This document shows positions 1 to 64,000 of a stretch of 64,000 nt of DNA, in pieces. The translations under genes and the position numbers were made by a program. This DNA comes from Thermoanaerobaculia bacterium. GTDB taxonomy: Bacteria > Acidobacteriota > Thermoanaerobaculia > Multivoradales > Multivoraceae. The DNA is taken from contig OY761158.1 in the NCBI GenBank assembly GCA_963664405.1, positions 5,472,001-5,536,000 on the forward strand, read 5' to 3'. The stretch's first letter is position 1. The number at the start of each line of letters is the position of its first letter. Under the pieces are notes generated by a model. That model was not told the DNA's origin. It did not search any database and saw only the letters and a list, made by a program, of their open reading frames with translations.

Positions 1-309
1 CGCCCAGGCGAGAAACGAGTAGCTCTCCCCTCCGAGATTTTCGATGTCGGCCCGCCCGATGCGCACCCAGACACGGGCACCAACATCCTCGCCGAAACCG
101 AAGAGAGTCACCCCTTGGCCTTCCTCCACCTCGACACCTGTGCCCGTCCAGCCGTCGTGGGCGGTAGGCAGCCGAACGCTGGCAAGGGAGACTACGGCCG
201 GCTCGCCTCGCAGCAGATGCTCCAGAGACGCGCTCTGTGCGGGCGCGACAGAGGGAAGACAGACCACCACTAGCCACTCAAGAAGTCCTATTCGCAACCT
301 TGTACGCAC
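1..309 (-). CDS. Partial (3'-truncated by window edge) hypothetical exported protein
   Basis: GTG at 309 preceded by AGGAGG; open to position 1: MRTRLRIGLLEWLVVVCLPSVAPAQ...WTGTGVEVEEGQGVTLFG; signal-peptide-like N-terminus; absent from the ORF track because it has no stop in the window. Confidence 0.6.
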   Translation of the reverse strand, partial: MRTRLRIGLLEWLVVVCLPSVAPAQSASLEHLLRGEPAVVSLASVRLPTAHDGWTGTGVEVEEGQGVTLFGFGEDVGARVWVRIGRADIENLGGESYSFLAWA

Positions 310-496
310 TCCTATCCTCCTGGCACGGCCGGTCCGCGTCTCCGGAGACGGGGCTACCCCAGCCGTGTACTCGACATAGAAAATCTTGTTGATGATTTTA
401 CTCCTCGTCGGTCCGAGCAACGACATGTCGGTCACGTACATTGGAAAAGGACCTGCGCTCGACTACTGTCGCAGTCCGCCACATTTCACGACACGC

Positions 497-3214
497 TCAG
501 TCGGTGGGCACGAGGCGCTCGAGCTCTTCGAACCAATTGGTGACTAGCGTAACGTGGTCGGTTCCGTAGGAGTCCGTAGCGGCCGGGAACACGACGAAAC
601 GCCGTCCGTCACCGGCTACGTCGAAGCCAGGGTATGGCTCCCCCGCGAGGATCGGTACCAGCAGGTAGCCCTCGTCGAGAACGGCCTCCGCTATGCCGGG
701 ACGGAGGACCCCGTTGCCCTCTTTCACAAGGACCCTCGCAATATGGGACCCGGTACCGAAAAAGAGCGCGCGACCATCGGCCGACCACTTCGGATACCTG
801 CCTCCGTTCGTCGAGATCATTACTCGCCCAGCTCCGTCGGGAAAGGGTCGGACGTAGATCTGGAAGATCCCCGATACGTCCGACTCATAAGCTATCCAGC
901 GACCGTCGGGCGAGAACATGCCCATACTCTCGTTGGCCTGCGTGTCAAGGAAAGCATAGGGCTCGCTTTGGCCGTCCAACGGGAGAATCCAGACGTCCTC
1001 GTCGACGACGTCTAGCTTGGCTCTGCCGTAGGCGAGAAATCGACCGTCGGGGCTGTAGGAGGAGGGGAAGACGCTGTGGGCGCCCCCGATCAGCGTTTCG
1101 ATCTCTCCCGATCCGTCGGCTCGCGTCTCATAGATGGCGTTTCTCTGGTTGCGCTCGGAGTTGAAGGCCAGCGTCTCGCCGTCGGGCGACCAGGCCACGT
1201 CGTCGTCTCGCGCAGAGTCGTCGGTCAGCCTAGTCTCGGTGCCGCGCTCCAGGTCGTAGACCCAGATGTCGACGTTGCCATCGCGGAGCTCGGTCACGGC
1301 GAGTCGCGACCCGTCCGGCGACAACTGCGGCGAGCCGTAGAGCCCCGGCGACAAGAGCGGTGTGTCGTCTCCCCGCAGATCGACCCACACCGCTGGAAAC
1401 TTCTGCTCCTCCGCTCCGCCGCTCAAGTAGACAAGGGACCCGGAGTCGGAAAGGTCGTAGCCGGAGTTCTCGATGTTGTGCAGGGTGAGGACGTTCGACT
1501 GGATGGGCCCAAAAACTCCGGATTGGATGGGGACAGCTGACCCCTTAGTTGTGAGCTCTTTCAGGTCGAAGGCTACGGCGAAGAGATCTTCGCCCGCGCG
1601 AAATACCAGTTGGCCTGTGGGGAGGTAACGGCCATGAGATCCGTTGGCGCGAACAACGCTTCTCTCCCGAGTTTGCAGGTTCAAGGCCTCGATGCTCGAC
1701 GGACCCGAGGATCCCTGCCACGTTGTGAAGGAAGTAAACAGGAGCGCTTTGCCCCCTGGGAGCAGTTGAGGTGAACGGTGGGTGTGCTCGCCCTCGGCGA
1801 GCTCAGTCATCAATTCGGGCTCGCCTCCGTTTGCGGAAACTCGGACCAAGCCGCCCGGGGGGCGAGCGTTGAAGACGATCGTTCCGTCGCGGGTCCAGGT
1901 GCCCGTCGACCAGCTACTCGCCGCAGTCACAGTCTGCGGTGCGCCGCCGCTCACCTGAACCTTGCGTAGCTCCGAGTCGGTGAAGAAGGCGACCCAGTCT
2001 CCATCCGGAGAGAAGAAGGGCTGGAAAACGGATCCGGAGGCGAGTAGTCTGCCCTCCAACTGGTCGAGTTGGCGCACGTAGAGCTCTCGAGTCGGCGCGC
2101 CGTCGGCCGAAGGTCTGTGCACCACATAGGCAAGGTCGCACCCGTCTGGGGACAGCACGGCATCAAGGACAGCGCCGCCGTCGGCCTCGGCGATTTTGAC
2201 GTCCAGATGGAGACTCGGACCCATTGGTGCCGACGGGCGATTCACCAGCCAGGCGAGTGTTGCAAGAGTGACTACGGTCACGACGCCGAGAGCAGCGACC
2301 ATGGGAGTCGAGCGCCAGAGAGCTGTCGTCGGCAACGAGTTTGCCAGTCCATCGGCCCCGGGCTTCTGAAGCAAGAGCCGAGCGTCGGCAATGTCGTGTA
2401 GCCGATCGCGCCTCTTCTTGGCCAGACAGAGTTGGAGCAGACTCTTCATTGAAGAAGGTACGTCGGCGGGCAGGGAGTCGAGCTCGGGGTCGTCCCGAAG
2501 CACCGCTGCCAGGGTATTAGGAGCATCCTCACCTTGGAAGGCGCGCTTTCCCGAGAGAGCCTCGAAGAGGCAGACTCCGAACGCCCAGATGTCAGCTCTC
2601 TCGTCGACTGTCTTGCCGGAGGCCTGCTCGGGTGCCATATACGCCGCTGTGCCGAGGATCTCGCCGCGCTGCGTCGCCGCCAGCGTCAGAGTAGGCGACT
2701 GTGACTGACCCGGAGCGGCGGGCTCCTGCGGCGGAGCCATCGCCTTGGCCAGCCCGAAATCGAGGATCTTGACGTTGCCGTCTTCCGAAACCTTGATATT
2801 CGCAGGCTTGAGGTCGCGATGGATGACGCCCTTCTCGTGGGCTGCTTCCAGGCCCTCCGCGATCTGGAGAAACAGCGGTAGAGCTTCGTCGACGGGTATC
2901 GTGCCTCTCTTGATGCGCTCGGCGAGTGTCTCGCCTTCGACCAACTCCATGACAAGGAAGCTAGTGTCCCCTTCCTTCTCGAAGCCGTAGAGCGTGGCGA
3001 TGTTGTTGTGATTCAGTGAGGCGAGGAAGCGAGCTTCACGCTCGAAGCGCGCCAGCCGATCAGGATCTTTGGAGACCTCATCGAGAAGCAGCTTGATTGC
3101 CACCTCGCGACCGAGCTTCGTGTCCTTGGCTCGATACACTTCTCCCATGCCTCCTGCGCCTAGCGAGGAGACCACTTCGTAGTGGCCGAGGCGAGTGCCA
3201 GCTTCTAGCGCCAT
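497..3214 (-). CDS. Ser/Thr protein kinase with TM helix and C-terminal TolB-like/PD40 beta-propeller
   Basis: GAGGMGEVY, VAIK, HRDLKPAN, DFG and APE motifs; repeated SPDG motifs; start placed at MALEAGTRLG. Confidence 0.93.
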   Translation of the reverse strand: MALEAGTRLGHYEVVSSLGAGGMGEVYRAKDTKLGREVAIKLLLDEVSKDPDRLARFEREARFLASLNHNNIATLYGFEKEGDTSFLVMELVEGETLAERIKRGTIPVDEALPLFLQIAEGLEAAHEKGVIHRDLKPANIKVSEDGNVKILDFGLAKAMAPPQEPAAPGQSQSPTLTLAATQRGEILGTAAYMAPEQASGKTVDERADIWAFGVCLFEALSGKRAFQGEDAPNTLAAVLRDDPELDSLPADVPSSMKSLLQLCLAKKRRDRLHDIADARLLLQKPGADGLANSLPTTALWRSTPMVAALGVVTVVTLATLAWLVNRPSAPMGPSLHLDVKIAEADGGAVLDAVLSPDGCDLAYVVHRPSADGAPTRELYVRQLDQLEGRLLASGSVFQPFFSPDGDWVAFFTDSELRKVQVSGGAPQTVTAASSWSTGTWTRDGTIVFNARPPGGLVRVSANGGEPELMTELAEGEHTHRSPQLLPGGKALLFTSFTTWQGSSGPSSIEALNLQTRERSVVRANGSHGRYLPTGQLVFRAGEDLFAVAFDLKELTTKGSAVPIQSGVFGPIQSNVLTLHNIENSGYDLSDSGSLVYLSGGAEEQKFPAVWVDLRGDDTPLLSPGLYGSPQLSPDGSRLAVTELRDGNVDIWVYDLERGTETRLTDDSARDDDVAWSPDGETLAFNSERNQRNAIYETRADGSGEIETLIGGAHSVFPSSYSPDGRFLAYGRAKLDVVDEDVWILPLDGQSEPYAFLDTQANESMGMFSPDGRWIAYESDVSGIFQIYVRPFPDGAGRVMISTNGGRYPKWSADGRALFFGTGSHIARVLVKEGNGVLRPGIAEAVLDEGYLLVPILAGEPYPGFDVAGDGRRFVVFPAATDSYGTDHVTLVTNWFEELERLVPTD

Positions 3215-3431
3215 GACTTGGCGACATCTTACAGTCGCCCGTGGGATCAGCGGCTCAGAGCTCGATCTGTGCTGTCGCACCTCACCACAGAAGACGACAC
3301 GCCTGCCCGCCAGAGCCCGAAAATGCTGGATTCTCCTTGCATCCAAAAGGGAAAAGACGACACCGTGACGCCTGTTCTGCGAAGGTGCGACACCTTCGTC
3401 CTGGGTTGCTCATCGCAAACGGAGGGAGCGT

Positions 3432-3509
3432 TGGTGGAAGCGCAGGGGAATCGAACCCACCCTCGACGAGCGACTCGTCGAACAGACGGTTTTGAAGCTC
3501 GCGGGGGCT
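3432..3509 (-). pseudogene. selC: Degenerate 3' fragment of tRNA-Sec (selC-like, anticodon UCA)
   Basis: Minus strand reads GCGAG-CTTCAAA-ACCGT, long variable arm TCGACGAG-TCG-CTCGTCGA, GTGGG-TTCGATT-CCCCT, GCGCTTCC-A-CCA; no matching 5' acceptor strand upstream; mismatches in the anticodon and T stems. Confidence 0.7.
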
Positions 3510-3635
3510 CGACGTAGGATGTGGAGCCGGCCACAATTCAAGGCTGCTTTTGGAAAATGGAGTCGAAGCGGAGCTTGACCGCGAGCATCGCGGACAGGCT
3601 GAGTGCGAAGAGACTCAGGAGAGAGGGTGGTGACA

Positions 3636-4886
3636 ATGACGTGGACGCTGAACCATCGTTGGTGGATCCTTGGCATCGCTTTCTTGCTGGCGCTCGGGCC
3701 CGGCGATACCTGGTCACAGGAGATCGTCGAAGTCGGCGATCGATCCGCCAACTGCGATGACGATGCCGCGTGCATCAACCGACTTCATCCTGCGATTCCG
3801 ATGGCGGCGCGCGCCCAGCCGGGGGCGACAATTGTTCTTCATACTCGCAACGCGAGCGACTTCGATCTCGATCCCGAGGCCCCACCGGATCCGAGGGACG
3901 GAGACTTCGGCGTCGGCACGATTCATGCCCTCACCGGCCCGGTGCATATTGAGGGCGCCGAGCCCGGTGACGTCCTCAAGGTCCGAATCCTCGATATCGC
4001 GCCGGGGCCGTGGGCCTTTACGGTGATCGCACCGATCGGGTTCGTTAGCGACAAGATCGCAGGGCCCCTGCGCATCCTGTGGCGACTGAACCGGGACTAT
4101 GCTGTCTCGGACGATCTACCCGGTGTGCGCATTCCCAACCGCAGCTTCCCGGGTATCGTCACCGTCTTGCCGGGGCCGAAGGAGCACGCAGAGATGATGG
4201 CCCGAGAGGCCGAGCTCTTGGAGGCGGGAGGAGCGGTGATGCCGCCCACTCATCTGACCCACGCTTCTCCTCGAGAGGTGTGTGGCGAAGGCGGCAGCCA
4301 TGCCGGCGAGTGTCTACGCACGATTCCACCGCGCGAGCATGGCGGCAACATGGATATCAGGTATCTGGGGACGGGAGTCTCCATCTATCTGCCCTGTTAC
4401 CTGCCGGGCTGCGGCCTCGCCATCGGAGACCTGCACTACGCGCAGGGGGATGGCGAGGTCTCCGGCACCGCGCTCGAAATGGACGCCACCGTCACCGTGA
4501 CGACTGAGTTGATCAAGGACGGCCGGGATCTAGGTCGTGGCCCCCATTACGAGGGGCCGTCCTCCCTCCTGGATATTCCGTCCAGGTCGTTTTACGCGAC
4601 GACCGGTTTTCCGATCAAAGAGAAGGGCGAAGTGCCACCGGACATGCGCTATCTCGGATCGCAGCAGGTGGCGGGGCTCGAGAACTTGTCAAAGGACATT
4701 TCGTTGGCCGCGCGCAATGCATTGCTCGAGATGATCGACTACATCTCCGAGACCTACGGCTATACGAGAGAACAGGCATACATCATCTCGTCGATTGCGG
4801 TGGACCTCAGAATCGGCCAATTGGTGGACGCACCGAACGTCGGTGTGACCGCAATCCTGCCGCTGGATATTTTCGAGCCGCGCTAG
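3636..4886 (+). CDS. Acetamidase/formamidase family protein with putative signal peptide
   Basis: NRLHP, LTGPVHIEGAEPGD, PPREHGGNMD and GDLHYAQGDGE motifs. Confidence 0.9.
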   Translation: MTWTLNHRWWILGIAFLLALGPGDTWSQEIVEVGDRSANCDDDAACINRLHPAIPMAARAQPGATIVLHTRNASDFDLDPEAPPDPRDGDFGVGTIHALTGPVHIEGAEPGDVLKVRILDIAPGPWAFTVIAPIGFVSDKIAGPLRILWRLNRDYAVSDDLPGVRIPNRSFPGIVTVLPGPKEHAEMMAREAELLEAGGAVMPPTHLTHASPREVCGEGGSHAGECLRTIPPREHGGNMDIRYLGTGVSIYLPCYLPGCGLAIGDLHYAQGDGEVSGTALEMDATVTVTTELIKDGRDLGRGPHYEGPSSLLDIPSRSFYATTGFPIKEKGEVPPDMRYLGSQQVAGLENLSKDISLAARNALLEMIDYISETYGYTREQAYIISSIAVDLRIGQLVDAPNVGVTAILPLDIFEPR

Positions 4887-4913
4887 CGAACAGCCGGTTA
4901 GATGGAGACAAGA

Positions 4914-5300
4914 ATGGGCAAGAGAATAGTCACTACCAGTCAGGCGCCTGCCGCGGTTGGGCCCTATTCCCAGGCTGTGGTGTTGGATGGCTTGGTGTGG
5001 ACCTGCGGCCAGATTGCGCTAGACCCTGCGACGGGTGTGTTAGTTGGATCCGACGCGGCGGCGCAGGCGGACCGCGCCCTTCAGAACATCGACGCGATCC
5101 TGCAAGCGGCAGGCTCGAGTCTCGATCAAGTCGTCCGAACCACCGTGTACCTGGCGAACATGGACGACTTCGGCGCGGTCAGTGAGGTTTATGCCCGGTA
5201 CCTCTCCAACGACCCGCCGGCTCGAGCTTGCGTGGAGGTCTCGCGGCTGCCGCTGGGAGCCCTGGTCGAGATCGACGCGATTGCCGCAGTCGCTGTCTGA
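4914..5300 (+). CDS. ridA: RidA/YjgF/UK114 family enamine deaminase
   Basis: APAAVGPYSQA, GQIALDP, PPARACVEVSRLP, VEIDAIA; GGAGA RBS. Confidence 0.92.
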   Translation: MGKRIVTTSQAPAAVGPYSQAVVLDGLVWTCGQIALDPATGVLVGSDAAAQADRALQNIDAILQAAGSSLDQVVRTTVYLANMDDFGAVSEVYARYLSNDPPARACVEVSRLPLGALVEIDAIAAVAV

Positions 5301-5418
5301 CGGTGTCGCTCTGACGAATCGCTGAGACCCTGAAGAAGGAGCTCTCGGCTTTGGACGAGCGCTGTGAAGAGCTCACAGTAGAGGAGAGCTTTGTCGGTGA
5401 CTTGGTGTTGGTCGGGCG

Positions 5419-6519
5419 CTAAGAACCCATCTCGATGCCGATCGCGCGTGCAGCCTCGACCAGCTGGCCGGCTGGGTCGACCCGGCGGGGCACCGCGATC
5501 GCCTCGTTGATCGAGACGCGTCCAATATTGGGAGTCTGAAGCGCGACCATGCTGCCGAAGGCGCCGTCGGCTACGGCTTCCACTGCGGCTACACCCAGGC
5601 GGGTGCCGAGGATGCGGTCGAACTCGGTCGGTGAGCCGCCGCGCTGAATATGACCCAGCACCGATACGCGGACCTCGAGCGGGAGCATTGGGTCGAGCGC
5701 GGCCGCCATTCTGCTGCCGGCACCGAAGAGCTTCGGCATCCCCCCAGCCTCGCCAGTCTCGGCGTAGGTAGGCGCCACGCCTGACGGAGCCGCTCCCTCG
5801 GCGACGACTGCGATGGAGAAGAGGAGGCCGTCGTCGCGTCGCTTCTGGATGCGCTCGACGACCGGCTCCAGGCGGTACGGAATCTCGGGGATGAGGCAGA
5901 TGTGCGCGCCGCCGGCGAGCGCGCTGTGGAGAGCAACGAAGCCGGCGTCGCGCCCCATCACTTCGACGATCATCAGACGGTCGTGGCTCGCGGCGGTGTC
6001 CTGTAAACGGTCGATGGCCGAGGTCGCAGTCTGTACCGCGGTGTGGAATCCGATCGTGTAGTCGGTGCCACCCAGATCGAGATCGATCGTCTTCGGGACT
6101 CCAACAATGGCGAGCCCCCTTTCGATCAGGCGCTGGGCAATGCGCATGCTGCCGTCACCGCCCACCCAGATGAGAGCGTCGAGCTCGAGGCGATGGTAGT
6201 TCTCGACCACCTTGGCGGAGACATCGCTCTCCCGCTCCTCGCTGCCCCGGTGGCCGAAGTAGTGAAACGGATCGGCGCTGTTCGAGGTGCCGATCAGGGT
6301 GCCGCCACGATCCAAGATTGCATCGACCAGGGTCGGCGTCAGAACGCGATTGCCATGCGGGGCTCGAACTTCGAGATCGATGAGCCCTTCGGTGGCATCT
6401 TCGATGCCGAGCACCTCCCAGCCACGCTGGTGTGCGCTCAATACAACCGCGCGAATTACGGCGTTGAGCCCAGGACAATCGCCGCCGCTGGTGAGAATGC
6501 CGACCCGTTCGATGCTCAT
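5419..6519 (-). CDS. pfkA: 6-phosphofructokinase (PfkA family)
   Basis: TSGGDCPGLNA, GGDGS, PKTID, EVMGR and LGHIQRGG motifs. Confidence 0.93.
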   Translation of the reverse strand: MSIERVGILTSGGDCPGLNAVIRAVVLSAHQRGWEVLGIEDATEGLIDLEVRAPHGNRVLTPTLVDAILDRGGTLIGTSNSADPFHYFGHRGSEERESDVSAKVVENYHRLELDALIWVGGDGSMRIAQRLIERGLAIVGVPKTIDLDLGGTDYTIGFHTAVQTATSAIDRLQDTAASHDRLMIVEVMGRDAGFVALHSALAGGAHICLIPEIPYRLEPVVERIQKRRDDGLLFSIAVVAEGAAPSGVAPTYAETGEAGGMPKLFGAGSRMAAALDPMLPLEVRVSVLGHIQRGGSPTEFDRILGTRLGVAAVEAVADGAFGSMVALQTPNIGRVSINEAIAVPRRVDPAGQLVEAARAIGIEMGS

Positions 6520-6558
6520 GCGCTCAAACCCGAAGCTGGAGGAGGCTCTTCGAAACGT

Positions 6559-7134
6559 CTACGGGCGGGGCGGGTTGATCATGATGTGAGCGCCTGCGGT
6601 GCCTGCGTCCATCAGCCAGGGAGCGCTCTCCGCGGGCTTGGCTGAGAGGCCTGTGGACTCTGGGGTTGCGAAGGGCGTGTAGACGACCCAGCGGAGATAG
6701 GGCTCTTCGACCTCGCCTGTCTCCGGGTTCACGCCACTCCCGTGAAGGACGTACAGCGTACGAGGCTCACGCGGCATTGAGACTTTGCCTTCTTCGATCT
6801 CTTTGAATCGGTGGTCCCGACGCGCGGGACCCTTCATCCCCTGTGCGCTGAGCTCTCGCCCTCTTGCCATGAAGGGCTCGAGATCTTTGTGGTAGCAAGC
6901 CACCGAAAAACGGTCGTCGTCGGGATTGTCGTAGAGGCAGACGAGATCGTTACTCCCCTCGCGGAGCCAGGTGAGCTGGCCGCCGTCGTAGCCGAGCACC
7001 GCGGCTCCTTCACGCCTGCCCTCAGGGGCGGCCTGCAGGGCCGCGGCGATCTGTTGCTCTTTGGGCGGAACGTCGGCCGCAAAGAGCGGAGTGGTGAGGA
7101 GAAGGGCGAGCAGAGGGTAGATCGAAGTGTGCAT
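6559..7134 (-). CDS. Hypothetical secreted protein
   Basis: Signal peptide MHTSIYPLLALLLTTPLFA; GGAGG RBS; C-terminal PWLMDAGTAGAHIMI. Confidence 0.75.
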   Translation of the reverse strand: MHTSIYPLLALLLTTPLFAADVPPKEQQIAAALQAAPEGRREGAAVLGYDGGQLTWLREGSNDLVCLYDNPDDDRFSVACYHKDLEPFMARGRELSAQGMKGPARRDHRFKEIEEGKVSMPREPRTLYVLHGSGVNPETGEVEEPYLRWVVYTPFATPESTGLSAKPAESAPWLMDAGTAGAHIMINPPRP

Positions 7135-7329
7135 GGAACCTCCCAATTGTGCGTTTGCCCTTGGATGATAGAGGACCGGGTGACGTCGTTGCCATCGAAA
7201 TGTCTCTGGCTACGGCCCGTCCTACGGCCCTCCTTCTCAAGTGCGGTTCTCTGCGCCGGGCATTTTGGGCCGATTGCGCGTATGGCTATGAGACCGCGAG
7301 TGGTGGCTTCCGCTATGATCGACCTATTC

Positions 7330-8031
7330 ATGGACACTCTTGGGATCCTCGTCGCTTCTGCGATTGGCATTGGTTTCATTCACACCCTAATCGGTGTGGA
7401 TCACACCCTCCCTTTTGTCGTTCTAGGCCGGGCGAGAGGTTGGTCGCTCGCCAGGACTCTGAGACTGACTGCGGTCTGCGGGCTCGGCCACGTGGCTTCG
7501 TCGGTGCTTCTCGGCAGCTTCGGGCTCGGCTTGGGGGTTGCTCTAGGGCGGCTGAAAGGCGTCGAGGAGTTCCGCGGCAACCTGGCGGCCTGGGTGCTGA
7601 TCGTCTTCGGGCTGGTTTATGCTGCCTGGTCGATGGCGCGTAAACGGCGAAGTCAGCGCGAGGCGCACGCGCACGAGACCGGAGTGGTTCACGCTCACGG
7701 TCGGGGCATCTCGGTCGCCCATCAGCATGGTTCTGACGTTTCGGGGGCGTCGCTGACCGCCTGGAGTCTGTTTGTCGTCTTTGTTCTCGGCCCCTGCGAG
7801 CCTTTGATCCCGCTGCTGATGGTTCCGGCTCTGGATCTCGGTGCAATGGCCGCCGTTCCCGTGACTTTGGCCTTTGCTGTGACGACGATTGGCACCATGA
7901 TGGTGGTTGTCGCGGCTGCCTACTACGGTCTACGCATGCCCGCCTTCCGTCATCTCGAGGCGCACGCCCACACACTTGCCGGCCTCACGATCGCGTTCTC
8001 GGGTCTGCTCATCCAGTTGCTCGGTATCTGA
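7330..8031 (+). CDS. His-rich membrane protein, UreH/NicO/RcnA-like nickel/cobalt transporter-related
   Basis: FIHTLIGVDH, CGLGHV, central HAHETGVVHAH..AHQH, LGPCEPLIP; about six TM segments. Confidence 0.75.
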   Translation: MDTLGILVASAIGIGFIHTLIGVDHTLPFVVLGRARGWSLARTLRLTAVCGLGHVASSVLLGSFGLGLGVALGRLKGVEEFRGNLAAWVLIVFGLVYAAWSMARKRRSQREAHAHETGVVHAHGRGISVAHQHGSDVSGASLTAWSLFVVFVLGPCEPLIPLLMVPALDLGAMAAVPVTLAFAVTTIGTMMVVVAAAYYGLRMPAFRHLEAHAHTLAGLTIAFSGLLIQLLGI

Positions 8032-8054
8032 CCCAGGCCTCTGGCGGTGGCGCG

Positions 8055-9716
8055 ATGATCGATCTCGACAACGTGCCTGCCGGCCTTCGGCTACCCATAC
8101 TGCAGCGCAATCTGGCCGAGCTGGAGAAGAGACACAAGGTCTACTCACACTTCCTCGCGGGCGTGCGGCTTCAGCTCGCCGCCGAATCGGCATGGTTGGA
8201 CCGCGGCCCAGGACATGGAGAACCGTGGGTCGAAGGAAATACGGAGCTCGTCGACTCGGAGCTCGCTCGTAGCTTCTCTTCGGACGACAAGAACGCCAGG
8301 CCCACGCTGCCGCCGAATGTCCTCTTGTCGAGGGTCAAGGTCAATGGCCGCTTGCACGGTGTTCTCGGGGTGGCTCGGCAGAGTCGACCGTTCCGGATGG
8401 GGAGAGGGCGCGAGCTCACCCGCCTTGCGCAACTCTTGGGCGCCGACCTCGAGCGACGCCAAGAGAAGCGTCTGGCAAGAGTTCTCGATCGAATTCGCGG
8501 CAAGGTCGTTTCCGAGCTGCGTTCAAAGGATCTGGCCTACCAGATCCTCGATGGCCTTCATCAGCTGGTGCGCTACGACCACTCCGCGGCGCTGCTGACC
8601 TGGCATGAGGACGCCCAAGTGTTTCGCGTAGCGGCGGAGAAGGTGGTCTGGACCAAATCAAAGAGCCCCTTCATTGGTCACGAATTGAAAGGCTCGGTCG
8701 CCCTCCTCGCCTCGCTTCGTGAGTCCAGCGCAGTGCGAATACTCCCCTCCGCGGAGTCGATCGACGAGGTGGGCCGGCCGCTGCGAGACCTTCTCGACTA
8801 CTCTCGAGGGGGCTCGACCCCCGAGGTGAGTGATCTCCTCTGCGCACCTCTTTTCTTCGATGAGGAATTCTTGGGAGTGCTCAAGATTGCGGCCTACGAG
8901 GGGCGCGGTTTCGACGCTTACGATGTCGAGGTGGTCGAGCGTTTCCTGCCGGCGGCTGCAGTCTCACTCCGCAATGTACGGGTCAAGCAGGCACTCGAGA
9001 ACCAGGCCATGGAGGCGGAGGTGCGCGCGGGTCTCGTCACTCTCGCGCGCGCGGTCGCACACGACGTAAACAACGCCATTGGCACGATCCTTCCGCTCAC
9101 CCAGCAGGCACGCGCGGACCTGGTCGAGGGCAATGCCGATCTCGGTCGACTCAAGGAAGATCTGGATCTTGTGATCGAAAAAGCGATCCTGTGCAAACGG
9201 ATCTTCTCCAACATGCTTCGCGCGGCGGGGCGCCGGTCGGCGGGGCGTGGACCCGTCGATGTTCGACAGATCGGCGAAGGGATCGTGTCGATCATGGAGG
9301 CGCATTTGGCCTCCGCGGGCGTCGAGCTCGAGCTCGACCTCGCCGAAGGTCTGCGCCCGGTGTGCTTCTCCCGTCCGCACCTGGAGCGAGTTCTCTGGAA
9401 CCTCGTTACCAACGCGATCGAAGCCCTCGCCGACACCGGCGGCGTGGTCACTATCCGTGCTCGAAACGCCGACGATGGCAGGGTCACTCTGTCGGTGCTC
9501 GATGACGGTCCCGGCATCGAGGCCGATCTCCTCGACAAGGTCCAGGAACCCTTCTTCACGACCAAGCGTGACGGCACTGGTCTCGGACTCGCCTTGGCGC
9601 GATCCCTTGTGTGGCAGAACGACGGAGCTATGGAGGTCCATAGCGAGCTCGGGCGTGGCACTGAGGTGCAGCTCTCCCTGGCAGCCGACGGCGATTGTGG
9701 TGAGGTGGAGACCTGA
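8055..9716 (+). CDS. GAF-domain sensor histidine kinase
   Basis: H-box AVAHDVNN; N-box NLVTNA; DDGPG; F-box PFFTTK; GTGLGL. Confidence 0.9.
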   Translation: MIDLDNVPAGLRLPILQRNLAELEKRHKVYSHFLAGVRLQLAAESAWLDRGPGHGEPWVEGNTELVDSELARSFSSDDKNARPTLPPNVLLSRVKVNGRLHGVLGVARQSRPFRMGRGRELTRLAQLLGADLERRQEKRLARVLDRIRGKVVSELRSKDLAYQILDGLHQLVRYDHSAALLTWHEDAQVFRVAAEKVVWTKSKSPFIGHELKGSVALLASLRESSAVRILPSAESIDEVGRPLRDLLDYSRGGSTPEVSDLLCAPLFFDEEFLGVLKIAAYEGRGFDAYDVEVVERFLPAAAVSLRNVRVKQALENQAMEAEVRAGLVTLARAVAHDVNNAIGTILPLTQQARADLVEGNADLGRLKEDLDLVIEKAILCKRIFSNMLRAAGRRSAGRGPVDVRQIGEGIVSIMEAHLASAGVELELDLAEGLRPVCFSRPHLERVLWNLVTNAIEALADTGGVVTIRARNADDGRVTLSVLDDGPGIEADLLDKVQEPFFTTKRDGTGLGLALARSLVWQNDGAMEVHSELGRGTEVQLSLAADGDCGEVET

Positions 9717-10843
9717 GCGAAGACAGTTCGCGCATCCTGGTTGTGGATGACGACCCCGGCATGCGCCGGGCGATGGATCGGATCCTTGCGCCGCTCTACG
9801 ACGTGACGATGGCCGATGGCGCCGTTCAGGCTCTCGACCGATTGGCGGAAGATCCCTTCGAGGTCGCCCTGGTCGACATTCGTCTCGGTGACGGCGATGG
9901 TTACGCACTGTGTGGAGAGATCCGCCGCCGGAGCCCGGAGACTGACGTCATTCTGATCACCGGCTCCATGTCCCAGCCCGACGAGAAGTTGTACCGCTCG
10001 CTGGAGGGCGACGCCTTCTACTTTCTGTTCAAGCCTTTCGAGCGGCGTGTGCTTCGCGCCCTGGTCGAGCGCTGTCTACGACTGCAGCGAGAGCGTCGAG
10101 CGAAGGAAGAGTACGCGGCGGCGCTGGCCGAAGACCTCGAGCGAGCCAAGCACTTTCAGCACAGCCTGCAACCCTCGGCTCCCTTGGAGGCGGCGGGCTG
10201 GCGGATCGAGGGCCTCTTCCTTCCCTGCGACGCGGTGGGAGGAGATTTCTGGATGGCGCTTCTCGAGCGCGATGGAAGCGCGGTCGTAGCGCTCGCCGAT
10301 ATCGTGGGTCATGGTGTCAGCGCTGCCATGTACGCGGGCATGTTGCGATCGACTCTGGACGCCGCGCGGCGCAGCGATCCAATGCCGGACAAAGTGCAGA
10401 AGGCTCTGGTCCAGGGTATCGACTTCTTTGAGGCCTCACGTTTTGCGAGTCTCTTTTATGGGCATCTCGGCGTCGACGGCGAGGTCGGCTATTTCAGCGC
10501 CGGTCACCCTCCAGGCCTCTGGGTCAAGGCGAAAGGTGGCATTGAGGAGCTCGCTTCCACCGGTCTCCTTTTGATGAACGTGTTCAGAACCCAGTCTCGA
10601 ACAGTTGAGACCCGCACCTTCGTGCCGGGAGATAGGCTCTTTCTTTACAGTGACGGAGCCAGCGAGGCGATGAGCCCGGCGCAAGAGGAGCTCGGTGTCG
10701 AGGGATTGACCGAGGCCCTAAAAGAGACCCGCCGCTCGAGCCTGGCCGATGCCCTGGAAACGATACGGGCTCGCATCCTCGCCCACGCGGCCGGCCGGCC
10801 GATCGAGGATGACGTCACACTGGTCCTCGTCGAGCGACTCTGA
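9713..10843 (+). CDS. Response regulator receiver fused to PP2C/SpoIIE (RsbU-like) phosphatase; probable CTG start
   Basis: RILVVDDD, LVDIRL, KPF receiver motifs; GGDF, DIVGHG, SAGHPP, YSDG, DDVT phosphatase motifs; CTG 9713 overlaps the kinase TGA. Confidence 0.88.
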   Translation: MSEDSSRILVVDDDPGMRRAMDRILAPLYDVTMADGAVQALDRLAEDPFEVALVDIRLGDGDGYALCGEIRRRSPETDVILITGSMSQPDEKLYRSLEGDAFYFLFKPFERRVLRALVERCLRLQRERRAKEEYAAALAEDLERAKHFQHSLQPSAPLEAAGWRIEGLFLPCDAVGGDFWMALLERDGSAVVALADIVGHGVSAAMYAGMLRSTLDAARRSDPMPDKVQKALVQGIDFFEASRFASLFYGHLGVDGEVGYFSAGHPPGLWVKAKGGIEELASTGLLLMNVFRTQSRTVETRTFVPGDRLFLYSDGASEAMSPAQEELGVEGLTEALKETRRSSLADALETIRARILAHAAGRPIEDDVTLVLVERL

Positions 10844-10849
10844 GGCGGG

Positions 10850-11045
10850 GGGAGATGCAGGGCGGAGTACGCGAGGCCTGTGGTGCCGACCCGGAGATCT
10901 GGTAAACCTGCCAGCTGATCGTCGCCCGCAGCAGAGTGAGACCCGCGCCGGAAAAGAAGCGGCTTACTGCGTAGAGGAGGAAACCTCGCTCGCGCAGAAC
11001 CTGGGTGGTCGTTCTTTCGGAGGGGGCGCGCGCCTCGGCGCTCAG
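10850..11045 (-). pseudogene. N-terminal remnant of an MFS transporter
   Basis: Frame coupled to the arsS stop: LSAEARAPSERTTTQVLRERGFLLYAVSRFFSGAGLTLLRATISWQVYQISGSA, typical of MFS TM1; similarity ends after this. Confidence 0.6.
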
Positions 11046-12070
11046 GCCAGTGCCCCCGAGCAGCTCGATCCGGCCCCGGCGGTACAGCCGAAGCAGTGAT
11101 GGGCTGTGGCGATAGCGGTTTCGGCCAGGTCGTCGAGAGAGTCGATGTCCCAGATCGTCAGCGGTGTCTCGGAATCGGAGCCCGGCAGTGCAAGTCCCAA
11201 CATCAGATTGAAGTCGCAATCATAGAGATCACCGTGCCAGTCGATACTAACCTGGGAGCGACACATCAGGCCCTCGACCGTGTCGGGGTTGAAGTGGTTG
11301 ACGAGCAAGGCTTGATAGGACTCTGTTTGGCCCAATCTCTCGAGTTGGTCGGCAAAGCGGCGAATCGGCATGTTGGTGAGGGTCAGAAGATGGCGGAACT
11401 CGAGGCCGAAGCGCTCGCCAAGCTCACGCTTGTAGTCACGCTCTAGCCCTCCCTGGTCGGGAGGTAAGGACGGCCCGAGCGGGTTGTAGACCAGATCGAG
11501 AGGAAGAGACGAGTCCGGACGACCGTAGCCGAGCGCGTTGAGCCGACGAATGCCTTCGATGCTGGCGTCAAAGACGCCCTTCCCACGCTGACTCTCGACG
11601 TTTTCGCTGGTATAGCAAGGAAGGCTGGCCACCACTTCGACTTCGTTTTGGGCTAGAAAGTCGGCCAGATCCTCGTAGCCGGGCTCGAGGAGGATGGTGA
11701 GATTGCAGCGATCCATCACTCGCCGCCCCAGCTGCCTCGCCTCGACGACGAGTCGACGGAAGTGCTCGTTCATCTCGGGCGCACCGCCGGTCAAGTCGAG
11801 AAGCTCGACACCCGGGCTCGCCGCCAGCAGGTCTATCAGGCGATCCGCGACCTCGGCGGTCATCTGCTCGGTACGTTTAGGCCCGGCTTCGACATGGCAA
11901 TGGTGGCAAGCGATATTGCAGAGCCGTCCGACGTTGACCTGCAATGTGCGAACGCCGCCGCGGCGCAGCTCCGGCATGCCTCGACTGCTGAGCTCGGTCG
12001 TGAAGCTCTCGTCTCCCAGGCTGGGAGCGAAGACCGGGAGCGAGCGATTGCTGGTGGCGGTCGTGGTCAT
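11042..12070 (-). CDS. arsS: Arsenosugar biosynthesis radical SAM protein ArsS (DUF3641-type)
   Basis: LQVNVGRLCNIACHHCHV CxxxCxxC motif, DLTGGAPEMN, C-terminal HCFGCTAGAGSSCSG. Confidence 0.88.
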   Translation of the reverse strand: MTTTATSNRSLPVFAPSLGDESFTTELSSRGMPELRRGGVRTLQVNVGRLCNIACHHCHVEAGPKRTEQMTAEVADRLIDLLAASPGVELLDLTGGAPEMNEHFRRLVVEARQLGRRVMDRCNLTILLEPGYEDLADFLAQNEVEVVASLPCYTSENVESQRGKGVFDASIEGIRRLNALGYGRPDSSLPLDLVYNPLGPSLPPDQGGLERDYKRELGERFGLEFRHLLTLTNMPIRRFADQLERLGQTESYQALLVNHFNPDTVEGLMCRSQVSIDWHGDLYDCDFNLMLGLALPGSDSETPLTIWDIDSLDDLAETAIATAHHCFGCTAGAGSSCSGALA

Positions 12071-12073
12071 TTG

Positions 12074-13228
12074 CTAGCAGCAGCCGTCCGTTTCGGAGCA
12101 GGAATCGGCGGCCTCGGTAGTGATCGAGTAGTCCTGACCCTTCGTCTCGCGCGGATCTCGCCGGGTCTGGCGAGAGCAGTCGAAAGGTGTTGTCGAGTCC
12201 GGATTGACGGGCTCCAGAGGCTCGACGAGCTCGAACTCTCCCGCGTAGGGCTCTCGAGAATAGAGCGCGAAGGTTTTGGCGCAGACCGCGATCCGTTGGC
12301 CGCGCGTCAGGCGATGGCCGTCGTCATCGAGAACTTCTTTGAAGGGTCCTTTGTAGATGACCGCCTGATTGTGCTCGTAGCAGGGCCCCTGCTTACCCTT
12401 GAAGGCTTGGACGGTGATCGAGCGGAACTCGATACCTTCGACGGTTTGCCAGGGCGTGGATGCGCGCTCGAGGATGCCGATCCCGTGGAATCCGGCGTCC
12501 TCGAACGCCGCGAGGAAGTGCTCTTCAGTCAGGGCTCCGGAGATGCAGCCGCTCCACAGCTCGGGATCTCGCCTCATCTCTTCGCTCACCGGCTCGTCGG
12601 AGACAATGTCGGAGATCACGGCTCGCCCCCCCTTACGCAGGACCCGAAAGATCTCGCCGAAGAGTTGGGGCTTGTCATCGGAGTCGACCAGGTTGAGGAC
12701 ACAATTCGACACCACGATGTCTACCGATTGGTCGGCGACGAGCGGCGTTACGGTTCGCAGCTCATCGGCCAACCGCTGTGCCTCGCGTAGACCATCGGCC
12801 GAGCTAACGGGTCGGGCGGCAAGCGCCGTGTCGAGCTTGTCGAGGTCGAGGCCGAGGTCTTGAATCCGCCCGCGTCGGAAATCTACATTCGAGTAGCCGA
12901 TCTTTCCCGCGACTTCGGGCGCGGCCCGCCTGGCGATCGCCAGCATCTCCGGAGTCATGTCGATGCCGATAACTCGCCCCTCAGCGCCGACGATCTGAGA
13001 TGCGATGAAGGCGATCTTGCCGGTTCCACTGCCGAGGTCGAGAACGGTCTCGCCGGGGCGCAGATACTTCGAAGGGTCACCGCATCCGTAGTCTCGCTCG
13101 ATGACCTCGGAGGGTATCGGTTCCAGATACCTCGGGTCGTAGTCGATGGGGCAGCAGAGCGCGGGCTCTGCCGCAGTGGCCCCACGGGCATAACGGTCGC
13201 GGACGTCGGTCTCTACCAGGTTCTGCAT
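12074..13228 (-). CDS. arsM: Arsenite S-adenosylmethionine methyltransferase-like protein
   Basis: LCCP, DYGCGDP, LDLGSGTG, SNCVLNL, WSGCISGA, C-terminal CC. Confidence 0.85.
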   Translation of the reverse strand: MQNLVETDVRDRYARGATAAEPALCCPIDYDPRYLEPIPSEVIERDYGCGDPSKYLRPGETVLDLGSGTGKIAFIASQIVGAEGRVIGIDMTPEMLAIARRAAPEVAGKIGYSNVDFRRGRIQDLGLDLDKLDTALAARPVSSADGLREAQRLADELRTVTPLVADQSVDIVVSNCVLNLVDSDDKPQLFGEIFRVLRKGGRAVISDIVSDEPVSEEMRRDPELWSGCISGALTEEHFLAAFEDAGFHGIGILERASTPWQTVEGIEFRSITVQAFKGKQGPCYEHNQAVIYKGPFKEVLDDDGHRLTRGQRIAVCAKTFALYSREPYAGEFELVEPLEPVNPDSTTPFDCSRQTRRDPRETKGQDYSITTEAADSCSETDGCC

Positions 13229-13327
13229 TTGCAGCCTCCAATGTGCTCTGGATCCATCAACCGGGCGACTTTAACAGCTCCGATCGCCCGCAGATTCTAC
13301 GGGTGAACACGGAACCTGGATTCTCGA

Positions 13328-14962
13328 CTAGAACCTTGACGCGGTCAGGATCACGTCGGCGTGCTCCCAGGCCCTCTCGAGCTCGATGCCGATCTTCTTT
13401 GCCTTGCCGTCCTTGCCTTGGGCTTCGAGAGTGCGCTTGAGGCCGAAGAGGGACCAGCCGTTGTGGGGGAAGGCCTCGAGATCTTTTCGATAGGTGTCTT
13501 CGGCTTCGCCGAAGCGCTCGGCGTCCAGAAGCGCGGCGCCGAGGTATTGACGGACCGGGAAGTGCCACGGCGGCGGCTCGTCATAGGTCAGCGCGAGCTC
13601 GAGCCTCACTCCCTTACGAAGATGCACGAGCGCCTGCTTCGAATTTCCGTCCGCCGCCGCGACCTCGCCGGTGAGAACCTCGGTGGCGATCTCGAGCAGG
13701 CTTCTGGTGGTATTGAGATCCCAGATCGTGACCGCGTCGAGTCTGGTGTCGGCGGCGAGAGTCCTCAGCGCGGCCAGCTCTTGCTTGGCTTTTCCCAGCT
13801 GGCCCTTGCGGGTGAAGGCCATGCCTCTGGCGTAGTGTCGGACTCCCCGAGGGTAGAGGAGGTCGCGTGCGGGTTCTGGGTGGGCCAGTATCTCGTCCCA
13901 GTGGCCGAAGCGGACGAGGGCGTAGAGGGGGGTCACGAGGTAGTGCTGGCCGGTCCCGTAGGAGGGCTCGCGCATCAACTGCTGGTCGACCCTGGAGGCG
14001 ATCGTCTTGGCGGTGTCGATCGCCAGCTTACTCCGTCCCTCGAAGGTCGAGGCCGCCCAGAGCATGTGGTGGTTGTGGAGCATATAGGCGGAGGAGTATC
14101 CCTGCGGGGCGCCGTGCTCCCTGTTGTAGGCGTCGTCCGAGGCGATGGCTCGCTGATTGACTCGGGAGGCGTCGGAGTATCGGCCGACCAGAATGTAGAT
14201 ATGCGACGCCATGTGGATGAGATGGCCGGGTGCCGTGTCAGGCAAGGTCTGGAGCCGGTCGGCGGCGTCGACGCCGAGGTCGGGCCGTACCTTTTCGACC
14301 GTATGAATGAGGAGGTGGTTGGCGCCGATGTGCTGGCGGTCCTGCTTCAAGACCCTTTCGAGGACGCCGAGAAACTCGACAGTCACGGCGCGAGGCTCGC
14401 CTTCTTCGGTCCAATAGTCCCAAGGGGTCGTGTCCATGAGTGCTTCGGCAAAGAGGGTCGAGGCGTCGAGATCGTCGGGGTAACGCAGGGCGACTCGGCG
14501 CATCGCGTCGGCGTAGGCTTTGTCGAGCTCGGAGCGATCTGCTCTCGGCTCGCGCCCATATCGCTGCGCCAGGGCCTGAATGTAGGCTCTCTCTCTTTCA
14601 CTTACCCCGGGGGAGAGCCGGAGAGCACTGTCGAGGGCTTTCCTCGCATCGGGATGTGCCGCGGGGTCCATCACCGCGTTGATGTTGGGACCGAGTACGA
14701 GGCCGAGACCCCAGAAACACATCGCGCAGCTCGAGTCGATCTCGGTGGCGTGACGAAAGGATTCGGCGGCTTCTTCGTGGTTGAAGCCGTAAGAAAGCGT
14801 GAGCCCCTGGTCGAAGAGGAGTTGAGCTTCGGGGGACTTGGTCGTGATCTCGTGATGATGTCCGCTCATGCCCTCGATCAGATGACTATGGCCGTCGTCT
14901 GCGAGGCTTGCCGAAGCGGAGGAGAGCAGGAGCAAGAAGAGCAGAGTTTCGATGCGTCGCAT
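13328..14962 (-). CDS. Secreted tetratricopeptide-repeat protein
   Basis: Signal peptide; FDQGL..YGFNHEEA, GPNIN, HLIHMASHIY, NGWSLFGL; GGAGG RBS. Confidence 0.85.
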   Translation of the reverse strand: MRRIETLLFLLLLSSASASLADDGHSHLIEGMSGHHHEITTKSPEAQLLFDQGLTLSYGFNHEEAAESFRHATEIDSSCAMCFWGLGLVLGPNINAVMDPAAHPDARKALDSALRLSPGVSERERAYIQALAQRYGREPRADRSELDKAYADAMRRVALRYPDDLDASTLFAEALMDTTPWDYWTEEGEPRAVTVEFLGVLERVLKQDRQHIGANHLLIHTVEKVRPDLGVDAADRLQTLPDTAPGHLIHMASHIYILVGRYSDASRVNQRAIASDDAYNREHGAPQGYSSAYMLHNHHMLWAASTFEGRSKLAIDTAKTIASRVDQQLMREPSYGTGQHYLVTPLYALVRFGHWDEILAHPEPARDLLYPRGVRHYARGMAFTRKGQLGKAKQELAALRTLAADTRLDAVTIWDLNTTRSLLEIATEVLTGEVAAADGNSKQALVHLRKGVRLELALTYDEPPPWHFPVRQYLGAALLDAERFGEAEDTYRKDLEAFPHNGWSLFGLKRTLEAQGKDGKAKKIGIELERAWEHADVILTASRF

Positions 14963-15087
14963 GGTTGCCTCCGTCGATAGCGGGTAGGTAAGTGCTCGAG
15001 ATTTTATACCCGGCAAGCAAGCCTGAGTGAGGTGGATGGGACCGAGAAGGTATATGGTCTGGGGCCGACGAGCATGAGGAGGAGAAT

Positions 15088-15762
15088 ATGGATCCGTTAA
15101 ACGAAGAGGAATTGGCCGGCTTGCGCGCGTGGCCCACGCCGGCAATCTGCAACGCGATCGAGACCTTCGATGTTCGCCCTCGAAGCGAGGGCTTCATGTT
15201 GGGCATCCGTTGCTGCTTTCCCGGTTTCGAGCCGTTGGTGGGGTATGCGGCGACCGCGACCATGCGAGCGTCAAAGGCGGCCAGCGATGCAGATCTCGGT
15301 GCCGCATTTCGTCACTGGGACAACATTCTCGCCACGCCGACTCCCCGGGTTGCAGTGATCCAGGATTTGGACGACCCTCCCGCTTTCGGCTCGCTATGGG
15401 GAGAGGTGAACGCCAACATCCACACCGCGCTGGGCTGCAAGGGCGTGATCACCAATGGCGGAGTTCGTGACCTCGATGAGGTCGAAGAGCTCGGCTTTCA
15501 CTTCTTCGCCGCCGAGGTCATCCCTTCGCACGCCTATGTGCACCTCGTCGATGCCGGAGCTCCTGTCGAAGTTGGCGGTATTCGAGTTTCGAGCGGCGAC
15601 CTGATGCATGCCGACAAGCATGGCGTGACGGCGATTCCGCATGAGATCGCCCGCGAGGTCGCTGCCGCCTGTCAACGGGTCGAAGACGGTGAGCGCCGAG
15701 TCATCAACTACTGCAAATCGGCCGACTTCGACGTCGAGAGGCTCAAGACCAGGGATTTCTAG
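15088..15762 (+). CDS. RraA/HMG-aldolase family protein
   Basis: TPAICNAIE, WGEV, TNGGVRD, GDLMHADKHGV; strong GAGGAGG RBS. Confidence 0.88.
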   Translation: MDPLNEEELAGLRAWPTPAICNAIETFDVRPRSEGFMLGIRCCFPGFEPLVGYAATATMRASKAASDADLGAAFRHWDNILATPTPRVAVIQDLDDPPAFGSLWGEVNANIHTALGCKGVITNGGVRDLDEVEELGFHFFAAEVIPSHAYVHLVDAGAPVEVGGIRVSSGDLMHADKHGVTAIPHEIAREVAAACQRVEDGERRVINYCKSADFDVERLKTRDF

Positions 15763-15789
15763 CCCGCTAGGAGCGTGTATCTGGACTCC

Positions 15790-16060
15790 CGTGTCAAGTA
15801 GTTGATTTCAACTCATAGAGAGATTCTGGTTTTCTCGGTCTTCGGGCTGAGAGTGGTAGGTCAGACAGCAGACGTATCTCCGGCCTCAGATTGGCGTGAC
15901 GATGTGTGCACGCCGGGCCATGATGGAAAAGTGCGCGTGAGGGAGCCGAATCGTCCGAGAAAACGGCCTCGAGGGCCAACGCTCCTAGCGGCTTGTGCCC
16001 TCACGCCAGTCTGACTGGAAACCATCAAAGTCCTTGGATCGAGCTGTGAGTGGATGGGGG
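15790..16060 (-). ncRNA. Predicted bridge RNA/seekRNA of the IS1111-group element
   Basis: Two stem-closed internal loops; the guide segments match the target flanks (CUAGGAGCGU, UUCUCGGAC) and the element ends (UUCCAUCAU, AGAUAC); RNA boundaries not determinable. Confidence 0.75.
15792..15797 (-). promoter_or_regulatory. Outward-facing -35 hexamer (TTGACA) inside the IS right end; probable circle-junction promoter half
   Basis: Perfect TTGACA 14 nt from the element end; typical IS1111-group arrangement. Confidence 0.6.
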
Positions 16061-16090
16061 TTACGAGTAGGTTGTGGTCGTTCGGTCGTC

Positions 16091-17128
16091 TTAGGCAGCA
16101 GCGAGCAACGGCTTGGGCTCGAAGGCGCGCTTACGGGTCCACACGGCCCAGACAATGCGGGCCAACTTGTTGGCGAGGGCAACGGCGGCTTTGTTGGGTC
16201 CTCGGCGGGTATCGACGTGCAGCGCCCACTGTTGGAGGCGGCCTTGGGGTTGTTTTCTCTTCGCCCACGACAGCACGGAGCGGGCCCCGTGGATCAGGAG
16301 CGTGCGCAGATAGCCGTCGCCGCGTTTGCTGATGCGTCCGAGCCAGCGTCGTGCGCCACTGGAGTGTTCGCGCGGCGTGAGCCCGAGATAGCTGGCAAGA
16401 TGGCGTCCGCTCTTGAAGCGAGAGACATCTCCGATCCAGGCCACCAGGGCCGTGGCGGTCAGGACCCCGATGCCAGGAATGGTCATCAGCAGCTGCACGG
16501 CTTCGAGCTGTTTGGCGAGCGCTTGGATGTGGTTGTCGATCTCCGCGATACGCTCGTGGAACTGCTCGATCTGATCGCATTGCGCTGCGAAGTGAGGGCG
16601 CAATGCCATGGGGATGTCCGTCTCGGCGTCGGCGATCAGCTCTCGGACCCTCGGCACGACGCGCGCACGTCCTAGAGGGATGAAGTGTCCGAATTCTCGC
16701 AAGTGCCCGCGTAGAGCGTTGCAGTGAGCCGTACGATCGCCGATGTAGGCCGCGCGCATCCGATGCAGAGTGGTGAGCGTTTGTTGCTCGAGCGACTTGA
16801 CAGGGACAGGCAGGATGTCTTCGTTGCGATACGCCTCGAGCATGCCTTTGGTGTCGGTTCGATCGGTCTTGTGGGCGCCGACATAGCGGTGGGTCAGGTG
16901 GGGTGGCAGCAGGACGACCGAGTGGCCGAGCTCTCCTATTTCCCGGCCCCAGTAGTGCGCGGAGCCACAGGCCTCCATGACCACCGTCGTGGGCTTGCGT
17001 TGTGCGAAGAAAGACAAAAAGCCAGCTCTTCGGACTCGATGCCGGTCCGCCACCTTTCCCGGCTCATGCGACACGGCGATCTCGAACACATCCTTGGCCA
17101 GGTCGACACCGATAACGGTATGCTTCAT
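16091..17128 (-). CDS. IS110 family transposase/recombinase (DEDD + Transposase_20 domains)
   Basis: IGVDLAK, VMEACG, KTDRTD, PGIG, LGLTPREHSSG, ALANKLARI motifs. Confidence 0.95.
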   Translation of the reverse strand: MKHTVIGVDLAKDVFEIAVSHEPGKVADRHRVRRAGFLSFFAQRKPTTVVMEACGSAHYWGREIGELGHSVVLLPPHLTHRYVGAHKTDRTDTKGMLEAYRNEDILPVPVKSLEQQTLTTLHRMRAAYIGDRTAHCNALRGHLREFGHFIPLGRARVVPRVRELIADAETDIPMALRPHFAAQCDQIEQFHERIAEIDNHIQALAKQLEAVQLLMTIPGIGVLTATALVAWIGDVSRFKSGRHLASYLGLTPREHSSGARRWLGRISKRGDGYLRTLLIHGARSVLSWAKRKQPQGRLQQWALHVDTRRGPNKAAVALANKLARIVWAVWTRKRAFEPKPLLAAA

Positions 17129-17259
17129 GGGGCTCCCTTCCAGTACTAGAGTTTCGGTTTGGGCGACCCGCGGCACACAGATGCCGATCGAAGTCGCCAG
17201 GGAGTCCATTTCATCATCCGAGAATTCGGACGGGCGAGTAGTTCTTAGGGGGGGATGGG

Positions 17260-17291
17260 CCGGAGAACGGGCCGGAGGCCCGTTTTCCGGG
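17260..17291. terminator. GC-rich hairpin downstream of the CusF-like gene
   Basis: CCGGAGAACGGGCC-GGA-GGCCCGTTTTCCGG. Confidence 0.5.
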
Positions 17292-17292
17292 G

Positions 17293-17739
17293 CTAGGAGC
17301 CGCCGAGGTCGAGCTCGGTCGTGTCGGGAAGCTTCACGATCTTCGTCACCCGAGCCTCGGGCTCTGCGTGCCAGTCCACTTCGAGAGTGAAGGCGATGGT
17401 GTCGAGAGCGTTGAGCTCCTCGGTGGTCGCGTCTGGCTCGCGAAGGAAGCTCATGGTCATCGAGCTCATCCCGACGATCTCGCCGGACGAGTTGGCGAAA
17501 TCTGGGATGGACTCATGAAAAATGCTGATCTCATCTCCGGGGGCTCCCGGGTCGATGACCTGCCCTCGAAGCTCGTAGCTTCGCGCTCCATTCGCGGGCT
17601 CTACAGCCTGCGGCTCGGCAGCAGGAGCCTCAGCAAGTGCGACTGCCTGCTCCGCCGGCGGGCCTGCACATGCGGCCAATGCGATGACAAGACCTAGACG
17701 AAACCAGCTTCGTGTTGCTTGGGCAATGGGGCTAGCCAC
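17293..17739 (-). CDS. CusF-like copper-binding lipoprotein
   Basis: Lipobox LAAC; YELRGQV, ISIFHESIPDF, MSSMTMSF. Confidence 0.75.
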   Translation of the reverse strand: MASPIAQATRSWFRLGLVIALAACAGPPAEQAVALAEAPAAEPQAVEPANGARSYELRGQVIDPGAPGDEISIFHESIPDFANSSGEIVGMSSMTMSFLREPDATTEELNALDTIAFTLEVDWHAEPEARVTKIVKLPDTTELDLGGS

Positions 17740-17822
17740 ACCACCACCTGGGAATCCTACGAGCCTGCCCCCGCTTCGGCTTTGCTGCGAGACTTTCGGC
17801 TCGGTATAAGGTACCCGCGCTC

Positions 17823-19097
17823 GTGATGCAGAGGGCCAGAAAGAAACGCGAGGCGGGGATTGTTTTCATCCTCATCACGCTCTTCATCGACATTCTCGGG
17901 CTGGGGATCATCATCCCCATCTTGCCCGAACTGATCAAAGAATTCGTCGGCGGGACTACGGCAACCGCCGGAATCTACTACGGCGTCATTGCGTCGGTCT
18001 ACGCTCTGATGCAGTTCTTCTTCGCGCCGATTCTCGGGGGGCTGTCCGACCGATTCGGGCGCCGGCCGGTGATCTTGTTCTCTCTCTTCGGTCTGGGCGT
18101 CGACTACCTGATCCAGGGCTTCGCTCCGACCCTTGGCTGGCTCTTTGTCGGCCGCATCGTGGCCGGCATCATGGGTGCGAGCTTCACGACGGCGAACGCC
18201 TATATCGCCGATATCTCGACGGCGGAGACGCGCGCCCAGAACTATGGTCTTGTCGGTGTTGCCTTTGGCCTCGGTTTTATTTTCGGTCCGGCGTTGGGAG
18301 GGTTGCTCGGCGGCATCAATCTTCGCTTGCCGTTCTTCGTTGCGGCGCTGCTGGCCTTCATCAACTGGCTCTATGGCTTTTTCGTCCTGCCCGAGTCTCT
18401 CGCGGAGGAGAACCGTAGCTCGTTCTCGCTACGGAAGGCGAACCCGCTTGGAAGTATCGGCTTGCTGCGGTCTTATCCGCTGGTTGCCGGGCTCGCCGTC
18501 GCCTTTCTCTTTCTTGCCCTGGCTCAGCGGGGTCTCGAGAATGTGTGGGTGCTCTACACCGGCCATCGCTTCGGTTGGGATGAGCAGACCAACGGGTTGA
18601 CCCTTGCTCTGGTGGGTTTGATGGCGGCCATCGTGCAGGGAGGGTTGATCCGTCCGACCGTCCGGCGTCTCGGCGAGAGACGCACCATTGTTCTGGGTTT
18701 GTCGATCGCCTGCTTCAGCTTTCTCTGTTACGGGCTCGCCTACCAGGGCTGGATGTTGCTCGGAACGATCGTCTTCGGATCGCTGGGAGGTCTTGCCGGT
18801 CCTTCGATCCAAGGCTTGGTGGCGGGAGCGGTGAAGCCTTCTGAGCAGGGAAGGGTGCAGGGAGCGCTCACCTCTCTCATGAGTGCCACCAGTATCTTCG
18901 CGCCGTTGATCTTTACCACCGGCCTGTTCAGCTACTTCACTTCGGAGAGAGCGGCCTGGGAGCTTCCTGGCGCGCCGTTCTTTCTCGGTGCGCTGCTAAA
19001 CTGCATCGCCCTTCTGCTCTTGATCCGGCTGTTTCGGCGTCACCCTGAGGAGCTTGCCGCATCCGAGCCCGACGGCGAGAGAGCGTTAGCGGAATAA
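17823..19097 (+). CDS. TCR/Tet-family MFS efflux transporter
   Basis: GGLSDRFGRRPV, GRIVAGIMGAS, GFIFGPALGG, LPESL motifs; about 12 TM. Confidence 0.92.
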   Translation: MMQRARKKREAGIVFILITLFIDILGLGIIIPILPELIKEFVGGTTATAGIYYGVIASVYALMQFFFAPILGGLSDRFGRRPVILFSLFGLGVDYLIQGFAPTLGWLFVGRIVAGIMGASFTTANAYIADISTAETRAQNYGLVGVAFGLGFIFGPALGGLLGGINLRLPFFVAALLAFINWLYGFFVLPESLAEENRSSFSLRKANPLGSIGLLRSYPLVAGLAVAFLFLALAQRGLENVWVLYTGHRFGWDEQTNGLTLALVGLMAAIVQGGLIRPTVRRLGERRTIVLGLSIACFSFLCYGLAYQGWMLLGTIVFGSLGGLAGPSIQGLVAGAVKPSEQGRVQGALTSLMSATSIFAPLIFTTGLFSYFTSERAAWELPGAPFFLGALLNCIALLLLIRLFRRHPEELAASEPDGERALAE

Positions 19098-19151
19098 TAG
19101 TTGCGGGCGCGCCCTTGAATGTGGCAGGGCGGTCCGCCGCCTGATTGCACC

Positions 19152-21746
19152 ATGCTGTTAAAGCCCTCTCAGCCGAGCGTCTCCATTCGGGGGGGCCGTC
19201 GCTTCCCTTCTTTCCCGATTGGAGCCTGGTTACTCGTAATCTCGGCCGGGGCGGCACTAGCCCTCTCTGCTCAGCGGCTGCAGGAGCAGGGGCCGGTGAC
19301 TGACGAGCAGGTCGAGGTCGAAGAGGCGACTTTGGTCAAGCCTGTGCCTCTCAGCGACGAGCACCGCGATTGGCTGGAGAGTGTGAGCGGCTTCATCAGC
19401 CGCGCAGAGCGCGAGTTCTTTCTCGCCATCCAACAGGACTACCGCCGCGATGCGTTCATCGCCGAGTTCTGGGATGTGCGCGACCCCGACCCCACGACGC
19501 GTCTGAACGAGCTCTATGTACGCTGGAAGGAGTACGTCGCGGAGGCGGCGATCTACTTTGGCTTCAACGACGGCCGGGCCGTCGCTTTCATCCTCAACGG
19601 TCCTCCAGGGCGTTTTCGGCTCGCCGACGGACGCGAGGTCGGGCGCTGCTACTCCCGGTCGAAAGAGCTCGAGATTTGGTTTTACGGCGCCAGCGAGAGG
19701 ACGGAGGAGAGCTTCCCGATAATTTTCTTGAAGCGGGGTAGCCGGCGCCCTTACTCGGCCTGGCTTCCCGGCGAAAATTTTCACGCGGTGCAGAGGAGCG
19801 GTGGCCTGCCATCGACCAACATTCGCGAGCTCTGCGCAGACGAGCTGTTGCCTGTCGCCCTCGCCTTCATCCGTCGCGACAACGGTTACGACCTTCTTCT
19901 CGACGAAGTGCTTTCTCCCCCCGAGCCGCCACTGGAGTGGTTGTCTACCTTCGCCGGTGACACCACCGACGTACCGCGAGGGGCGGAGACTTTCGCCGCT
20001 GACCTCGAGCTCGATTACCCGGGGCGCAACCAGAATCGAACTGCGCTCCAGGCAGTGATTGCTGTCTCTCGCTCGGAGGCCGTCGCGCGCGACTTCGACG
20101 GCGAGCTACGCCACCACTTCGTCGTGGTGGGCGAAGTGGTCCGGGATGGCTCGCTATTCGAGACCTTTCGTTATCGCTACGAGCTTGCGGTTGCCGAAGA
20201 GGTGGACCTCATCCCGCTGGTCTTTACGCGATATCTGAGGAGCGGCCCTGTCAGCCTCAACCTTCGAGTCGAAGACGTATACGGCGGGCGTTTCGCACGG
20301 CTTAGTGAAGAGGTCGACATTCCGACCGCTGAAGGGCTCGCCTCGATTCGCCGCCGTCCGGACTCGGGAGTCTTCAAGCTCCTGGCGGAGGCCGCGGAAG
20401 CGGCTGCTCGCGGCGAGCGCACGCTCAGGCTGGTGCCGCCGGAGGAGGGCAGCATCCAGGTCGGAATGACCCGGTTCGAGACCCGTGCCGTTGGCGACTT
20501 CGATCAGGTCACCTTCTTTCTCAACGAGAAACCGATCCTCACCAAGAGACGGCCTCCCTACAGCGTCGAGCTCAACCTCGGAACCATCCCCGCCACTCAC
20601 CAGTTACGCGCGGTCGGCTTCGAAGCGGGGTCTGAGGTCGCCATGGATGAATTGCGCATCAACCAGGGCGGCCAGCGTTTTCGGGTCCACATAACCGAGC
20701 CACGGGGCGACCTGAGCTACGAGCAAAGCGTGACGACAGTGGTGCAGGTCGACACGCCCGATCAGCTGCCGATCGAGAGGCTCGAGATCTTCCTCGACGA
20801 AGAGCGCGTCGCGACTCTCTACCAACCCCCCTTCGTTCAAAGTCTGCTTCTGCCCGGGCCCCAGCTCGCCTACGTCAGGGCTGTCGCTTATCTCGAGGAC
20901 GGCAGCTCGACAGAAGACGTCCAGTTCATCAACGCGCCGGACTACATGGAAGAGATCGAAGTGCAGTATGTCGAGCTGCATACTCTGGTTGTCGATCATG
21001 CCGGTCGCCCGATTCTCGATCTCGAAGAGAGCTCCTTTCGTGCCTTCGAAGATGGGCAGGAACAGACCATCAGGCGCTTCGAGTACGTACGAAACCTGCC
21101 GATCCATGCCGGACTGCTCCTCGACACCTCCGCTTCTATGAAAGAGAGTCTCGGCACGGTTTCCGACGCTGCGCTCTCTTTCACCCGTGCCGCGATCGAG
21201 GAGAAGGACCGTATCTGCGTCATCTCGTTTGCTAGTCAGCCGGAGATCGCGGTTCGTTTCACCAACCAGACTACTGAAGTCGAGCGCGCGCTGGCGGGTC
21301 TCGAGGCACGAGGAAGCACCGCGCTTTACGACAGCCTGGTCTACGCACTGACGTATTTTGACGGCGTCCGCGGGCAGAAGGCCCTGCTGCTGCTTTCCGA
21401 CGGCAAAGACGAAGCCAGCTCTTTCACCTTCGAGCAGGCGGTCGAGGTCGCTCGTAGATCCGGCGTGATCGTCTATGCGATCGGTCTTCGCGAGGCATTC
21501 AAGGAGAAGGCGAATCGCAAGGTTCTGCAGCGAATCTCACGGGAGACCGGGGGCGAGGCGTACTTTCTCGGAAGTCTGGAGGAGCTTCCCGAGGTCTACG
21601 CCACGATTCAGAAAGAGCTCCGCTCGCGGTACCTCCTGACCTACCAGTCCACCAGCAGCAAGGACCCCTCCGAGTTCCGGGGGGTGCGGGTCGAAGTCGA
21701 CGTCAAGGGTGCCGAAGCCAGGAGCATGAGCGGCTACTACCCCTGA
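19152..21746 (+). CDS. Exported GWxTD-like domain + Ig-like + VWA domain protein (acidobacterial type)
   Basis: AEREFFL..FIAEFWDVRDPDPTTRLNE; VWA MIDAS LLLDTSASM, STALYDS, LLSDGKD; start uncertain. Confidence 0.8.
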   Translation: MLLKPSQPSVSIRGGRRFPSFPIGAWLLVISAGAALALSAQRLQEQGPVTDEQVEVEEATLVKPVPLSDEHRDWLESVSGFISRAEREFFLAIQQDYRRDAFIAEFWDVRDPDPTTRLNELYVRWKEYVAEAAIYFGFNDGRAVAFILNGPPGRFRLADGREVGRCYSRSKELEIWFYGASERTEESFPIIFLKRGSRRPYSAWLPGENFHAVQRSGGLPSTNIRELCADELLPVALAFIRRDNGYDLLLDEVLSPPEPPLEWLSTFAGDTTDVPRGAETFAADLELDYPGRNQNRTALQAVIAVSRSEAVARDFDGELRHHFVVVGEVVRDGSLFETFRYRYELAVAEEVDLIPLVFTRYLRSGPVSLNLRVEDVYGGRFARLSEEVDIPTAEGLASIRRRPDSGVFKLLAEAAEAAARGERTLRLVPPEEGSIQVGMTRFETRAVGDFDQVTFFLNEKPILTKRRPPYSVELNLGTIPATHQLRAVGFEAGSEVAMDELRINQGGQRFRVHITEPRGDLSYEQSVTTVVQVDTPDQLPIERLEIFLDEERVATLYQPPFVQSLLLPGPQLAYVRAVAYLEDGSSTEDVQFINAPDYMEEIEVQYVELHTLVVDHAGRPILDLEESSFRAFEDGQEQTIRRFEYVRNLPIHAGLLLDTSASMKESLGTVSDAALSFTRAAIEEKDRICVISFASQPEIAVRFTNQTTEVERALAGLEARGSTALYDSLVYALTYFDGVRGQKALLLLSDGKDEASSFTFEQAVEVARRSGVIVYAIGLREAFKEKANRKVLQRISRETGGEAYFLGSLEELPEVYATIQKELRSRYLLTYQSTSSKDPSEFRGVRVEVDVKGAEARSMSGYYP

Positions 21747-21862
21747 CCGGCCACGGGCTCGTAGCTGGGGCCTCAGCGCTGCTGCGGTAGCGGCAGATCG
21801 ACAGTGGGTACGGGCGGTATAGACTGCGGGGTATCGGTTGTCCAGGTTGGAAATCAAAGGGA

Positions 21863-22028
21863 CTAGACCAGCGTTTCCAAAATTCGTGTGCAATAGCTCG
21901 AGGTCATTCTGTTCGCTGGCCAGGCGCGCCGACGCAGGCATATTGGGCAATATGTCGAGGAGGCGAAACGCCGCCAGCGGACAGAAGGGGCCGAGATATG
22001 TGCGCGAACTTTGGAAACGCTGGTCTAG
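21863..22028. mobile_element. 162-bp palindromic MITE, copy 1 (CTAG at both ends)
   Basis: TIR ACCAGCGTTTCCAAA(A/G)TTCG; CTAG at 21863 and 22025; near-identical to copies at 35007 and 59561. Confidence 0.9.
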
Positions 22029-22031
22029 TGT

Positions 22032-22946
22032 ATGAAAGAGATGATGGGTTACGTGACACTCACTTTGCTCGCGGTACCTGGATTCGCCGTCGATGCTGTC
22101 GATGTGTGGGACGAGGTCGACCATCATTGGGCGAAGAATGGTGACCTCAAGATTCACTACACGACCCTCGGCGAAGGGAAGCCGGTGCTCTTCATTCACG
22201 GCTTTCCCGATATCTGGTACTCGTGGCGACATCAGATGGCGACGTTGTCGGGCGATTTCCAGACCGCCGCCATGGATCTTCGCGGCTATAACCAGAGTAG
22301 CCAGCCGGAAGGGGTCGAGAACTACCAGATGTCCAAGATCCTCACCGATGTCGAGGCCGTGATCGACGATCTGGGGGCGGACAAGGTGACCCTCGTCGGT
22401 CACGACTGGGGTGGTGCTATCGCCTGGCAGTTCGCGATAGAGAACCCAGAGCGGATCGAGCACCTGGTGATCCTCAACCTCACCCACCCTAGGGGCTATT
22501 CGAGCGTCGTTGCCAATCCGAGCCCCGAGCAGAAACAGAATGTCGAGTATGCGCGTCGCTTCGCTTCGTCACCACCGGATGGCAGCCCTATTCCTGCCGG
22601 TATCCTCGCCATTGGCGAGCGAAGTGGGGGACCGGTGGTCGGCGCTCACTATCGAGAGGCTCTGGGGCGATCCTCTTATGACGCCATGCTGAACTACTAC
22701 CGGGCGAACTATGGGCGACTCGCCGACGGCAAGTCGGACGAGCTACCCAATCTCCAGATGCCGGTTCTTCAGTTCCATGGCCTCAAAGACAAGGCGGTTG
22801 ATAAAGACGGCCTCAAGGATACCTGGGACTGGGTGGACAAGGACTACACCCTGGTGACGGTTCCGAGCTCAGGGCATTTCGTGCAATGGGAGGCCTCCGA
22901 GCTGGTTTCGGAGACGCTGCGACTGTGGCTGCTGGCGCGGCAGTAG
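22032..22946 (+). CDS. Alpha/beta hydrolase (epoxide hydrolase-like) with signal peptide
   Basis: HGFPD, DLRGYN, GHDWGG nucleophile elbow, SGHFVQ. Confidence 0.9.
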   Translation: MKEMMGYVTLTLLAVPGFAVDAVDVWDEVDHHWAKNGDLKIHYTTLGEGKPVLFIHGFPDIWYSWRHQMATLSGDFQTAAMDLRGYNQSSQPEGVENYQMSKILTDVEAVIDDLGADKVTLVGHDWGGAIAWQFAIENPERIEHLVILNLTHPRGYSSVVANPSPEQKQNVEYARRFASSPPDGSPIPAGILAIGERSGGPVVGAHYREALGRSSYDAMLNYYRANYGRLADGKSDELPNLQMPVLQFHGLKDKAVDKDGLKDTWDWVDKDYTLVTVPSSGHFVQWEASELVSETLRLWLLARQ

Positions 22947-22958
22947 GAGAGACACGAC

Positions 22959-24167
22959 TTGGACTTCAGCGACACTCCTGACGAGGCTAGGTTCCGCAGT
23001 CTTGCAAGGACGTGGTTGGAGGCGAACGCGCCCGCGTTCTCTGGCAGTTATTCGACGCAAGAGGAGGGGTTAGCGCGGGCCAAGGCCTGGCAGGCAGCAA
23101 AGGCTGTCGCCGGCTGGGCCTCGGTCACCTGGCCGGAGGCGTACGGGGGCCGCGGTTGCGCGCCGATGGAAGGCCTGATCTTCGAACAGGAACAGGCGCG
23201 TTTCGCCCTCCCTCAGGGCTTCGTCGTCACCGGTCCACACACCTGTGCCGGAGCGCTGCTCGCCTGTGGTAGCGAGGAGCAGAAACGCCGTCACCTTCCG
23301 CGGATCGCGAATGCGGAAGAAGTGTGGTGCCAGCTCTTTTCCGAGCCCGGCGCCGGCTCGGATCTCGCCGGGATTCGGACCCGCGCTGAGCGTGACGGAG
23401 ATGAATGGGTGGTGAATGGTCAAAAGGTGTGGAACTCGGAGGCTCACTATTCGGACCACGCGATCCTGGTTGCTCGCTCCGACCCGGATGTTGCCAAGCA
23501 CAAAGGTCTAACGTTCTTTATTGTCGACATGCTTTCGCCGGGCATCGACGTCCGGCCAATTCGGCAGATTCCGGGAACCGCGGAGTTCAACGAGGTCTTC
23601 CTGCAGAACGTGCGTATCCCCGACTCCAACCGTGTCGGTGAGGTGGGTGCCGGGTGGCAGGTGGCGGTGACCACCTTGATGAACGAGCGCTTCGGAGGGT
23701 TTTCCACACCGCCGGACGTAGCTGAGCTCTTGGCGCTCGCGAAGCAGCTGGATCTCGAGAGTGGCAGTGCATCCGCTATAGGGGCGGTCCGCGACCGTCT
23801 GGCCGATTGGTATGTCGAGTCTGAAGGTGTACGCCTAACGCAGGCTCGTCTTCTCACCGCTCTTTCGCGGGGCAAGGTGCCAGGGCCGGAGGCGTCGATC
23901 TCGAAGGTGGTGAAGGCCTCGCTGCGTCAGGAGCTTTCGTCCTTTGGCGCCGATCTGCAGGAGATGGCGGGCGTCCTGGTGGCAGAGGGCGGTGCGGCGG
24001 CAGAAGGAGTGTTTCAGCTCGGCTACCTGGGCGCCCCGGGGTCACGCATCGCCGCCGGAACCGACGAGATTCTGCGTAACATCATTGCCGAGCGCGTACT
24101 GGGGCTGCCGGGTGATATCCGGCTCGACCGTGACGTCCCGTTCACCGACATTCCGAGCGGAAGCTGA
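22959..24167 (+). CDS. Acyl-CoA dehydrogenase family protein
   Basis: WCQLFSEPGAGSDLA, NGQKVW, FNEVF, AAGTDEILRN; TTG start with AGGAG RBS. Confidence 0.92.
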   Translation: MDFSDTPDEARFRSLARTWLEANAPAFSGSYSTQEEGLARAKAWQAAKAVAGWASVTWPEAYGGRGCAPMEGLIFEQEQARFALPQGFVVTGPHTCAGALLACGSEEQKRRHLPRIANAEEVWCQLFSEPGAGSDLAGIRTRAERDGDEWVVNGQKVWNSEAHYSDHAILVARSDPDVAKHKGLTFFIVDMLSPGIDVRPIRQIPGTAEFNEVFLQNVRIPDSNRVGEVGAGWQVAVTTLMNERFGGFSTPPDVAELLALAKQLDLESGSASAIGAVRDRLADWYVESEGVRLTQARLLTALSRGKVPGPEASISKVVKASLRQELSSFGADLQEMAGVLVAEGGAAAEGVFQLGYLGAPGSRIAAGTDEILRNIIAERVLGLPGDIRLDRDVPFTDIPSGS

Positions 24168-24176
24168 TTCTCTCAG

Positions 24177-24420
24177 TCAAGCCGCTACATCTTCTTCGTC
24201 TCCGTCGGCGCTCAGCTGCCGCCTATGAAGGCGATAGAGAGCCGCGTAGGCTCCTCCCGTTTCCATCAGCTCAGAGTGGGTCCCGGTCTCGAGGACTCGG
24301 CCATCGTCCATGACCACGATCCTGTCGGCGATTCCGATGGTAGAGAAGCGATGGGAGATCAGCAGCGTTGTGCGCCCTCGTGAGAGGTCGCGAAAGCGGT
24401 CTAGTGCGATAGCAGCCGGG
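24177..24420 (-). pseudogene. C-terminal remnant of an ABC transporter ATP-binding protein
   Basis: [46 protein letters not shown] (H-loop region) with no Walker A/B upstream. Confidence 0.8.
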
Positions 24421-24424
24421 AGAT

Positions 24425-25545
24425 TCAGCCGACGAGCAGTCTTCGAGTGTTGGACATCGTATTCTGGCGCCCGACAACGGTGACGATGTCGCCGTGGCAT
24501 AGCACGGTGCTCCCCCGTACGACGTGTTGCTCGTTGCCGCGGCGGAGAGAAACGATCAGACAGTCGTCGGGTAGCGCCAGCTCGCGGACGGAGCGGCCGA
24601 CGGCCGGCGAGTCCCGGCGACTACGGACCTGGTTGAGACTCAGCTCCTCGACCTGACCCAATCCCAGGATCTCGGCGCGCTGCAGTTCCTGGCCGCGCCG
24701 AGACAGGGCGTGGTTGTAGGCGCGCACCACGTCGTTGCGTCGGACGATACCGATCGGGACTTTCGATCCCTGCTCCACCACAGGAATCCGATTCACGTCG
24801 CGGAGGCCGAGACGGCGCAGCGCCGTGCCGATCGACTCCTCGGGACGGGCCACGAGGATGTCGCCCAGGGTGGCGATGCCGGCCACGGTGACGCCTTCGA
24901 TCTGCGAAGCAGCGACGGCCCGGTCAAGATCCGAGATGCTGACCATTCCCTCGAGCTCTCCGTCGTCGTTCACAATCGCGAAGGACTGGATCCGGGTGCG
25001 GGCGAACTCCTCGGCCAGATCAGCGACAGGCATGGAAGCCGAGACGGTCGAGAAGTCGGTCGTCATGATCTCGCCTACCGAGACGGTCTGCAACACGTCG
25101 ACATCGCGCCCCTTTTCCAGCCGGACGCCGCGGCGGCTGAGCTTGAGAGTGTAGATCGAATCGCTACTGAGCACCGTCGAAAGCAAGGTGCTGGTGACGG
25201 TCGCCAACATGAGCGGCAGGATGATGCGGTATCGCCGGTCATTTCAAAGAGGATCAGGATCGCCGTGACCGGTGCGTGGGCCGCGTCGCTGAAGAAGGCC
25301 GCCATGCCGACGAGTGCGTAGGCACCCGATGGACCTGCGATGGAGGGGAAGAAGTTGTTGACGAGATCGCCGAAGGTCGCACCCAGCATCGAGCCCATGA
25401 AGAGCGAGGGCGCGAAGACACCGCCTGAGCCCCCCGAGCCCAGGGTGATCGAGGTGGCGAGCATCTTGAGTACGAGAAGGGTCAGGGTCACCTGAATCGT
25501 CAGTTTCCCGAGCAGTGCATCCGAGATCGATTCGTAGCCGACGCA
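24425..25545 (-). pseudogene. ClC chloride channel with CBS and RCK-C domains; 5'-truncated and frameshifted near 25230
   Basis: GYE, GSGGSGGVFAPSLFMG, HAPVTAILILFEMTGD in one frame; RIILPLMLA, CBS pair and RCK-C in another; N-terminal half missing. Confidence 0.85.
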
Positions 25546-25552
25546 CTACTCT

Positions 25553-25936
25553 CTAAGTGACTGCCCTCACCAAGCCGATGATCGCGCCGATCAAGAGCAC
25601 ATAACTCGGGGGCGCGGACAGGATCGCGCCCAGAGCGCGCTTGTCAGCGGCAGCGCGATAACCAAAAAAGTAGACGATCCGCCCGACGACGAAGATGACA
25701 CCGATTCCGGCCGCCCAGGACTGGCTGACGTAGCGGGCGAATCCGTAGATCGACGGGATGAAGACGATGAGCTGCTCCAGCGTGTTGACGTGGATCCGAT
25801 AGAGCCGCTCCCACTCCGGGTGCCCGGTCGTCGCGGGGGCCGCCACGCCGTACTTACTTCTGGTGCCACCCACAAAGGCTCCGAACACGACGTACTCCAC
25901 CAGCGCAACAAACACGACCAGATGCACATAGTCCAA
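25553..25936 (-). CDS. MAPEG family membrane protein
   Basis: RSKYGVAAPATTGHPEWERLYRIHVNTLEQ, GRIVYFFGY. Confidence 0.9.
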   Translation of the reverse strand: MDYVHLVVFVALVEYVVFGAFVGGTRSKYGVAAPATTGHPEWERLYRIHVNTLEQLIVFIPSIYGFARYVSQSWAAGIGVIFVVGRIVYFFGYRAAADKRALGAILSAPPSYVLLIGAIIGLVRAVT

Positions 25937-26087
25937 AGCTCATCCTCCAAAGTCGCCGCGAGGCGTCCCGACGAACGTGGCGGGACCGACCCGGCGAGTG
26001 GGGACAGATTACACCGAACCGGTTGTTCACGACACGAGCCCCTTCGATCAAGCCAACGCTCCCGGGGCTTATCGGGATTCAACTAAT

Positions 26088-26195
26088 TTGCGAGTACTGT
26101 TCTTCCGCCGAAGGCAGGAAACGCAGATGGAAGAGGAGCTGCGCTTCCATTTAGAATAAGAGACGGATCTTCTCCGCGAGGCGGGGCTGCGCCCC
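26088..26195 (+). pseudogene. Remnant of an ADOP/ABC permease N-terminal prefix domain
   Basis: LRVLFFRRRQETQMEEELRFHLE*ETDLLREAGL with an internal TAA and no downstream permease. Confidence 0.65.
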
Positions 26196-26218
26196 CGACT
26201 AGGTTTCGATATCGCGAA

Positions 26219-27559
26219 TCAGGATACGGGCGCCTCCGGCGGGAGAGATCTCGACCGTCGCACGAGCCACACTACAAAGATGGTGTTCCCAACCACCGAG
26301 AGCAGATAGCTGCCGAGAGTCGCCCACACCGCACCTTCGATCCCGTAGACAGGGATCAACCACCGGTTACCGACGACATTGAGTCCCCCGACCAGGAGGG
26401 TGAGGCCGGAGGCTCGTTTGAAGAAGCCTCGGCCGATCCACTGCGATGCCATCAAATTGGTGAAGGTCATGGCGACGACACTTGCCACCAGCAGCCGGAA
26501 AACGGGCACCGCGGGGCCGAAGTCGTCACCGGCGACCACTCTGATCCCCCAGGGCGCAAGGAGCGCAGCAAGCGCGGCGAGGGCGGCCATCGTCGGTAGA
26601 AGGATGGCGAGCAGCCGCAGCTGGGCGGGCCAGGCGGCATCGGCGCCCAGGCGTGTGACTCGGGAGTAAGACACTTGAGCGCCGCCGAAGGGAAGGACCA
26701 TGAGCACCATCAGGAGCTGCGCCGCGAGCTGATAGAAGGCGGCCTGGCTCGCACCGAGATAGTAGGTGATCATCAAGATGTCGATCCCGGTCAGGAGAAA
26801 GGGGCCCAGGACGTTGGCGTGGAGCTTGACTCCGTCTCGTGCAAGCCCGCTGAGCGTGCTCATGTCGAAAGTGGGACGAGCACTGCGCCATAGTCCGCGG
26901 ATGCCGAAGAGAGAGGTGATCGCCTGCGCTACAGCCGCGGCGACGAGTGCGCCGACGACTCCCAGGTCCAAAATGACGACCAGGAGGACAATGCCGACCA
27001 GACCGGCACTTCGGCCCAGGATCTGTCCCCAGTTGTAGGTGCGGAGCCGATCGGTGGCGATGAGTAAGGAGCTTGCGTACTGCTCCCAGAACAGGAAGGG
27101 CAGGAGGAGGCCGCCACAGGCAAGCAGTGCGAACGGTATGGGGTCGAAAAGAGCCCCGCCGCTGGCGCTGTAGAGGACGGTGGCGGTCACCGCGCCCACG
27201 GCAGTGAGGGCAGCGGTCGCGGCGAGAAGCGAGCCGAAGGTCGGAGCGAGCCAAGAAGTACTCTGGCTCGTCGCTGCTCGATGCATCGCGACCTGGCCCA
27301 TGCTGAGGTGCCCGAAGTTAGCGAAGAGGTTCATCCAAGTGACGACGGCTACAAAAGCGCCACGGCCTTCCGGTCCCAGCCAGCGAGTGGAGATGGCGAG
27401 CACCCCGAACTGCGCCACCAGTGCGTAGAGGCGTGCTCCGCTGCTGTGGGCGAGGATCCCCCAGAGGCTGGTGAGGGACGCAGGGGAGGATGGCGATGGC
27501 GGCAACGAGGTGTCGGGGCTGCGCGGCCTCGGACTCTTCACCTGATCACTTGGGTGCAT
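26219..27559 (-). CDS. Oligosaccharide flippase (Wzx/MOP superfamily)
   Basis: STRWLGPEGRG, LIPVYGIEGAVWAT; about 12 TM; start uncertain. Confidence 0.82.
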   Translation of the reverse strand: MHPSDQVKSPRPRSPDTSLPPSPSSPASLTSLWGILAHSSGARLYALVAQFGVLAISTRWLGPEGRGAFVAVVTWMNLFANFGHLSMGQVAMHRAATSQSTSWLAPTFGSLLAATAALTAVGAVTATVLYSASGGALFDPIPFALLACGGLLLPFLFWEQYASSLLIATDRLRTYNWGQILGRSAGLVGIVLLVVILDLGVVGALVAAAVAQAITSLFGIRGLWRSARPTFDMSTLSGLARDGVKLHANVLGPFLLTGIDILMITYYLGASQAAFYQLAAQLLMVLMVLPFGGAQVSYSRVTRLGADAAWPAQLRLLAILLPTMAALAALAALLAPWGIRVVAGDDFGPAVPVFRLLVASVVAMTFTNLMASQWIGRGFFKRASGLTLLVGGLNVVGNRWLIPVYGIEGAVWATLGSYLLSVVGNTIFVVWLVRRSRSLPPEAPVS

Positions 27560-27641
27560 ATCGCTGCGTTGCCACCGGCAAGGTATCACGGCTTCCGGCG
27601 GCCATCCTCGGCCGCGCTGCGCGTGAAAAGATCTCGCCGCC

Positions 27642-29972
27642 ATGCGCATCGAGACCCTCGTTAATCTACAGTTTCGCTATCGGCGGTGGCTGCTGAGTGG
27701 ACTCGCCGCCTTGGCCGTTGTGGCTACTCTCGGCGCTCTCGATCTACGCTTCGACTTCAGTCCTCAGCGTGTTTTTGTGTCGAATAGTCCCGAGTACGTC
27801 TTTCTCGAGCGTATCCATGAGGTATTCGGTCGCGACGACACGCGGGTGGCGGTCCATCTCTACTCGGAAGAGCTGTGGACGGAAGAGTCGCTGCGCTTCT
27901 TGGCTACTCTCGAGAAGGAGCTCTCCGCCCTCGACGGAGTAGCCGAGGTTGCCGGTCCGATGGCAGCTCCAGTCGCCGTTGCCGATGGGAGAGGTGTCGT
28001 GGCCTTGTCCCAGGTCGGGGAAGGGGACCCCGAGGAGATGCGGCGCGCCGCCCTGTCCCAGCCCCTCATCCACGGCCGGCTAGTCTCCGCCGACGGCGGG
28101 GCTTTCCTGGTGTCGGTCCGGGTGGCTGACGAGCGAATGGGCTACCGAGACCTGGTTCCGGTGGTCGATGGCATCTTCGCCGTTCTGGACAGAGTGCCCA
28201 GACCTTCGGGCCTCAGTGTCGGAGTGGTTGGCATCCCGGTGGCTCGGGTGCGCCTGGTCGGGCGCCTGATCGAGGATCAGCTCACCTACCTCCCGATCTG
28301 CGTCGTGGTTTTCTTCTTCGTGCTCTGGTTCCTTTTTCGGGACCCTCGGGCGGTGGCCTTGCTTCTTTGTGCGGTGCTTCTATCGCTGCTGTACGCCGCC
28401 GGTGTCATGGGGGCACTGGGAGAAGAGATCGACATCGTCAACAATGTAGTGCCCACCCTGCTCTTCGTTATCGGCGTGTCGGACGGCATTCATCTGGTTT
28501 CCCGTTATCGCCAGGAGCTTGGCCGCGGCGCCGATAAGTGGCGCGCTCTCCAGAGAACCTGTGTTCATCTGAGTGTGGCCTGTTTCCTGACCAGCGTTAC
28601 AACTGCCGTGGGCTTCGCCAGCCTAGCGATCGGCCGACTCGACATCCTCAGACGATTCGGCTTGTTTGCAGCGGCCGGCGTGCTCATCGCCTACGTCGTC
28701 ACCGTGGTGTTGGTGCCGCTGGTGCTGAGTCATATGCGACCCGTTCTTGGCCGCTCGTCCCGGCAGGCGAATCGAATTGCCGAGCTCTGGGCTTCCCGGC
28801 TGGCAGACTTCACCTGGGAGAACCGGGTCGCGATCCTGATCGTCGGCCTGTTTGTTTTGGTGGGTGGAGCGATCTTGGGTACCCGGGTGGAAGTGGAGAA
28901 TCGGCTCTTCGAGTCTTTTCCGCCGGGCGACCCTTTGGTCTCAGCGAATCGTCGTTTGGAGCAGGATTTTCCGGGAGTCGTACCGTTCAGCGTGGTGGTG
29001 TCATGGGATCAGGGAGTCGACGTCCTCGATCCGACTGTCTCGAGCTATCTCACCGAGTTGAGCGACTTCCTCCGCGGGCTCGAGAGCATGGGAGGCGTAC
29101 TCTCGCCCTTGGACCTCATTGCCGAAGCGAACGTCTACCGCCATGGTGGCGATCCCTCGTGGCGCCGGCTACCCAACGACGCAACCGAGGCTCGGACTCT
29201 TCTCGACTTCCTGCGGATGGGGCTGCGACTGCAGGGCCAGGAGGCGCTTCTCGACAGTCTCTATCGGCCAGAGGAAAGACTGCTGCGGGTGAGCGGCCTG
29301 ACCGGCGACATCGGAAGCCGCGCCATTGCCTCTATTGCCGAAGAAGTGGAGGCACGGCTGGAGGCGGACAGCGCTGTGCAACGACGCTTAGGCATCGAGT
29401 GTCGGCTCAGCGGAGATGGCCCGGTGGGTAGCGCCGCGGTCGACCGGCTGATCGGAGACATGGCGCGCAGCCTGGTAGTGGCCTTCGTCTTCATATTTCT
29501 GGTGATGATCCCGGTACTTCGATCTCTGCGCGCCGCCGTTGTAAGCATGATCCCGAACGTATTTCCTCTGGTTCTCACCCTTGGCATCATGGGTGCCTTC
29601 GGCATGGATCTTCAGGTCCCCACCATCATTGTCTTCTCCGTAGCCCTCGGTCTCGCGGTGGACGACACCATTCATTTCTTGGTGCGCTTCCGTGAAGAGC
29701 TGCGCGGCGAGCCGGACCTCGGCAGCGACGACTCTTACCGACAGGCCATCGAGCGCACCTTCCGCGGTACCGGTCAGGCGATCTTCGCGACTTCCGTACT
29801 TCTGGCCACCGGCTATTCTGTGCTGCTCCTCAGTAGCTTTCCAATCACCCGCAAGTTCGGCGTTGGCATGCTGCTGACGGTGATCGGCGCCCTGCTCGGC
29901 GATCTCTTCCTACTGCCCGCCTGCCTCGCGGTCTGGAGGCCCTTCCGTCGGAGCAGCCCTCGAAGAGGCTAG
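27642..29972 (+). CDS. MMPL/RND-family transporter
   Basis: Duplicated halves with IGVSDGIH and LGLAVDDTIH; TSVTTAVGF. Confidence 0.88.
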   Translation: MRIETLVNLQFRYRRWLLSGLAALAVVATLGALDLRFDFSPQRVFVSNSPEYVFLERIHEVFGRDDTRVAVHLYSEELWTEESLRFLATLEKELSALDGVAEVAGPMAAPVAVADGRGVVALSQVGEGDPEEMRRAALSQPLIHGRLVSADGGAFLVSVRVADERMGYRDLVPVVDGIFAVLDRVPRPSGLSVGVVGIPVARVRLVGRLIEDQLTYLPICVVVFFFVLWFLFRDPRAVALLLCAVLLSLLYAAGVMGALGEEIDIVNNVVPTLLFVIGVSDGIHLVSRYRQELGRGADKWRALQRTCVHLSVACFLTSVTTAVGFASLAIGRLDILRRFGLFAAAGVLIAYVVTVVLVPLVLSHMRPVLGRSSRQANRIAELWASRLADFTWENRVAILIVGLFVLVGGAILGTRVEVENRLFESFPPGDPLVSANRRLEQDFPGVVPFSVVVSWDQGVDVLDPTVSSYLTELSDFLRGLESMGGVLSPLDLIAEANVYRHGGDPSWRRLPNDATEARTLLDFLRMGLRLQGQEALLDSLYRPEERLLRVSGLTGDIGSRAIASIAEEVEARLEADSAVQRRLGIECRLSGDGPVGSAAVDRLIGDMARSLVVAFVFIFLVMIPVLRSLRAAVVSMIPNVFPLVLTLGIMGAFGMDLQVPTIIVFSVALGLAVDDTIHFLVRFREELRGEPDLGSDDSYRQAIERTFRGTGQAIFATSVLLATGYSVLLLSSFPITRKFGVGMLLTVIGALLGDLFLLPACLAVWRPFRRSSPRRG

Positions 29973-29975
29973 GCA

Positions 29976-30008
29976 GCGGGACCTCTGAGCCTAGGAGGTT
30001 CCGCTGAT
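29976..30008. terminator. Hairpin between convergent genes
   Basis: CAGCGGGACCTC-N9-GAGGTTCCGCTG. Confidence 0.5.
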
Positions 30009-30012
30009 CTGT

Positions 30013-31068
30013 TCAGGCGTCCGGATCGCGCTCGCAGTCGAGGAAGTGAGGCTCGAATACCGAACCGACGAGAAGCCGGCTGCCCCAGGGCACCGCTACA
30101 CTGGCGCCGGAGAGGTCTTCCCCGAGGCTGAGAAAGACCGTTCGCACCGGTGGGTCGGCATTCTGGTCAGGGTCCACCCATAGCACTTCGGATGGAGAGT
30201 GCTTGGCTGCGTCCTTGGCATGCGAGACGAAGGTCATGAGCTTGGGGTGCGCGGCCATCCACAGCATGCCGTAGCGGTCGATGGTGATGTTGTCCAAGCC
30301 TGTGCCCAGATCCAAGGCTCCGTTCTCTTCCAGAGCGCCGGTCGCGAGATCTCTGACAAAGAAGTGAAGGCGGCCGCGTGTCGTTGCGGCGACGTAGAGC
30401 TCCCGCCCATCATTGCTGATGTTGATGCCGTTGGCGAAGGCGATGCCTCGAGCCGCGACCTCGAAGCCACTGCCGTCGTAATACACCACCGTAGCCGCGG
30501 GTCGTTGGAGGTAGTCTTCGAGGGCTCGACTCAGTCCACCCCGACTGCCGTGATCGTTGGTGGCATAGAACTGGCGAGGGCCAACCGCAAGCACGTCGTT
30601 CGGGCTGAGCAAGAGATCGTCCGAGATCGACTCTCTATGTACGAGGCTACTGTTGCTCCACTCGAAGATCTCTACGCCGTGGCCCGAAGAAGTGTGATTG
30701 ACCACGAAGAGAAAGACACCCTCGTCGCCTTCGTAGAGAGAGATTCCGTGTGGATGGAACTCGCCTGAGAACTCCGAGGTCAGGTTACGGAGGCTCCCGG
30801 GGGTCTCTAGGTCGTAGGCGAAGATGGCGCCTTGCTGTCGCCCTTCGGCGGCTGCTCCTCGTCGGTCGTCGGATGAGATGAAGGCCAATCTGTGGCGGCG
30901 AAAGAGAGCGATGTCTTCGGCTCCGGGCGCACCGGTCACTTGCAGACACTTGCCGACCGCTACCGGCTCGAGGATTTTGTACTCACCTGCCCGCTGCATC
31001 AGGTAGGAGACCCCGAGACCGGCGAGGAGCGCGAAGACGGCGAGGGTGACGATGACCGCCTTCAGCAT
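30013..31068 (-). CDS. Paraoxonase/arylesterase (PON1-like six-bladed beta-propeller lactonase)
   Basis: GAEDI, FHPHGIS, VVNH, PNDVLAVGPRQFYATNDH, FANGINIS, LDNITID; N-terminal anchor. Confidence 0.87.
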   Translation of the reverse strand: MLKAVIVTLAVFALLAGLGVSYLMQRAGEYKILEPVAVGKCLQVTGAPGAEDIALFRRHRLAFISSDDRRGAAAEGRQQGAIFAYDLETPGSLRNLTSEFSGEFHPHGISLYEGDEGVFLFVVNHTSSGHGVEIFEWSNSSLVHRESISDDLLLSPNDVLAVGPRQFYATNDHGSRGGLSRALEDYLQRPAATVVYYDGSGFEVAARGIAFANGINISNDGRELYVAATTRGRLHFFVRDLATGALEENGALDLGTGLDNITIDRYGMLWMAAHPKLMTFVSHAKDAAKHSPSEVLWVDPDQNADPPVRTVFLSLGEDLSGASVAVPWGSRLLVGSVFEPHFLDCERDPDA

Positions 31069-31141
31069 TGGAGGAAGGCTACCATTCGACCGGAGTGGCT
31101 CGGACTTCGATCCAGGGCCGCTCCGGCCTATGATGGGGGTG

Positions 31142-32131
31142 ATGAGCGATCTTCGCGTCTACGAACGATTCTCCGACGCTGTCGGTATGACGCCGATGGT
31201 GCGCCTTCGTCGCTCTATCTCGCCGCTCGAGTGTCAGGTTTACGCCAAGCTCGAGTTCCTCAACCCGATGGGAAGCATCAAAGACCGCATGGCCCGCTAT
31301 CTGGTCGAGAGGGCGATCGCAGAGGGTGACCTCGAGGCCGGGGGATGTCTGGTCGAGGCTTCGTCGGGCAACACTGCCATGGGGCTGGCGATGATGGCCG
31401 TTCAGGAGCGCCTGGAGTGCACGATGGTGGTGAGGGAAAAGACCAGCAAAGAGAAGCTCGATTGCCTCAGGGCCCTTGGCGTCGAGCTGGTCCTCGTCGA
31501 TGGCGATCTGCCGCCCGAGGATCCTCTCAGCTACAACCGCAGAGCTTTGCGGCTGGCCGCGGAGAGAGAGGGCTCCTACTTTCCCGACCAGCACAACAAC
31601 AGGGCCAACAACGAGGCCCACTACCTAAGCACCGGCCCGGAGATTTGGAGTCAGATGGAGGGACGGATCGATGTGTTGGTGGCTGGAATCGGCACCGGCG
31701 GAACGATCTCGGGTGTGGCTCGCTATCTGAAGGAGCGAGATCCCGCGGTCCGGGTGGTCGCTGTTGATATAGAAGGCTCTGTCTTCAGCGAGTACTACCA
31801 CAGCGGCGAAGTGGTGGAGCCGCGCCCTTACCTGGTAGAGGGCCTCGGCGACGAGGAAGTGATCGCCTGTCCGGAGTGGGATCTGATCGACGAGGTCCTC
31901 CAGGTCAGTGACCGAGAGGCTTTCATCGCAACTCGCCACTTGGCGCGGAGCGAAGCGATGTTGGCGGGTGGCTCGAGCGGCGCGGCGATATGGGGAGTCT
32001 GTCAGGCGGCGGCTGAGTTACCGGTGTCAGCCCGGGTCGTCACCATTCTTCCAGACTCTGGGTCCCGCTATCTGAGCACGATCTACAGCGACGAATGGAT
32101 GCGCGAGCACGGGTTCTTGGACGACGAGTAG
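31142..32131 (+). CDS. PLP-dependent cysteine synthase/cystathionine beta-synthase family protein
   Basis: KLEFLNPMGSIKDR, SSGNT, GTGGT, PDSGSRYLS. Confidence 0.9.
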   Translation: MSDLRVYERFSDAVGMTPMVRLRRSISPLECQVYAKLEFLNPMGSIKDRMARYLVERAIAEGDLEAGGCLVEASSGNTAMGLAMMAVQERLECTMVVREKTSKEKLDCLRALGVELVLVDGDLPPEDPLSYNRRALRLAAEREGSYFPDQHNNRANNEAHYLSTGPEIWSQMEGRIDVLVAGIGTGGTISGVARYLKERDPAVRVVAVDIEGSVFSEYYHSGEVVEPRPYLVEGLGDEEVIACPEWDLIDEVLQVSDREAFIATRHLARSEAMLAGGSSGAAIWGVCQAAAELPVSARVVTILPDSGSRYLSTIYSDEWMREHGFLDDE

Positions 32132-32142
32132 ACGCGGCGGGG

Positions 32143-33294
32143 CTATGGGCTGAAGCGGAGAATGGTCTCGATCACTTCGCTCTGTTCCTGCTCCGAGATC
32201 TCGTTGTAGAAGGGCAAGCGCACCAGGCGCCGGCTGGTGCGCTCCGCCACGGGACACTCCCCGCCGCCGAGGCGCCGGCCCACAGGGGACTGATTGAGGG
32301 GGAGGTAATGGAACACCGCGAGGATTCCCTGCGCTCGTAGGTGAGAGATGAGACCCTGGCGTGACTCGTCCGAGGGCATCAGCATGTAGTAGAGATGGTA
32401 GGCCTGTTCGCAGTGGGCCGGTATCACCGGCGGTCGCACGTCGTTGGTCTCAGCCCAGTCCGCCAGCCGATCGTTGTAGCAGGACCAGATTTCGCTCCGT
32501 CGCTGTTGAATCCCTCGCCATTGCTCGAGCTGGCCGTAGAGGAAGGCAGCCAGCACATCGGACATGACATAGCTCGAGCCCTCGTCTACCCAGGTGTAGC
32601 ACTCGATCTCGCCGCGGAAGAAACGGCTGCGGTCCGTGCCCTTCTCACGCAGCACTTCCGCTCGCTTCAGCCACCGATCGTCATTCAGCAAGAGCGCACC
32701 GCCCTCGCCGCAGGTGATGTTCTTGGTTTCGTGAAAGCTCTGGGCGGCGAGCCCGCCGAGTGTGCCCAGCGAGCGCCCGCGGTATTTGCCGAAGAGGCCA
32801 TGGGCGTTGTCTTCGATGATCACCAACCCGTGGCGATCGGCGATCTCCTGGATTGCGTCCATCTCGCAGCCCACTCCGCCGTAGTGGACCGGGACCACTG
32901 CCTTGGTGCGAGGGGTAATGAGGTCTTCTAGAAGACCCTCGTCGACATTGAGGGTATCGCTGCGAATGTCCACGAAGACCGGCTTTGCGCCGCGAGAAAG
33001 AAACGCGTTCGCTGTCGAGACGAAAGTAAAGGCGGGCACCAGCACTTCGTCGCCCGGCTCGGGCTCGAGCAGATAGGCCGCGAGCTCGAGGGCGTGTGTG
33101 CACGAGGTGGTGAGCAGCGCGCGGCGAGCGCCGGTTACTTCCTCGAGGATCGCCTCGCATCTGCGAGTGAAGGTCTGATCTCCGGCGATCTGTCCGACCT
33201 GCAGTGTCTCGGCGATGTACTGCAGCTCTTTGCCCATCGTCGACGAGCGGTTGAAAGGAATACGAATCGGCGGGGGAGAGGGTGGAGGGCTCAT
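32143..33294 (-). CDS. wecE: dTDP-4-amino-4,6-dideoxygalactose transaminase (DegT family)
   Basis: SCTHALE, SFHETKNITCGEGG, REKGTDRSRFFRG, VFHYLPL. Confidence 0.88.
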   Translation of the reverse strand: MSPPPSPPPIRIPFNRSSTMGKELQYIAETLQVGQIAGDQTFTRRCEAILEEVTGARRALLTTSCTHALELAAYLLEPEPGDEVLVPAFTFVSTANAFLSRGAKPVFVDIRSDTLNVDEGLLEDLITPRTKAVVPVHYGGVGCEMDAIQEIADRHGLVIIEDNAHGLFGKYRGRSLGTLGGLAAQSFHETKNITCGEGGALLLNDDRWLKRAEVLREKGTDRSRFFRGEIECYTWVDEGSSYVMSDVLAAFLYGQLEQWRGIQQRRSEIWSCYNDRLADWAETNDVRPPVIPAHCEQAYHLYYMLMPSDESRQGLISHLRAQGILAVFHYLPLNQSPVGRRLGGGECPVAERTSRRLVRLPFYNEISEQEQSEVIETILRFSP

Positions 33295-34283
33295 GGTTGG
33301 TGAGTGCCGTCACCATCTTCCGTGCCGGCGACGGATCGGACGACGTAGGGGGGTCGATCCATCAAGCGAAAATGCATTCGCGCCAGGTACTCGCCGATGA
33401 TGCCGAGCGCGAAGAGTTGAGCTCCGGAGAAGATGACGATGATCGAGGCTAAGAAAGGAAAGCCCGGAACACTTCCGCCAGCCATGACGTAGCGCACCAA
33501 AACGTAGGCGAGAACCAACATACCGAAGACGGTGAAACCGAAACCGACCCAGCTCGCCAACTGAAGTGGCAAGGTGCTGAAGCCGGTGATCATGTTGAGG
33601 GCGTGGGCGACCAACCTCCCGACGGTGTAGTTCGATTCTCCGATCGCCCGCTCTCGATGATCCACAGTGACCGATCCGAAGCGCTTGCTGGCCCAGGTCA
33701 ATAGCACGTCGATCGAGACGAAGGGCGCGCGATAACGGTCGAAAGCGTCGCGAAGCTCGGTGCGAAAGGCTCGAAACGCACTGACTTGTTGGGCTGTCTT
33801 GACGCCTATGCTGGTGCGCAATGCGAGCTTGGTGAACCGCGACGCCAGGTTGCGCAGCAGGCCGTGTTGCTCGACTTCGGGGGTGCCGTAGACGACATCG
33901 AACCCCTCCTCGAGCCTGGCGAGTAGCTTGGGGATCTCCTCCGGCGGGTGCTGGAGGTCGTCGTCGATGGTTATGGTGATGGGGTGCCGGCTGGACCGGA
34001 TGCCACACAAAACGGCGTTGTGTTGGCCATAGTTGCGCATGAAGTCGATCCCGCGAACCTCAGGAACCTGGTGGGCGAGGTCGACAATGGTGCTCCAAGT
34101 CGCGTCATTGCTGCCGTCGTTGACGATGACGATCTCGAAGGCGGGAGCCGTTTGTTCGAGAACCGTGCGCAATCTGGAGACCAGTTCCGCGAGGGTCTCG
34201 CTGCTCTTGAAGGCCGGAATGACGACCGAGATGGCTGTTCCCGAGGAGCCGGGGGGGGTCGGGTCATCCTCGCTCTGCCCCAT
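33291..34283 (-). CDS. GT2 polyprenyl-phosphate glycosyltransferase (ArnC/GtrB-like)
   Basis: VNDGSND, RNYGQHNA, DDDLQHPPEEIP; two C-terminal TM; GIIGEYLAR. Confidence 0.9.
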   Translation of the reverse strand: MGQSEDDPTPPGSSGTAISVVIPAFKSSETLAELVSRLRTVLEQTAPAFEIVIVNDGSNDATWSTIVDLAHQVPEVRGIDFMRNYGQHNAVLCGIRSSRHPITITIDDDLQHPPEEIPKLLARLEEGFDVVYGTPEVEQHGLLRNLASRFTKLALRTSIGVKTAQQVSAFRAFRTELRDAFDRYRAPFVSIDVLLTWASKRFGSVTVDHRERAIGESNYTVGRLVAHALNMITGFSTLPLQLASWVGFGFTVFGMLVLAYVLVRYVMAGGSVPGFPFLASIIVIFSGAQLFALGIIGEYLARMHFRLMDRPPYVVRSVAGTEDGDGTHQP

Positions 34284-34881
34284 GGATGAATGATAGCGCG
34301 GCTGTGGATCTGTGAGCGGTCGAGGCGATCTCGATCGGGGTGATCAGGCGTGGGCCCGCGCTGCGTCTGATGCCGGCGGCGCGCTGGGAAAGCTGCAGCA
34401 GAAACGTGCGCGCGGCCGGACGAGATCGGCGACCTCGCTCGCGCCCTGGAGCCAGCGCTAAGAACTGAGCCAAGGTGTAGTGGCCGGTGGTGCCTACTAG
34501 GAAGAATAGAGGCAGCGAGAGAGCGGCCCAGACAATTGACGTCGTAGACAGCGCCGTGGCCTGCAACGCAGCCGACTGGGCAAGGCTCATGGGCCGCGTC
34601 GCCTTGACGGTTTGCAGCACGTGAAAGGAAGGAAAGCACAGGGCCGTGGTGCCGAGAAGGAGAAGCGGCACTTTCACGCCGGAGGAAAACAGCTGAGGGA
34701 GTGAAGCTCCGTAGCTACCCAGGGCGACCCCGAAGACGATGCCGCAACCGACCGTTGCCACGAGGCTTTGCCGCAGCACTACCCCCAGATTGTGCTCCTC
34801 CTGGAGCTGAGACAGGTGATCCTTCTCCCCTCGTAGTACATCACCGAAGGCCGGAATCCATCGCTGCGTCGTTTCATTCAT
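34264..34881 (-). pseudogene. Membrane hypothetical protein, probably C-terminally disrupted
   Basis: GAGGA RBS; hydrophobic helices with SSGVKVPLLLLGT..CFPSF, then an abrupt switch to Arg-rich non-protein-like sequence after LAQFLALA. Confidence 0.5.
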
Positions 34882-35006
34882 CTCGATCCTCCTCGCTCGT
34901 TTGGCGAGAAGAAATTAGCGCTGCGATGTGGAGAATGTATGGAGGTTCCTGGGAGACCTCGTGGGGCTAGAAACCCGTAGTCGCTGGCGGAGTGGTCGAA
35001 GACGAC

Positions 35007-35172
35007 CTGGACCAGCGTTTCCAAAGTTCGCGCACATATCTCGGCCCCTTCTGTCCGCTGGCGGCGTTTCGCCTCCTCGACATATTGCCCAATATGCCTG
35101 CGTCGGCGCGCCTGGCCAGCGAACAGAATGAGCTCGAGCTATGCAGCACGAACTTTGGAAACGCTGATCTAG
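35007..35172. mobile_element. 162-bp palindromic MITE, copy 2 (inverted; CTGG/CTAG ends)
   Basis: Reverse complement of copies 1 and 3; the right CTAG contains the TAG stop of the adjacent gene. Confidence 0.88.
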
Positions 35173-35675
35173 TCGCTGGCGAGTTTGGTGCCGCGGCGGT
35201 AGTAGCGTTGGTGCCAGATGCCGTCCTGGGACTCGCCTTCGATCGGCATCCGCCAGCTACGGACCCGCGCCTGGTCGAGCCGAAGTCGGTAGAGCCCACG
35301 CGGCTGGTCGATCGTGTCTTCGATGTAGGTGTCCGCCATCTCCGGGGGGCCGTAGCGCAGTGCCATTCGGCGATAGCGGTCGCGCCACTCGTCGTCGTTG
35401 CCGATGTCGTAGATCAGCTCCGCCTCTCCCTGGACGATCAGCTTGCGATAGGGAAGCAGCGACTCATCGATACAGAGGCAGACCCGAGGATCCCGTCTCA
35501 GGTGTCGGAACCACTCTGAGCTCTCACGTGGCGTGAACCAGATCGAGCCCTCTTCGTGGAGAAGCCAGATCGGTGTCACCAGTGGGCTTCCATCCGGCCC
35601 CACGGTTGCGATTCTCATCAGCACTCCTGGCTCGTCGAGGAGCCCCATCTGCTCTTCGTCTGTCATTTTGGGCAT
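35169..35675 (-). CDS. Pyridoxamine 5'-phosphate oxidase-like (PPOX class) flavin/F420-binding protein
   Basis: IATVGPDGSPLVTPIW, LRRDPRVCLCID, VQGEAE. Confidence 0.85.
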   Translation of the reverse strand: MPKMTDEEQMGLLDEPGVLMRIATVGPDGSPLVTPIWLLHEEGSIWFTPRESSEWFRHLRRDPRVCLCIDESLLPYRKLIVQGEAELIYDIGNDDEWRDRYRRMALRYGPPEMADTYIEDTIDQPRGLYRLRLDQARVRSWRMPIEGESQDGIWHQRYYRRGTKLASD

Positions 35676-35769
35676 GAGGTGATTCTAGCTCTTGTGGAGG
35701 TAATATTGGTGCCGCTCGGAGACGGCCGCTCTCGTTTTGGGGCCGTGAGCGAGAAGGAGAGCAGCTGTC

Positions 35770-37095
35770 GTGGAGCTCCTAGAAGAGTTGAGAGAGCGTG
35801 GACTGATCCACCAGATCGCGGAGCACGAGGAGGCGCCTTTGGGGAAGCTTCTCGAAACGCCTCAGTGTGTCTACGTGGGCTTTGATCCCAGCGCATCGAG
35901 CCTCCACGTCGGAAATCTGATTCCGCTGCTCGGGCTGAAGCGCTTTCAGGAAGCTGGGCACAAGGTCATAGCACTTGCCGGCGGCGCAACCGGTATGGTG
36001 GGTGACCCCAGTGGACGAAGTCTGGAGCGGAATCTCCTCACCGAGGATCAACTCCACGAGAACCTGGCCTCGATCCGAGTGCAGCTGGAGCGGATCCTCG
36101 ATTTTTCCGGGAGTGGCGCCGAGTTGGTCGACAACCTCGATTGGACCCGAGGCGTCGGCTTTCTCGACTTCCTACGTGACATCGGCAAGCATTTCATGGT
36201 CAATTCGATGCTCCGCAAGGATTCGGTAAAGGGGCGCCTCGACCGCGAGGGCGAGGGGATCTCTTTCACCGAGTTCAGCTACATGCTTTTGCAGGCCTTC
36301 GATTTCTACTGGCTTAGCCGCGAGAAGGGCTGCACGATTCAAATCGGGGGCAGCGACCAGTGGGGGAATATCACCGCCGGCGTCGACTTGATTCGACGAA
36401 AACTGGGGAAGAAGGCTTACGGCCTGACCCTACCGCTGCTGACCAATAGTGACGGATCCAAGTTCGGTAAGAGCGCCGGTGGGGCCGTGTGGCTGGACCC
36501 TCGGCGCACGAGCCCGTTCGCCTTCCGGCAGTTTTGGTTCAGCACCGCAGACGCTGACGTCATGCGCTATCTGCGGTATTTCACCTTCCTACCCCTTGCA
36601 GAGCTTGCCGAGCTGGAGCGCGAGGTCCAGGCCGGCAGCGAGCCCAATGCCGCCCAACGCCGGCTGGCCCAGGTGATGACTGCCATGGTTCATGGTGAGG
36701 AGGAGGCGCAGAAGGTGGAGAAGGCGGCAGAGGTCTTGTTCAGCAAGGACGCCGATCTTCGGCGGGTGCCGGTCGAGTACCTCGGCGACGCTTTCGAGGG
36801 GGCACCGGTAACCGATCTGAATCGCGAGTGCTTCGCGGGTGAGGGCATGGGGTGGCTGGATCTGGTCCTTGCGGCGGTGCCCGATGACAAAGGGGAGACC
36901 TTGTCCAAAGCCGGGGCAAGACGACTGATCGAACAGAGCTCGTTGGCGCTCAATTCCACCAAGTTGAATGAGACTGAAGCGCGAGTGACGGCGGCGGATC
37001 TTCTTGGCGACCGCTATATCGTGATCCGCAAGGGAAAGCGCCACTATTTCTTGGTGCGCGCGCTAAGTGGCGCTACAGCCGTAGCCGACTCTTGA
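35770..37095 (+). CDS. tyrS: Tyrosine--tRNA ligase
   Basis: YVGFDPSASSLHVGN (HIGH-like), EFSYMLLQ, QIGGSDQWGN, KFGKS (KMSKS-like), C-terminal S4 domain. Confidence 0.97.
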   Translation: MELLEELRERGLIHQIAEHEEAPLGKLLETPQCVYVGFDPSASSLHVGNLIPLLGLKRFQEAGHKVIALAGGATGMVGDPSGRSLERNLLTEDQLHENLASIRVQLERILDFSGSGAELVDNLDWTRGVGFLDFLRDIGKHFMVNSMLRKDSVKGRLDREGEGISFTEFSYMLLQAFDFYWLSREKGCTIQIGGSDQWGNITAGVDLIRRKLGKKAYGLTLPLLTNSDGSKFGKSAGGAVWLDPRRTSPFAFRQFWFSTADADVMRYLRYFTFLPLAELAELEREVQAGSEPNAAQRRLAQVMTAMVHGEEEAQKVEKAAEVLFSKDADLRRVPVEYLGDAFEGAPVTDLNRECFAGEGMGWLDLVLAAVPDDKGETLSKAGARRLIEQSSLALNSTKLNETEARVTAADLLGDRYIVIRKGKRHYFLVRALSGATAVADS

Positions 37096-38059
37096 TCCGG
37101 CCTACAAGCGTGCGCGCCCAGGTCAGAGGACGCGCCGTGGGCGGTGGCTCCTGGTAGAGGAAACCGCCACCGACTTCGATCACTTGTGGCTCGGCCTCCG
37201 GCCAGCGGCGATCCCGTGGATAACCTTCCCGGGTCGAGAAGTGGACGACCAGAGAGCGGCGAGACCTCTCCGGATCCAGCACCGGCGTGCCTCCATGAAC
37301 GAGCGCCGCGTGCCACAAGAGGACATCGCCTTTGTTGGCTCTTAGAGTCAGAGCTTCGAGGCCGGATGACTCACAGGTCGACTTCATACGGCTTTCGAAG
37401 GCCTCGACCTCGGATTCGTCACCGGAGCTCCAGACGATGCCACCGTCGGCCCACTGATACTTTGGAAGGCGATGCGAGCCCGGGTAGTAGAGCAGAGGAC
37501 CGTTGTCGGCGTCGACATCTTCGCAGGCGATCCAGCAGCCGATGAGGTGGGACAGGATGCCGGCCTGCACGTAGGGAAAATCCTGGTGCAGATGCTGCTC
37601 GCTTCCGTATTCGAAGTACAGGCTCTGCATGGCTACCGGCGGCTGGCCGAGGAGAGTCGCTACGGCGTCGACGACGCCGGAGTGAAACGCGAGCCTCCGC
37701 GCTGCCTCTGAGGTGTCCTGAAAGTCCAGGACTCGGTAATGATGGTGGGTCAGCTCCGAGCGCGGCGCGACCTCGGGAAAGGGTTGTAGGCCTTTGCCCT
37801 CTACCATGACCTTGATCTCGGGTGGTCGCCGCTCCCATGCGTCCTCGATGTCGGCGAGGAAGGCGTCTATCAATCCGGGCTCGACTAAGTTCGGCAAATA
37901 GAGGAAGCCGTCCCGCTGCCAGAGGGCGGCGCGCTCGGCCTGCTCTACGCTCAGAATGCCAGCTTCGCGGCGACGCTCGAGCTCCGCGGGAAAGGACTCC
38001 CTATCGACCCAGGGTAGTGTTTCGTGCTCGAAATCGGGGGCCGCCACGTGTTGCTCCAA
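37073..38059 (-). CDS. Phytanoyl-CoA dioxygenase (PhyH) family Fe/2OG dioxygenase
   Basis: HQD, WIACEDV..DNGPL.YYPGSH, WHAALVHGG. Confidence 0.88.
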   Translation of the reverse strand: MEQHVAAPDFEHETLPWVDRESFPAELERRREAGILSVEQAERAALWQRDGFLYLPNLVEPGLIDAFLADIEDAWERRPPEIKVMVEGKGLQPFPEVAPRSELTHHHYRVLDFQDTSEAARRLAFHSGVVDAVATLLGQPPVAMQSLYFEYGSEQHLHQDFPYVQAGILSHLIGCWIACEDVDADNGPLLYYPGSHRLPKYQWADGGIVWSSGDESEVEAFESRMKSTCESSGLEALTLRANKGDVLLWHAALVHGGTPVLDPERSRRSLVVHFSTREGYPRDRRWPEAEPQVIEVGGGFLYQEPPPTARPLTWARTLVGRIKSRLRL

Positions 38060-38323
38060 ACAGAGTTCTGCTGGTTGTCGGACTTTACCCCCTATTCCCT
38101 CCGGTCCCGTAGCCTGGGGTTAGTGCTACCCCGAGGGAGAGTGCTCTTTCCGGCAATTCCTGCCACTATGCCGATGCGTCTCGCAGTCTTTTCTGTGATG
38201 AGCCTAGAAACAGTAAATCGGGGTCCAACGTCTCTTCAACGGAGCGTCGGGTGACCCCCCCGAGACTCTCTGCGTTCGACGGCTCGAGAGCGGGGTGTAT
38301 GTGCACCAACGAGGAACTACCGG

Positions 38324-40441
38324 ATGTTTGCTTTCCAGGACGGTGTACGGCGTTTAGAGATGAATATGTTTAGTAATTCCCACCATCAGTACGGAGCGTC
38401 GCGGTGGGTCGCGCTCTCGTTGCTGTGCCTCGCGCTTCTCTTTTGCGTCACGACTCCATCTGTCGGCCAGGAGGCGAGCGGTGACGGAGCCGAGGGTGAC
38501 GCCGAGGACCAAGAGGCTTCCACTCAGCCAGTGGTGGCCGAAGCTGCGGGCGAAGAAATCGTAGTCTGGGGCGATCGGCTCGAAGAATCGATTCCGCTCG
38601 AGCTCGAGCAATACGGTTCGCGTGTCGAGGTTGTCGAGAGTGAGCAAATCCGGGACAGCGGCTACATCGATGTCAGTCAGATCCCCCAGAGTGCTGTTCC
38701 GGGCCTGTACGTGGCCCAGAAGAACGGTCCCTTCGACTACGTCAACGCCTCACTGCAAGGGTCTCGAACCAAAGAGATTCTCTGGCTCGTCGATGGCGTG
38801 CGCATCTCGAATCGGCTCTACGACTCGACCACGCCGCTCGACACGCTGCCGGCCCACGTAGTCGAGCGCGTCGAGGTGCTCAAGGGTGGCCAGGGTCTCT
38901 TCTACGGCACTCAATCGGTGGGTGGTGTGATCAATGTGGTCACTCGGAGTCACACCGCCAAGAGCGATGGATCCATTTCGATCGGTTCCCACACCAACGA
39001 GGGAACCCAGGTCAACGGATCGGCGCGTGGAGGCAAAGGGGCACATCGCTTCGTCGCCTACGCCTCTGAGGACGATGCCGACGGGTTCCAGCCCTTTCGG
39101 GACTCCGACTACCAGCCGAGCTCGACCGATCGCGAGCGCGGCTATGACGTGCGGACTTTCGGGGGTCGCTACCGAGGAGGCCTCGGTTCGCAACTGTTGA
39201 TCTCGGCTCAGCTGCAGCAAACCGATGCACAGCTGGATTTCGCAGCGGCCGAAGATCGCGCCGTGTCCTTCAACGAGCGAGACGAAGTGATCTCTTCGTT
39301 GAAGCTGGATTGGAGCCCGAACCCCCGTTTCGATCTCTATGCCAAGGGCTATTGGCACGACTGGGACTCGACCTTCACCCGGGTCGACAACGATCTGGCA
39401 GTGCCTGGCGGCTTGACCACGATTTACGATCACGCGATCTGGCAGTTTGAAGACACTGGGCTCAACGTCGTCGGCGAGGTCGACCTGAGTGACGAAGCGA
39501 CGCTTCTGTTCGGGTACGACTACCAGCGCTACGAGGGGCGGGATGATGTTTTCCTCATCGGAGAGCAGGCGGAGAGCGTCAATGCTCTTTTCACTCAGGC
39601 GCGGTTCGACTTCGATGTCCTCGACGGCCTCGGCTTTGCTGTCGGAGCGCGCCACAACGAGCCCTCGGACGGTCAGAACAAGACCATCTGGAATCTCGCC
39701 GGCGAGGTTGCGCTCAATGACAAGTACTACACGCGGGCGCAGGTCGGCACCTCTTTTCGGCTGCCCTCCGCATACGAGCTCTATGTCATCGACCCCTGCT
39801 GCGAGAAGGGCAACCCCAACCTGGTCGGCGAGGAGAGCTTCAACGCGGAGGCCGGAGTAGGGGGGCGGCACAGCCGTTTCCACTGGGAAGTGAACTCTTT
39901 TTATCGCAACGTCGAGGACTTGATCAGCATCGACTTCGACCTGCCGGATTTCCCCGATGGCCTCATCGTCAACACCGATGCCGAAGTCGGTGTGCTCGGT
40001 TATGAAGTGATCGCCGGCTTCAGCTTCACGGATTCGCTTTCGATGTCGTTCTCCAGCATGCGCAATGAGGCCGAAGCGAAGGGGAGCTCCGATCAGATCC
40101 CCGACGTTCCCCTCGATACCTCCAAGCTCTCGCTGACCTGGCGTCCCGGTTCGCTCCCGCTGGCCTTCCTCGCCGGAGTCAATCACGTCGGTGATGTTTT
40201 CGACACGGTGGGTGGCGGCGTTGGGCGTGTCGAGCACGGCAATTACACGGTTCTGGATCTCGCCGCCTCCTATACCTTGGCCGAGCGCCACCGCATTGGC
40301 GTGCGGCTCGAGAATGTCTTCGATGAGGAGTACGACACTCGGGTCGTCCGTGTACGTCGCGACATCGACGGGAGCTCTTACGGAGCCGGTACCCTGGGCT
40401 TGCCGCGCACGCTCTATGTAAGCTACGGCTTCCTGTTCTGA
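38324..40441 (+). CDS. TonB-dependent receptor
   Basis: TonB box EEIVVWG, plug ERVEVLKGGQGLFYG..GGVINVV, ENVFDEEY, C-terminal Phe. Confidence 0.92.
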   Translation: MFAFQDGVRRLEMNMFSNSHHQYGASRWVALSLLCLALLFCVTTPSVGQEASGDGAEGDAEDQEASTQPVVAEAAGEEIVVWGDRLEESIPLELEQYGSRVEVVESEQIRDSGYIDVSQIPQSAVPGLYVAQKNGPFDYVNASLQGSRTKEILWLVDGVRISNRLYDSTTPLDTLPAHVVERVEVLKGGQGLFYGTQSVGGVINVVTRSHTAKSDGSISIGSHTNEGTQVNGSARGGKGAHRFVAYASEDDADGFQPFRDSDYQPSSTDRERGYDVRTFGGRYRGGLGSQLLISAQLQQTDAQLDFAAAEDRAVSFNERDEVISSLKLDWSPNPRFDLYAKGYWHDWDSTFTRVDNDLAVPGGLTTIYDHAIWQFEDTGLNVVGEVDLSDEATLLFGYDYQRYEGRDDVFLIGEQAESVNALFTQARFDFDVLDGLGFAVGARHNEPSDGQNKTIWNLAGEVALNDKYYTRAQVGTSFRLPSAYELYVIDPCCEKGNPNLVGEESFNAEAGVGGRHSRFHWEVNSFYRNVEDLISIDFDLPDFPDGLIVNTDAEVGVLGYEVIAGFSFTDSLSMSFSSMRNEAEAKGSSDQIPDVPLDTSKLSLTWRPGSLPLAFLAGVNHVGDVFDTVGGGVGRVEHGNYTVLDLAASYTLAERHRIGVRLENVFDEEYDTRVVRVRRDIDGSSYGAGTLGLPRTLYVSYGFLF

Positions 40442-40479
40442 AGAAAGTCTTCAGGGCCGGCCTGGCAGGCAACCGACCC

Positions 40480-42009
40480 ATGCTCACCAGAACCAGGATC
40501 AAGAAGTGGCTCCTGCTCACTCATCGCTACCTCGGCCTAGCCGGCTGCGTGCTGTTCCTGATCTGGTTCCTTTCGGGCTTCGCGATGATGTACGTGGAGA
40601 TGCCCTATCTTCTGCGCACCGATTCTCGCCTCGACGGGTTTGAGAGTCTCGAGGCCTCGATACCGCTCCTCGAGCCGGCCGCCGCCCTAACAAAGGCGGG
40701 GATCGAGCAGCCGCCGCGGCGCCTCTTTCTCACAATGCAGGACGGTACTCCGGTTTGGCGGGCGTTACCGCAGCGGGGGCCGATGGTCACCCTGGCGGCG
40801 GATACCGGGAATGTGCTCGGCCCTTGGAGTCCGGATGCTGCGTTGCGCTCGGCACAGAGCTGGGGCGGCTGGGACGGCGATCTCGAGTACGAGCGCACGG
40901 TCGACTTGGATCAGTGGACGCTCTATTCGAACCTCTTCGCCCAGCATCGCCCACTCCATCGCTTCCGAGTCGACGGGCCCCGCGGCGCCTTGGTCCATGT
41001 CTCCGAGACCACCGGAATGGTGGTCCAGATCACGACGCGGCGAGAGCGGCTGTTGGCGTGGATCGGCCCGATCGTGCACTGGATCTATCCCACGATTGTG
41101 CGCAAGCACGGCAATCTGTGGACGAACCTGGTGGTCTCCCTCTCCGCCCTGGGCGTCGTCCTGGTTGTTGCCGGCACAGTTCTGGGGTTCTGGAATCTAC
41201 GCAGACGCTCCTCGAAGAACGGCATCAGCCCCTATACCCAGCGTTGGATGCGCTGGCACCATCTATTCGGGGTGAGCTTCTCTGTCGTGACTCTGAGCTG
41301 GATCTTCAGCGGCATGATGAGCATGAACCCTCTGGAGTGGGCGCCCGACACCGGCGCCACCGCGGAGGAGGTCGCTCGGCTCGCCGGAGGGGAGCTGGAC
41401 TGGTCCGCCTTCCACGTCGGCGCCGACGATGCGCTCGCTTCGTTCGCGGGTCTCGAGGTCAAAGAGCTCGAGGCGCGCTTCTTTGCCGGTCGTCCGTACT
41501 GGGTCGCCTGGGAGACTCCCAAGAGGAGCCTGGTTCTGGCCGCTGATGTCGCTGACGCCGTACCCTCGGCTGAGTTTCCTGGCTCTATGCTCAGATCGAC
41601 GACCGCCGGCCTGGTTCCTGGGGCCTCGCTGATCGAGTGGACACGGCTTGAGGATTACGACAACTACTACTACTCCAAGAAGTCGTTTCGGTACCGGAAA
41701 CGCCTCCCGATCTACCGGGCCCGCTTCGACGACTCTCAAAAGACCAGCTACTACATCGACCCCCACGCTGGCGCCGTCGTGCAGCGAATGGAGCCCCTCA
41801 GTCGCCTCAGCCGCTACCTCTACCAGGGGCTCCATTCTTGGGACATCCTGGGCTTCTTCAATCGGCGACCTTGGTGGGACCTCATCCTCGGTTTCTTCAT
41901 GATCGGGGGAGCCTTCGGCGCCCTCACCAGCGTCGCGATCGGCCTGAAGTGGTCGCAGCGTTGGTGGTCGAGAAGACGCCGCACGGCGAAGGCCGGCTCG
42001 CACGGCTGA
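40480..42009 (+). CDS. PepSY-associated TM helix domain protein
   Basis: HRYLG..WFLSG, VHWIY, WHHLFG, YQGLHSWD conserved His helices. Confidence 0.85.
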   Translation: MLTRTRIKKWLLLTHRYLGLAGCVLFLIWFLSGFAMMYVEMPYLLRTDSRLDGFESLEASIPLLEPAAALTKAGIEQPPRRLFLTMQDGTPVWRALPQRGPMVTLAADTGNVLGPWSPDAALRSAQSWGGWDGDLEYERTVDLDQWTLYSNLFAQHRPLHRFRVDGPRGALVHVSETTGMVVQITTRRERLLAWIGPIVHWIYPTIVRKHGNLWTNLVVSLSALGVVLVVAGTVLGFWNLRRRSSKNGISPYTQRWMRWHHLFGVSFSVVTLSWIFSGMMSMNPLEWAPDTGATAEEVARLAGGELDWSAFHVGADDALASFAGLEVKELEARFFAGRPYWVAWETPKRSLVLAADVADAVPSAEFPGSMLRSTTAGLVPGASLIEWTRLEDYDNYYYSKKSFRYRKRLPIYRARFDDSQKTSYYIDPHAGAVVQRMEPLSRLSRYLYQGLHSWDILGFFNRRPWWDLILGFFMIGGAFGALTSVAIGLKWSQRWWSRRRRTAKAGSHG

Positions 42010-42310
42010 TCGATTGGCCGAGTCAGCCGTTCCCTCGGCTCAGCCCTCGCGTTGACACGAGAGCGATGCCCGAGGGGGGATCGGATAGGATCGAAAGCAC
42101 GATCACCATCGTGGGGGGCGCGCGCACGGGGGGCGGCCCTCGTGCGTGGGCAACGTTACCGTTGCTAGAAGGCAGAGGTCGGGTTGGGACGGAGTCCGCC
42201 TCTGGCAGGGCATAGACCTATAGGTATAAGATGTATGGTCCGCGCTCAGCGAAAGGAGTCGTTTCGCGACGGGTTGAAAGCTGGTGGGGTTGGACGTGCG
42301 AGACCTTGCG

Positions 42311-43690
42311 ATGGAGGAAAGAACCGAGAAGCCTCTTCCGGAGGTAGCTTCCCAAGATCGTCTGTTCGGCCAGACTTCGGTCGAGTGCGGGGCAGTGACG
42401 TCGGAGCAGTTGGCTGAAGCGACTCGGATTCAGAGCCGCGAGGGCGGCGGCAGGAAGCTCGGGGAGATCTTCCTCGATCTCGGCTGGATAACCTCCGCCG
42501 ATCTTCTACGAGTCTTGAAGGCGCAGAGGTCGACTCGCGACGAGACAGCGGTGGTGGACATGGACGGCGGGGCTACCGCTGCGCCACCGAAACCACCTGC
42601 AACGCCGGCTGCCGGGGCCCCTTTGGCGCTCGAGAGGTATCTTCGACAGGCGGCCCTCGACGGCGCCAGCGATCTTCACTTCCATGCTGGCTCACCGATG
42701 CGAGTGCGCATCCATGGCGAGCTACAGACTACGGGAAAGGAAGCTTACTCGGCTGCTCAGATGCTCGAGCTCCTTGGGCCGGTTCTGAGCGAAGCCGAGA
42801 TGCTCAAGTTGCGTCAAGCAGGTGAGGTGGACTTCATTTTCGATCTGCCGGGGATCGCTCGCTTCCGCGGCGCCGCATACCGTCAGCAGAGGGGGATCGA
42901 CGCTGTCTTCCGTGTCATTGCCCAGGAGCCACCGACTCTCGAGAGTCTCGGTCTTCCCTCAGACCTCGCTCGCTTCACCAACTACCACCAAGGCTTGGTG
43001 CTCATTACCGGACCCGCGGGCTGTGGCAAGAGTTCGACCATGGCAGCTCTTCTCGATCTCATCAATCGCGAGCGCCGTGAACATATTTTGACTGCCGAGG
43101 ATCCGATCGAGTTCGTCCATTCGTCGAAAGGATGCATCGTCAATCAGCGCCAGATCGGTACCCACTGCCCCGACTATGCCGACATGCTCCGGGCCGCGCT
43201 GCGTGAGGACCCAGACGTGATTGCTCTTGGCGAGCTGCGCGACCCCGAGACCATCGGCTTGGCGCTGACCGCGGCCGAGACCGGCCATCTCGTCTTGGCG
43301 ACGATGCACACCGGCGGTGCGATTCGGACAGTGAATCGGCTGATCGGTGTTTTTCCTCCTTCCGAGCAGGAGCAGGTGAGAGTGATGGTGTCGGAGTCTC
43401 TCCGCGGAGTCATCTCGCAGCGCCTCGTCGCCCGTGCCGACGGCACAGGGCGGGTCCCCGCTCTCGAGATCCTTCTCGTCAATCATGCCGTCGGCAATCT
43501 CATTCGCGACAACAAGTCGTATCAGCTCGAGTCGGCGTTGCAGCTCGGGGCCGGTGAGGGAATGCGAACTATGCAGCAGTCTTTCCAGGAGCTAATCAAG
43601 AACTGGGTGATCACCAGGGAAGAAGCGACCCGTCAAGGTGCCAAGGTGGACACCGGGACAAAGAGATCGGACGATCGTGAACTTGATTGA
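42311..43690 (+). CDS. pilT: PilT/PilU type IV pilus ATPase with N-terminal MshEN-like module
   Basis: ASDLHF, Walker A GPAGCGKS, EDPIE, REDPDVI..GELRD, TGHLV.ATMH. Confidence 0.9.
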   Translation: MEERTEKPLPEVASQDRLFGQTSVECGAVTSEQLAEATRIQSREGGGRKLGEIFLDLGWITSADLLRVLKAQRSTRDETAVVDMDGGATAAPPKPPATPAAGAPLALERYLRQAALDGASDLHFHAGSPMRVRIHGELQTTGKEAYSAAQMLELLGPVLSEAEMLKLRQAGEVDFIFDLPGIARFRGAAYRQQRGIDAVFRVIAQEPPTLESLGLPSDLARFTNYHQGLVLITGPAGCGKSSTMAALLDLINRERREHILTAEDPIEFVHSSKGCIVNQRQIGTHCPDYADMLRAALREDPDVIALGELRDPETIGLALTAAETGHLVLATMHTGGAIRTVNRLIGVFPPSEQEQVRVMVSESLRGVISQRLVARADGTGRVPALEILLVNHAVGNLIRDNKSYQLESALQLGAGEGMRTMQQSFQELIKNWVITREEATRQGAKVDTGTKRSDDRELD

Positions 43691-44732
43691 GATGTTGCGG
43701 CGCGTCAGCGATAGCGGCGCGTCAGATCTTCACCTCGCCGCCGGCCTGGAGCCTCGCTTGCGACTGAACGGTCGGTTGTCCGCGATCGAGGGCCAGGGGG
43801 AGCTCGGTGACATCAGACTACAGTCGATGCTCAAAGAGCTCACCAATGAGGAGCAATGGAATCGCTATATGAGTGTGGGCGATCTCGATTTCGCCTACGG
43901 TTTGGAGGGGGCCGGCCGTTTTCGGGCCAATTACTTCCGCCAGGCAAGGGGAGCCGCGGCAGTTTTCCGTAGGATCCCTGAAGAGATCACGCCACTGGAG
44001 GATCTGGGTATTCCACAGGCCGTCCAGTCGCTTGCAGACATCAGGGAGGGGCTCGTTCTGGTGACCGGGCCGACCGGCTCGGGGAAGTCGACCACTCTGG
44101 CGGCGATCATCGATCGCATCAATCGTGAGCGCTCGCTGCACGTCGTCACCATCGAAGACCCGGTTGAGTTTCTACACCGGGACCGTCGCTGTGTCTTTTC
44201 GCAGAGAGAAGTCGGCACTGACACCGAAAGCTTTGCCGCGGCGGTTCGGGCGGCGATGAGGGCGGACGCGGATGTGATCCTGGTTGGTGAGCTCCGAGAT
44301 CGAGAGACCGTTGAGCTCGCCCTGACGGCAGCTGAGATGGGGACGCTGGTTTTTGGCACTTTACACACGAACAATGCGGTAAAGACGGTAGATCGCATCA
44401 TCGACGTCTTTCCTGCGGATCAACAAGCGCAGATTCGTCTGGCTCTTGCTGACAGTCTGGCGGCGGTGGTAGCGCAAAATCTGCTGACCTCCGCGGACGG
44501 CAGCTCTCGCTGGCCCGCGACCGAGATCCTGTTCAGGACCGCGGGCCTCGCCAACGCCATTCGTGAAGGCTCGACGCATATGATCCGCAACTTCATTCTC
44601 AGCGGCCACAACATCGGTATGCGCTCAATGGACGACTCTCTGATGGAGCTCTTACAGGCGAAGAAGATCGGCTTTGACGACGCCTATCGTCGCGCCGTCA
44701 ACAGAGATCCTTTCGAGTCCCTCAAGCCGTAG
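43677..44732 (+). CDS. pilT: PilT/PilU type IV pilus ATPase (second paralog)
   Basis: ASDLHL, GPTGSGKST, EDPVE, GELRD, GTLHT; GTG start overlapping the upstream gene. Confidence 0.9.
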   Translation: MNLIEMLRRVSDSGASDLHLAAGLEPRLRLNGRLSAIEGQGELGDIRLQSMLKELTNEEQWNRYMSVGDLDFAYGLEGAGRFRANYFRQARGAAAVFRRIPEEITPLEDLGIPQAVQSLADIREGLVLVTGPTGSGKSTTLAAIIDRINRERSLHVVTIEDPVEFLHRDRRCVFSQREVGTDTESFAAAVRAAMRADADVILVGELRDRETVELALTAAEMGTLVFGTLHTNNAVKTVDRIIDVFPADQQAQIRLALADSLAAVVAQNLLTSADGSSRWPATEILFRTAGLANAIREGSTHMIRNFILSGHNIGMRSMDDSLMELLQAKKIGFDDAYRRAVNRDPFESLKP

Positions 44733-44771
44733 CTTGCTCGCGTAGGCTTGGGCGTTGGGCTCGTCGAGCCG

Positions 44772-44948
44772 CTACTCAGTCGACTTGTCGTCGTTGTCGT
44801 CGGAGCTGCCGGACTCGCCATTGCTGATTCCGGTCTTGAAGTTTCGGATTCCTTCACCTAGGCCTTTTCCTAGTTTGGGAAGCTTCGAAGCTCCGAAGAA
44901 GACGATGACGATCAAGAGGATGACGAGTAGTTCGGTGACCCCTGGCAT
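44772..44948 (-). CDS. tatA: Twin-arginine translocase TatA/TatE subunit
   Basis: [33 protein letters not shown]; AGGAGG RBS. Confidence 0.93.
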
Positions 44949-45054
44949 TCGTGACCTCCTGTGGGATCGAACCGGCCGGGTGGCTTCGGGATAGGCCGTG
45001 AGGACTTCTTGGAACGCTATCATGGCGCTGTCTACGTACCTGACCGCTAGGTCG

Positions 45055-45555
45055 ATGATGATGTTTAGCAATTTCAGGCGGCTCCGCTTGCGCCGACGGT
45101 TCCTCCCCCTCTCCCTTCTGTTCTTGCCGTTGGTAGCCGGATGCTCCGGCGACGAGCCGGCCGTTCCGGTTCCAGAGGTCGCCGAAGTCCGAGCGGCGCA
45201 TGAAGCCTGGGTGACGGCGCTCAACAGACAGGATGTGGACTACCTCGAGCACCATGCTCTTCCCGAGATCAGCATGTTCAGTGCCAGCGGTCGTTTGCGG
45301 AAGGATCTAGGAGAGGCGGGTTGGGAGGCGATGCGCGGCGGTGCCAGGCAGGCCGGACGCGAGCAGCGCCGAGTCGAGCACCAGATCGAAGAGATCAGAG
45401 TCTACGGTGACGTCGCGATGGTTACCGGGCACAGCCGGGTAGGCGTGACAGGCGTCGATGGCGATCGCCCGGAGCTGCGCCGACGGCTGACCTACATCTG
45501 GGTTCGCACCGACCAAGGCTGGAGACAGGCCCACCATCACGTTTCGGATCTCTGA
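45055..45555 (+). CDS. NTF2-like/DUF4440 lipoprotein
   Basis: Lipobox VAGC; [28 protein letters not shown]. Confidence 0.8.
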
Positions 45556-45582
45556 GGCCTCCAGGAGCTGGGCGGCAGCTCC

Positions 45583-45650
45583 GGATGCGCCGTCCTCGGC
45601 GCCATGTACTCTAGCCGTAGGAAGTGATAAGCGATCACTTCCGGAGGCTA
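45583..45650 (+). repeat. Two-hairpin intergenic repeat, copy A
   Basis: GGAT-GCGCCG-TCCT-CGGCGC-CATG...TAGCC-GTA-GGAAGTGAT-N5-ATCACTTCC-GGA-GGCTA. Confidence 0.85.
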
Positions 45651-46724
45651 GACCCTCATCAACACCGATCCCCAGTGCAGTCCGGCTCCGAGCGCGGTGA
45701 AGGCGACCAGATCACCTTGGCATATACGGCCCTGCGCTCGTGCCTCGTGGAAACACAGCGGCAGCGTGGCGGATGTTGTATTGCCATAGCGTTGGATATT
45801 GTTGTGGACCTTCTCCGAAGGTAGGCCCATCGCCTTCTGGGCGGCTTCGTTGATGCGCAGATTGGCCTGGTGCATGATCAACATTCCGAGATCGTCGAGG
45901 GTGTAGCCACAGTTTTCGAGCAGGCTGCGGGTCACTTTGGGCATCCGAGTCACCGCGAGTCTGAAGACCGCCCGTCCGTCCATTACCGGTACCCAGCTGC
46001 CGTCCTCCAACATCGCTGCGTCGACCATCGGGCGGCTCTTGGATCCGAGACCTGGCACGTGAAGGATCTCGAGGTTGGCGCCGTCGCTGTAGAGTTCGGA
46101 TCCGAGGATCCCGCGGCCGTCCGACTCTTCGTGGGCTCGAAACACCATCGCCCCCGCGGCATCGCCGAAGAGCACCAGGAGGTTGCGGAAGCGTGTATTC
46201 CAGGCGAAGTCTTCGGCGTGGTCCAGCCGCCGGTCTTCTTCCGCGAGTAGCACCTCCCAGCTCAGATCGGAGAAGGGCATGAGACTGGTGTGCACGTCGG
46301 TGCCGACGAGCAGGACCGTCGAGGCGGTGCCACTACCGATCAGCGCATTCACCAATTGCAGGCCGAAGGCGAAACCGGCGCACTGCTGGCGAATGTCCAG
46401 GCTGGGTCTGGGAGAGATGCCGAGCCCGTGCTGGATCGCCGTTCCAGCTCCCGGAAAGTAGTGGTCGGGGGTCATGGTCGCGCAGACGATGTAGTCGACC
46501 TCGTCGGCGTCGATCGCCGCGTCCTCGATCGCCGCTTGGGCGGCTCGAATTCCTAGATCTGAAGAGGCTACGCCGGGCTCGACGAAGAACCTCTGGACGA
46601 TCCCGGTTCGCTCGCGGATCCATTCGTCATTGGTGTCCATGATGCGAGCGAGCCGATCGTTGTCGATCGCGATCTCGCCGGTTGCGATTCCGCTGCCAAG
46701 AAGAAGGGCACGCTGTTCCGTCAT
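45648..46724 (-). CDS. fabH: 3-oxoacyl-ACP synthase III (FabH family)
   Basis: DEWIRERTGI, QQCAGF (catalytic Cys), FGDAAGA, HQANLRI, YGNT. Confidence 0.9.
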   Translation of the reverse strand: MTEQRALLLGSGIATGEIAIDNDRLARIMDTNDEWIRERTGIVQRFFVEPGVASSDLGIRAAQAAIEDAAIDADEVDYIVCATMTPDHYFPGAGTAIQHGLGISPRPSLDIRQQCAGFAFGLQLVNALIGSGTASTVLLVGTDVHTSLMPFSDLSWEVLLAEEDRRLDHAEDFAWNTRFRNLLVLFGDAAGAMVFRAHEESDGRGILGSELYSDGANLEILHVPGLGSKSRPMVDAAMLEDGSWVPVMDGRAVFRLAVTRMPKVTRSLLENCGYTLDDLGMLIMHQANLRINEAAQKAMGLPSEKVHNNIQRYGNTTSATLPLCFHEARAQGRICQGDLVAFTALGAGLHWGSVLMRV

Positions 46725-46867
46725 TCGCGACTCCCAGTGAAGTTTCAGCTCAGGCAACGGCGAAGGGGTAGCTTCGTCGTTCTCGATGGCCTCGATTGGA
46801 CTCTGATTGTGCCAGGAACCCGGTCTCAGCGCACGGGAAGTACAATCTTCCTAGGCATGGGAAGACT

Positions 46868-47566
46868 ATGACTGAGATGGACGACGGCATAGCGGACACT
46901 GCTGCGACGAATCCTTGGCAGGAGCGGGACGATATTGGCTTCCTGCGGGCTTTCGTCCGAACTGTCACGGCTCTGATTCGCGATACCAGTAGGGTATTCG
47001 AGGGTACCAAGCCGGAGCTCGGATTTGGGGGGCCGCTCCTATTCGGTGTTCTGGCGGGATCGCTCGGGCAACTTCTCGAGAGCTCTGTTTACTTCGCGCT
47101 CCGGCCGCTGGTTTCTCTCCTGTTGTCGATGGACCTCCCGCTGCTTTCGCCCAGTGCTCTCGGCGGGTTGGGCCTCACCGCGCTCCCCGAGTGGGCGATC
47201 TCGTTTCTCGGCTGCCAGGTCGCGATCCTCGCCATTCCGCTGGTCGTGGTTGTTGTCGGGTTGTTTCTTCTCGTTCTGGCTTGCACCATTCATATGCTTC
47301 TTTGGCTCGTGGGTGGGCTGCGATCATCCGAGGCGGGCTTCAAGGGTACTTTCGCTACGACCTGCTACGCCACCTGCGCCTCGTTAGCACAGGTGGTACC
47401 GTTACTCGGCGATCTGGTCTTTGTCGTTGCCGCTACCACGATCCAGGTCGTTGGCCTTCAAGTGATCCACCGGACGACCTTCAAGAGGGCGCTGACGGCA
47501 GCGATTGGGCCGTTGTTTCTACTGGCGGGTTTCATCGCGGCAGTTGTCTTCGCATCCGCCTATTAG
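46868..47566 (+). CDS. YIP1-like membrane protein
   Basis: NPWQER N-terminus, five TM segments, GFKGTF..CY; start uncertain. Confidence 0.7.
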   Translation: MTEMDDGIADTAATNPWQERDDIGFLRAFVRTVTALIRDTSRVFEGTKPELGFGGPLLFGVLAGSLGQLLESSVYFALRPLVSLLLSMDLPLLSPSALGGLGLTALPEWAISFLGCQVAILAIPLVVVVVGLFLLVLACTIHMLLWLVGGLRSSEAGFKGTFATTCYATCASLAQVVPLLGDLVFVVAATTIQVVGLQVIHRTTFKRALTAAIGPLFLLAGFIAAVVFASAY

Positions 47567-47612
47567 CGGACCTCAGGGCGCGAAGAAAGAACGGCGCCGC
47601 CGCACGGTCACC

Positions 47613-48884
47613 TCAGAGACTGTTGAGCCCAACGCCGATCGCCGTAGTCAGCCGCCCCAGATCGTCGCTGTCGATCACCAGAGGCGGCATGAGATAGATC
47701 AAGTCGCTGAAGGGCCTGATCCATACTCCGGCGTCCACAAAGAGCTCCTGGAGGGCGGCGACCGGAACCGCGGCACGGGCCTGGACGACACCTATGGCGC
47801 CGAAGACGCGAACGTCGGAGACGGCTCGATGGCTCCGATAAGGCTCGAGCTCACCACTGAGCTGTGCCTCGATGGCGGCCACGCGGCTTTGCCAGGGACC
47901 GTCGAGAAGGAGCTCGATACTCTTGCGGGCGACCGCGCAGGCGAGAGGGTTGGCCATGAAAGTGGGTCCGTGCATGAGCACGCCTCCGTCGCCGGAGATC
48001 CCTTCCGCAACCCTGCGATTGGTCAAGGTCGCTGCCTGACTGAGATAGCCGCCGGTCATCGCCTTGCCGAGACAAAGGATGTCGGGCTCGACCTGCGCGT
48101 GCTCGCTTGCGAAGAGGCGCCCGGTGCGGCCGAACCCCGTTGCGATCTCATCCAGAATAAGGAGTACGTCGAACTTCCGGCAGAGCTCGGCGACCAGTTT
48201 CAGGTACTCCGGAGAGTAGAACCACATGCCGCCGGCGCCCTGGACGACGGGCTCGAGGATCACAGCCGCCAACTCCTGATGATGCGCTGTAATGGCTCGC
48301 TCGATCTCGTCCGAATCGCTCGGGTGGAGCGGCTCTCCGGGTCGCGTTCTCGGCCTCTCGACGAACAAGTGCTGCGGCATCACCGGGCGGAAGCGCTCGT
48401 GCATCCCGCTCACCGGGTCGCAGACGCTCATCGCACCGAAGGTGTCACCGTGGTAACCGCCTTTGATCGTGAGCAATCGGCTTTTCTCACTTCGCCCCTG
48501 TGCGCCCCAAAACTGAATCGCCATCTTGATCGCGACTTCTACCGCGACCGAGCCTGAGTCTGAGAAGAAGACGTGTTGGAGCGCATCGGGTGTGATCCGG
48601 ATGAGCTCGCGTGCGAGCTCGATCGCCGGCTCGTGAGTGAGGCCTCCGAACATCACATGAGCGGTCTTTCGCAGCTGCGCCTCGATCGCGGCGTTCAACT
48701 CCGGATGGTTGTAGCCGTGGATGACACACCACCAGGACGCCATTCCGTCGATGAGCTCGCGACCGTCCGCCAACCGAATGCGCACGCCCTCGGCCGAGAC
48801 GGCTTCGTAGGTGCGGAGCGGCTCCGTCATCGAAGTGTAGGGGTGCCAGATATGGCGCCGATCGAAGTCGAGAAGGTCGCTCAT
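47613..48884 (-). CDS. bioA: Adenosylmethionine-8-amino-7-oxononanoate transaminase
   Basis: HIWHPYT, DGMASWW, SGSVAVE, DEIATGFGRTG, LGKAMTGG, HGPTFMANPL. Confidence 0.96.
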   Translation of the reverse strand: MSDLLDFDRRHIWHPYTSMTEPLRTYEAVSAEGVRIRLADGRELIDGMASWWCVIHGYNHPELNAAIEAQLRKTAHVMFGGLTHEPAIELARELIRITPDALQHVFFSDSGSVAVEVAIKMAIQFWGAQGRSEKSRLLTIKGGYHGDTFGAMSVCDPVSGMHERFRPVMPQHLFVERPRTRPGEPLHPSDSDEIERAITAHHQELAAVILEPVVQGAGGMWFYSPEYLKLVAELCRKFDVLLILDEIATGFGRTGRLFASEHAQVEPDILCLGKAMTGGYLSQAATLTNRRVAEGISGDGGVLMHGPTFMANPLACAVARKSIELLLDGPWQSRVAAIEAQLSGELEPYRSHRAVSDVRVFGAIGVVQARAAVPVAALQELFVDAGVWIRPFSDLIYLMPPLVIDSDDLGRLTTAIGVGLNSL

Positions 48885-49567
48885 TGCAGCAGCAAGTCTA
48901 AGTCCAGATGGTCGTCGGCAGTTTCAGATTCGCCGCTGCCGAGGTAGGGAACAACTCCGAGACAGGGGGCGCTGAGGCGGTCCCGTAGTGTCGCCACGTT
49001 CCGGTCTAGAAAAGGCATCGTTTCGCCGAGGCAGTTGGCGGCCCATCCGGCCAGGCTCAAACCGGAGCGCTCGATTGCGGCGGCAGTCAGGAGTGCGTGA
49101 TTGAGGCAGCCGAGCTTCATGCCGACGACCAGGACGACGTCTGCTTCGAGAACGACGCAGAGATCGGCCAGGGTCTCGTGACCGTTGAGGGGAACCAGCC
49201 AACCTCCCGCTCCTTCGATCAGAACGAGGTCGGCGCCGTCCCAGTCGGGCTCACGGCAGTGTGCTGCCAGCTCTGCAACGGTGATCTCGCGGCCCGCAAG
49301 CTCCAGGGCGATGTGGGGTGCGATGGCGGGCTCGAGGGCGACGGGGTTGACGAGCTCATAGTCGAGCTCCGAGTCGGCCGCCGCGATTAGCTCGAGAGCA
49401 TCGTCATTACGCCACTCACCGTCTTCCAGCCGGCAGCCGGCGGCGATCGGCTTGAGCCCTAAACAGTTCAGCCCACGCTGGGTCGCCGTACGCAGGATCG
49501 CACTCGCGATCAAGGTCTTGCCGACTTCGGTGTCTGTCCCGGTGACGAAGAGAGGCCTGCGCCGCAT
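48881..49567 (-). CDS. bioD: Dethiobiotin synthase
   Basis: FVTGTDTEVGKT, KPIAAG, IEGAGG, LGCLNHALLT. Confidence 0.96.
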   Translation of the reverse strand: MRRRPLFVTGTDTEVGKTLIASAILRTATQRGLNCLGLKPIAAGCRLEDGEWRNDDALELIAAADSELDYELVNPVALEPAIAPHIALELAGREITVAELAAHCREPDWDGADLVLIEGAGGWLVPLNGHETLADLCVVLEADVVLVVGMKLGCLNHALLTAAAIERSGLSLAGWAANCLGETMPFLDRNVATLRDRLSAPCLGVVPYLGSGESETADDHLDLDLLLQ

Positions 49568-50754
49568 CAGAGGTCGCTAGCTCCCTGGCGCGCGATCTCG
49601 AGTGCTTCTAGGAGCCGATCCACGTCTTCCTCGGTGTGAGCTGCAGTCAAGGTGATCCGCAGGCGCGAAGTCCCCTCTGGAACCGTCGGCGGACGAATGG
49701 CGGTGCAAAAACAGCCTTGGTCTTCGAGTGTCCGGCTGGCGGCTAGGGTGCGCGCCGGTTCTCCGAGAATTAAAGGCTGGATGGGGGACTGTGAACATCC
49801 CAGCTCGAAGCCGATCTGTGCAGCTCCCGTTCGAAAGCGTTCAATCAACTGCACGAGGCGCTCGCGACGCCACTCCTCTGTTCTGGCGATGGTCAAGCTC
49901 TCGAGGGTGGCGACGGCGATCGCGGAGGGCATGGCGGTGGTGAAGATGTAGTTGCGCGAACGCTGAATGAGCGTCTCGATCAGCTCCTCGCTACCGGCTG
50001 CGAAGGCGCCGAAAGTACCGAGTGCCTTACCGAAGGTACCGATCAGAACGGGGATGTCGTCCGTCGAATAGCGCGACGGGTCGGCCAGCCCGACACCCTC
50101 TCGGCCGTGGACTCCGAAGCCGTGGGCGTCATCGATCATGACCCATGCCTTGTTGTGTCGGGCGAGGGCGATCAATGCGTCGATGTCGCATTGGTCTCCA
50201 TCCATGCTGAAGGTGCCATCACTGACGATCAGTTTGCGGTTGGGGGAGCCGGCGACATGGTCCAGCTCTCGTCCGAGATGCTCGGAGTCGCGATGACCGT
50301 ACCAGGTGAAGGCGGCTCGGCTGATCCAACCGCCGTCCAAGAGTGACGCGTGGTTGAGTCGATCTTCGAAGACGTGATCGCCGACACTCAGAAGCGCGTT
50401 GAGGACGCCGACATTGGCGCCGTAGCCGCTGGAGTAGAGGAGCGCACGGGGCCGCCCGGTGAGCTCGGCCAGTGCTTGCTCGAGATCTTCATGGGCGCGA
50501 GTGTGCCCGGAAATGAGGTGCGAGGCTCCAGCGCCGGTCCCCCAGCGATCGACCCCGGCTTTGAGCGCGTCTCCGATGCGCGGGTCGGCGGCCAGGCCGA
50601 GATAGTCGTTGCTCGAGAAGTTGAGGAGCTCGCGACCGTCGACTCGAACCAGACGCCCTTGGGGGCCCTCCAAAGTTCGAAGGCTTCGATACATGTCTCG
50701 CTTCCTAGCGTCGTCGAGACGTGGCTGGAGATCGTCGAAACCGTTGTCGTTCAT
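49567..50754 (-). CDS. bioF: 8-amino-7-oxononanoate synthase
   Basis: [38 protein letters not shown]. Confidence 0.95.
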
Positions 50755-50875
50755 ACCCGGGTTCCGCGGCAGTGGGCAGCGGAGCATACCGTATGGGGGC
50801 ATCGAAGCTGGTGCGCCGCCCGCGCACGCACAGACCCCAAGACATGGAATAATCGCGCACCCGAGGAGAATGCTC

Positions 50876-51880
50876 ATGACCGAGACTGCCCGCTTGAACG
50901 ACTCCGATCTCAGCGCCACCAGACATGACTGGACCCTCGAAGAGGTGGAGGCTCTGTTCGAGCTTCCCTTCGGAGACCTCGTCTACGAGGCGCAGACGGC
51001 CCTTCGTCGTTACTTCGACCCGCACGAGATTCAGCTTTCGACCCTGCGCAGCATCAAGACCGGCGGCTGTCCGGAGGACTGCAAGTACTGTCCACAGAGC
51101 GCGCACTACGAAGTGGGCCTCGAGTCGCAGGCGCTGGACTCAAAAGAAGACGTAGTCGCCGCGGCCCGTCGAGCCCGTGCTGCAGGGGCGACTCGTTTCT
51201 GTATGGGCGCGGCCTGGCGATCACCGACCGATGAAGGTCTAGCCAGGGTTGCCGAGATGGTCGAGTCGGTTCGCGATCTTGGCATGGAGACCTGTGTCAC
51301 CTTGGGAATGCTCTCCGAGAGTCAGGCTCAGCGACTTGCCGATGTCGGGCTCGACTACTACAACCACAACCTCGACACCTCCCCCGAGCACTATCAGAAG
51401 ATCATCTCCACCCGTACCTACCAGGATCGCCTCGACACCCTCGGCCACGTTCGTAGTGCCGGCATCAAGGTCTGTTGCGGCGGCATCGTGGGAATGGGGG
51501 AGTCCCGGCGCGACCGAGCGGGCCTTCTGCGCGAGTTGGCAAACCTTCCCGAGCATCCCGAGTCTGTGCCGATCAACATGCTGGTCCAGGTCGAAGGCAC
51601 GCCACTTCACGGCACCGAGGCCCTCGACCCACTCGAGTTCGTTCGCTCCATCGCGGTGGCGCGCATCATGATGCCGGCCTCGAGGGTCAGGCTGTCCGCT
51701 GGCCGCACCGATATGTCGCAGGAAACGCAGGCGCTCTGCTTCCTCGCCGGCGCGAATTCGATCTTTTGCGGCGACAAGCTGCTGACAACGCCGAATCCCG
51801 CTCAGGATGCCGACATGATGATGCTCGAGAACCTAGGCCTCCGCCCCGCAGCCTTAGCCCAAACAGACGCCCCGGCCTAG
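50876..51880 (+). CDS. bioB: Biotin synthase
   Basis: [34 protein letters not shown]; GAGGAG RBS. Confidence 0.97.
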
Positions 51881-51904
51881 AAGCGAGGACCCTTCGGAGG
51901 ATCC

Positions 51905-51971
51905 GGATGCGCCGTCCTCGGCGCCATGTTCAGTAGTCGGAGGAAGTGATAGCCATCACTTCCGGAGACTA
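51905..51971 (+). repeat. Two-hairpin intergenic repeat, copy B
   Basis: GGAT-GCGCCG-TCCT-CGGCGC-CATG...TAGTC-GGA-GGAAGTGAT-N4-ATCACTTCC-GGA-GACTA. Confidence 0.85.
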
Positions 51972-52394
51972 ACGCTCAGCAGGATCTGAGCCGTCGCGGG
52001 GAGCGCCGGTGCCGGAGGAACCGGCGAAGAGTCGACGGCCGTCGGGGAAAGTGACATCGCGGCCGTTGGCCCTGAGCCGCCCGTCGATCGCCTGATAGCC
52101 CTCGACAAGCACCTCGGTGCCAGGCATGACTGAGTCTTTCTTCCAGCCTCGGCGCACCAGCGCGCCAGGGGGACCGGCCTCGATCATCCACTGCTCGACC
52201 GTGCCGTCCTCGCCGGTGACCTCGAGGTGCATCCATGAGTGAGGGTTGATCCACTCCATCTTGGTGATCTTGCCCCGCAGCTTGACCGGTTTGGTCGCGT
52301 CGAACTCGGCGGAGAAAGCATGATGGGCTGTGGCGGGGGGGCCACTGAGGACGACCGCGAGCCCGGCCATGATGATGGCTAGTCTTGATTGCAT
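51969..52394 (-). CDS. DUF6152-type secreted protein
   Basis: Signal peptide then AHHAFSAEFD, WINPHSW, W.IE, PGTEVLVEGY. Confidence 0.8.
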   Translation of the reverse strand: MQSRLAIIMAGLAVVLSGPPATAHHAFSAEFDATKPVKLRGKITKMEWINPHSWMHLEVTGEDGTVEQWMIEAGPPGALVRRGWKKDSVMPGTEVLVEGYQAIDGRLRANGRDVTFPDGRRLFAGSSGTGAPRDGSDPAER

Positions 52395-52403
52395 CGTCTC
52401 TCC

Positions 52404-54158
52404 TCAGTACTGGGTGGCGGCGTCGCCCGCCTTCTCTTTCGCACGCGCGCCGCTGAGAATGTTGGTCATGCCGTAGTTGCCTTCGTGACAAGCGTACTCC
52501 ACCAGCTCGTACTGACCCTCATCCAGCTCGAACTCGAACCTGCCGGTCCAAGGTTTCGTCCAGATCGTCGGATCGTCCACCGTGAAGCGGTACTCGATCG
52601 TACCTTCGCTGGTGCGGGTGAATCGCTCCACGAGCTTCAGGTTGGGGCCGGAGCCCCGGTAGGGAGCTCTACCGTTGAAATTCGTCACCTCGACAACGAG
52701 TGTGTCGCCCTCCCAACGGCCCCGTGAGTCTCCCAACCACTGGCTCAGGTCGGCTCCCAGATGGGCGCGTCCGTCGGTGGGGATGATGCGGGTCTCGTGG
52801 ATCATCTCTTTCTGAATCGCAACGAAGCCGGGGCTTTGCACAATCTGCAGGCCATTGTTGTAGATCCCTGGCATCATCGTGCCAGGGAGCCCGCGGGTGA
52901 TGCAGCGAACGAAGTTGGGGAGATCTTCCGGACCCTCGGGGAGGCCGTAGCCTCCGCCGGCTCTCTCTTCGGCATCTTGCTTCTTGACGCTCTCGGCCCT
53001 CGGCGGGAGGCGACCGTCAGGGGGGTCGATCACCATTGCCACCTGCGTGGAGGGCGCCGACTTCACGTAGCCCAAGGTGGTGTCGCGCCACTCTCTTTCG
53101 TATCCCCAGATGCTGCCCAGAGTTCCTCGCTCGCGACGCGCCGCGGCCTCTTCCGGCGTCAACGCCTCTTTCTCGCCCGTGTCTTTGGGGCGCTCGAGAG
53201 GGATGCCATGCGCCGCGTTCCCGGTCCAGATGCCCTGCAAGTCCGGCTCGCCCCAGGGAGTGCGCGGGACCGTATACGGGGCGCTGTCGGCGATCTCTGT
53301 CGCGTCCGCCATCGTGGTCGAGGAAGCCGTCACTCCGGCCCACCCCGACTCGACGACGGCGACCCTCACCTGATCGGGGCCGACCAGAAACGCGCGCTTG
53401 GCGGAGGAACGGCCGTTTTCCGGTGCCCGCGGTTTAGCCACGAAATCGGCGCCCGCCTTCTTCATTTTCTTTGCCGCCGCGTCGAGGTCAGTTACCACGA
53501 AGCTCAGATGATCGATCGAGCGCCCTTCGGTGGCGGCGGGCTCGCCCTCGGGCTGGCGCGAAACCAGGAGCCACACAGGACCGAATCGGAGCCCGTCCGC
53601 TCGCCCCTTGAGGCTCGCCTCTTCGCCGCCCAAGACGTCTCGATACCACGCCAGGGTCGCATCGGGATCGGTGGAGCGAAGGTGGAGGTGATGGAAGCCG
53701 AGAGTTTCGGAATCTTCCACCAGCTCGATCCTGGTTCCCCATGGATCGAAGATGAAGCCATATTTGAAAAGCCCTGGAAGCTCGTGGACGGTAGCGCCGT
53801 CGGCGAACCTCTGCAGCCTGACTCCGGATCCGCGAACGCCGACTGCTTCGAGCTCGGCCATCTTTGCGGTGAGGTCGGCGAAGGAGAAGCTGATGTGATC
53901 CACGCCGGTGCCCGGGCTGCCACCGACGGTCATCTGAGACTCGAAGACGATCTCCGCACTGCCGCAGTCGGAGGCGTCGCTCCGCTCCTCGATCGGCTGG
54001 CACCCGAGGTGCCTTGCGTACCACTTGACCGCCTCCGAAGTGTTGGGAACCGAGAGATGGACATGGTGGTAGCCGGCTGCTTCGACCGTTCCTGGAAGGG
54101 TGAGGAGCAGAGCCGCCGTGCCCCAGAGAGCCGTGCTGCGAGCATTTTGTTTGATCAT
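52404..54158 (-). CDS. Secreted tandem VOC/glyoxalase domains fused to an uncharacterised PRTPWG-PDLQGIW domain
   Basis: HHVHL..WY, DHISF, DPWGTRIEL, second HHLHL/DHLSF; then PRTPWGEPDLQGIW, RCITRG, GDSRGRWEGDTLVV, EYACHEGN. Confidence 0.8.
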   Translation of the reverse strand: MIKQNARSTALWGTAALLLTLPGTVEAAGYHHVHLSVPNTSEAVKWYARHLGCQPIEERSDASDCGSAEIVFESQMTVGGSPGTGVDHISFSFADLTAKMAELEAVGVRGSGVRLQRFADGATVHELPGLFKYGFIFDPWGTRIELVEDSETLGFHHLHLRSTDPDATLAWYRDVLGGEEASLKGRADGLRFGPVWLLVSRQPEGEPAATEGRSIDHLSFVVTDLDAAAKKMKKAGADFVAKPRAPENGRSSAKRAFLVGPDQVRVAVVESGWAGVTASSTTMADATEIADSAPYTVPRTPWGEPDLQGIWTGNAAHGIPLERPKDTGEKEALTPEEAAARRERGTLGSIWGYEREWRDTTLGYVKSAPSTQVAMVIDPPDGRLPPRAESVKKQDAEERAGGGYGLPEGPEDLPNFVRCITRGLPGTMMPGIYNNGLQIVQSPGFVAIQKEMIHETRIIPTDGRAHLGADLSQWLGDSRGRWEGDTLVVEVTNFNGRAPYRGSGPNLKLVERFTRTSEGTIEYRFTVDDPTIWTKPWTGRFEFELDEGQYELVEYACHEGNYGMTNILSGARAKEKAGDAATQY

Positions 54159-54183
54159 GCGATACCTCCGGTTCACTGCGGGT

Positions 54184-54996
54184 CTATTCGGACGGTTGCT
54201 TGCGCAGATGGCCGTACAGGAGCTCTTCAGAGAATTCTACGCATTTGAATTCCAAGACTTGAGCGTTCTCTTCCAGACGCCGATAGAGCGGCATGCTGAT
54301 CTTCCAGGGACGTGTGAACACTTTAGGGTCCTCGAGGGTCGCTTCATACATCAACGCGTTCGCGTTGATCGGCGTGTAGCGCTCGACCACCTGAAGAGTG
54401 TCGCTGGCGAAGTTACCGGCGCGGTCCAACCAGGCTTGCCCGTTGAAGCCGGCGACGACGACGACCAGCGTATCGCCCTCCCAGCGGCCGTGCGAGCGGC
54501 CCATCCAACTATCGATGGGTGCCGGCTCGGGGTTCTCTTGGTCCATGTGGATCGTTCGGTTCGCTTCGGCGAAGCCGTAGACGATCATGATCTTTCCGGT
54601 TCCCTGGAGAATGTGGAACGGATAGGGCATATAGGTCGCACGCGGAACTCCAGGCAGATAGCACTTGGCTTCGGGATCCGCGGCCGGTCGGCCGTCGAAG
54701 TTCTTCCTCTTTTGTTCGAGTGCGGCAGGCTGATAGGGAATCTCGTTGCCGACGACGACACCCTGTCCGGGCGGTACGGCGCCGATCGCTCCCAGCTCGG
54801 TGGGGCCCGCGCTTGCGGGATGATCCTGCAGATCCCAGTATGCCGTGCCGATCGCCTGCCAGATGCCATTGAGGTCGGGATGACCGTCGTGGGCTCGCGG
54901 AATCTGGCCGGTCTGCGCCTCACCTGGTGCTGAGGCGAGTGCCAGAAACAGCGCGGCGCCGGCAAACACATTCATCTCTCTCAGCCGACTGTTCAT
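54184..54996 (-). CDS. Secreted hypothetical protein of the same PDL.GIW/WEGDTLVV family
   Basis: IPRAHDGHPDLNGIW, DPEAKCYLPGVPR, GRSHGRWEGDTLVV, EFKCVE; start uncertain. Confidence 0.8.
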   Translation of the reverse strand: MNSRLREMNVFAGAALFLALASAPGEAQTGQIPRAHDGHPDLNGIWQAIGTAYWDLQDHPASAGPTELGAIGAVPPGQGVVVGNEIPYQPAALEQKRKNFDGRPAADPEAKCYLPGVPRATYMPYPFHILQGTGKIMIVYGFAEANRTIHMDQENPEPAPIDSWMGRSHGRWEGDTLVVVVAGFNGQAWLDRAGNFASDTLQVVERYTPINANALMYEATLEDPKVFTRPWKISMPLYRRLEENAQVLEFKCVEFSEELLYGHLRKQPSE

Positions 54997-55056
54997 CCGA
55001 TGAAGCTCCCTTGGGTTCAGACTCACTGCTCTATATACCCCTCGCCGCCCGTGCGG

Positions 55057-55836
55057 TCAATGCGCTCCCATCCACAGACCGGCAACAGAGAATGCAACAC
55101 CGCTCGCGATGGCCACTACCCTACCTCTCGGAACGACCTTCTCGACGAGCACAAATGCGGCGATGGCGGCGACCCAGAGCAGGTTCATCACGCCTCCAAC
55201 GAAGAGGAGACCCATCAAAAACCAGCAACAGCCGACGCAGAAGAGGCCGTGCTCCATCCCCATTCGCAGGGCTCCTCTTGTCCCGGTGCGCCAGTGCTGC
55301 ATGATGAAGCTCATCGGGGAGCGACAGTGGGCAAGGCAAGCATGCTTCAGCGGTGTGAGCTGGTAGACGCCCGCCGCGATGAGGATCACAGCACCCAGGT
55401 AGTTGCTCTTCGAGACCATCATCGGCGACAGTAGGGCGGCTCGTTCCAGCGCCCACTGCAGCACGGTCGCGATCAGGCTGAATACGGTCCAGGCCAGGAG
55501 GTAGCCGGTTGCGAAAGCGGCGGTGGGCGTGAGGGGTCGCCCCTGCTCCTTTTCGCGTCGGTAAACTCGCGCATAGATGAGGATCAGCGGCGCCGCCGAC
55601 GGCACCATCATCGCCACCATCATCACCGTCCACATCAGAAACATCAGCGCGAAGTCGGTAGTTGACCAGGGCTGTATCTGCGCGCCCGCCATGGCCTCCG
55701 GCATCGACATCGTGCCCATGTCGCCCGCCATCGAGAAGAGGTAGAGCCAAGAGAGAAGCGTGATCGCTGCAAGGCCTGCGAGGACCACTCCGCGGTCTCG
55801 AAGCAGGACTCGCTCGATAGGAGATTGCTCGCTCAA
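55057..55836 (-). CDS. DUF2182-type predicted metal-binding integral membrane protein
   Basis: MWTVMMVAMMVP, YQLTPLKHACLAHCR, CVGCCWFLM, VLVEK. Confidence 0.85.
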   Translation of the reverse strand: MSEQSPIERVLLRDRGVVLAGLAAITLLSWLYLFSMAGDMGTMSMPEAMAGAQIQPWSTTDFALMFLMWTVMMVAMMVPSAAPLILIYARVYRREKEQGRPLTPTAAFATGYLLAWTVFSLIATVLQWALERAALLSPMMVSKSNYLGAVILIAAGVYQLTPLKHACLAHCRSPMSFIMQHWRTGTRGALRMGMEHGLFCVGCCWFLMGLLFVGGVMNLLWVAAIAAFVLVEKVVPRGRVVAIASGVAFSVAGLWMGAH

Positions 55837-55843
55837 TTCGACT

Positions 55844-56476
55844 CTAGACCGGGCCGCGTGGAGTCATGTGGAGGATGTAGATGTGGCCGTGTCGCCCCGC
55901 CCATTGATGCACGATCGGGGCGCTGCTGGTAACTTCGCTGCTGCAGTACTCAGCCTCGCGATATTCGAAGCCGTGAGGGAGCGTCACTCTGGCACGATGC
56001 TCGGCGCCGGTGACCGGATTCTTGATCGCCTCGGTGCTGGCCTCGACGATGCCAGGCACAGCAAAGCTTCCTCGCCTGCTCTCGAGGTCGACCTCGAAGT
56101 CGATGGCGGCCGAGATCGGATCGTGAATCTTGCTGTAGGTGGTCGCGAATACGTTGAAGATGGTGGCACCCGGCTCGGTCTCTTCACCTGAGAGGATCTT
56201 GATCAGGCCATCCTTCTGCGCTGCCTCCGCCGCCTCGTCGATGATCATCGCGACCTCGCCATCGCCGTGGTGCACGGCCCCCGGCCAGGCGAAGAGGGTG
56301 ACGCAGCGAAGGCCGGCGAGGGAGATGTCGCCGAAGTGGCCTTGCTCGATCTCGGTGGCGAAGGCGGCCCGGCAGTTCCCCTGGGTGGGGAGGGCGTTGA
56401 ACTGGCAAGGACAGCCCCAGTCGCAGTTACAGGCGTTGATCGAGGGTCCCTTGATCTCCCATTCAACGTAACTCAT
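55844..56476 (-). CDS. DUF1326-type protein
   Basis: CNCDWGCPCQF..PT.G.C, WPGAVHHGDG, IKNPVTG. Confidence 0.85.
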   Translation of the reverse strand: MSYVEWEIKGPSINACNCDWGCPCQFNALPTQGNCRAAFATEIEQGHFGDISLAGLRCVTLFAWPGAVHHGDGEVAMIIDEAAEAAQKDGLIKILSGEETEPGATIFNVFATTYSKIHDPISAAIDFEVDLESRRGSFAVPGIVEASTEAIKNPVTGAEHRARVTLPHGFEYREAEYCSSEVTSSAPIVHQWAGRHGHIYILHMTPRGPV

Positions 56477-56490
56477 CTCCGTAGCCCCTG

Positions 56491-56557
56491 TAGCCTCCAT
56501 AAGTGATTGTTATCACTTCTTCCGGCGATTTGACATGGCGCCGCGGACGGCGCATTC
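56491..56557 (-). repeat. Two-hairpin intergenic repeat, copy C (inverted, diverged)
   Basis: Minus strand: GAAT-GCGCCG-TCCG-CGGCGC-CATG...TCGCC-GGA-AGAAGTGAT-N4-ATCACTTAT-GGA-GGCTA. Confidence 0.8.
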
Positions 56558-56591
56558 GGGAGATAAGAGACTCGGAGTGAAGAGATTGCCG

Positions 56592-59500
56592 TCATTGCTG
56601 CGGTCTCGGTTCGAGCAAGCTCTCGATGGTGTAGAGCTTGCCTCCCTTGATCGTGGCGCGGACTCGCATCGCATCGCTGACCCGGGCGAGAGGATCTCCA
56701 TCGACCAGGATCAGGTCCGCGACTTTGCCGACTTCGATGCTTCCTAGGTCCGAGTCGACCCCGACCGCTTCCGCTGCCCACAGAGTCGCTGCTCGGAGAG
56801 CCTGCCAAGGCTCGAGGCCGGCGGCCTCGAGAAGCTGTATCTCGACGTGAAGACCGAAGCCGTAGGGCACGAAGGGCGAGTCGGTGCCTGCGGTTACCCT
56901 GCCGCCCCGTTCTACGATCGCCTTGACTGTTTCTCCCATGGACCGACAGCGCGCGATCAGCGACGGCCCGCCGGGTCCGAGGCTCGGGGGGAGACTCGCC
57001 GAGCCTCCCGACTCTGAGTAGAAAGCCCGATACTGGCGGTTCTCGAAGATCTCGCGATTCTGCGAGGTGTGGACGAAGTAGCAGGGGAGAACCAGGGTCG
57101 GGGTCAGGTTCATTCCCGAGCTGGCCAGGAGGTCGACGACATCTCCGTAACTGCGGCCAAGGGCGGTGATCTTGGGCGAATAGCCCCGTCTGCTGGTGCC
57201 TCCCAGGTGCTCTACCGCATCGACACCGTAGGAGACTGCCGGGTAGATTTCGTGGGAAGAGATCGGAATGCCAAGCTCGTGGGCGAGGGCTGCCACCCTC
57301 TTTTGATCCAGGTCGGGCAGTCGGACGTAGGTCTTGACCAGGTCGTACTCGAGCCTCTGGGCCCGCTCGAGGGCGTAGGCGAGATGAGCGAGGGAGTCGG
57401 TGCCTTCAGTAGTGGTGTAGTAGACGCGATTGCCATCGAGATGGTACCCGGTAACGAAAGCCCGGGGCCCGGTTCGTCGCCCGCTCGCCCAGGCCTCTCG
57501 GCGCTCGGTGGCGTCGTAAGCATCGCCTCCAGGCTCCCGTACCGATGTAATGCCGAAGGCGAGCCAGATGCGGCCCCCCCGCTCCCCCGAGGAAGCGTTC
57601 TGGTGAGCGTGCATTTCGAACAGTCCAGGCATCGTAACTTGGTCGCTGGCGTCGATCGTGCCGGCGTCGTGGAGGTCGCTTCGGTGGGCCTCGATCGCGG
57701 CGATACGACCGCCCTCGATGATGATGTCGACGTTCTCTCGATAGTCCGGATTGAAGCCGTCGAAGAGGCGGCCGGCATGAATGACGCGCCTTCCGAGGCT
57801 TCTCTCGGGTCGCCAAGTGAGTGCGATGGGGAGGCCTTCGCTCCAGCCTTTGGACAGTTCGAGTCGGCGCAGGCGGCCGGCACTGAGATAGACAAGGGTC
57901 GAGGCGTCGCCGCTCCAGCTCGGCCAGTCGACAGGGTCCTCAGTGACCCGTCGAAGCTCCTCTGGGAGGCCCGAGTCCGGGTCGATCTGCGCAACGTAGA
58001 GCGACCCGTCCGCAACTACCGCCAGCTTGCTCCCGCCCGGGGAGAAGACAGCCTTGGAAAGCGAGTGATCGAGTCCGAGATCCAGGGTCCTCCCGCCGGC
58101 CTCGACAGTGTCGATGAGAAGAACTCGATAGTGCCCTTCGCGAAAGCGGGAGGATTTTGGTACCAGAGCGGTCACCGCAAGGGTATGGTCTCCTCTTGCC
58201 CATGAGATCTCGGTCGGAGAGATCCCGTGCCAGGGGACGGTTCGCGCTTCGCCCGAAGCGAGGTCGAGAACCTTGAGCCTGACGCCGGTCGAGCCACGCG
58301 GATCACCGCCGAAGAAGGCGACTCTGTCGCCCTCGGGAGAGATCGATGGAAGGGTGGCACCGCCCGGTTGGTGGGAGATCATGCGAGCCTCGGCACGGCC
58401 AAAGTCCCAAAGCCACAGGTCCAATACCCCACCCCCGCCACGATCGCTGAGGAACAGGAGGCGCTCCCCGTCCGGGAACCAGCGGGGGTGGATCTCGACA
58501 AAGTGGTCTTCGGTGATGCGAGTTACGGCACCATCGTCCTCCCGCACCCAGAGATCCCCGACGGCGACGAAGGCCACTCGTCTGCCGTCAGGAGAGGGGG
58601 AGGGGTGGAGGATGCCGCGAACCGATCGCGGCTCGCGGGTGTCGAAATCGCGTCTTCGCCTGGGGTAAAAGGGGCGGCTGAGGCTGACCTCGGCGCGAAA
58701 CGGTTGAACGGTCCGCTCGTCGTTGCCGATGCGAGCCTTCTTGATCACTCCGTCGGCGGTGTAAAAGTAGTCCTGGGCCGAGCTCCAAGATGCGCGAAAA
58801 GGGAAGACGTCTTCGCCGGGGAGGCTGAGGCGGTCGGTCTCTCCCGACACGAAGTCAACGGAGAGAAGCTCGCTGACGCCTTCACGTGAGTGAAGTAGCT
58901 GAAGGCTCACTCGGGATCCGGACTTATCCCACGCCGGCGCTGCGGCGACGCCTCGGGTCTGGTGAAGTAGGCGAGGCCGGTTGGTGCCGTCGAGACCTTC
59001 GAGGAGGTATAGGCCCGGAGGCTCTCGTGCCGAGACGAAGGCGATGTGCTCGCCGTCGGGGGAGATGGCTGGGCTGTGGTCGTTGGCGGAGTCGGAGGTG
59101 ATGCGATTCAGGTCCCCGGATTGCAGGTCGACTGCCCATAGGTCGTAATTGCCGCTTCGATCCGAAGAGAAGACGATGAAAGCCCCGTCAGGGGTAAAGA
59201 AAGGTTCGCGATCGTCGTCGTGGCCGGAGGTGATCTGGCGCAGGCCGGTCCCATCTCGCTCGACTGTCCAAATGTGCCAGTTGCCGTCTCGGTAAGACTG
59301 AAACGCCAGCGCGCGCCCGTCCGGCGACCAAGCGGGTTGGCGGTCGTCTCCGAGACCGTCGGTCAGAGCGACGCCGCCACCACTGGGAATCGAGACCCGC
59401 CACAGAGTCCCCTGCAGGTCGATAACGATCTCTTCGCCGTTGGGTGAGACTGCGGCGGCGAGGTTCGTACCCTCGGTCAACTCCACCGCAATGTGCTGGG

Positions 59501-59735
59501 CGAGGGTAGCGGCGCAGAACAGGATTGGCGCCATCGCGGCGAGACCTGCTGCAAGTCGCACTAGACCAGCGTTTCCAAAGTTCGTGTTGCATAGCTCGAG
59601 GTCATTCTGTTCGCTGGCCAGGCGCGGCGACGCAGGCATATTGGGCAATATGTCGAGGAGGCGAAACGACGCCAGCGGGCAGAAGGGGCCGAGATGTGTG
59701 CGCGAACTTTGGAAACGCTGGTCTAGGTTCCTCAT
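56592..59735 (-). CDS. TolB/PD40-repeat + amidohydrolase protein; 54-aa MITE-derived in-frame insertion in the signal peptide
   Basis: WSPDG/PD40 repeats; PGLFEMHAH, GTDSP, GSIEVGKVADLILVDGDPL. Confidence 0.88.
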   Translation of the reverse strand: MRNLDQRFQSSRTHLGPFCPLASFRLLDILPNMPASPRLASEQNDLELCNTNFGNAGLVRLAAGLAAMAPILFCAATLAQHIAVELTEGTNLAAAVSPNGEEIVIDLQGTLWRVSIPSGGGVALTDGLGDDRQPAWSPDGRALAFQSYRDGNWHIWTVERDGTGLRQITSGHDDDREPFFTPDGAFIVFSSDRSGNYDLWAVDLQSGDLNRITSDSANDHSPAISPDGEHIAFVSAREPPGLYLLEGLDGTNRPRLLHQTRGVAAAPAWDKSGSRVSLQLLHSREGVSELLSVDFVSGETDRLSLPGEDVFPFRASWSSAQDYFYTADGVIKKARIGNDERTVQPFRAEVSLSRPFYPRRRRDFDTREPRSVRGILHPSPSPDGRRVAFVAVGDLWVREDDGAVTRITEDHFVEIHPRWFPDGERLLFLSDRGGGGVLDLWLWDFGRAEARMISHQPGGATLPSISPEGDRVAFFGGDPRGSTGVRLKVLDLASGEARTVPWHGISPTEISWARGDHTLAVTALVPKSSRFREGHYRVLLIDTVEAGGRTLDLGLDHSLSKAVFSPGGSKLAVVADGSLYVAQIDPDSGLPEELRRVTEDPVDWPSWSGDASTLVYLSAGRLRRLELSKGWSEGLPIALTWRPERSLGRRVIHAGRLFDGFNPDYRENVDIIIEGGRIAAIEAHRSDLHDAGTIDASDQVTMPGLFEMHAHQNASSGERGGRIWLAFGITSVREPGGDAYDATERREAWASGRRTGPRAFVTGYHLDGNRVYYTTTEGTDSLAHLAYALERAQRLEYDLVKTYVRLPDLDQKRVAALAHELGIPISSHEIYPAVSYGVDAVEHLGGTSRRGYSPKITALGRSYGDVVDLLASSGMNLTPTLVLPCYFVHTSQNREIFENRQYRAFYSESGGSASLPPSLGPGGPSLIARCRSMGETVKAIVERGGRVTAGTDSPFVPYGFGLHVEIQLLEAAGLEPWQALRAATLWAAEAVGVDSDLGSIEVGKVADLILVDGDPLARVSDAMRVRATIKGGKLYTIESLLEPRPQQ
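59561..59726. mobile_element. 162-bp palindromic MITE, copy 3 (in frame within CDS)
   Basis: CTAG at 59561 and 59723; TIR ACCAGCGTTTCCAAAGTTCG at both ends. Confidence 0.9.
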
Positions 59736-59850
59736 CTTTGCTCAAGTGTAGCGCCACGCCGTGGCTGCGCTCCGGAGGAGCGTGTGGCAAGATCGTTCAG
59801 GACGGCACAACGGCATACGCGCGGCGGTGTCAAAGAGGAGGTCAGGACGG

Positions 59851-60291
59851 ATGCGATATCTACACACCATGATTCGGGTTACCGATGTGGACGCTTCGCT
59901 GGATTTTTATTGTGGCAAGTTGGGGATGACAGAAGTGCGCAGACATGAGAGTGAGGCTGGACGGTTTACGCTCATTTTCTTGGCCGCGTCGAAGGACGCC
60001 AGCGCCGGGAGGGAGCGCGGGGCACCAACTCTCGAGCTGACCTATAACTGGGACCCTGAGCCCTATGCGGGCGGACGTAACTTCGGCCACCTTGCTTTCG
60101 AGGTCGACGACATCTATGCTTTCTGCGAGCGGCTTCAAGAGGGTGGGGTGACGATCAACCGTCCGCCGCGCGACGGTCGCATGGCTTTCGTACGCTCCCC
60201 CGACAACATCTCGGTCGAGCTGCTTCAGGCCGGCGATGCACTTCCGACGCAAGAGCCCTGGGCTTCGATGCCCAGCGTCGGAGAGTGGTAG
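59851..60291 (+). CDS. gloA: Lactoylglutathione lyase (glyoxalase I)
   Basis: [40 protein letters not shown]. Confidence 0.92.
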
Positions 60292-60305
60292 AGCGCGGTC
60301 CTCGG

Positions 60306-61144
60306 CTACATCTTGGCGATGACCTCGTCGGCGAAGCGCCTGAGTCCGTCGGGGGCCATCGGGGGCACGGTTACGCGGGAGACTCCGAGATCGGCCATCC
60401 GGCGCAGATGCTCAGAGGGGCCGCCTCCGGTGGTGATCTCGAGAGCATCAGGGTCTCGTCCCGCGTCGCTGGCCGCAGCTTTCGCTACCCGGATGAGCTC
60501 GGCCAGCTCCAGCGCCGATCCTTTGACCGGAAAAAAGCCGTCGCCCAGCTCGCCCGCTCGCCGTGCCGCCCTCTTAGTGTGGCCGCCGATGACGATGGGC
60601 ACCAGCCCCTGAGCCGGGCGCGGGCGCGAGTAGACATTCTCGAAAGAGACGAACTCTCCTCGGTAGGTCGAGCAGTCGTCGCCCCATAGGGCTCGCAGCG
60701 CTCGAATGTGATCGTCGGTTCTCGCGCCACGTCGCTCGAAGGGCACGCCGAGGGCCTCGAACCATCTTTCAGCCAGCCCACGCCGACGCCGAGGGTCACT
60801 CTTCCTGCCGACAGTTTGTCGAGTGTCGCCACTGCCTTGGCGGTGACGACGGCATTGCGTTGAGGCAAGATGAGGATGCCGGTAGCGAGACGGATCTTCT
60901 TGGTGACGGCGGCAACGTAGGACAGCCAGATCAGAGGGTCAGGGATGTCGAAGTCTTCCTGCCCGCCCGGCATCTTTCCGCTGGCGTCATAGGGGTAGGT
61001 CGAGGTGTATCCACTCGGGACCACGACGTGCTCCACCGTCCACAGAGATTCGAATCCGCATTCCTCGGCGGTGGTGGCGAGGGCGATGGCGTTGGCTCCT
61101 TCGACGAAAGGGCCGGTGTTGGCGAACATGATGCCGAACTTCAA
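60306..61144 (-). pseudogene. LLM-class F420-dependent oxidoreductase, frameshifted near 60762
   Basis: N-half ends GVGVGWLKD; FEALGVPFERRGART continues in another frame; one base missing relative to GAT GAG TTC. Confidence 0.8.
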
Positions 61145-61243
61145 GGGGCTTCCTCCCAGATGTAGGTTGATGGAGCGGAGACGTCAGTATCCTATTCCGT
61201 GAACTGAGCCCCCGCCGCAGTCGCGGGATAGAATGCGTCGCCC

Positions 61244-64000
61244 GTGCGCTGCCCTTCCTGCCAGGAGATCAACTCGGCGGGCGCGACCCGCTGCGGTCGG
61301 TGTGGCAGCCGCTTCGAGTGGGAAGCGCCTGAGACTCTCGCCGACGGCGTCCCGGCAGGTCTTGACCTCGACGCCCGGCTTGGCGAAAAGAAGCACGGAC
61401 TTCCTATTGACGAAGTCGTTTCGCTCGCCTCCGAGGTCTGCACCGTCCTCGAACAGGCCCACGCGCAAGGACGGTTCCACGGTGCACTTCGACCCAGCAG
61501 CATCCCGCTGGATGGCGACTCGACGGCGTCGGAGGAAGACGACTGGCTGAACCGACCGGCAGGCCCCACCTCCGCTCGCTTCTCTGAAATCGGTGGGGAG
61601 GCCGCTCGCTACTTGTCTCCGGAGCAGGCGCTCGGTGATCCTCCTGACGCCGGATCCGATCTCTACGCCCTCGGCGCTACCCTGTACGCGATGGTCACCG
61701 GCCAGCCGCCCTTCAGGGGTAGCACGGCGGTGACGGTGATCTCGCAGCATCTCCATACTCCTCCAGTGGCCCCTCGTTGGCATCGCCCCGACCTTCCCGA
61801 GGGCCTGGACTCACTGATTCTCGACCTCCTCGCCAAGGACCCTCAGGCCAGACCCGCTTCGGCGGCCGTTGTGAGTGGACGGCTCCGGGCTCTTCGCGCG
61901 ATCTCGGTCACTGCGCCGAGGTCTCCTCTAGCGGAAACCGATACCCTCTTGGATCGGCTCGCGTCCGGGGTGTTCGTGGGTCGAGAGGAGGAGGTCGCGA
62001 GACTGTGCTCGAGTCTCGACATCAGTCTCGGAGAGCGTTTTGGTGTCGCTCTCCTTGTTGGTGACGCCGGTGTCGGCAAGACGCGAATGGCAGAGGAGCT
62101 TGGGACCTATGCTCGAATGCGAGGGGTCGAGGTGCTGTGGGGTCGGTGTGGTGAAGGGGAAGGGGCGCCGCCGTTCGGCCCCTGGGTCGAGATCTTGCGC
62201 TCCTATGTCGGCGACCGTGAGGCGCACGAGCTGGTCGCCGATCTGGGAATCGGCGCAGGCGATATTGCCGAGCTCGTCGCGGAATTGCGCGACGCTCTTC
62301 CGGGCTTGGCGCCGCCACCGCGTCTCCCTCCGGAGCATGCCCGTTTTCGCCTTTTCGAGAGTGTGGTCGGGCTCTTGCGCAACGCCTCCAAGCGTAGACC
62401 TCTGACACTCGTCCTCGACGATCTTCACTTGGTCGACGAATCCTCTCTTCTTCTATTCGAGTTTCTACTTCGCGAGATCGGACCAGCTCGATTGCTGGTC
62501 GTTGCCACTTGCTGTCGTGAGAGCGTCGGCGACCGCGAAACCCTGAGGCGGATCCTGGACGATCTGGACGGCAGGCAGGAGGTGGAGAAGATCGAGCTCG
62601 GCGGGCTCGAGGTCGGCGATGTCGGGCACTTCCTACGCGACACCACCAGAGTCGAGTGGCCGCAAACCCTCTCGGACGCGGTCTGGGGCGAGACCGACGG
62701 CAACCCCTTCCATCTTCACGAGGTGGTGCGCCTATTGGCTGAAGAAGGACGGATCGACGCGCCGTCACGAGGAGGCTCGAGCCTTCAGCTACCTGAAGGG
62801 GTATTTGGAGTCTTAGCTCGCCGCCTCAGTCACCTCTCGAGTCCTTGCCGGGAGGTTCTCACACTCGCTTCGGTGATCGGTCTCGAGCTCGACCCGGGTT
62901 TGCTTCGACCGCCGGCCGGGACGTCTGAAAGCGGGGTGGCGGAGGCGTTACGGGAGGCGCTCGCCGCGCGCATCCTCGTCGAAGGAGCCGAGGGTCGATT
63001 CCGCTTCTCCCACGAGCTGGTGCGAGAGGCCGTCTACCGGGAGTTGACGGAGTCCGAACGTGCCGCGAAGCATCGGTCGGTGGGAGAGAGCCTGGAGCTG
63101 GCCCACGCGGGCGAGCCCGGGCCGTGGCTCGGCGAGATAGCTCGCCACTTTTCGAAGGCCGTAACGGAGGGAGATCCTGCTCGGTCGATCGCGGCCAGTG
63201 AGCGAGCAGCAGCGTGGGCAGGGTCGCGGCTGGCCTGGGAGGAAGCAGTCGCACACCTTGGGCGGGCGGTTCAGATCGTCGAGCTGTCGTCCGAGCAAGA
63301 CTCCTCGAGAGCTCGCGAGCTCGAGCGTCTGAGGGCTCTGATCTCAGTGGCTCTTTCCAACTCCGAGAAGAGTGGAGACGCCGCCCTCCTGTCTCGGATC
63401 CTGGGCGCGCGTCAGTTCGGCGTCGCGATCAGTAGCGAGAGGGACATGCTCGACGAGGGGAAGCGGATAGTCCTTCATGCCAGAGAGGAGGGGGATCGCG
63501 AGGCCGAGGCGAACGGTCTAGGCTGCTGGTTCTGGGCGGCGGTCTGGCTTTGCGACATCGAAGCAGCGCAAGAGGTGATGAAGGAGGAGAGAGAGCTGGC
63601 GAAAGAGCTGGCGACTCCGATGGCCCGCTACATCCCGCTTGCCCACGCAGCGATGCTCGCCATTCTGCAGGGCCGCTTTGCGGACGCCGAAGGGTGCATT
63701 CGAGAGTCGCACTCGGTGGCAGGTGACGATCTGGAGGAGAGCCTGGCTCGATGGACAGGGGCCCAGAACCTCGTTCTTTCTCGCCTGTCCGGCGGGTCGG
63801 TGGCTCCCGATCCGGTGTTGGCTCTTGGCGATCGCTACCCTGACTCGCCGATTTATCGCGCGTTCGTCTGCGCTGTCTATGCCGCCAACGGTGACTGGAA
63901 CGATGCTCGTCGCGATCTCGGTGTCCTCGCCGGAGAGAACTTTGCGCTCATTCCTCGGGATGAGAACTGGCTTGCTACGGTCTTATTGGCGGCCGATGTC
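61244..64000 (+). CDS. Partial: zinc ribbon + kinase C-lobe (pseudokinase) + AAA/STAND-like ATPase + helical repeats
   Basis: GTG start MRCPSCQ..CGRCG; YLSPEQ, SDLYALG, LAKDPQARP; FVGREEE, Walker A GDAGVGKT, Walker B VLDDLH, TDGNPF; start, middle and end spot-checked in one frame, running off the window end. Confidence 0.85.
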   Translation, partial: MRCPSCQEINSAGATRCGRCGSRFEWEAPETLADGVPAGLDLDARLGEKKHGLPIDEVVSLASEVCTVLEQAHAQGRFHGALRPSSIPLDGDSTASEEDDWLNRPAGPTSARFSEIGGEAARYLSPEQALGDPPDAGSDLYALGATLYAMVTGQPPFRGSTAVTVISQHLHTPPVAPRWHRPDLPEGLDSLILDLLAKDPQARPASAAVVSGRLRALRAISVTAPRSPLAETDTLLDRLASGVFVGREEEVARLCSSLDISLGERFGVALLVGDAGVGKTRMAEELGTYARMRGVEVLWGRCGEGEGAPPFGPWVEILRSYVGDREAHELVADLGIGAGDIAELVAELRDALPGLAPPPRLPPEHARFRLFESVVGLLRNASKRRPLTLVLDDLHLVDESSLLLFEFLLREIGPARLLVVATCCRESVGDRETLRRILDDLDGRQEVEKIELGGLEVGDVGHFLRDTTRVEWPQTLSDAVWGETDGNPFHLHEVVRLLAEEGRIDAPSRGGSSLQLPEGVFGVLARRLSHLSSPCREVLTLASVIGLELDPGLLRPPAGTSESGVAEALREALAARILVEGAEGRFRFSHELVREAVYRELTESERAAKHRSVGESLELAHAGEPGPWLGEIARHFSKAVTEGDPARSIAASERAAAWAGSRLAWEEAVAHLGRAVQIVELSSEQDSSRARELERLRALISVALSNSEKSGDAALLSRILGARQFGVAISSERDMLDEGKRIVLHAREEGDREAEANGLGCWFWAAVWLCDIEAAQEVMKEERELAKELATPMARYIPLAHAAMLAILQGRFADAEGCIRESHSVAGDDLEESLARWTGAQNLVLSRLSGGSVAPDPVLALGDRYPDSPIYRAFVCAVYAANGDWNDARRDLGVLAGENFALIPRDENWLATVLLAADV

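Follow-up and report, generated by a model that had tools for sequence, protein, structure and literature searches.

Does the non-coding DNA downstream of a transposase gene spell out the place where its insertion sequence has landed? This question is raised by the stretch of 64 kb analysed here (the window, to which all coordinates refer), in which a preliminary description had noticed a loop that repeats both flanks of an IS110-type element. RNA guidance of IS110/IS1111 elements has been shown experimentally (PMC11187229; PMC11208160). We consider it very likely that the window carries a complete IS1111-group element in which a structured 3' non-coding RNA of about 165 nt programmes the insertion site. 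This reading draws on the anatomy of the element, its site specificity, the complementarity between loop and flanks, the conservation of the RNA and the covariation of guides and flanks in relatives, all of which can be observed directly. The steps which presumably follow ISEc11, ISPa11, ISKpn4 and IS621, by analogy, are the binding of the RNA by the protein, a circular intermediate, a junction promoter driving both transposase and RNA, and the chemistry of the exchange.

The element, its copies and its target site

The element and its site include the following features:
15778-17217, minus strand: whole insertion sequence, 1440 bp
16091-17128, minus strand: transposase gene, encoding 345 aa when read from the ATG at 17128
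15782-15790: right-end arm of the subterminal inverted repeat, TGGACTCCC, 4 nt from the tip; all of its 9 nt are complementary to 17200-17208
17200-17208: left-end arm of the subterminal inverted repeat, GGGAGTCCA, 9 nt from the tip, complementary to the right-end arm
15767-15777, plus strand: left target half-site, CTAGGAGCGTG, which becomes the right target when read in transposase orientation
17218-17224, plus strand: right half of the target site, CCGAGAA, which opens a short palindrome of the repeat unit

The start of the transposase gene was placed by the starts of the matches to its homologs. A longer frame of 372 aa begins at 17209, and most matches to homologous loci begin at residues 24-32 of that frame. 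Therefore the ATG at 17128 is the likely start, giving a protein of 345 aa, and the longer frame is probably not used. The product matches PF01548 (DEDD_Tnp_IS110, E = 1.2e-13), PF02371 (Transposase_20, E = 1e-28) and the NCBIfam model NF033542 "IS110 family RNA-guided transposase", the latter with 337 bits at a cut-off of 140. The IS621 transposase (PDB 8wt6) aligns with it over the C-terminal domain (E = 8.6e-10), and the Ser-Gly of the motif GLTPREHSSG found in the translation is aligned with the Ser-Gly of the IS621 protein. Among the best 80 of 347 homolog loci, the closest homolog shows 60% protein identity, not counting an identical gene at locus L010 (see below).

Transposases of the IS1111 group are described as having 330-350 aa and a GL-P----S(t)G motif with the catalytic Ser-Gly (PMC11187229), and subterminal inverted repeats of the group as being 7-17 bp long (PMC11208160). 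The length of 345 aa, the 9-bp repeats and GLTPREHSSG are all within this description. The non-coding DNA of the element is divided into 313 nt at the 3' side (15778-16090) and 89 nt at the 5' side (17129-17217), the longer region being located downstream of the gene. Judging by the DEDD (RuvC-like) N-terminal and PF02371 C-terminal domains, the GL-P----S(t)G motif and the layout, the element belongs to the IS1111 group of the IS110 family. The NF033542 score and this layout, together with the covariation of guides and flanks described below, bear out its initial identification as an IS110/IS1111 RNA-guided recombinase.

Copies of the element were sought with 15778-17217 in the window's own genome, which is a single 6.78-Mb contig. 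Besides the window copy (A), it contains a second full copy (B), 100% identical to A, and a third one (C) which is disrupted by other insertions and has one end detached. Three copies of a paralog, R, are 71% identical to A, and there is one relative, S, with 66% identity. The identical element is also present at L010, a locus of another assembly in a record labelled Acidobacteriota, where the transposase gene is again 100% identical. The ends of A were placed at 15778 and 17217 because the identical copy elsewhere in the genome and the joining of the flanks into an uninterrupted site define them; one T is ambiguous between the two ends, which leaves 1439 bp as inserted. In the case of S, the subterminal repeat motif GGAGTCCA was sought throughout its locus (L008) and no copy was found, so S appears to lack a left end. 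The empty site predicted for S has a single match in the genome, with 1 mismatch, which is about chance level by our estimate.

The insertions of A and R are site-specific. All four independent insertions of the identical element (A, B, C and the L010 copy) are flanked by CTAGGAGCGTG at one end and by CCGAG(A/T)A at the other. These half-sites are common to the left junctions of A, B, C and L010 and to the right junctions of A, B, fragment 7 and L010, the surroundings being otherwise different. The three R copies carry the same 11 nt of the left half and are inserted at exactly the same point as A. Thus, seven junction pairs are found at one site, with one shared base and without a multi-base target duplication. 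On the plus strand the site reads CTAGGAGCGTG/T/CCGAGAA. The junction dinucleotides vary between left and right and between clades, and no two-base core resembling that of IS621 can be derived from them.

The empty site reconstructed in the preliminary description proved to be exact, as the 19-mer occurs uninterrupted 35 times in the same genome (61 times for the 17-mer, 0 for a reversed control pattern). Comparison of the flanks of the other copies pointed the same way: every copy with these guides is located at this site and none at an unrelated one. The site constitutes the first 19 nt of two families of intergenic repeats, 87 nt and about 128 nt long, which have only this 19-nt head in common and often stand head to tail. 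With a target at the head of such a repeat, the element would have dozens of harmless landing sites in the genome.

The conserved RNA block and its two loops

When A is aligned with R, conservation within the 3' non-coding region is confined to 15863-16027. The diverged paralog S keeps this block and shows compensatory changes in the 5' hairpin, in the outer stem of the first loop and in the hairpin of the second one. The block and its first loop are composed as follows:
15863-16027, minus strand: conserved non-coding RNA block (long seekRNA/bridge RNA) of about 165 nt, with a 5' hairpin, a target loop, a putative donor loop and a 3' tail
16006-16018, minus strand: 5' hairpin CCAGU-CAG-ACUGG, with a compensatory change from A-U to G-C in S
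15935-16006, minus strand: target-binding loop with an outer stem (15935-15943/15998-16006) and an inner stem (15944-15948/15989-15993)
15979-15988, minus strand: guide 1 (right-target-guide equivalent), RNA CUAGGAGCGU, the reverse complement of the top strand (transposase orientation) in the flank 15767-15776
15964-15978, minus strand: small hairpin between the guides, UGGCC-CUCGA-GGCCG, placed by folding and by the covariation of helix 4
15953-15961, minus strand: guide 2 (left-target-guide equivalent), RNA UUCUCGGAC, having the sense of the transposase-orientation top strand across the insertion point, so that it would pair with the bottom strand

We built a covariance model of the block, R1, from the A, R and S sequences with a hand-drawn structure. 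Out of the best 80 of 347 homolog loci, R1 matches 66 at E<=1 and 62 at E<=0.001, always on the transposase strand and starting about 45-165 nt beyond the end of the transposase match. Fourteen of the 80 loci gave no R1 match (L015-17, L022, L030, L033, L037, L042, L047, L048, L053, L057, L063 and L079); the L015 sequence stops just beyond the transposase match and includes no downstream DNA. In the R1 alignment, which was fitted to the model so that the numbers favour the structure, 83.5% of the cells are paired (26-45% with slid partners), both partners change in 29 of the 33 pairs, and none of 500 shuffles attains these values. Changes on both sides are seen in 5/5 pairs of helix 1, 8/8 of helix 2, 5/5 of helix 3 and 4/4 of helix 4. 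For the donor-scaffold helices 5 and 6, 83% and 90% of the cells are paired, and both partners change in 7 of the 11 pairs. The main stems are seen consistently with the slid controls and in an independent RNAalifold run. The pairs are frequently G-U, which identifies the transcribed strand as the transposase strand. The folding energy is unexceptional: z is -0.75 when the entire non-coding region is folded and -1.48 for the conserved block.

All seven R1 matches in the own genome are located inside the seven element copies. R1 also has matches in at least 3 of 150 sampled other genomes of the phylum (19 candidates were scored per genome), and the clade formed by the RNA and its transposase is present in records labelled Longimicrobiales, Alphaproteobacteria, Vibrio and others. 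A search of both strands of 15500-17500 against Rfam 15 gave no match at E<=1. Since R1 recognises the RNA beside most of the homologous transposases, in several phyla, and Rfam 15 has no match to it, the clade could be annotated systematically.

The target loop was the subject of the preliminary description, and its stems and hairpin are confirmed: the 9 nt of the outer stem are 100% complementary and 15964-15978 refolds into the same hairpin. In this loop the top-strand match is located 5' of the bottom-strand match. The 10-mer of guide 1, CTAGGAGCGT, has two exact matches in the window, one in the flank (15767-15776, plus strand) and one in the loop (15979-15988, minus strand); 0.05 are expected in 64 kb, and 0 of 100 shuffles reach 2. 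A longer match of 13 nt (15764-15776 with 15979-15991) had been counted previously and does exist at the window copy. Its three extra bases vary at the other copies, where the flanks are ..CAAC, ..GGGG and ..GAGC; therefore the meaningful match of guide 1 is 10 nt, and the rest of the earlier count is a coincidence of one copy.

As for guide 2, its plus-strand sequence at 15953-15961, GTCCGAGAA, equals G15777, one T and CCGAGAA at 17218-17224, and so the 9-nt match across the junction that had been reported holds. This 9-mer alone is uninformative within the window, with 1 match found and 1.05 expected. The footprints of the two guides adjoin without overlap and together cover 19 contiguous bp, CTAGGAGCGTGTCCGAGAA on the plus strand of the window. 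Guide 1 ends two bases before the shared T, and the equivalent guide in the relatives L011/12/14 extends one base further.

Two other matches were observed in the element. A perfect inverted copy of guide 2 is located at 15829-15838, and a stretch of 13 nt in the transposase gene (16687-16699) matches the right flank. Neither is conserved in R, hence both are probably due to chance. The target-loop hairpin followed by a U-run also scores as a terminator, which carries no weight: 1 such site was found with 1.3 expected, and the U-run is not conserved in R.

The second loop of the block and the motifs near the ends of the element include:
15920-15925, minus strand: putative donor-loop 5' guide CAUCAU, able to pair with ATGATG, with which the left end begins in transposase sense
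15882-15919, minus strand: donor-loop scaffold, in which a GGCC/GGCC stem (15882-15885 with 15916-15919) encloses a hairpin (15893-15914)
15874-15879, minus strand: putative donor-loop 3' guide AGAUAC, which corresponds in sense to the right end ...CCAGATA together with the C that follows it
15792-15797, minus strand: TTGACA, similar to a -35 box and directed outwards from the right end; both R and S have kept it
17208-17216, minus strand: TGATGAAAT (transposase sense), similar to an extended -10 motif, counted by eye

With moderate confidence, we interpret the second loop (about 15874-15925) as a donor loop that would read the joined ends of the element. The matches in the window element are 6 nt each, which is weak when they are taken alone. 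In four other variants, the 3' donor strand (ACAUAC, AUAGAC, AUAGAU and AUAUAU) follows the change of the right end. The 5' donor guide fits the left end in the clade of the window element, in L013 (7 nt) and in the family F1, and the fit is partial or weak in the Longimicrobiales clade.

Joining of the ends would bring TTGACA and TGATGAAAT to a spacing of 17 nt, and we infer a candidate circle-junction promoter from this arrangement. The hexamer of TGATGAAAT does not have the usual A at position 2 and fails the rule of the promoter scan for this position. For ISEc11, Siddiquee et al. (2024, PMC11187229) describe the promoter that arises in the circle as the only one.

Could the element have been identified correctly and yet be a fossil by now, immobile and without its RNA being produced? 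We regard this as improbable. A promoter scan of the linear element found none, the single contig found in RNA libraries covers only 15767-15869, and one copy is broken by other insertions, all of which would fit a dead element. Circle joints and empty-site joints were sought in four sequencing runs and none were found there. On the other hand, two full copies at different sites are 100% identical, as is the copy at a fourth site in the other assembly; the frame is open and encodes the DEDD-family and Ser-Gly motifs; and near-identical sequence is present in sequencing runs of 9 studies. The open frame, the motifs and the identical copies suggest that the element is intact, as had been proposed previously, and apparently it has been active recently.

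Guides and flanks in related elements

If the loop strands are guides, they should differ between elements that are inserted at different sites. Across the families, the columns of the loop strands do vary, and the scaffold is kept. R, which shares the target of A, keeps the guides (9/10 nt and 6 nt) despite the divergence of the surrounding non-coding region, which suggests that 9 + 6 nt may suffice. For guide 1 we compared 13 further guide families, picked before their flanks were read and consisting of the closest relatives, one multi-copy family and nine families from the R1 match list. The guide-flank comparisons were made by eye, from the alignment and the locus.

In 10 of the 13 families, guide 1 matches the flank directly at the right end over 6-10 contiguous nt: 10 nt in L011/12/14, 9 nt in L068 and in L018, 8 nt in L062, L051 and L043, 7 nt in S (L008) and in L065, and 6 nt in L013 and L072. 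L062 and L051 differ by one guide base, and the corresponding base of the flank differs as well. In L089 the match consists of 5+3 nt around a mismatch. Of the three independent insertions of F1, one has a match of 7 nt and the other two have 4 and 3 nt. A match between guide and flank was looked for in L032 and none was found. A motif search of six loci found the guide 1 motif both in the loop and at the junction, with 0.00-0.24 expected and 0-2 of 200 shuffles reaching the count. The register of guide 1 relative to the tip of the element shifts by 1 nt between clades.

Guide 2 matches the flank of the left end over 5-7 nt in L013, L062, L051, L068, L043 and L065 and at two of the three F1 insertions. 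Three contiguous nt are matched in L018. The match is only 3-4 nt in L011/12/14, where the left flank is a shared palindromic element. Taken together with the R1 matches at 66 of 80 loci, the guide 1 matches at the flanks of 10 of 13 families support the assignment of the loop, made initially from one locus, as a guide for the insertion site.

These comparisons bear on whether an RNA is needed for site choice at all. A recombinase could recognise the head of the repeat on its own, for example through a short palindrome, and the complementarity of the RNA would then be incidental or serve only regulation. The target is indeed at a palindromic repeat, a structure of the kind that proteins recognise, and R uses the same site with weaker guide matches of 9 + 6 nt. 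Protein-only recognition is nevertheless highly improbable, as relatives with other guides are inserted at other sites which match their own loops, and as RNA guidance in the family is reported from experiments (PMC11187229; PMC11208160). Least credible of all is the idea that the guide-like stretches are a functionless scar, left when the element captured a piece of the target repeat: the repeat is abundant in the genome and a further inverted copy of guide 2 is located at 15829-15838, but the guides are on opposite strands and split by a conserved hairpin, therefore they are not a captured copy of the target, the stems that frame them show compensatory changes, and the same architecture carries different sequences in other genomes.

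Possible mechanism and comparison with known systems

We therefore return to an RNA that programmes the insertion site. The transposase, a DEDD/Ser recombinase, would bind this RNA. On the right of the crossover, guide 1 (CUAGGAGCGU), which forms the 5' strand of the target loop, would pair with one DNA strand. Guide 2 (UUCUCGGAC), on the 3' strand of the loop, would pair with the other DNA strand, to the left of the crossover and across it. The donor loop would hold the joined ends of the element, where CAUCAU would pair with the left end and AGAUAC matches the right one. The RNA-bound recombinase may then exchange strands between an excised circular copy and the target. The element would thereby be placed between ...GCGTG and CCGAG..., where one T is shared and nothing longer is duplicated.

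Three lineages, A, R and the decayed S, are found in one genome with nearly identical ends and donor loops and with separate target loops. This makes a natural comparison, in which A and R keep guides for one target, and S has changed guide 1 and has a flank that matches it. Since the ends and donor loops are nearly identical, the lineages may form a common pool. We speculate, with considerable doubt, that the RNA of any lineage could aim the circle of any other one, that the 19-nt head of the two repeat families persists as the landing pad of this pool, and that addressing over 19 bp would be unusually long among natural enzymes of this class. If so, target choice would be a property of the RNA pool of the cell and not of an individual element.

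The element does not change the known mechanism, as site choice in the group was already known to be guided by RNA; RNAs have been predicted in 93% of the catalogued IS1111 elements according to Durrant et al. (2024, PMC11208160), and so the mechanism is not new. What is new is this orthologue, its target in a genomic repeat, the map at base level and a model for an RNA clade absent from Rfam. The work adds a bridge/seekRNA recombinase with base-level coordinates for the RNA, both loops, the ends and a natural 19-bp target. Tools for the programmable insertion of DNA start from orthologues of this kind.

The closest parallels are the IS1111 elements ISEc11, ISPa11, ISKpn4 and ISPst6, as described in PMC11187229. 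Like our element, they have the GL-P----SG motif in a DEDD transposase of about 340 aa, a long non-coding region downstream of the gene and subterminal inverted repeats. In the same account, IS1111 seekRNAs are RNAs of about 150 nt containing a unit of about 80 nt, in which the top-strand match is located 5' of the bottom-strand match, and this order is the reverse in IS110-type RNAs; the order in the window element is that of IS1111. The target sequence and the host differ from those of the four elements. Its guides adjoin and cover 19 contiguous bp, whereas 13 bp are given for ISEc11 and ISXne4 (PMC11187229).

IS621 is more distant, its recombinase being related to the present transposase in the C-terminal domain. 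As in the IS621 bridge RNA (PMC11208160), there are two internal loops, one for the target and one that may read the joined ends, each with one guide for each DNA strand. The IS621 RNA, in contrast, is described as encoded in the left end, upstream of the gene, with the reversed order of guides, while here it is located downstream. The CT core of IS621 takes part in all four pairings (PMC11208160), whereas in our element a single base is shared (T of the plus strand), and it is outside guide 1.

The use of a repeat as a target is paralleled by ISPa11, which is described as inserting into REP sequences, and the sharing of one target and the same guides by two diverged elements, as A and R do here, is paralleled by ISKpn4, ISPst6 and ISPa25 (PMC11187229). 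ISPpu9 of Pseudomonas putida with its RNA Ssr9 (PMC12288879) is similar as well, being an IS110-family element that resides in repetitive extragenic sequences and in which a small RNA gene follows the transposase gene. P. putida is described as having additional solo copies of this RNA, whereas in the genome studied here each R1 match resides within a copy of the element.

Target repeats and inverted matches at element A

Two intergenic repeat families begin with the target sequence of element A, an IS1111-group insertion sequence. Their units are 87 nt and about 128 nt long and have only their first roughly 26 nt in common. The repeats are arranged in head-to-tail arrays, frequently located directly 3' of stop codons, and the 87-nt unit ends with a terminator-like hairpin. 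In Rfam, the window's copy of the unit matched no family.

Window 17217-17300 and some 60 sites in G000, the genome of the window (e.g., 2160030-2160370): target repeat units

Guide 2, one of the two target-reading strands in the first loop of the element RNA, has a perfect inverted copy of 10 nt at window 15829-15838, in the stretch that separates the conserved RNA block from the right end of element A. If the transcript were longer, this copy could mask guide 2. Paralog R (71% identical to element A) does not keep the copy, so the match probably arose by chance. Another perfect inverted match, of 13 nt, links window 16687-16699, the REFGH codons of the transposase gene, to the palindrome of the right flank (17219-17231). 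As paralog R has three mismatches at this position, this match is probably fortuitous too.

Broken copy and paralog S in the same genome

The third copy of element A in G000 is broken up.

G000:C1 6023784-6026844 and 5984689-5984921: third copy of element A

It is interrupted by a 1849-bp insert whose terminal inverted repeats are 25 bp long and perfect, with 5 bp (CTCTC) duplicated. The final 233 bp lie 38.9 kb away from the remainder and there is no duplication at their break point, which points to a rearrangement or to another insertion, a large one.

L008:1150-2450 (G000:C1 about 592000-593300): paralog S

The RNA of paralog S (66% identical to element A) is intact, and its guide 1 is different and fits its own flank. 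Neither a copy of the left-end repeat motif nor a clear start codon was seen at this locus, and the uninterrupted form of its predicted target was not found in G000. Paralog S looks like a single copy in decay.

Junctions and nested insertions in related elements

A near-identical element, differing at 4 of 968 nt, is present on one contig of the marine-sediment sequencing run X14; its flank junction lies 2 bases nearer than in the window (15775-15778). Seen in this contig only, the shift may stem from the assembly or represent a variant site.

In a Longimicrobiales genome (L041), one element of the clade is inserted within the donor loop of the RNA of another, which would disable the RNA of the host element.

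L041:1294-1420 and 1421-2810: nested elements

Loci L019 and L024 have a second match to the RNA covariance model just downstream of the first, on the opposite strand, suggesting two clade elements inserted tail to tail.

L019 and L024, 2763-2917, minus strand: second RNA model match
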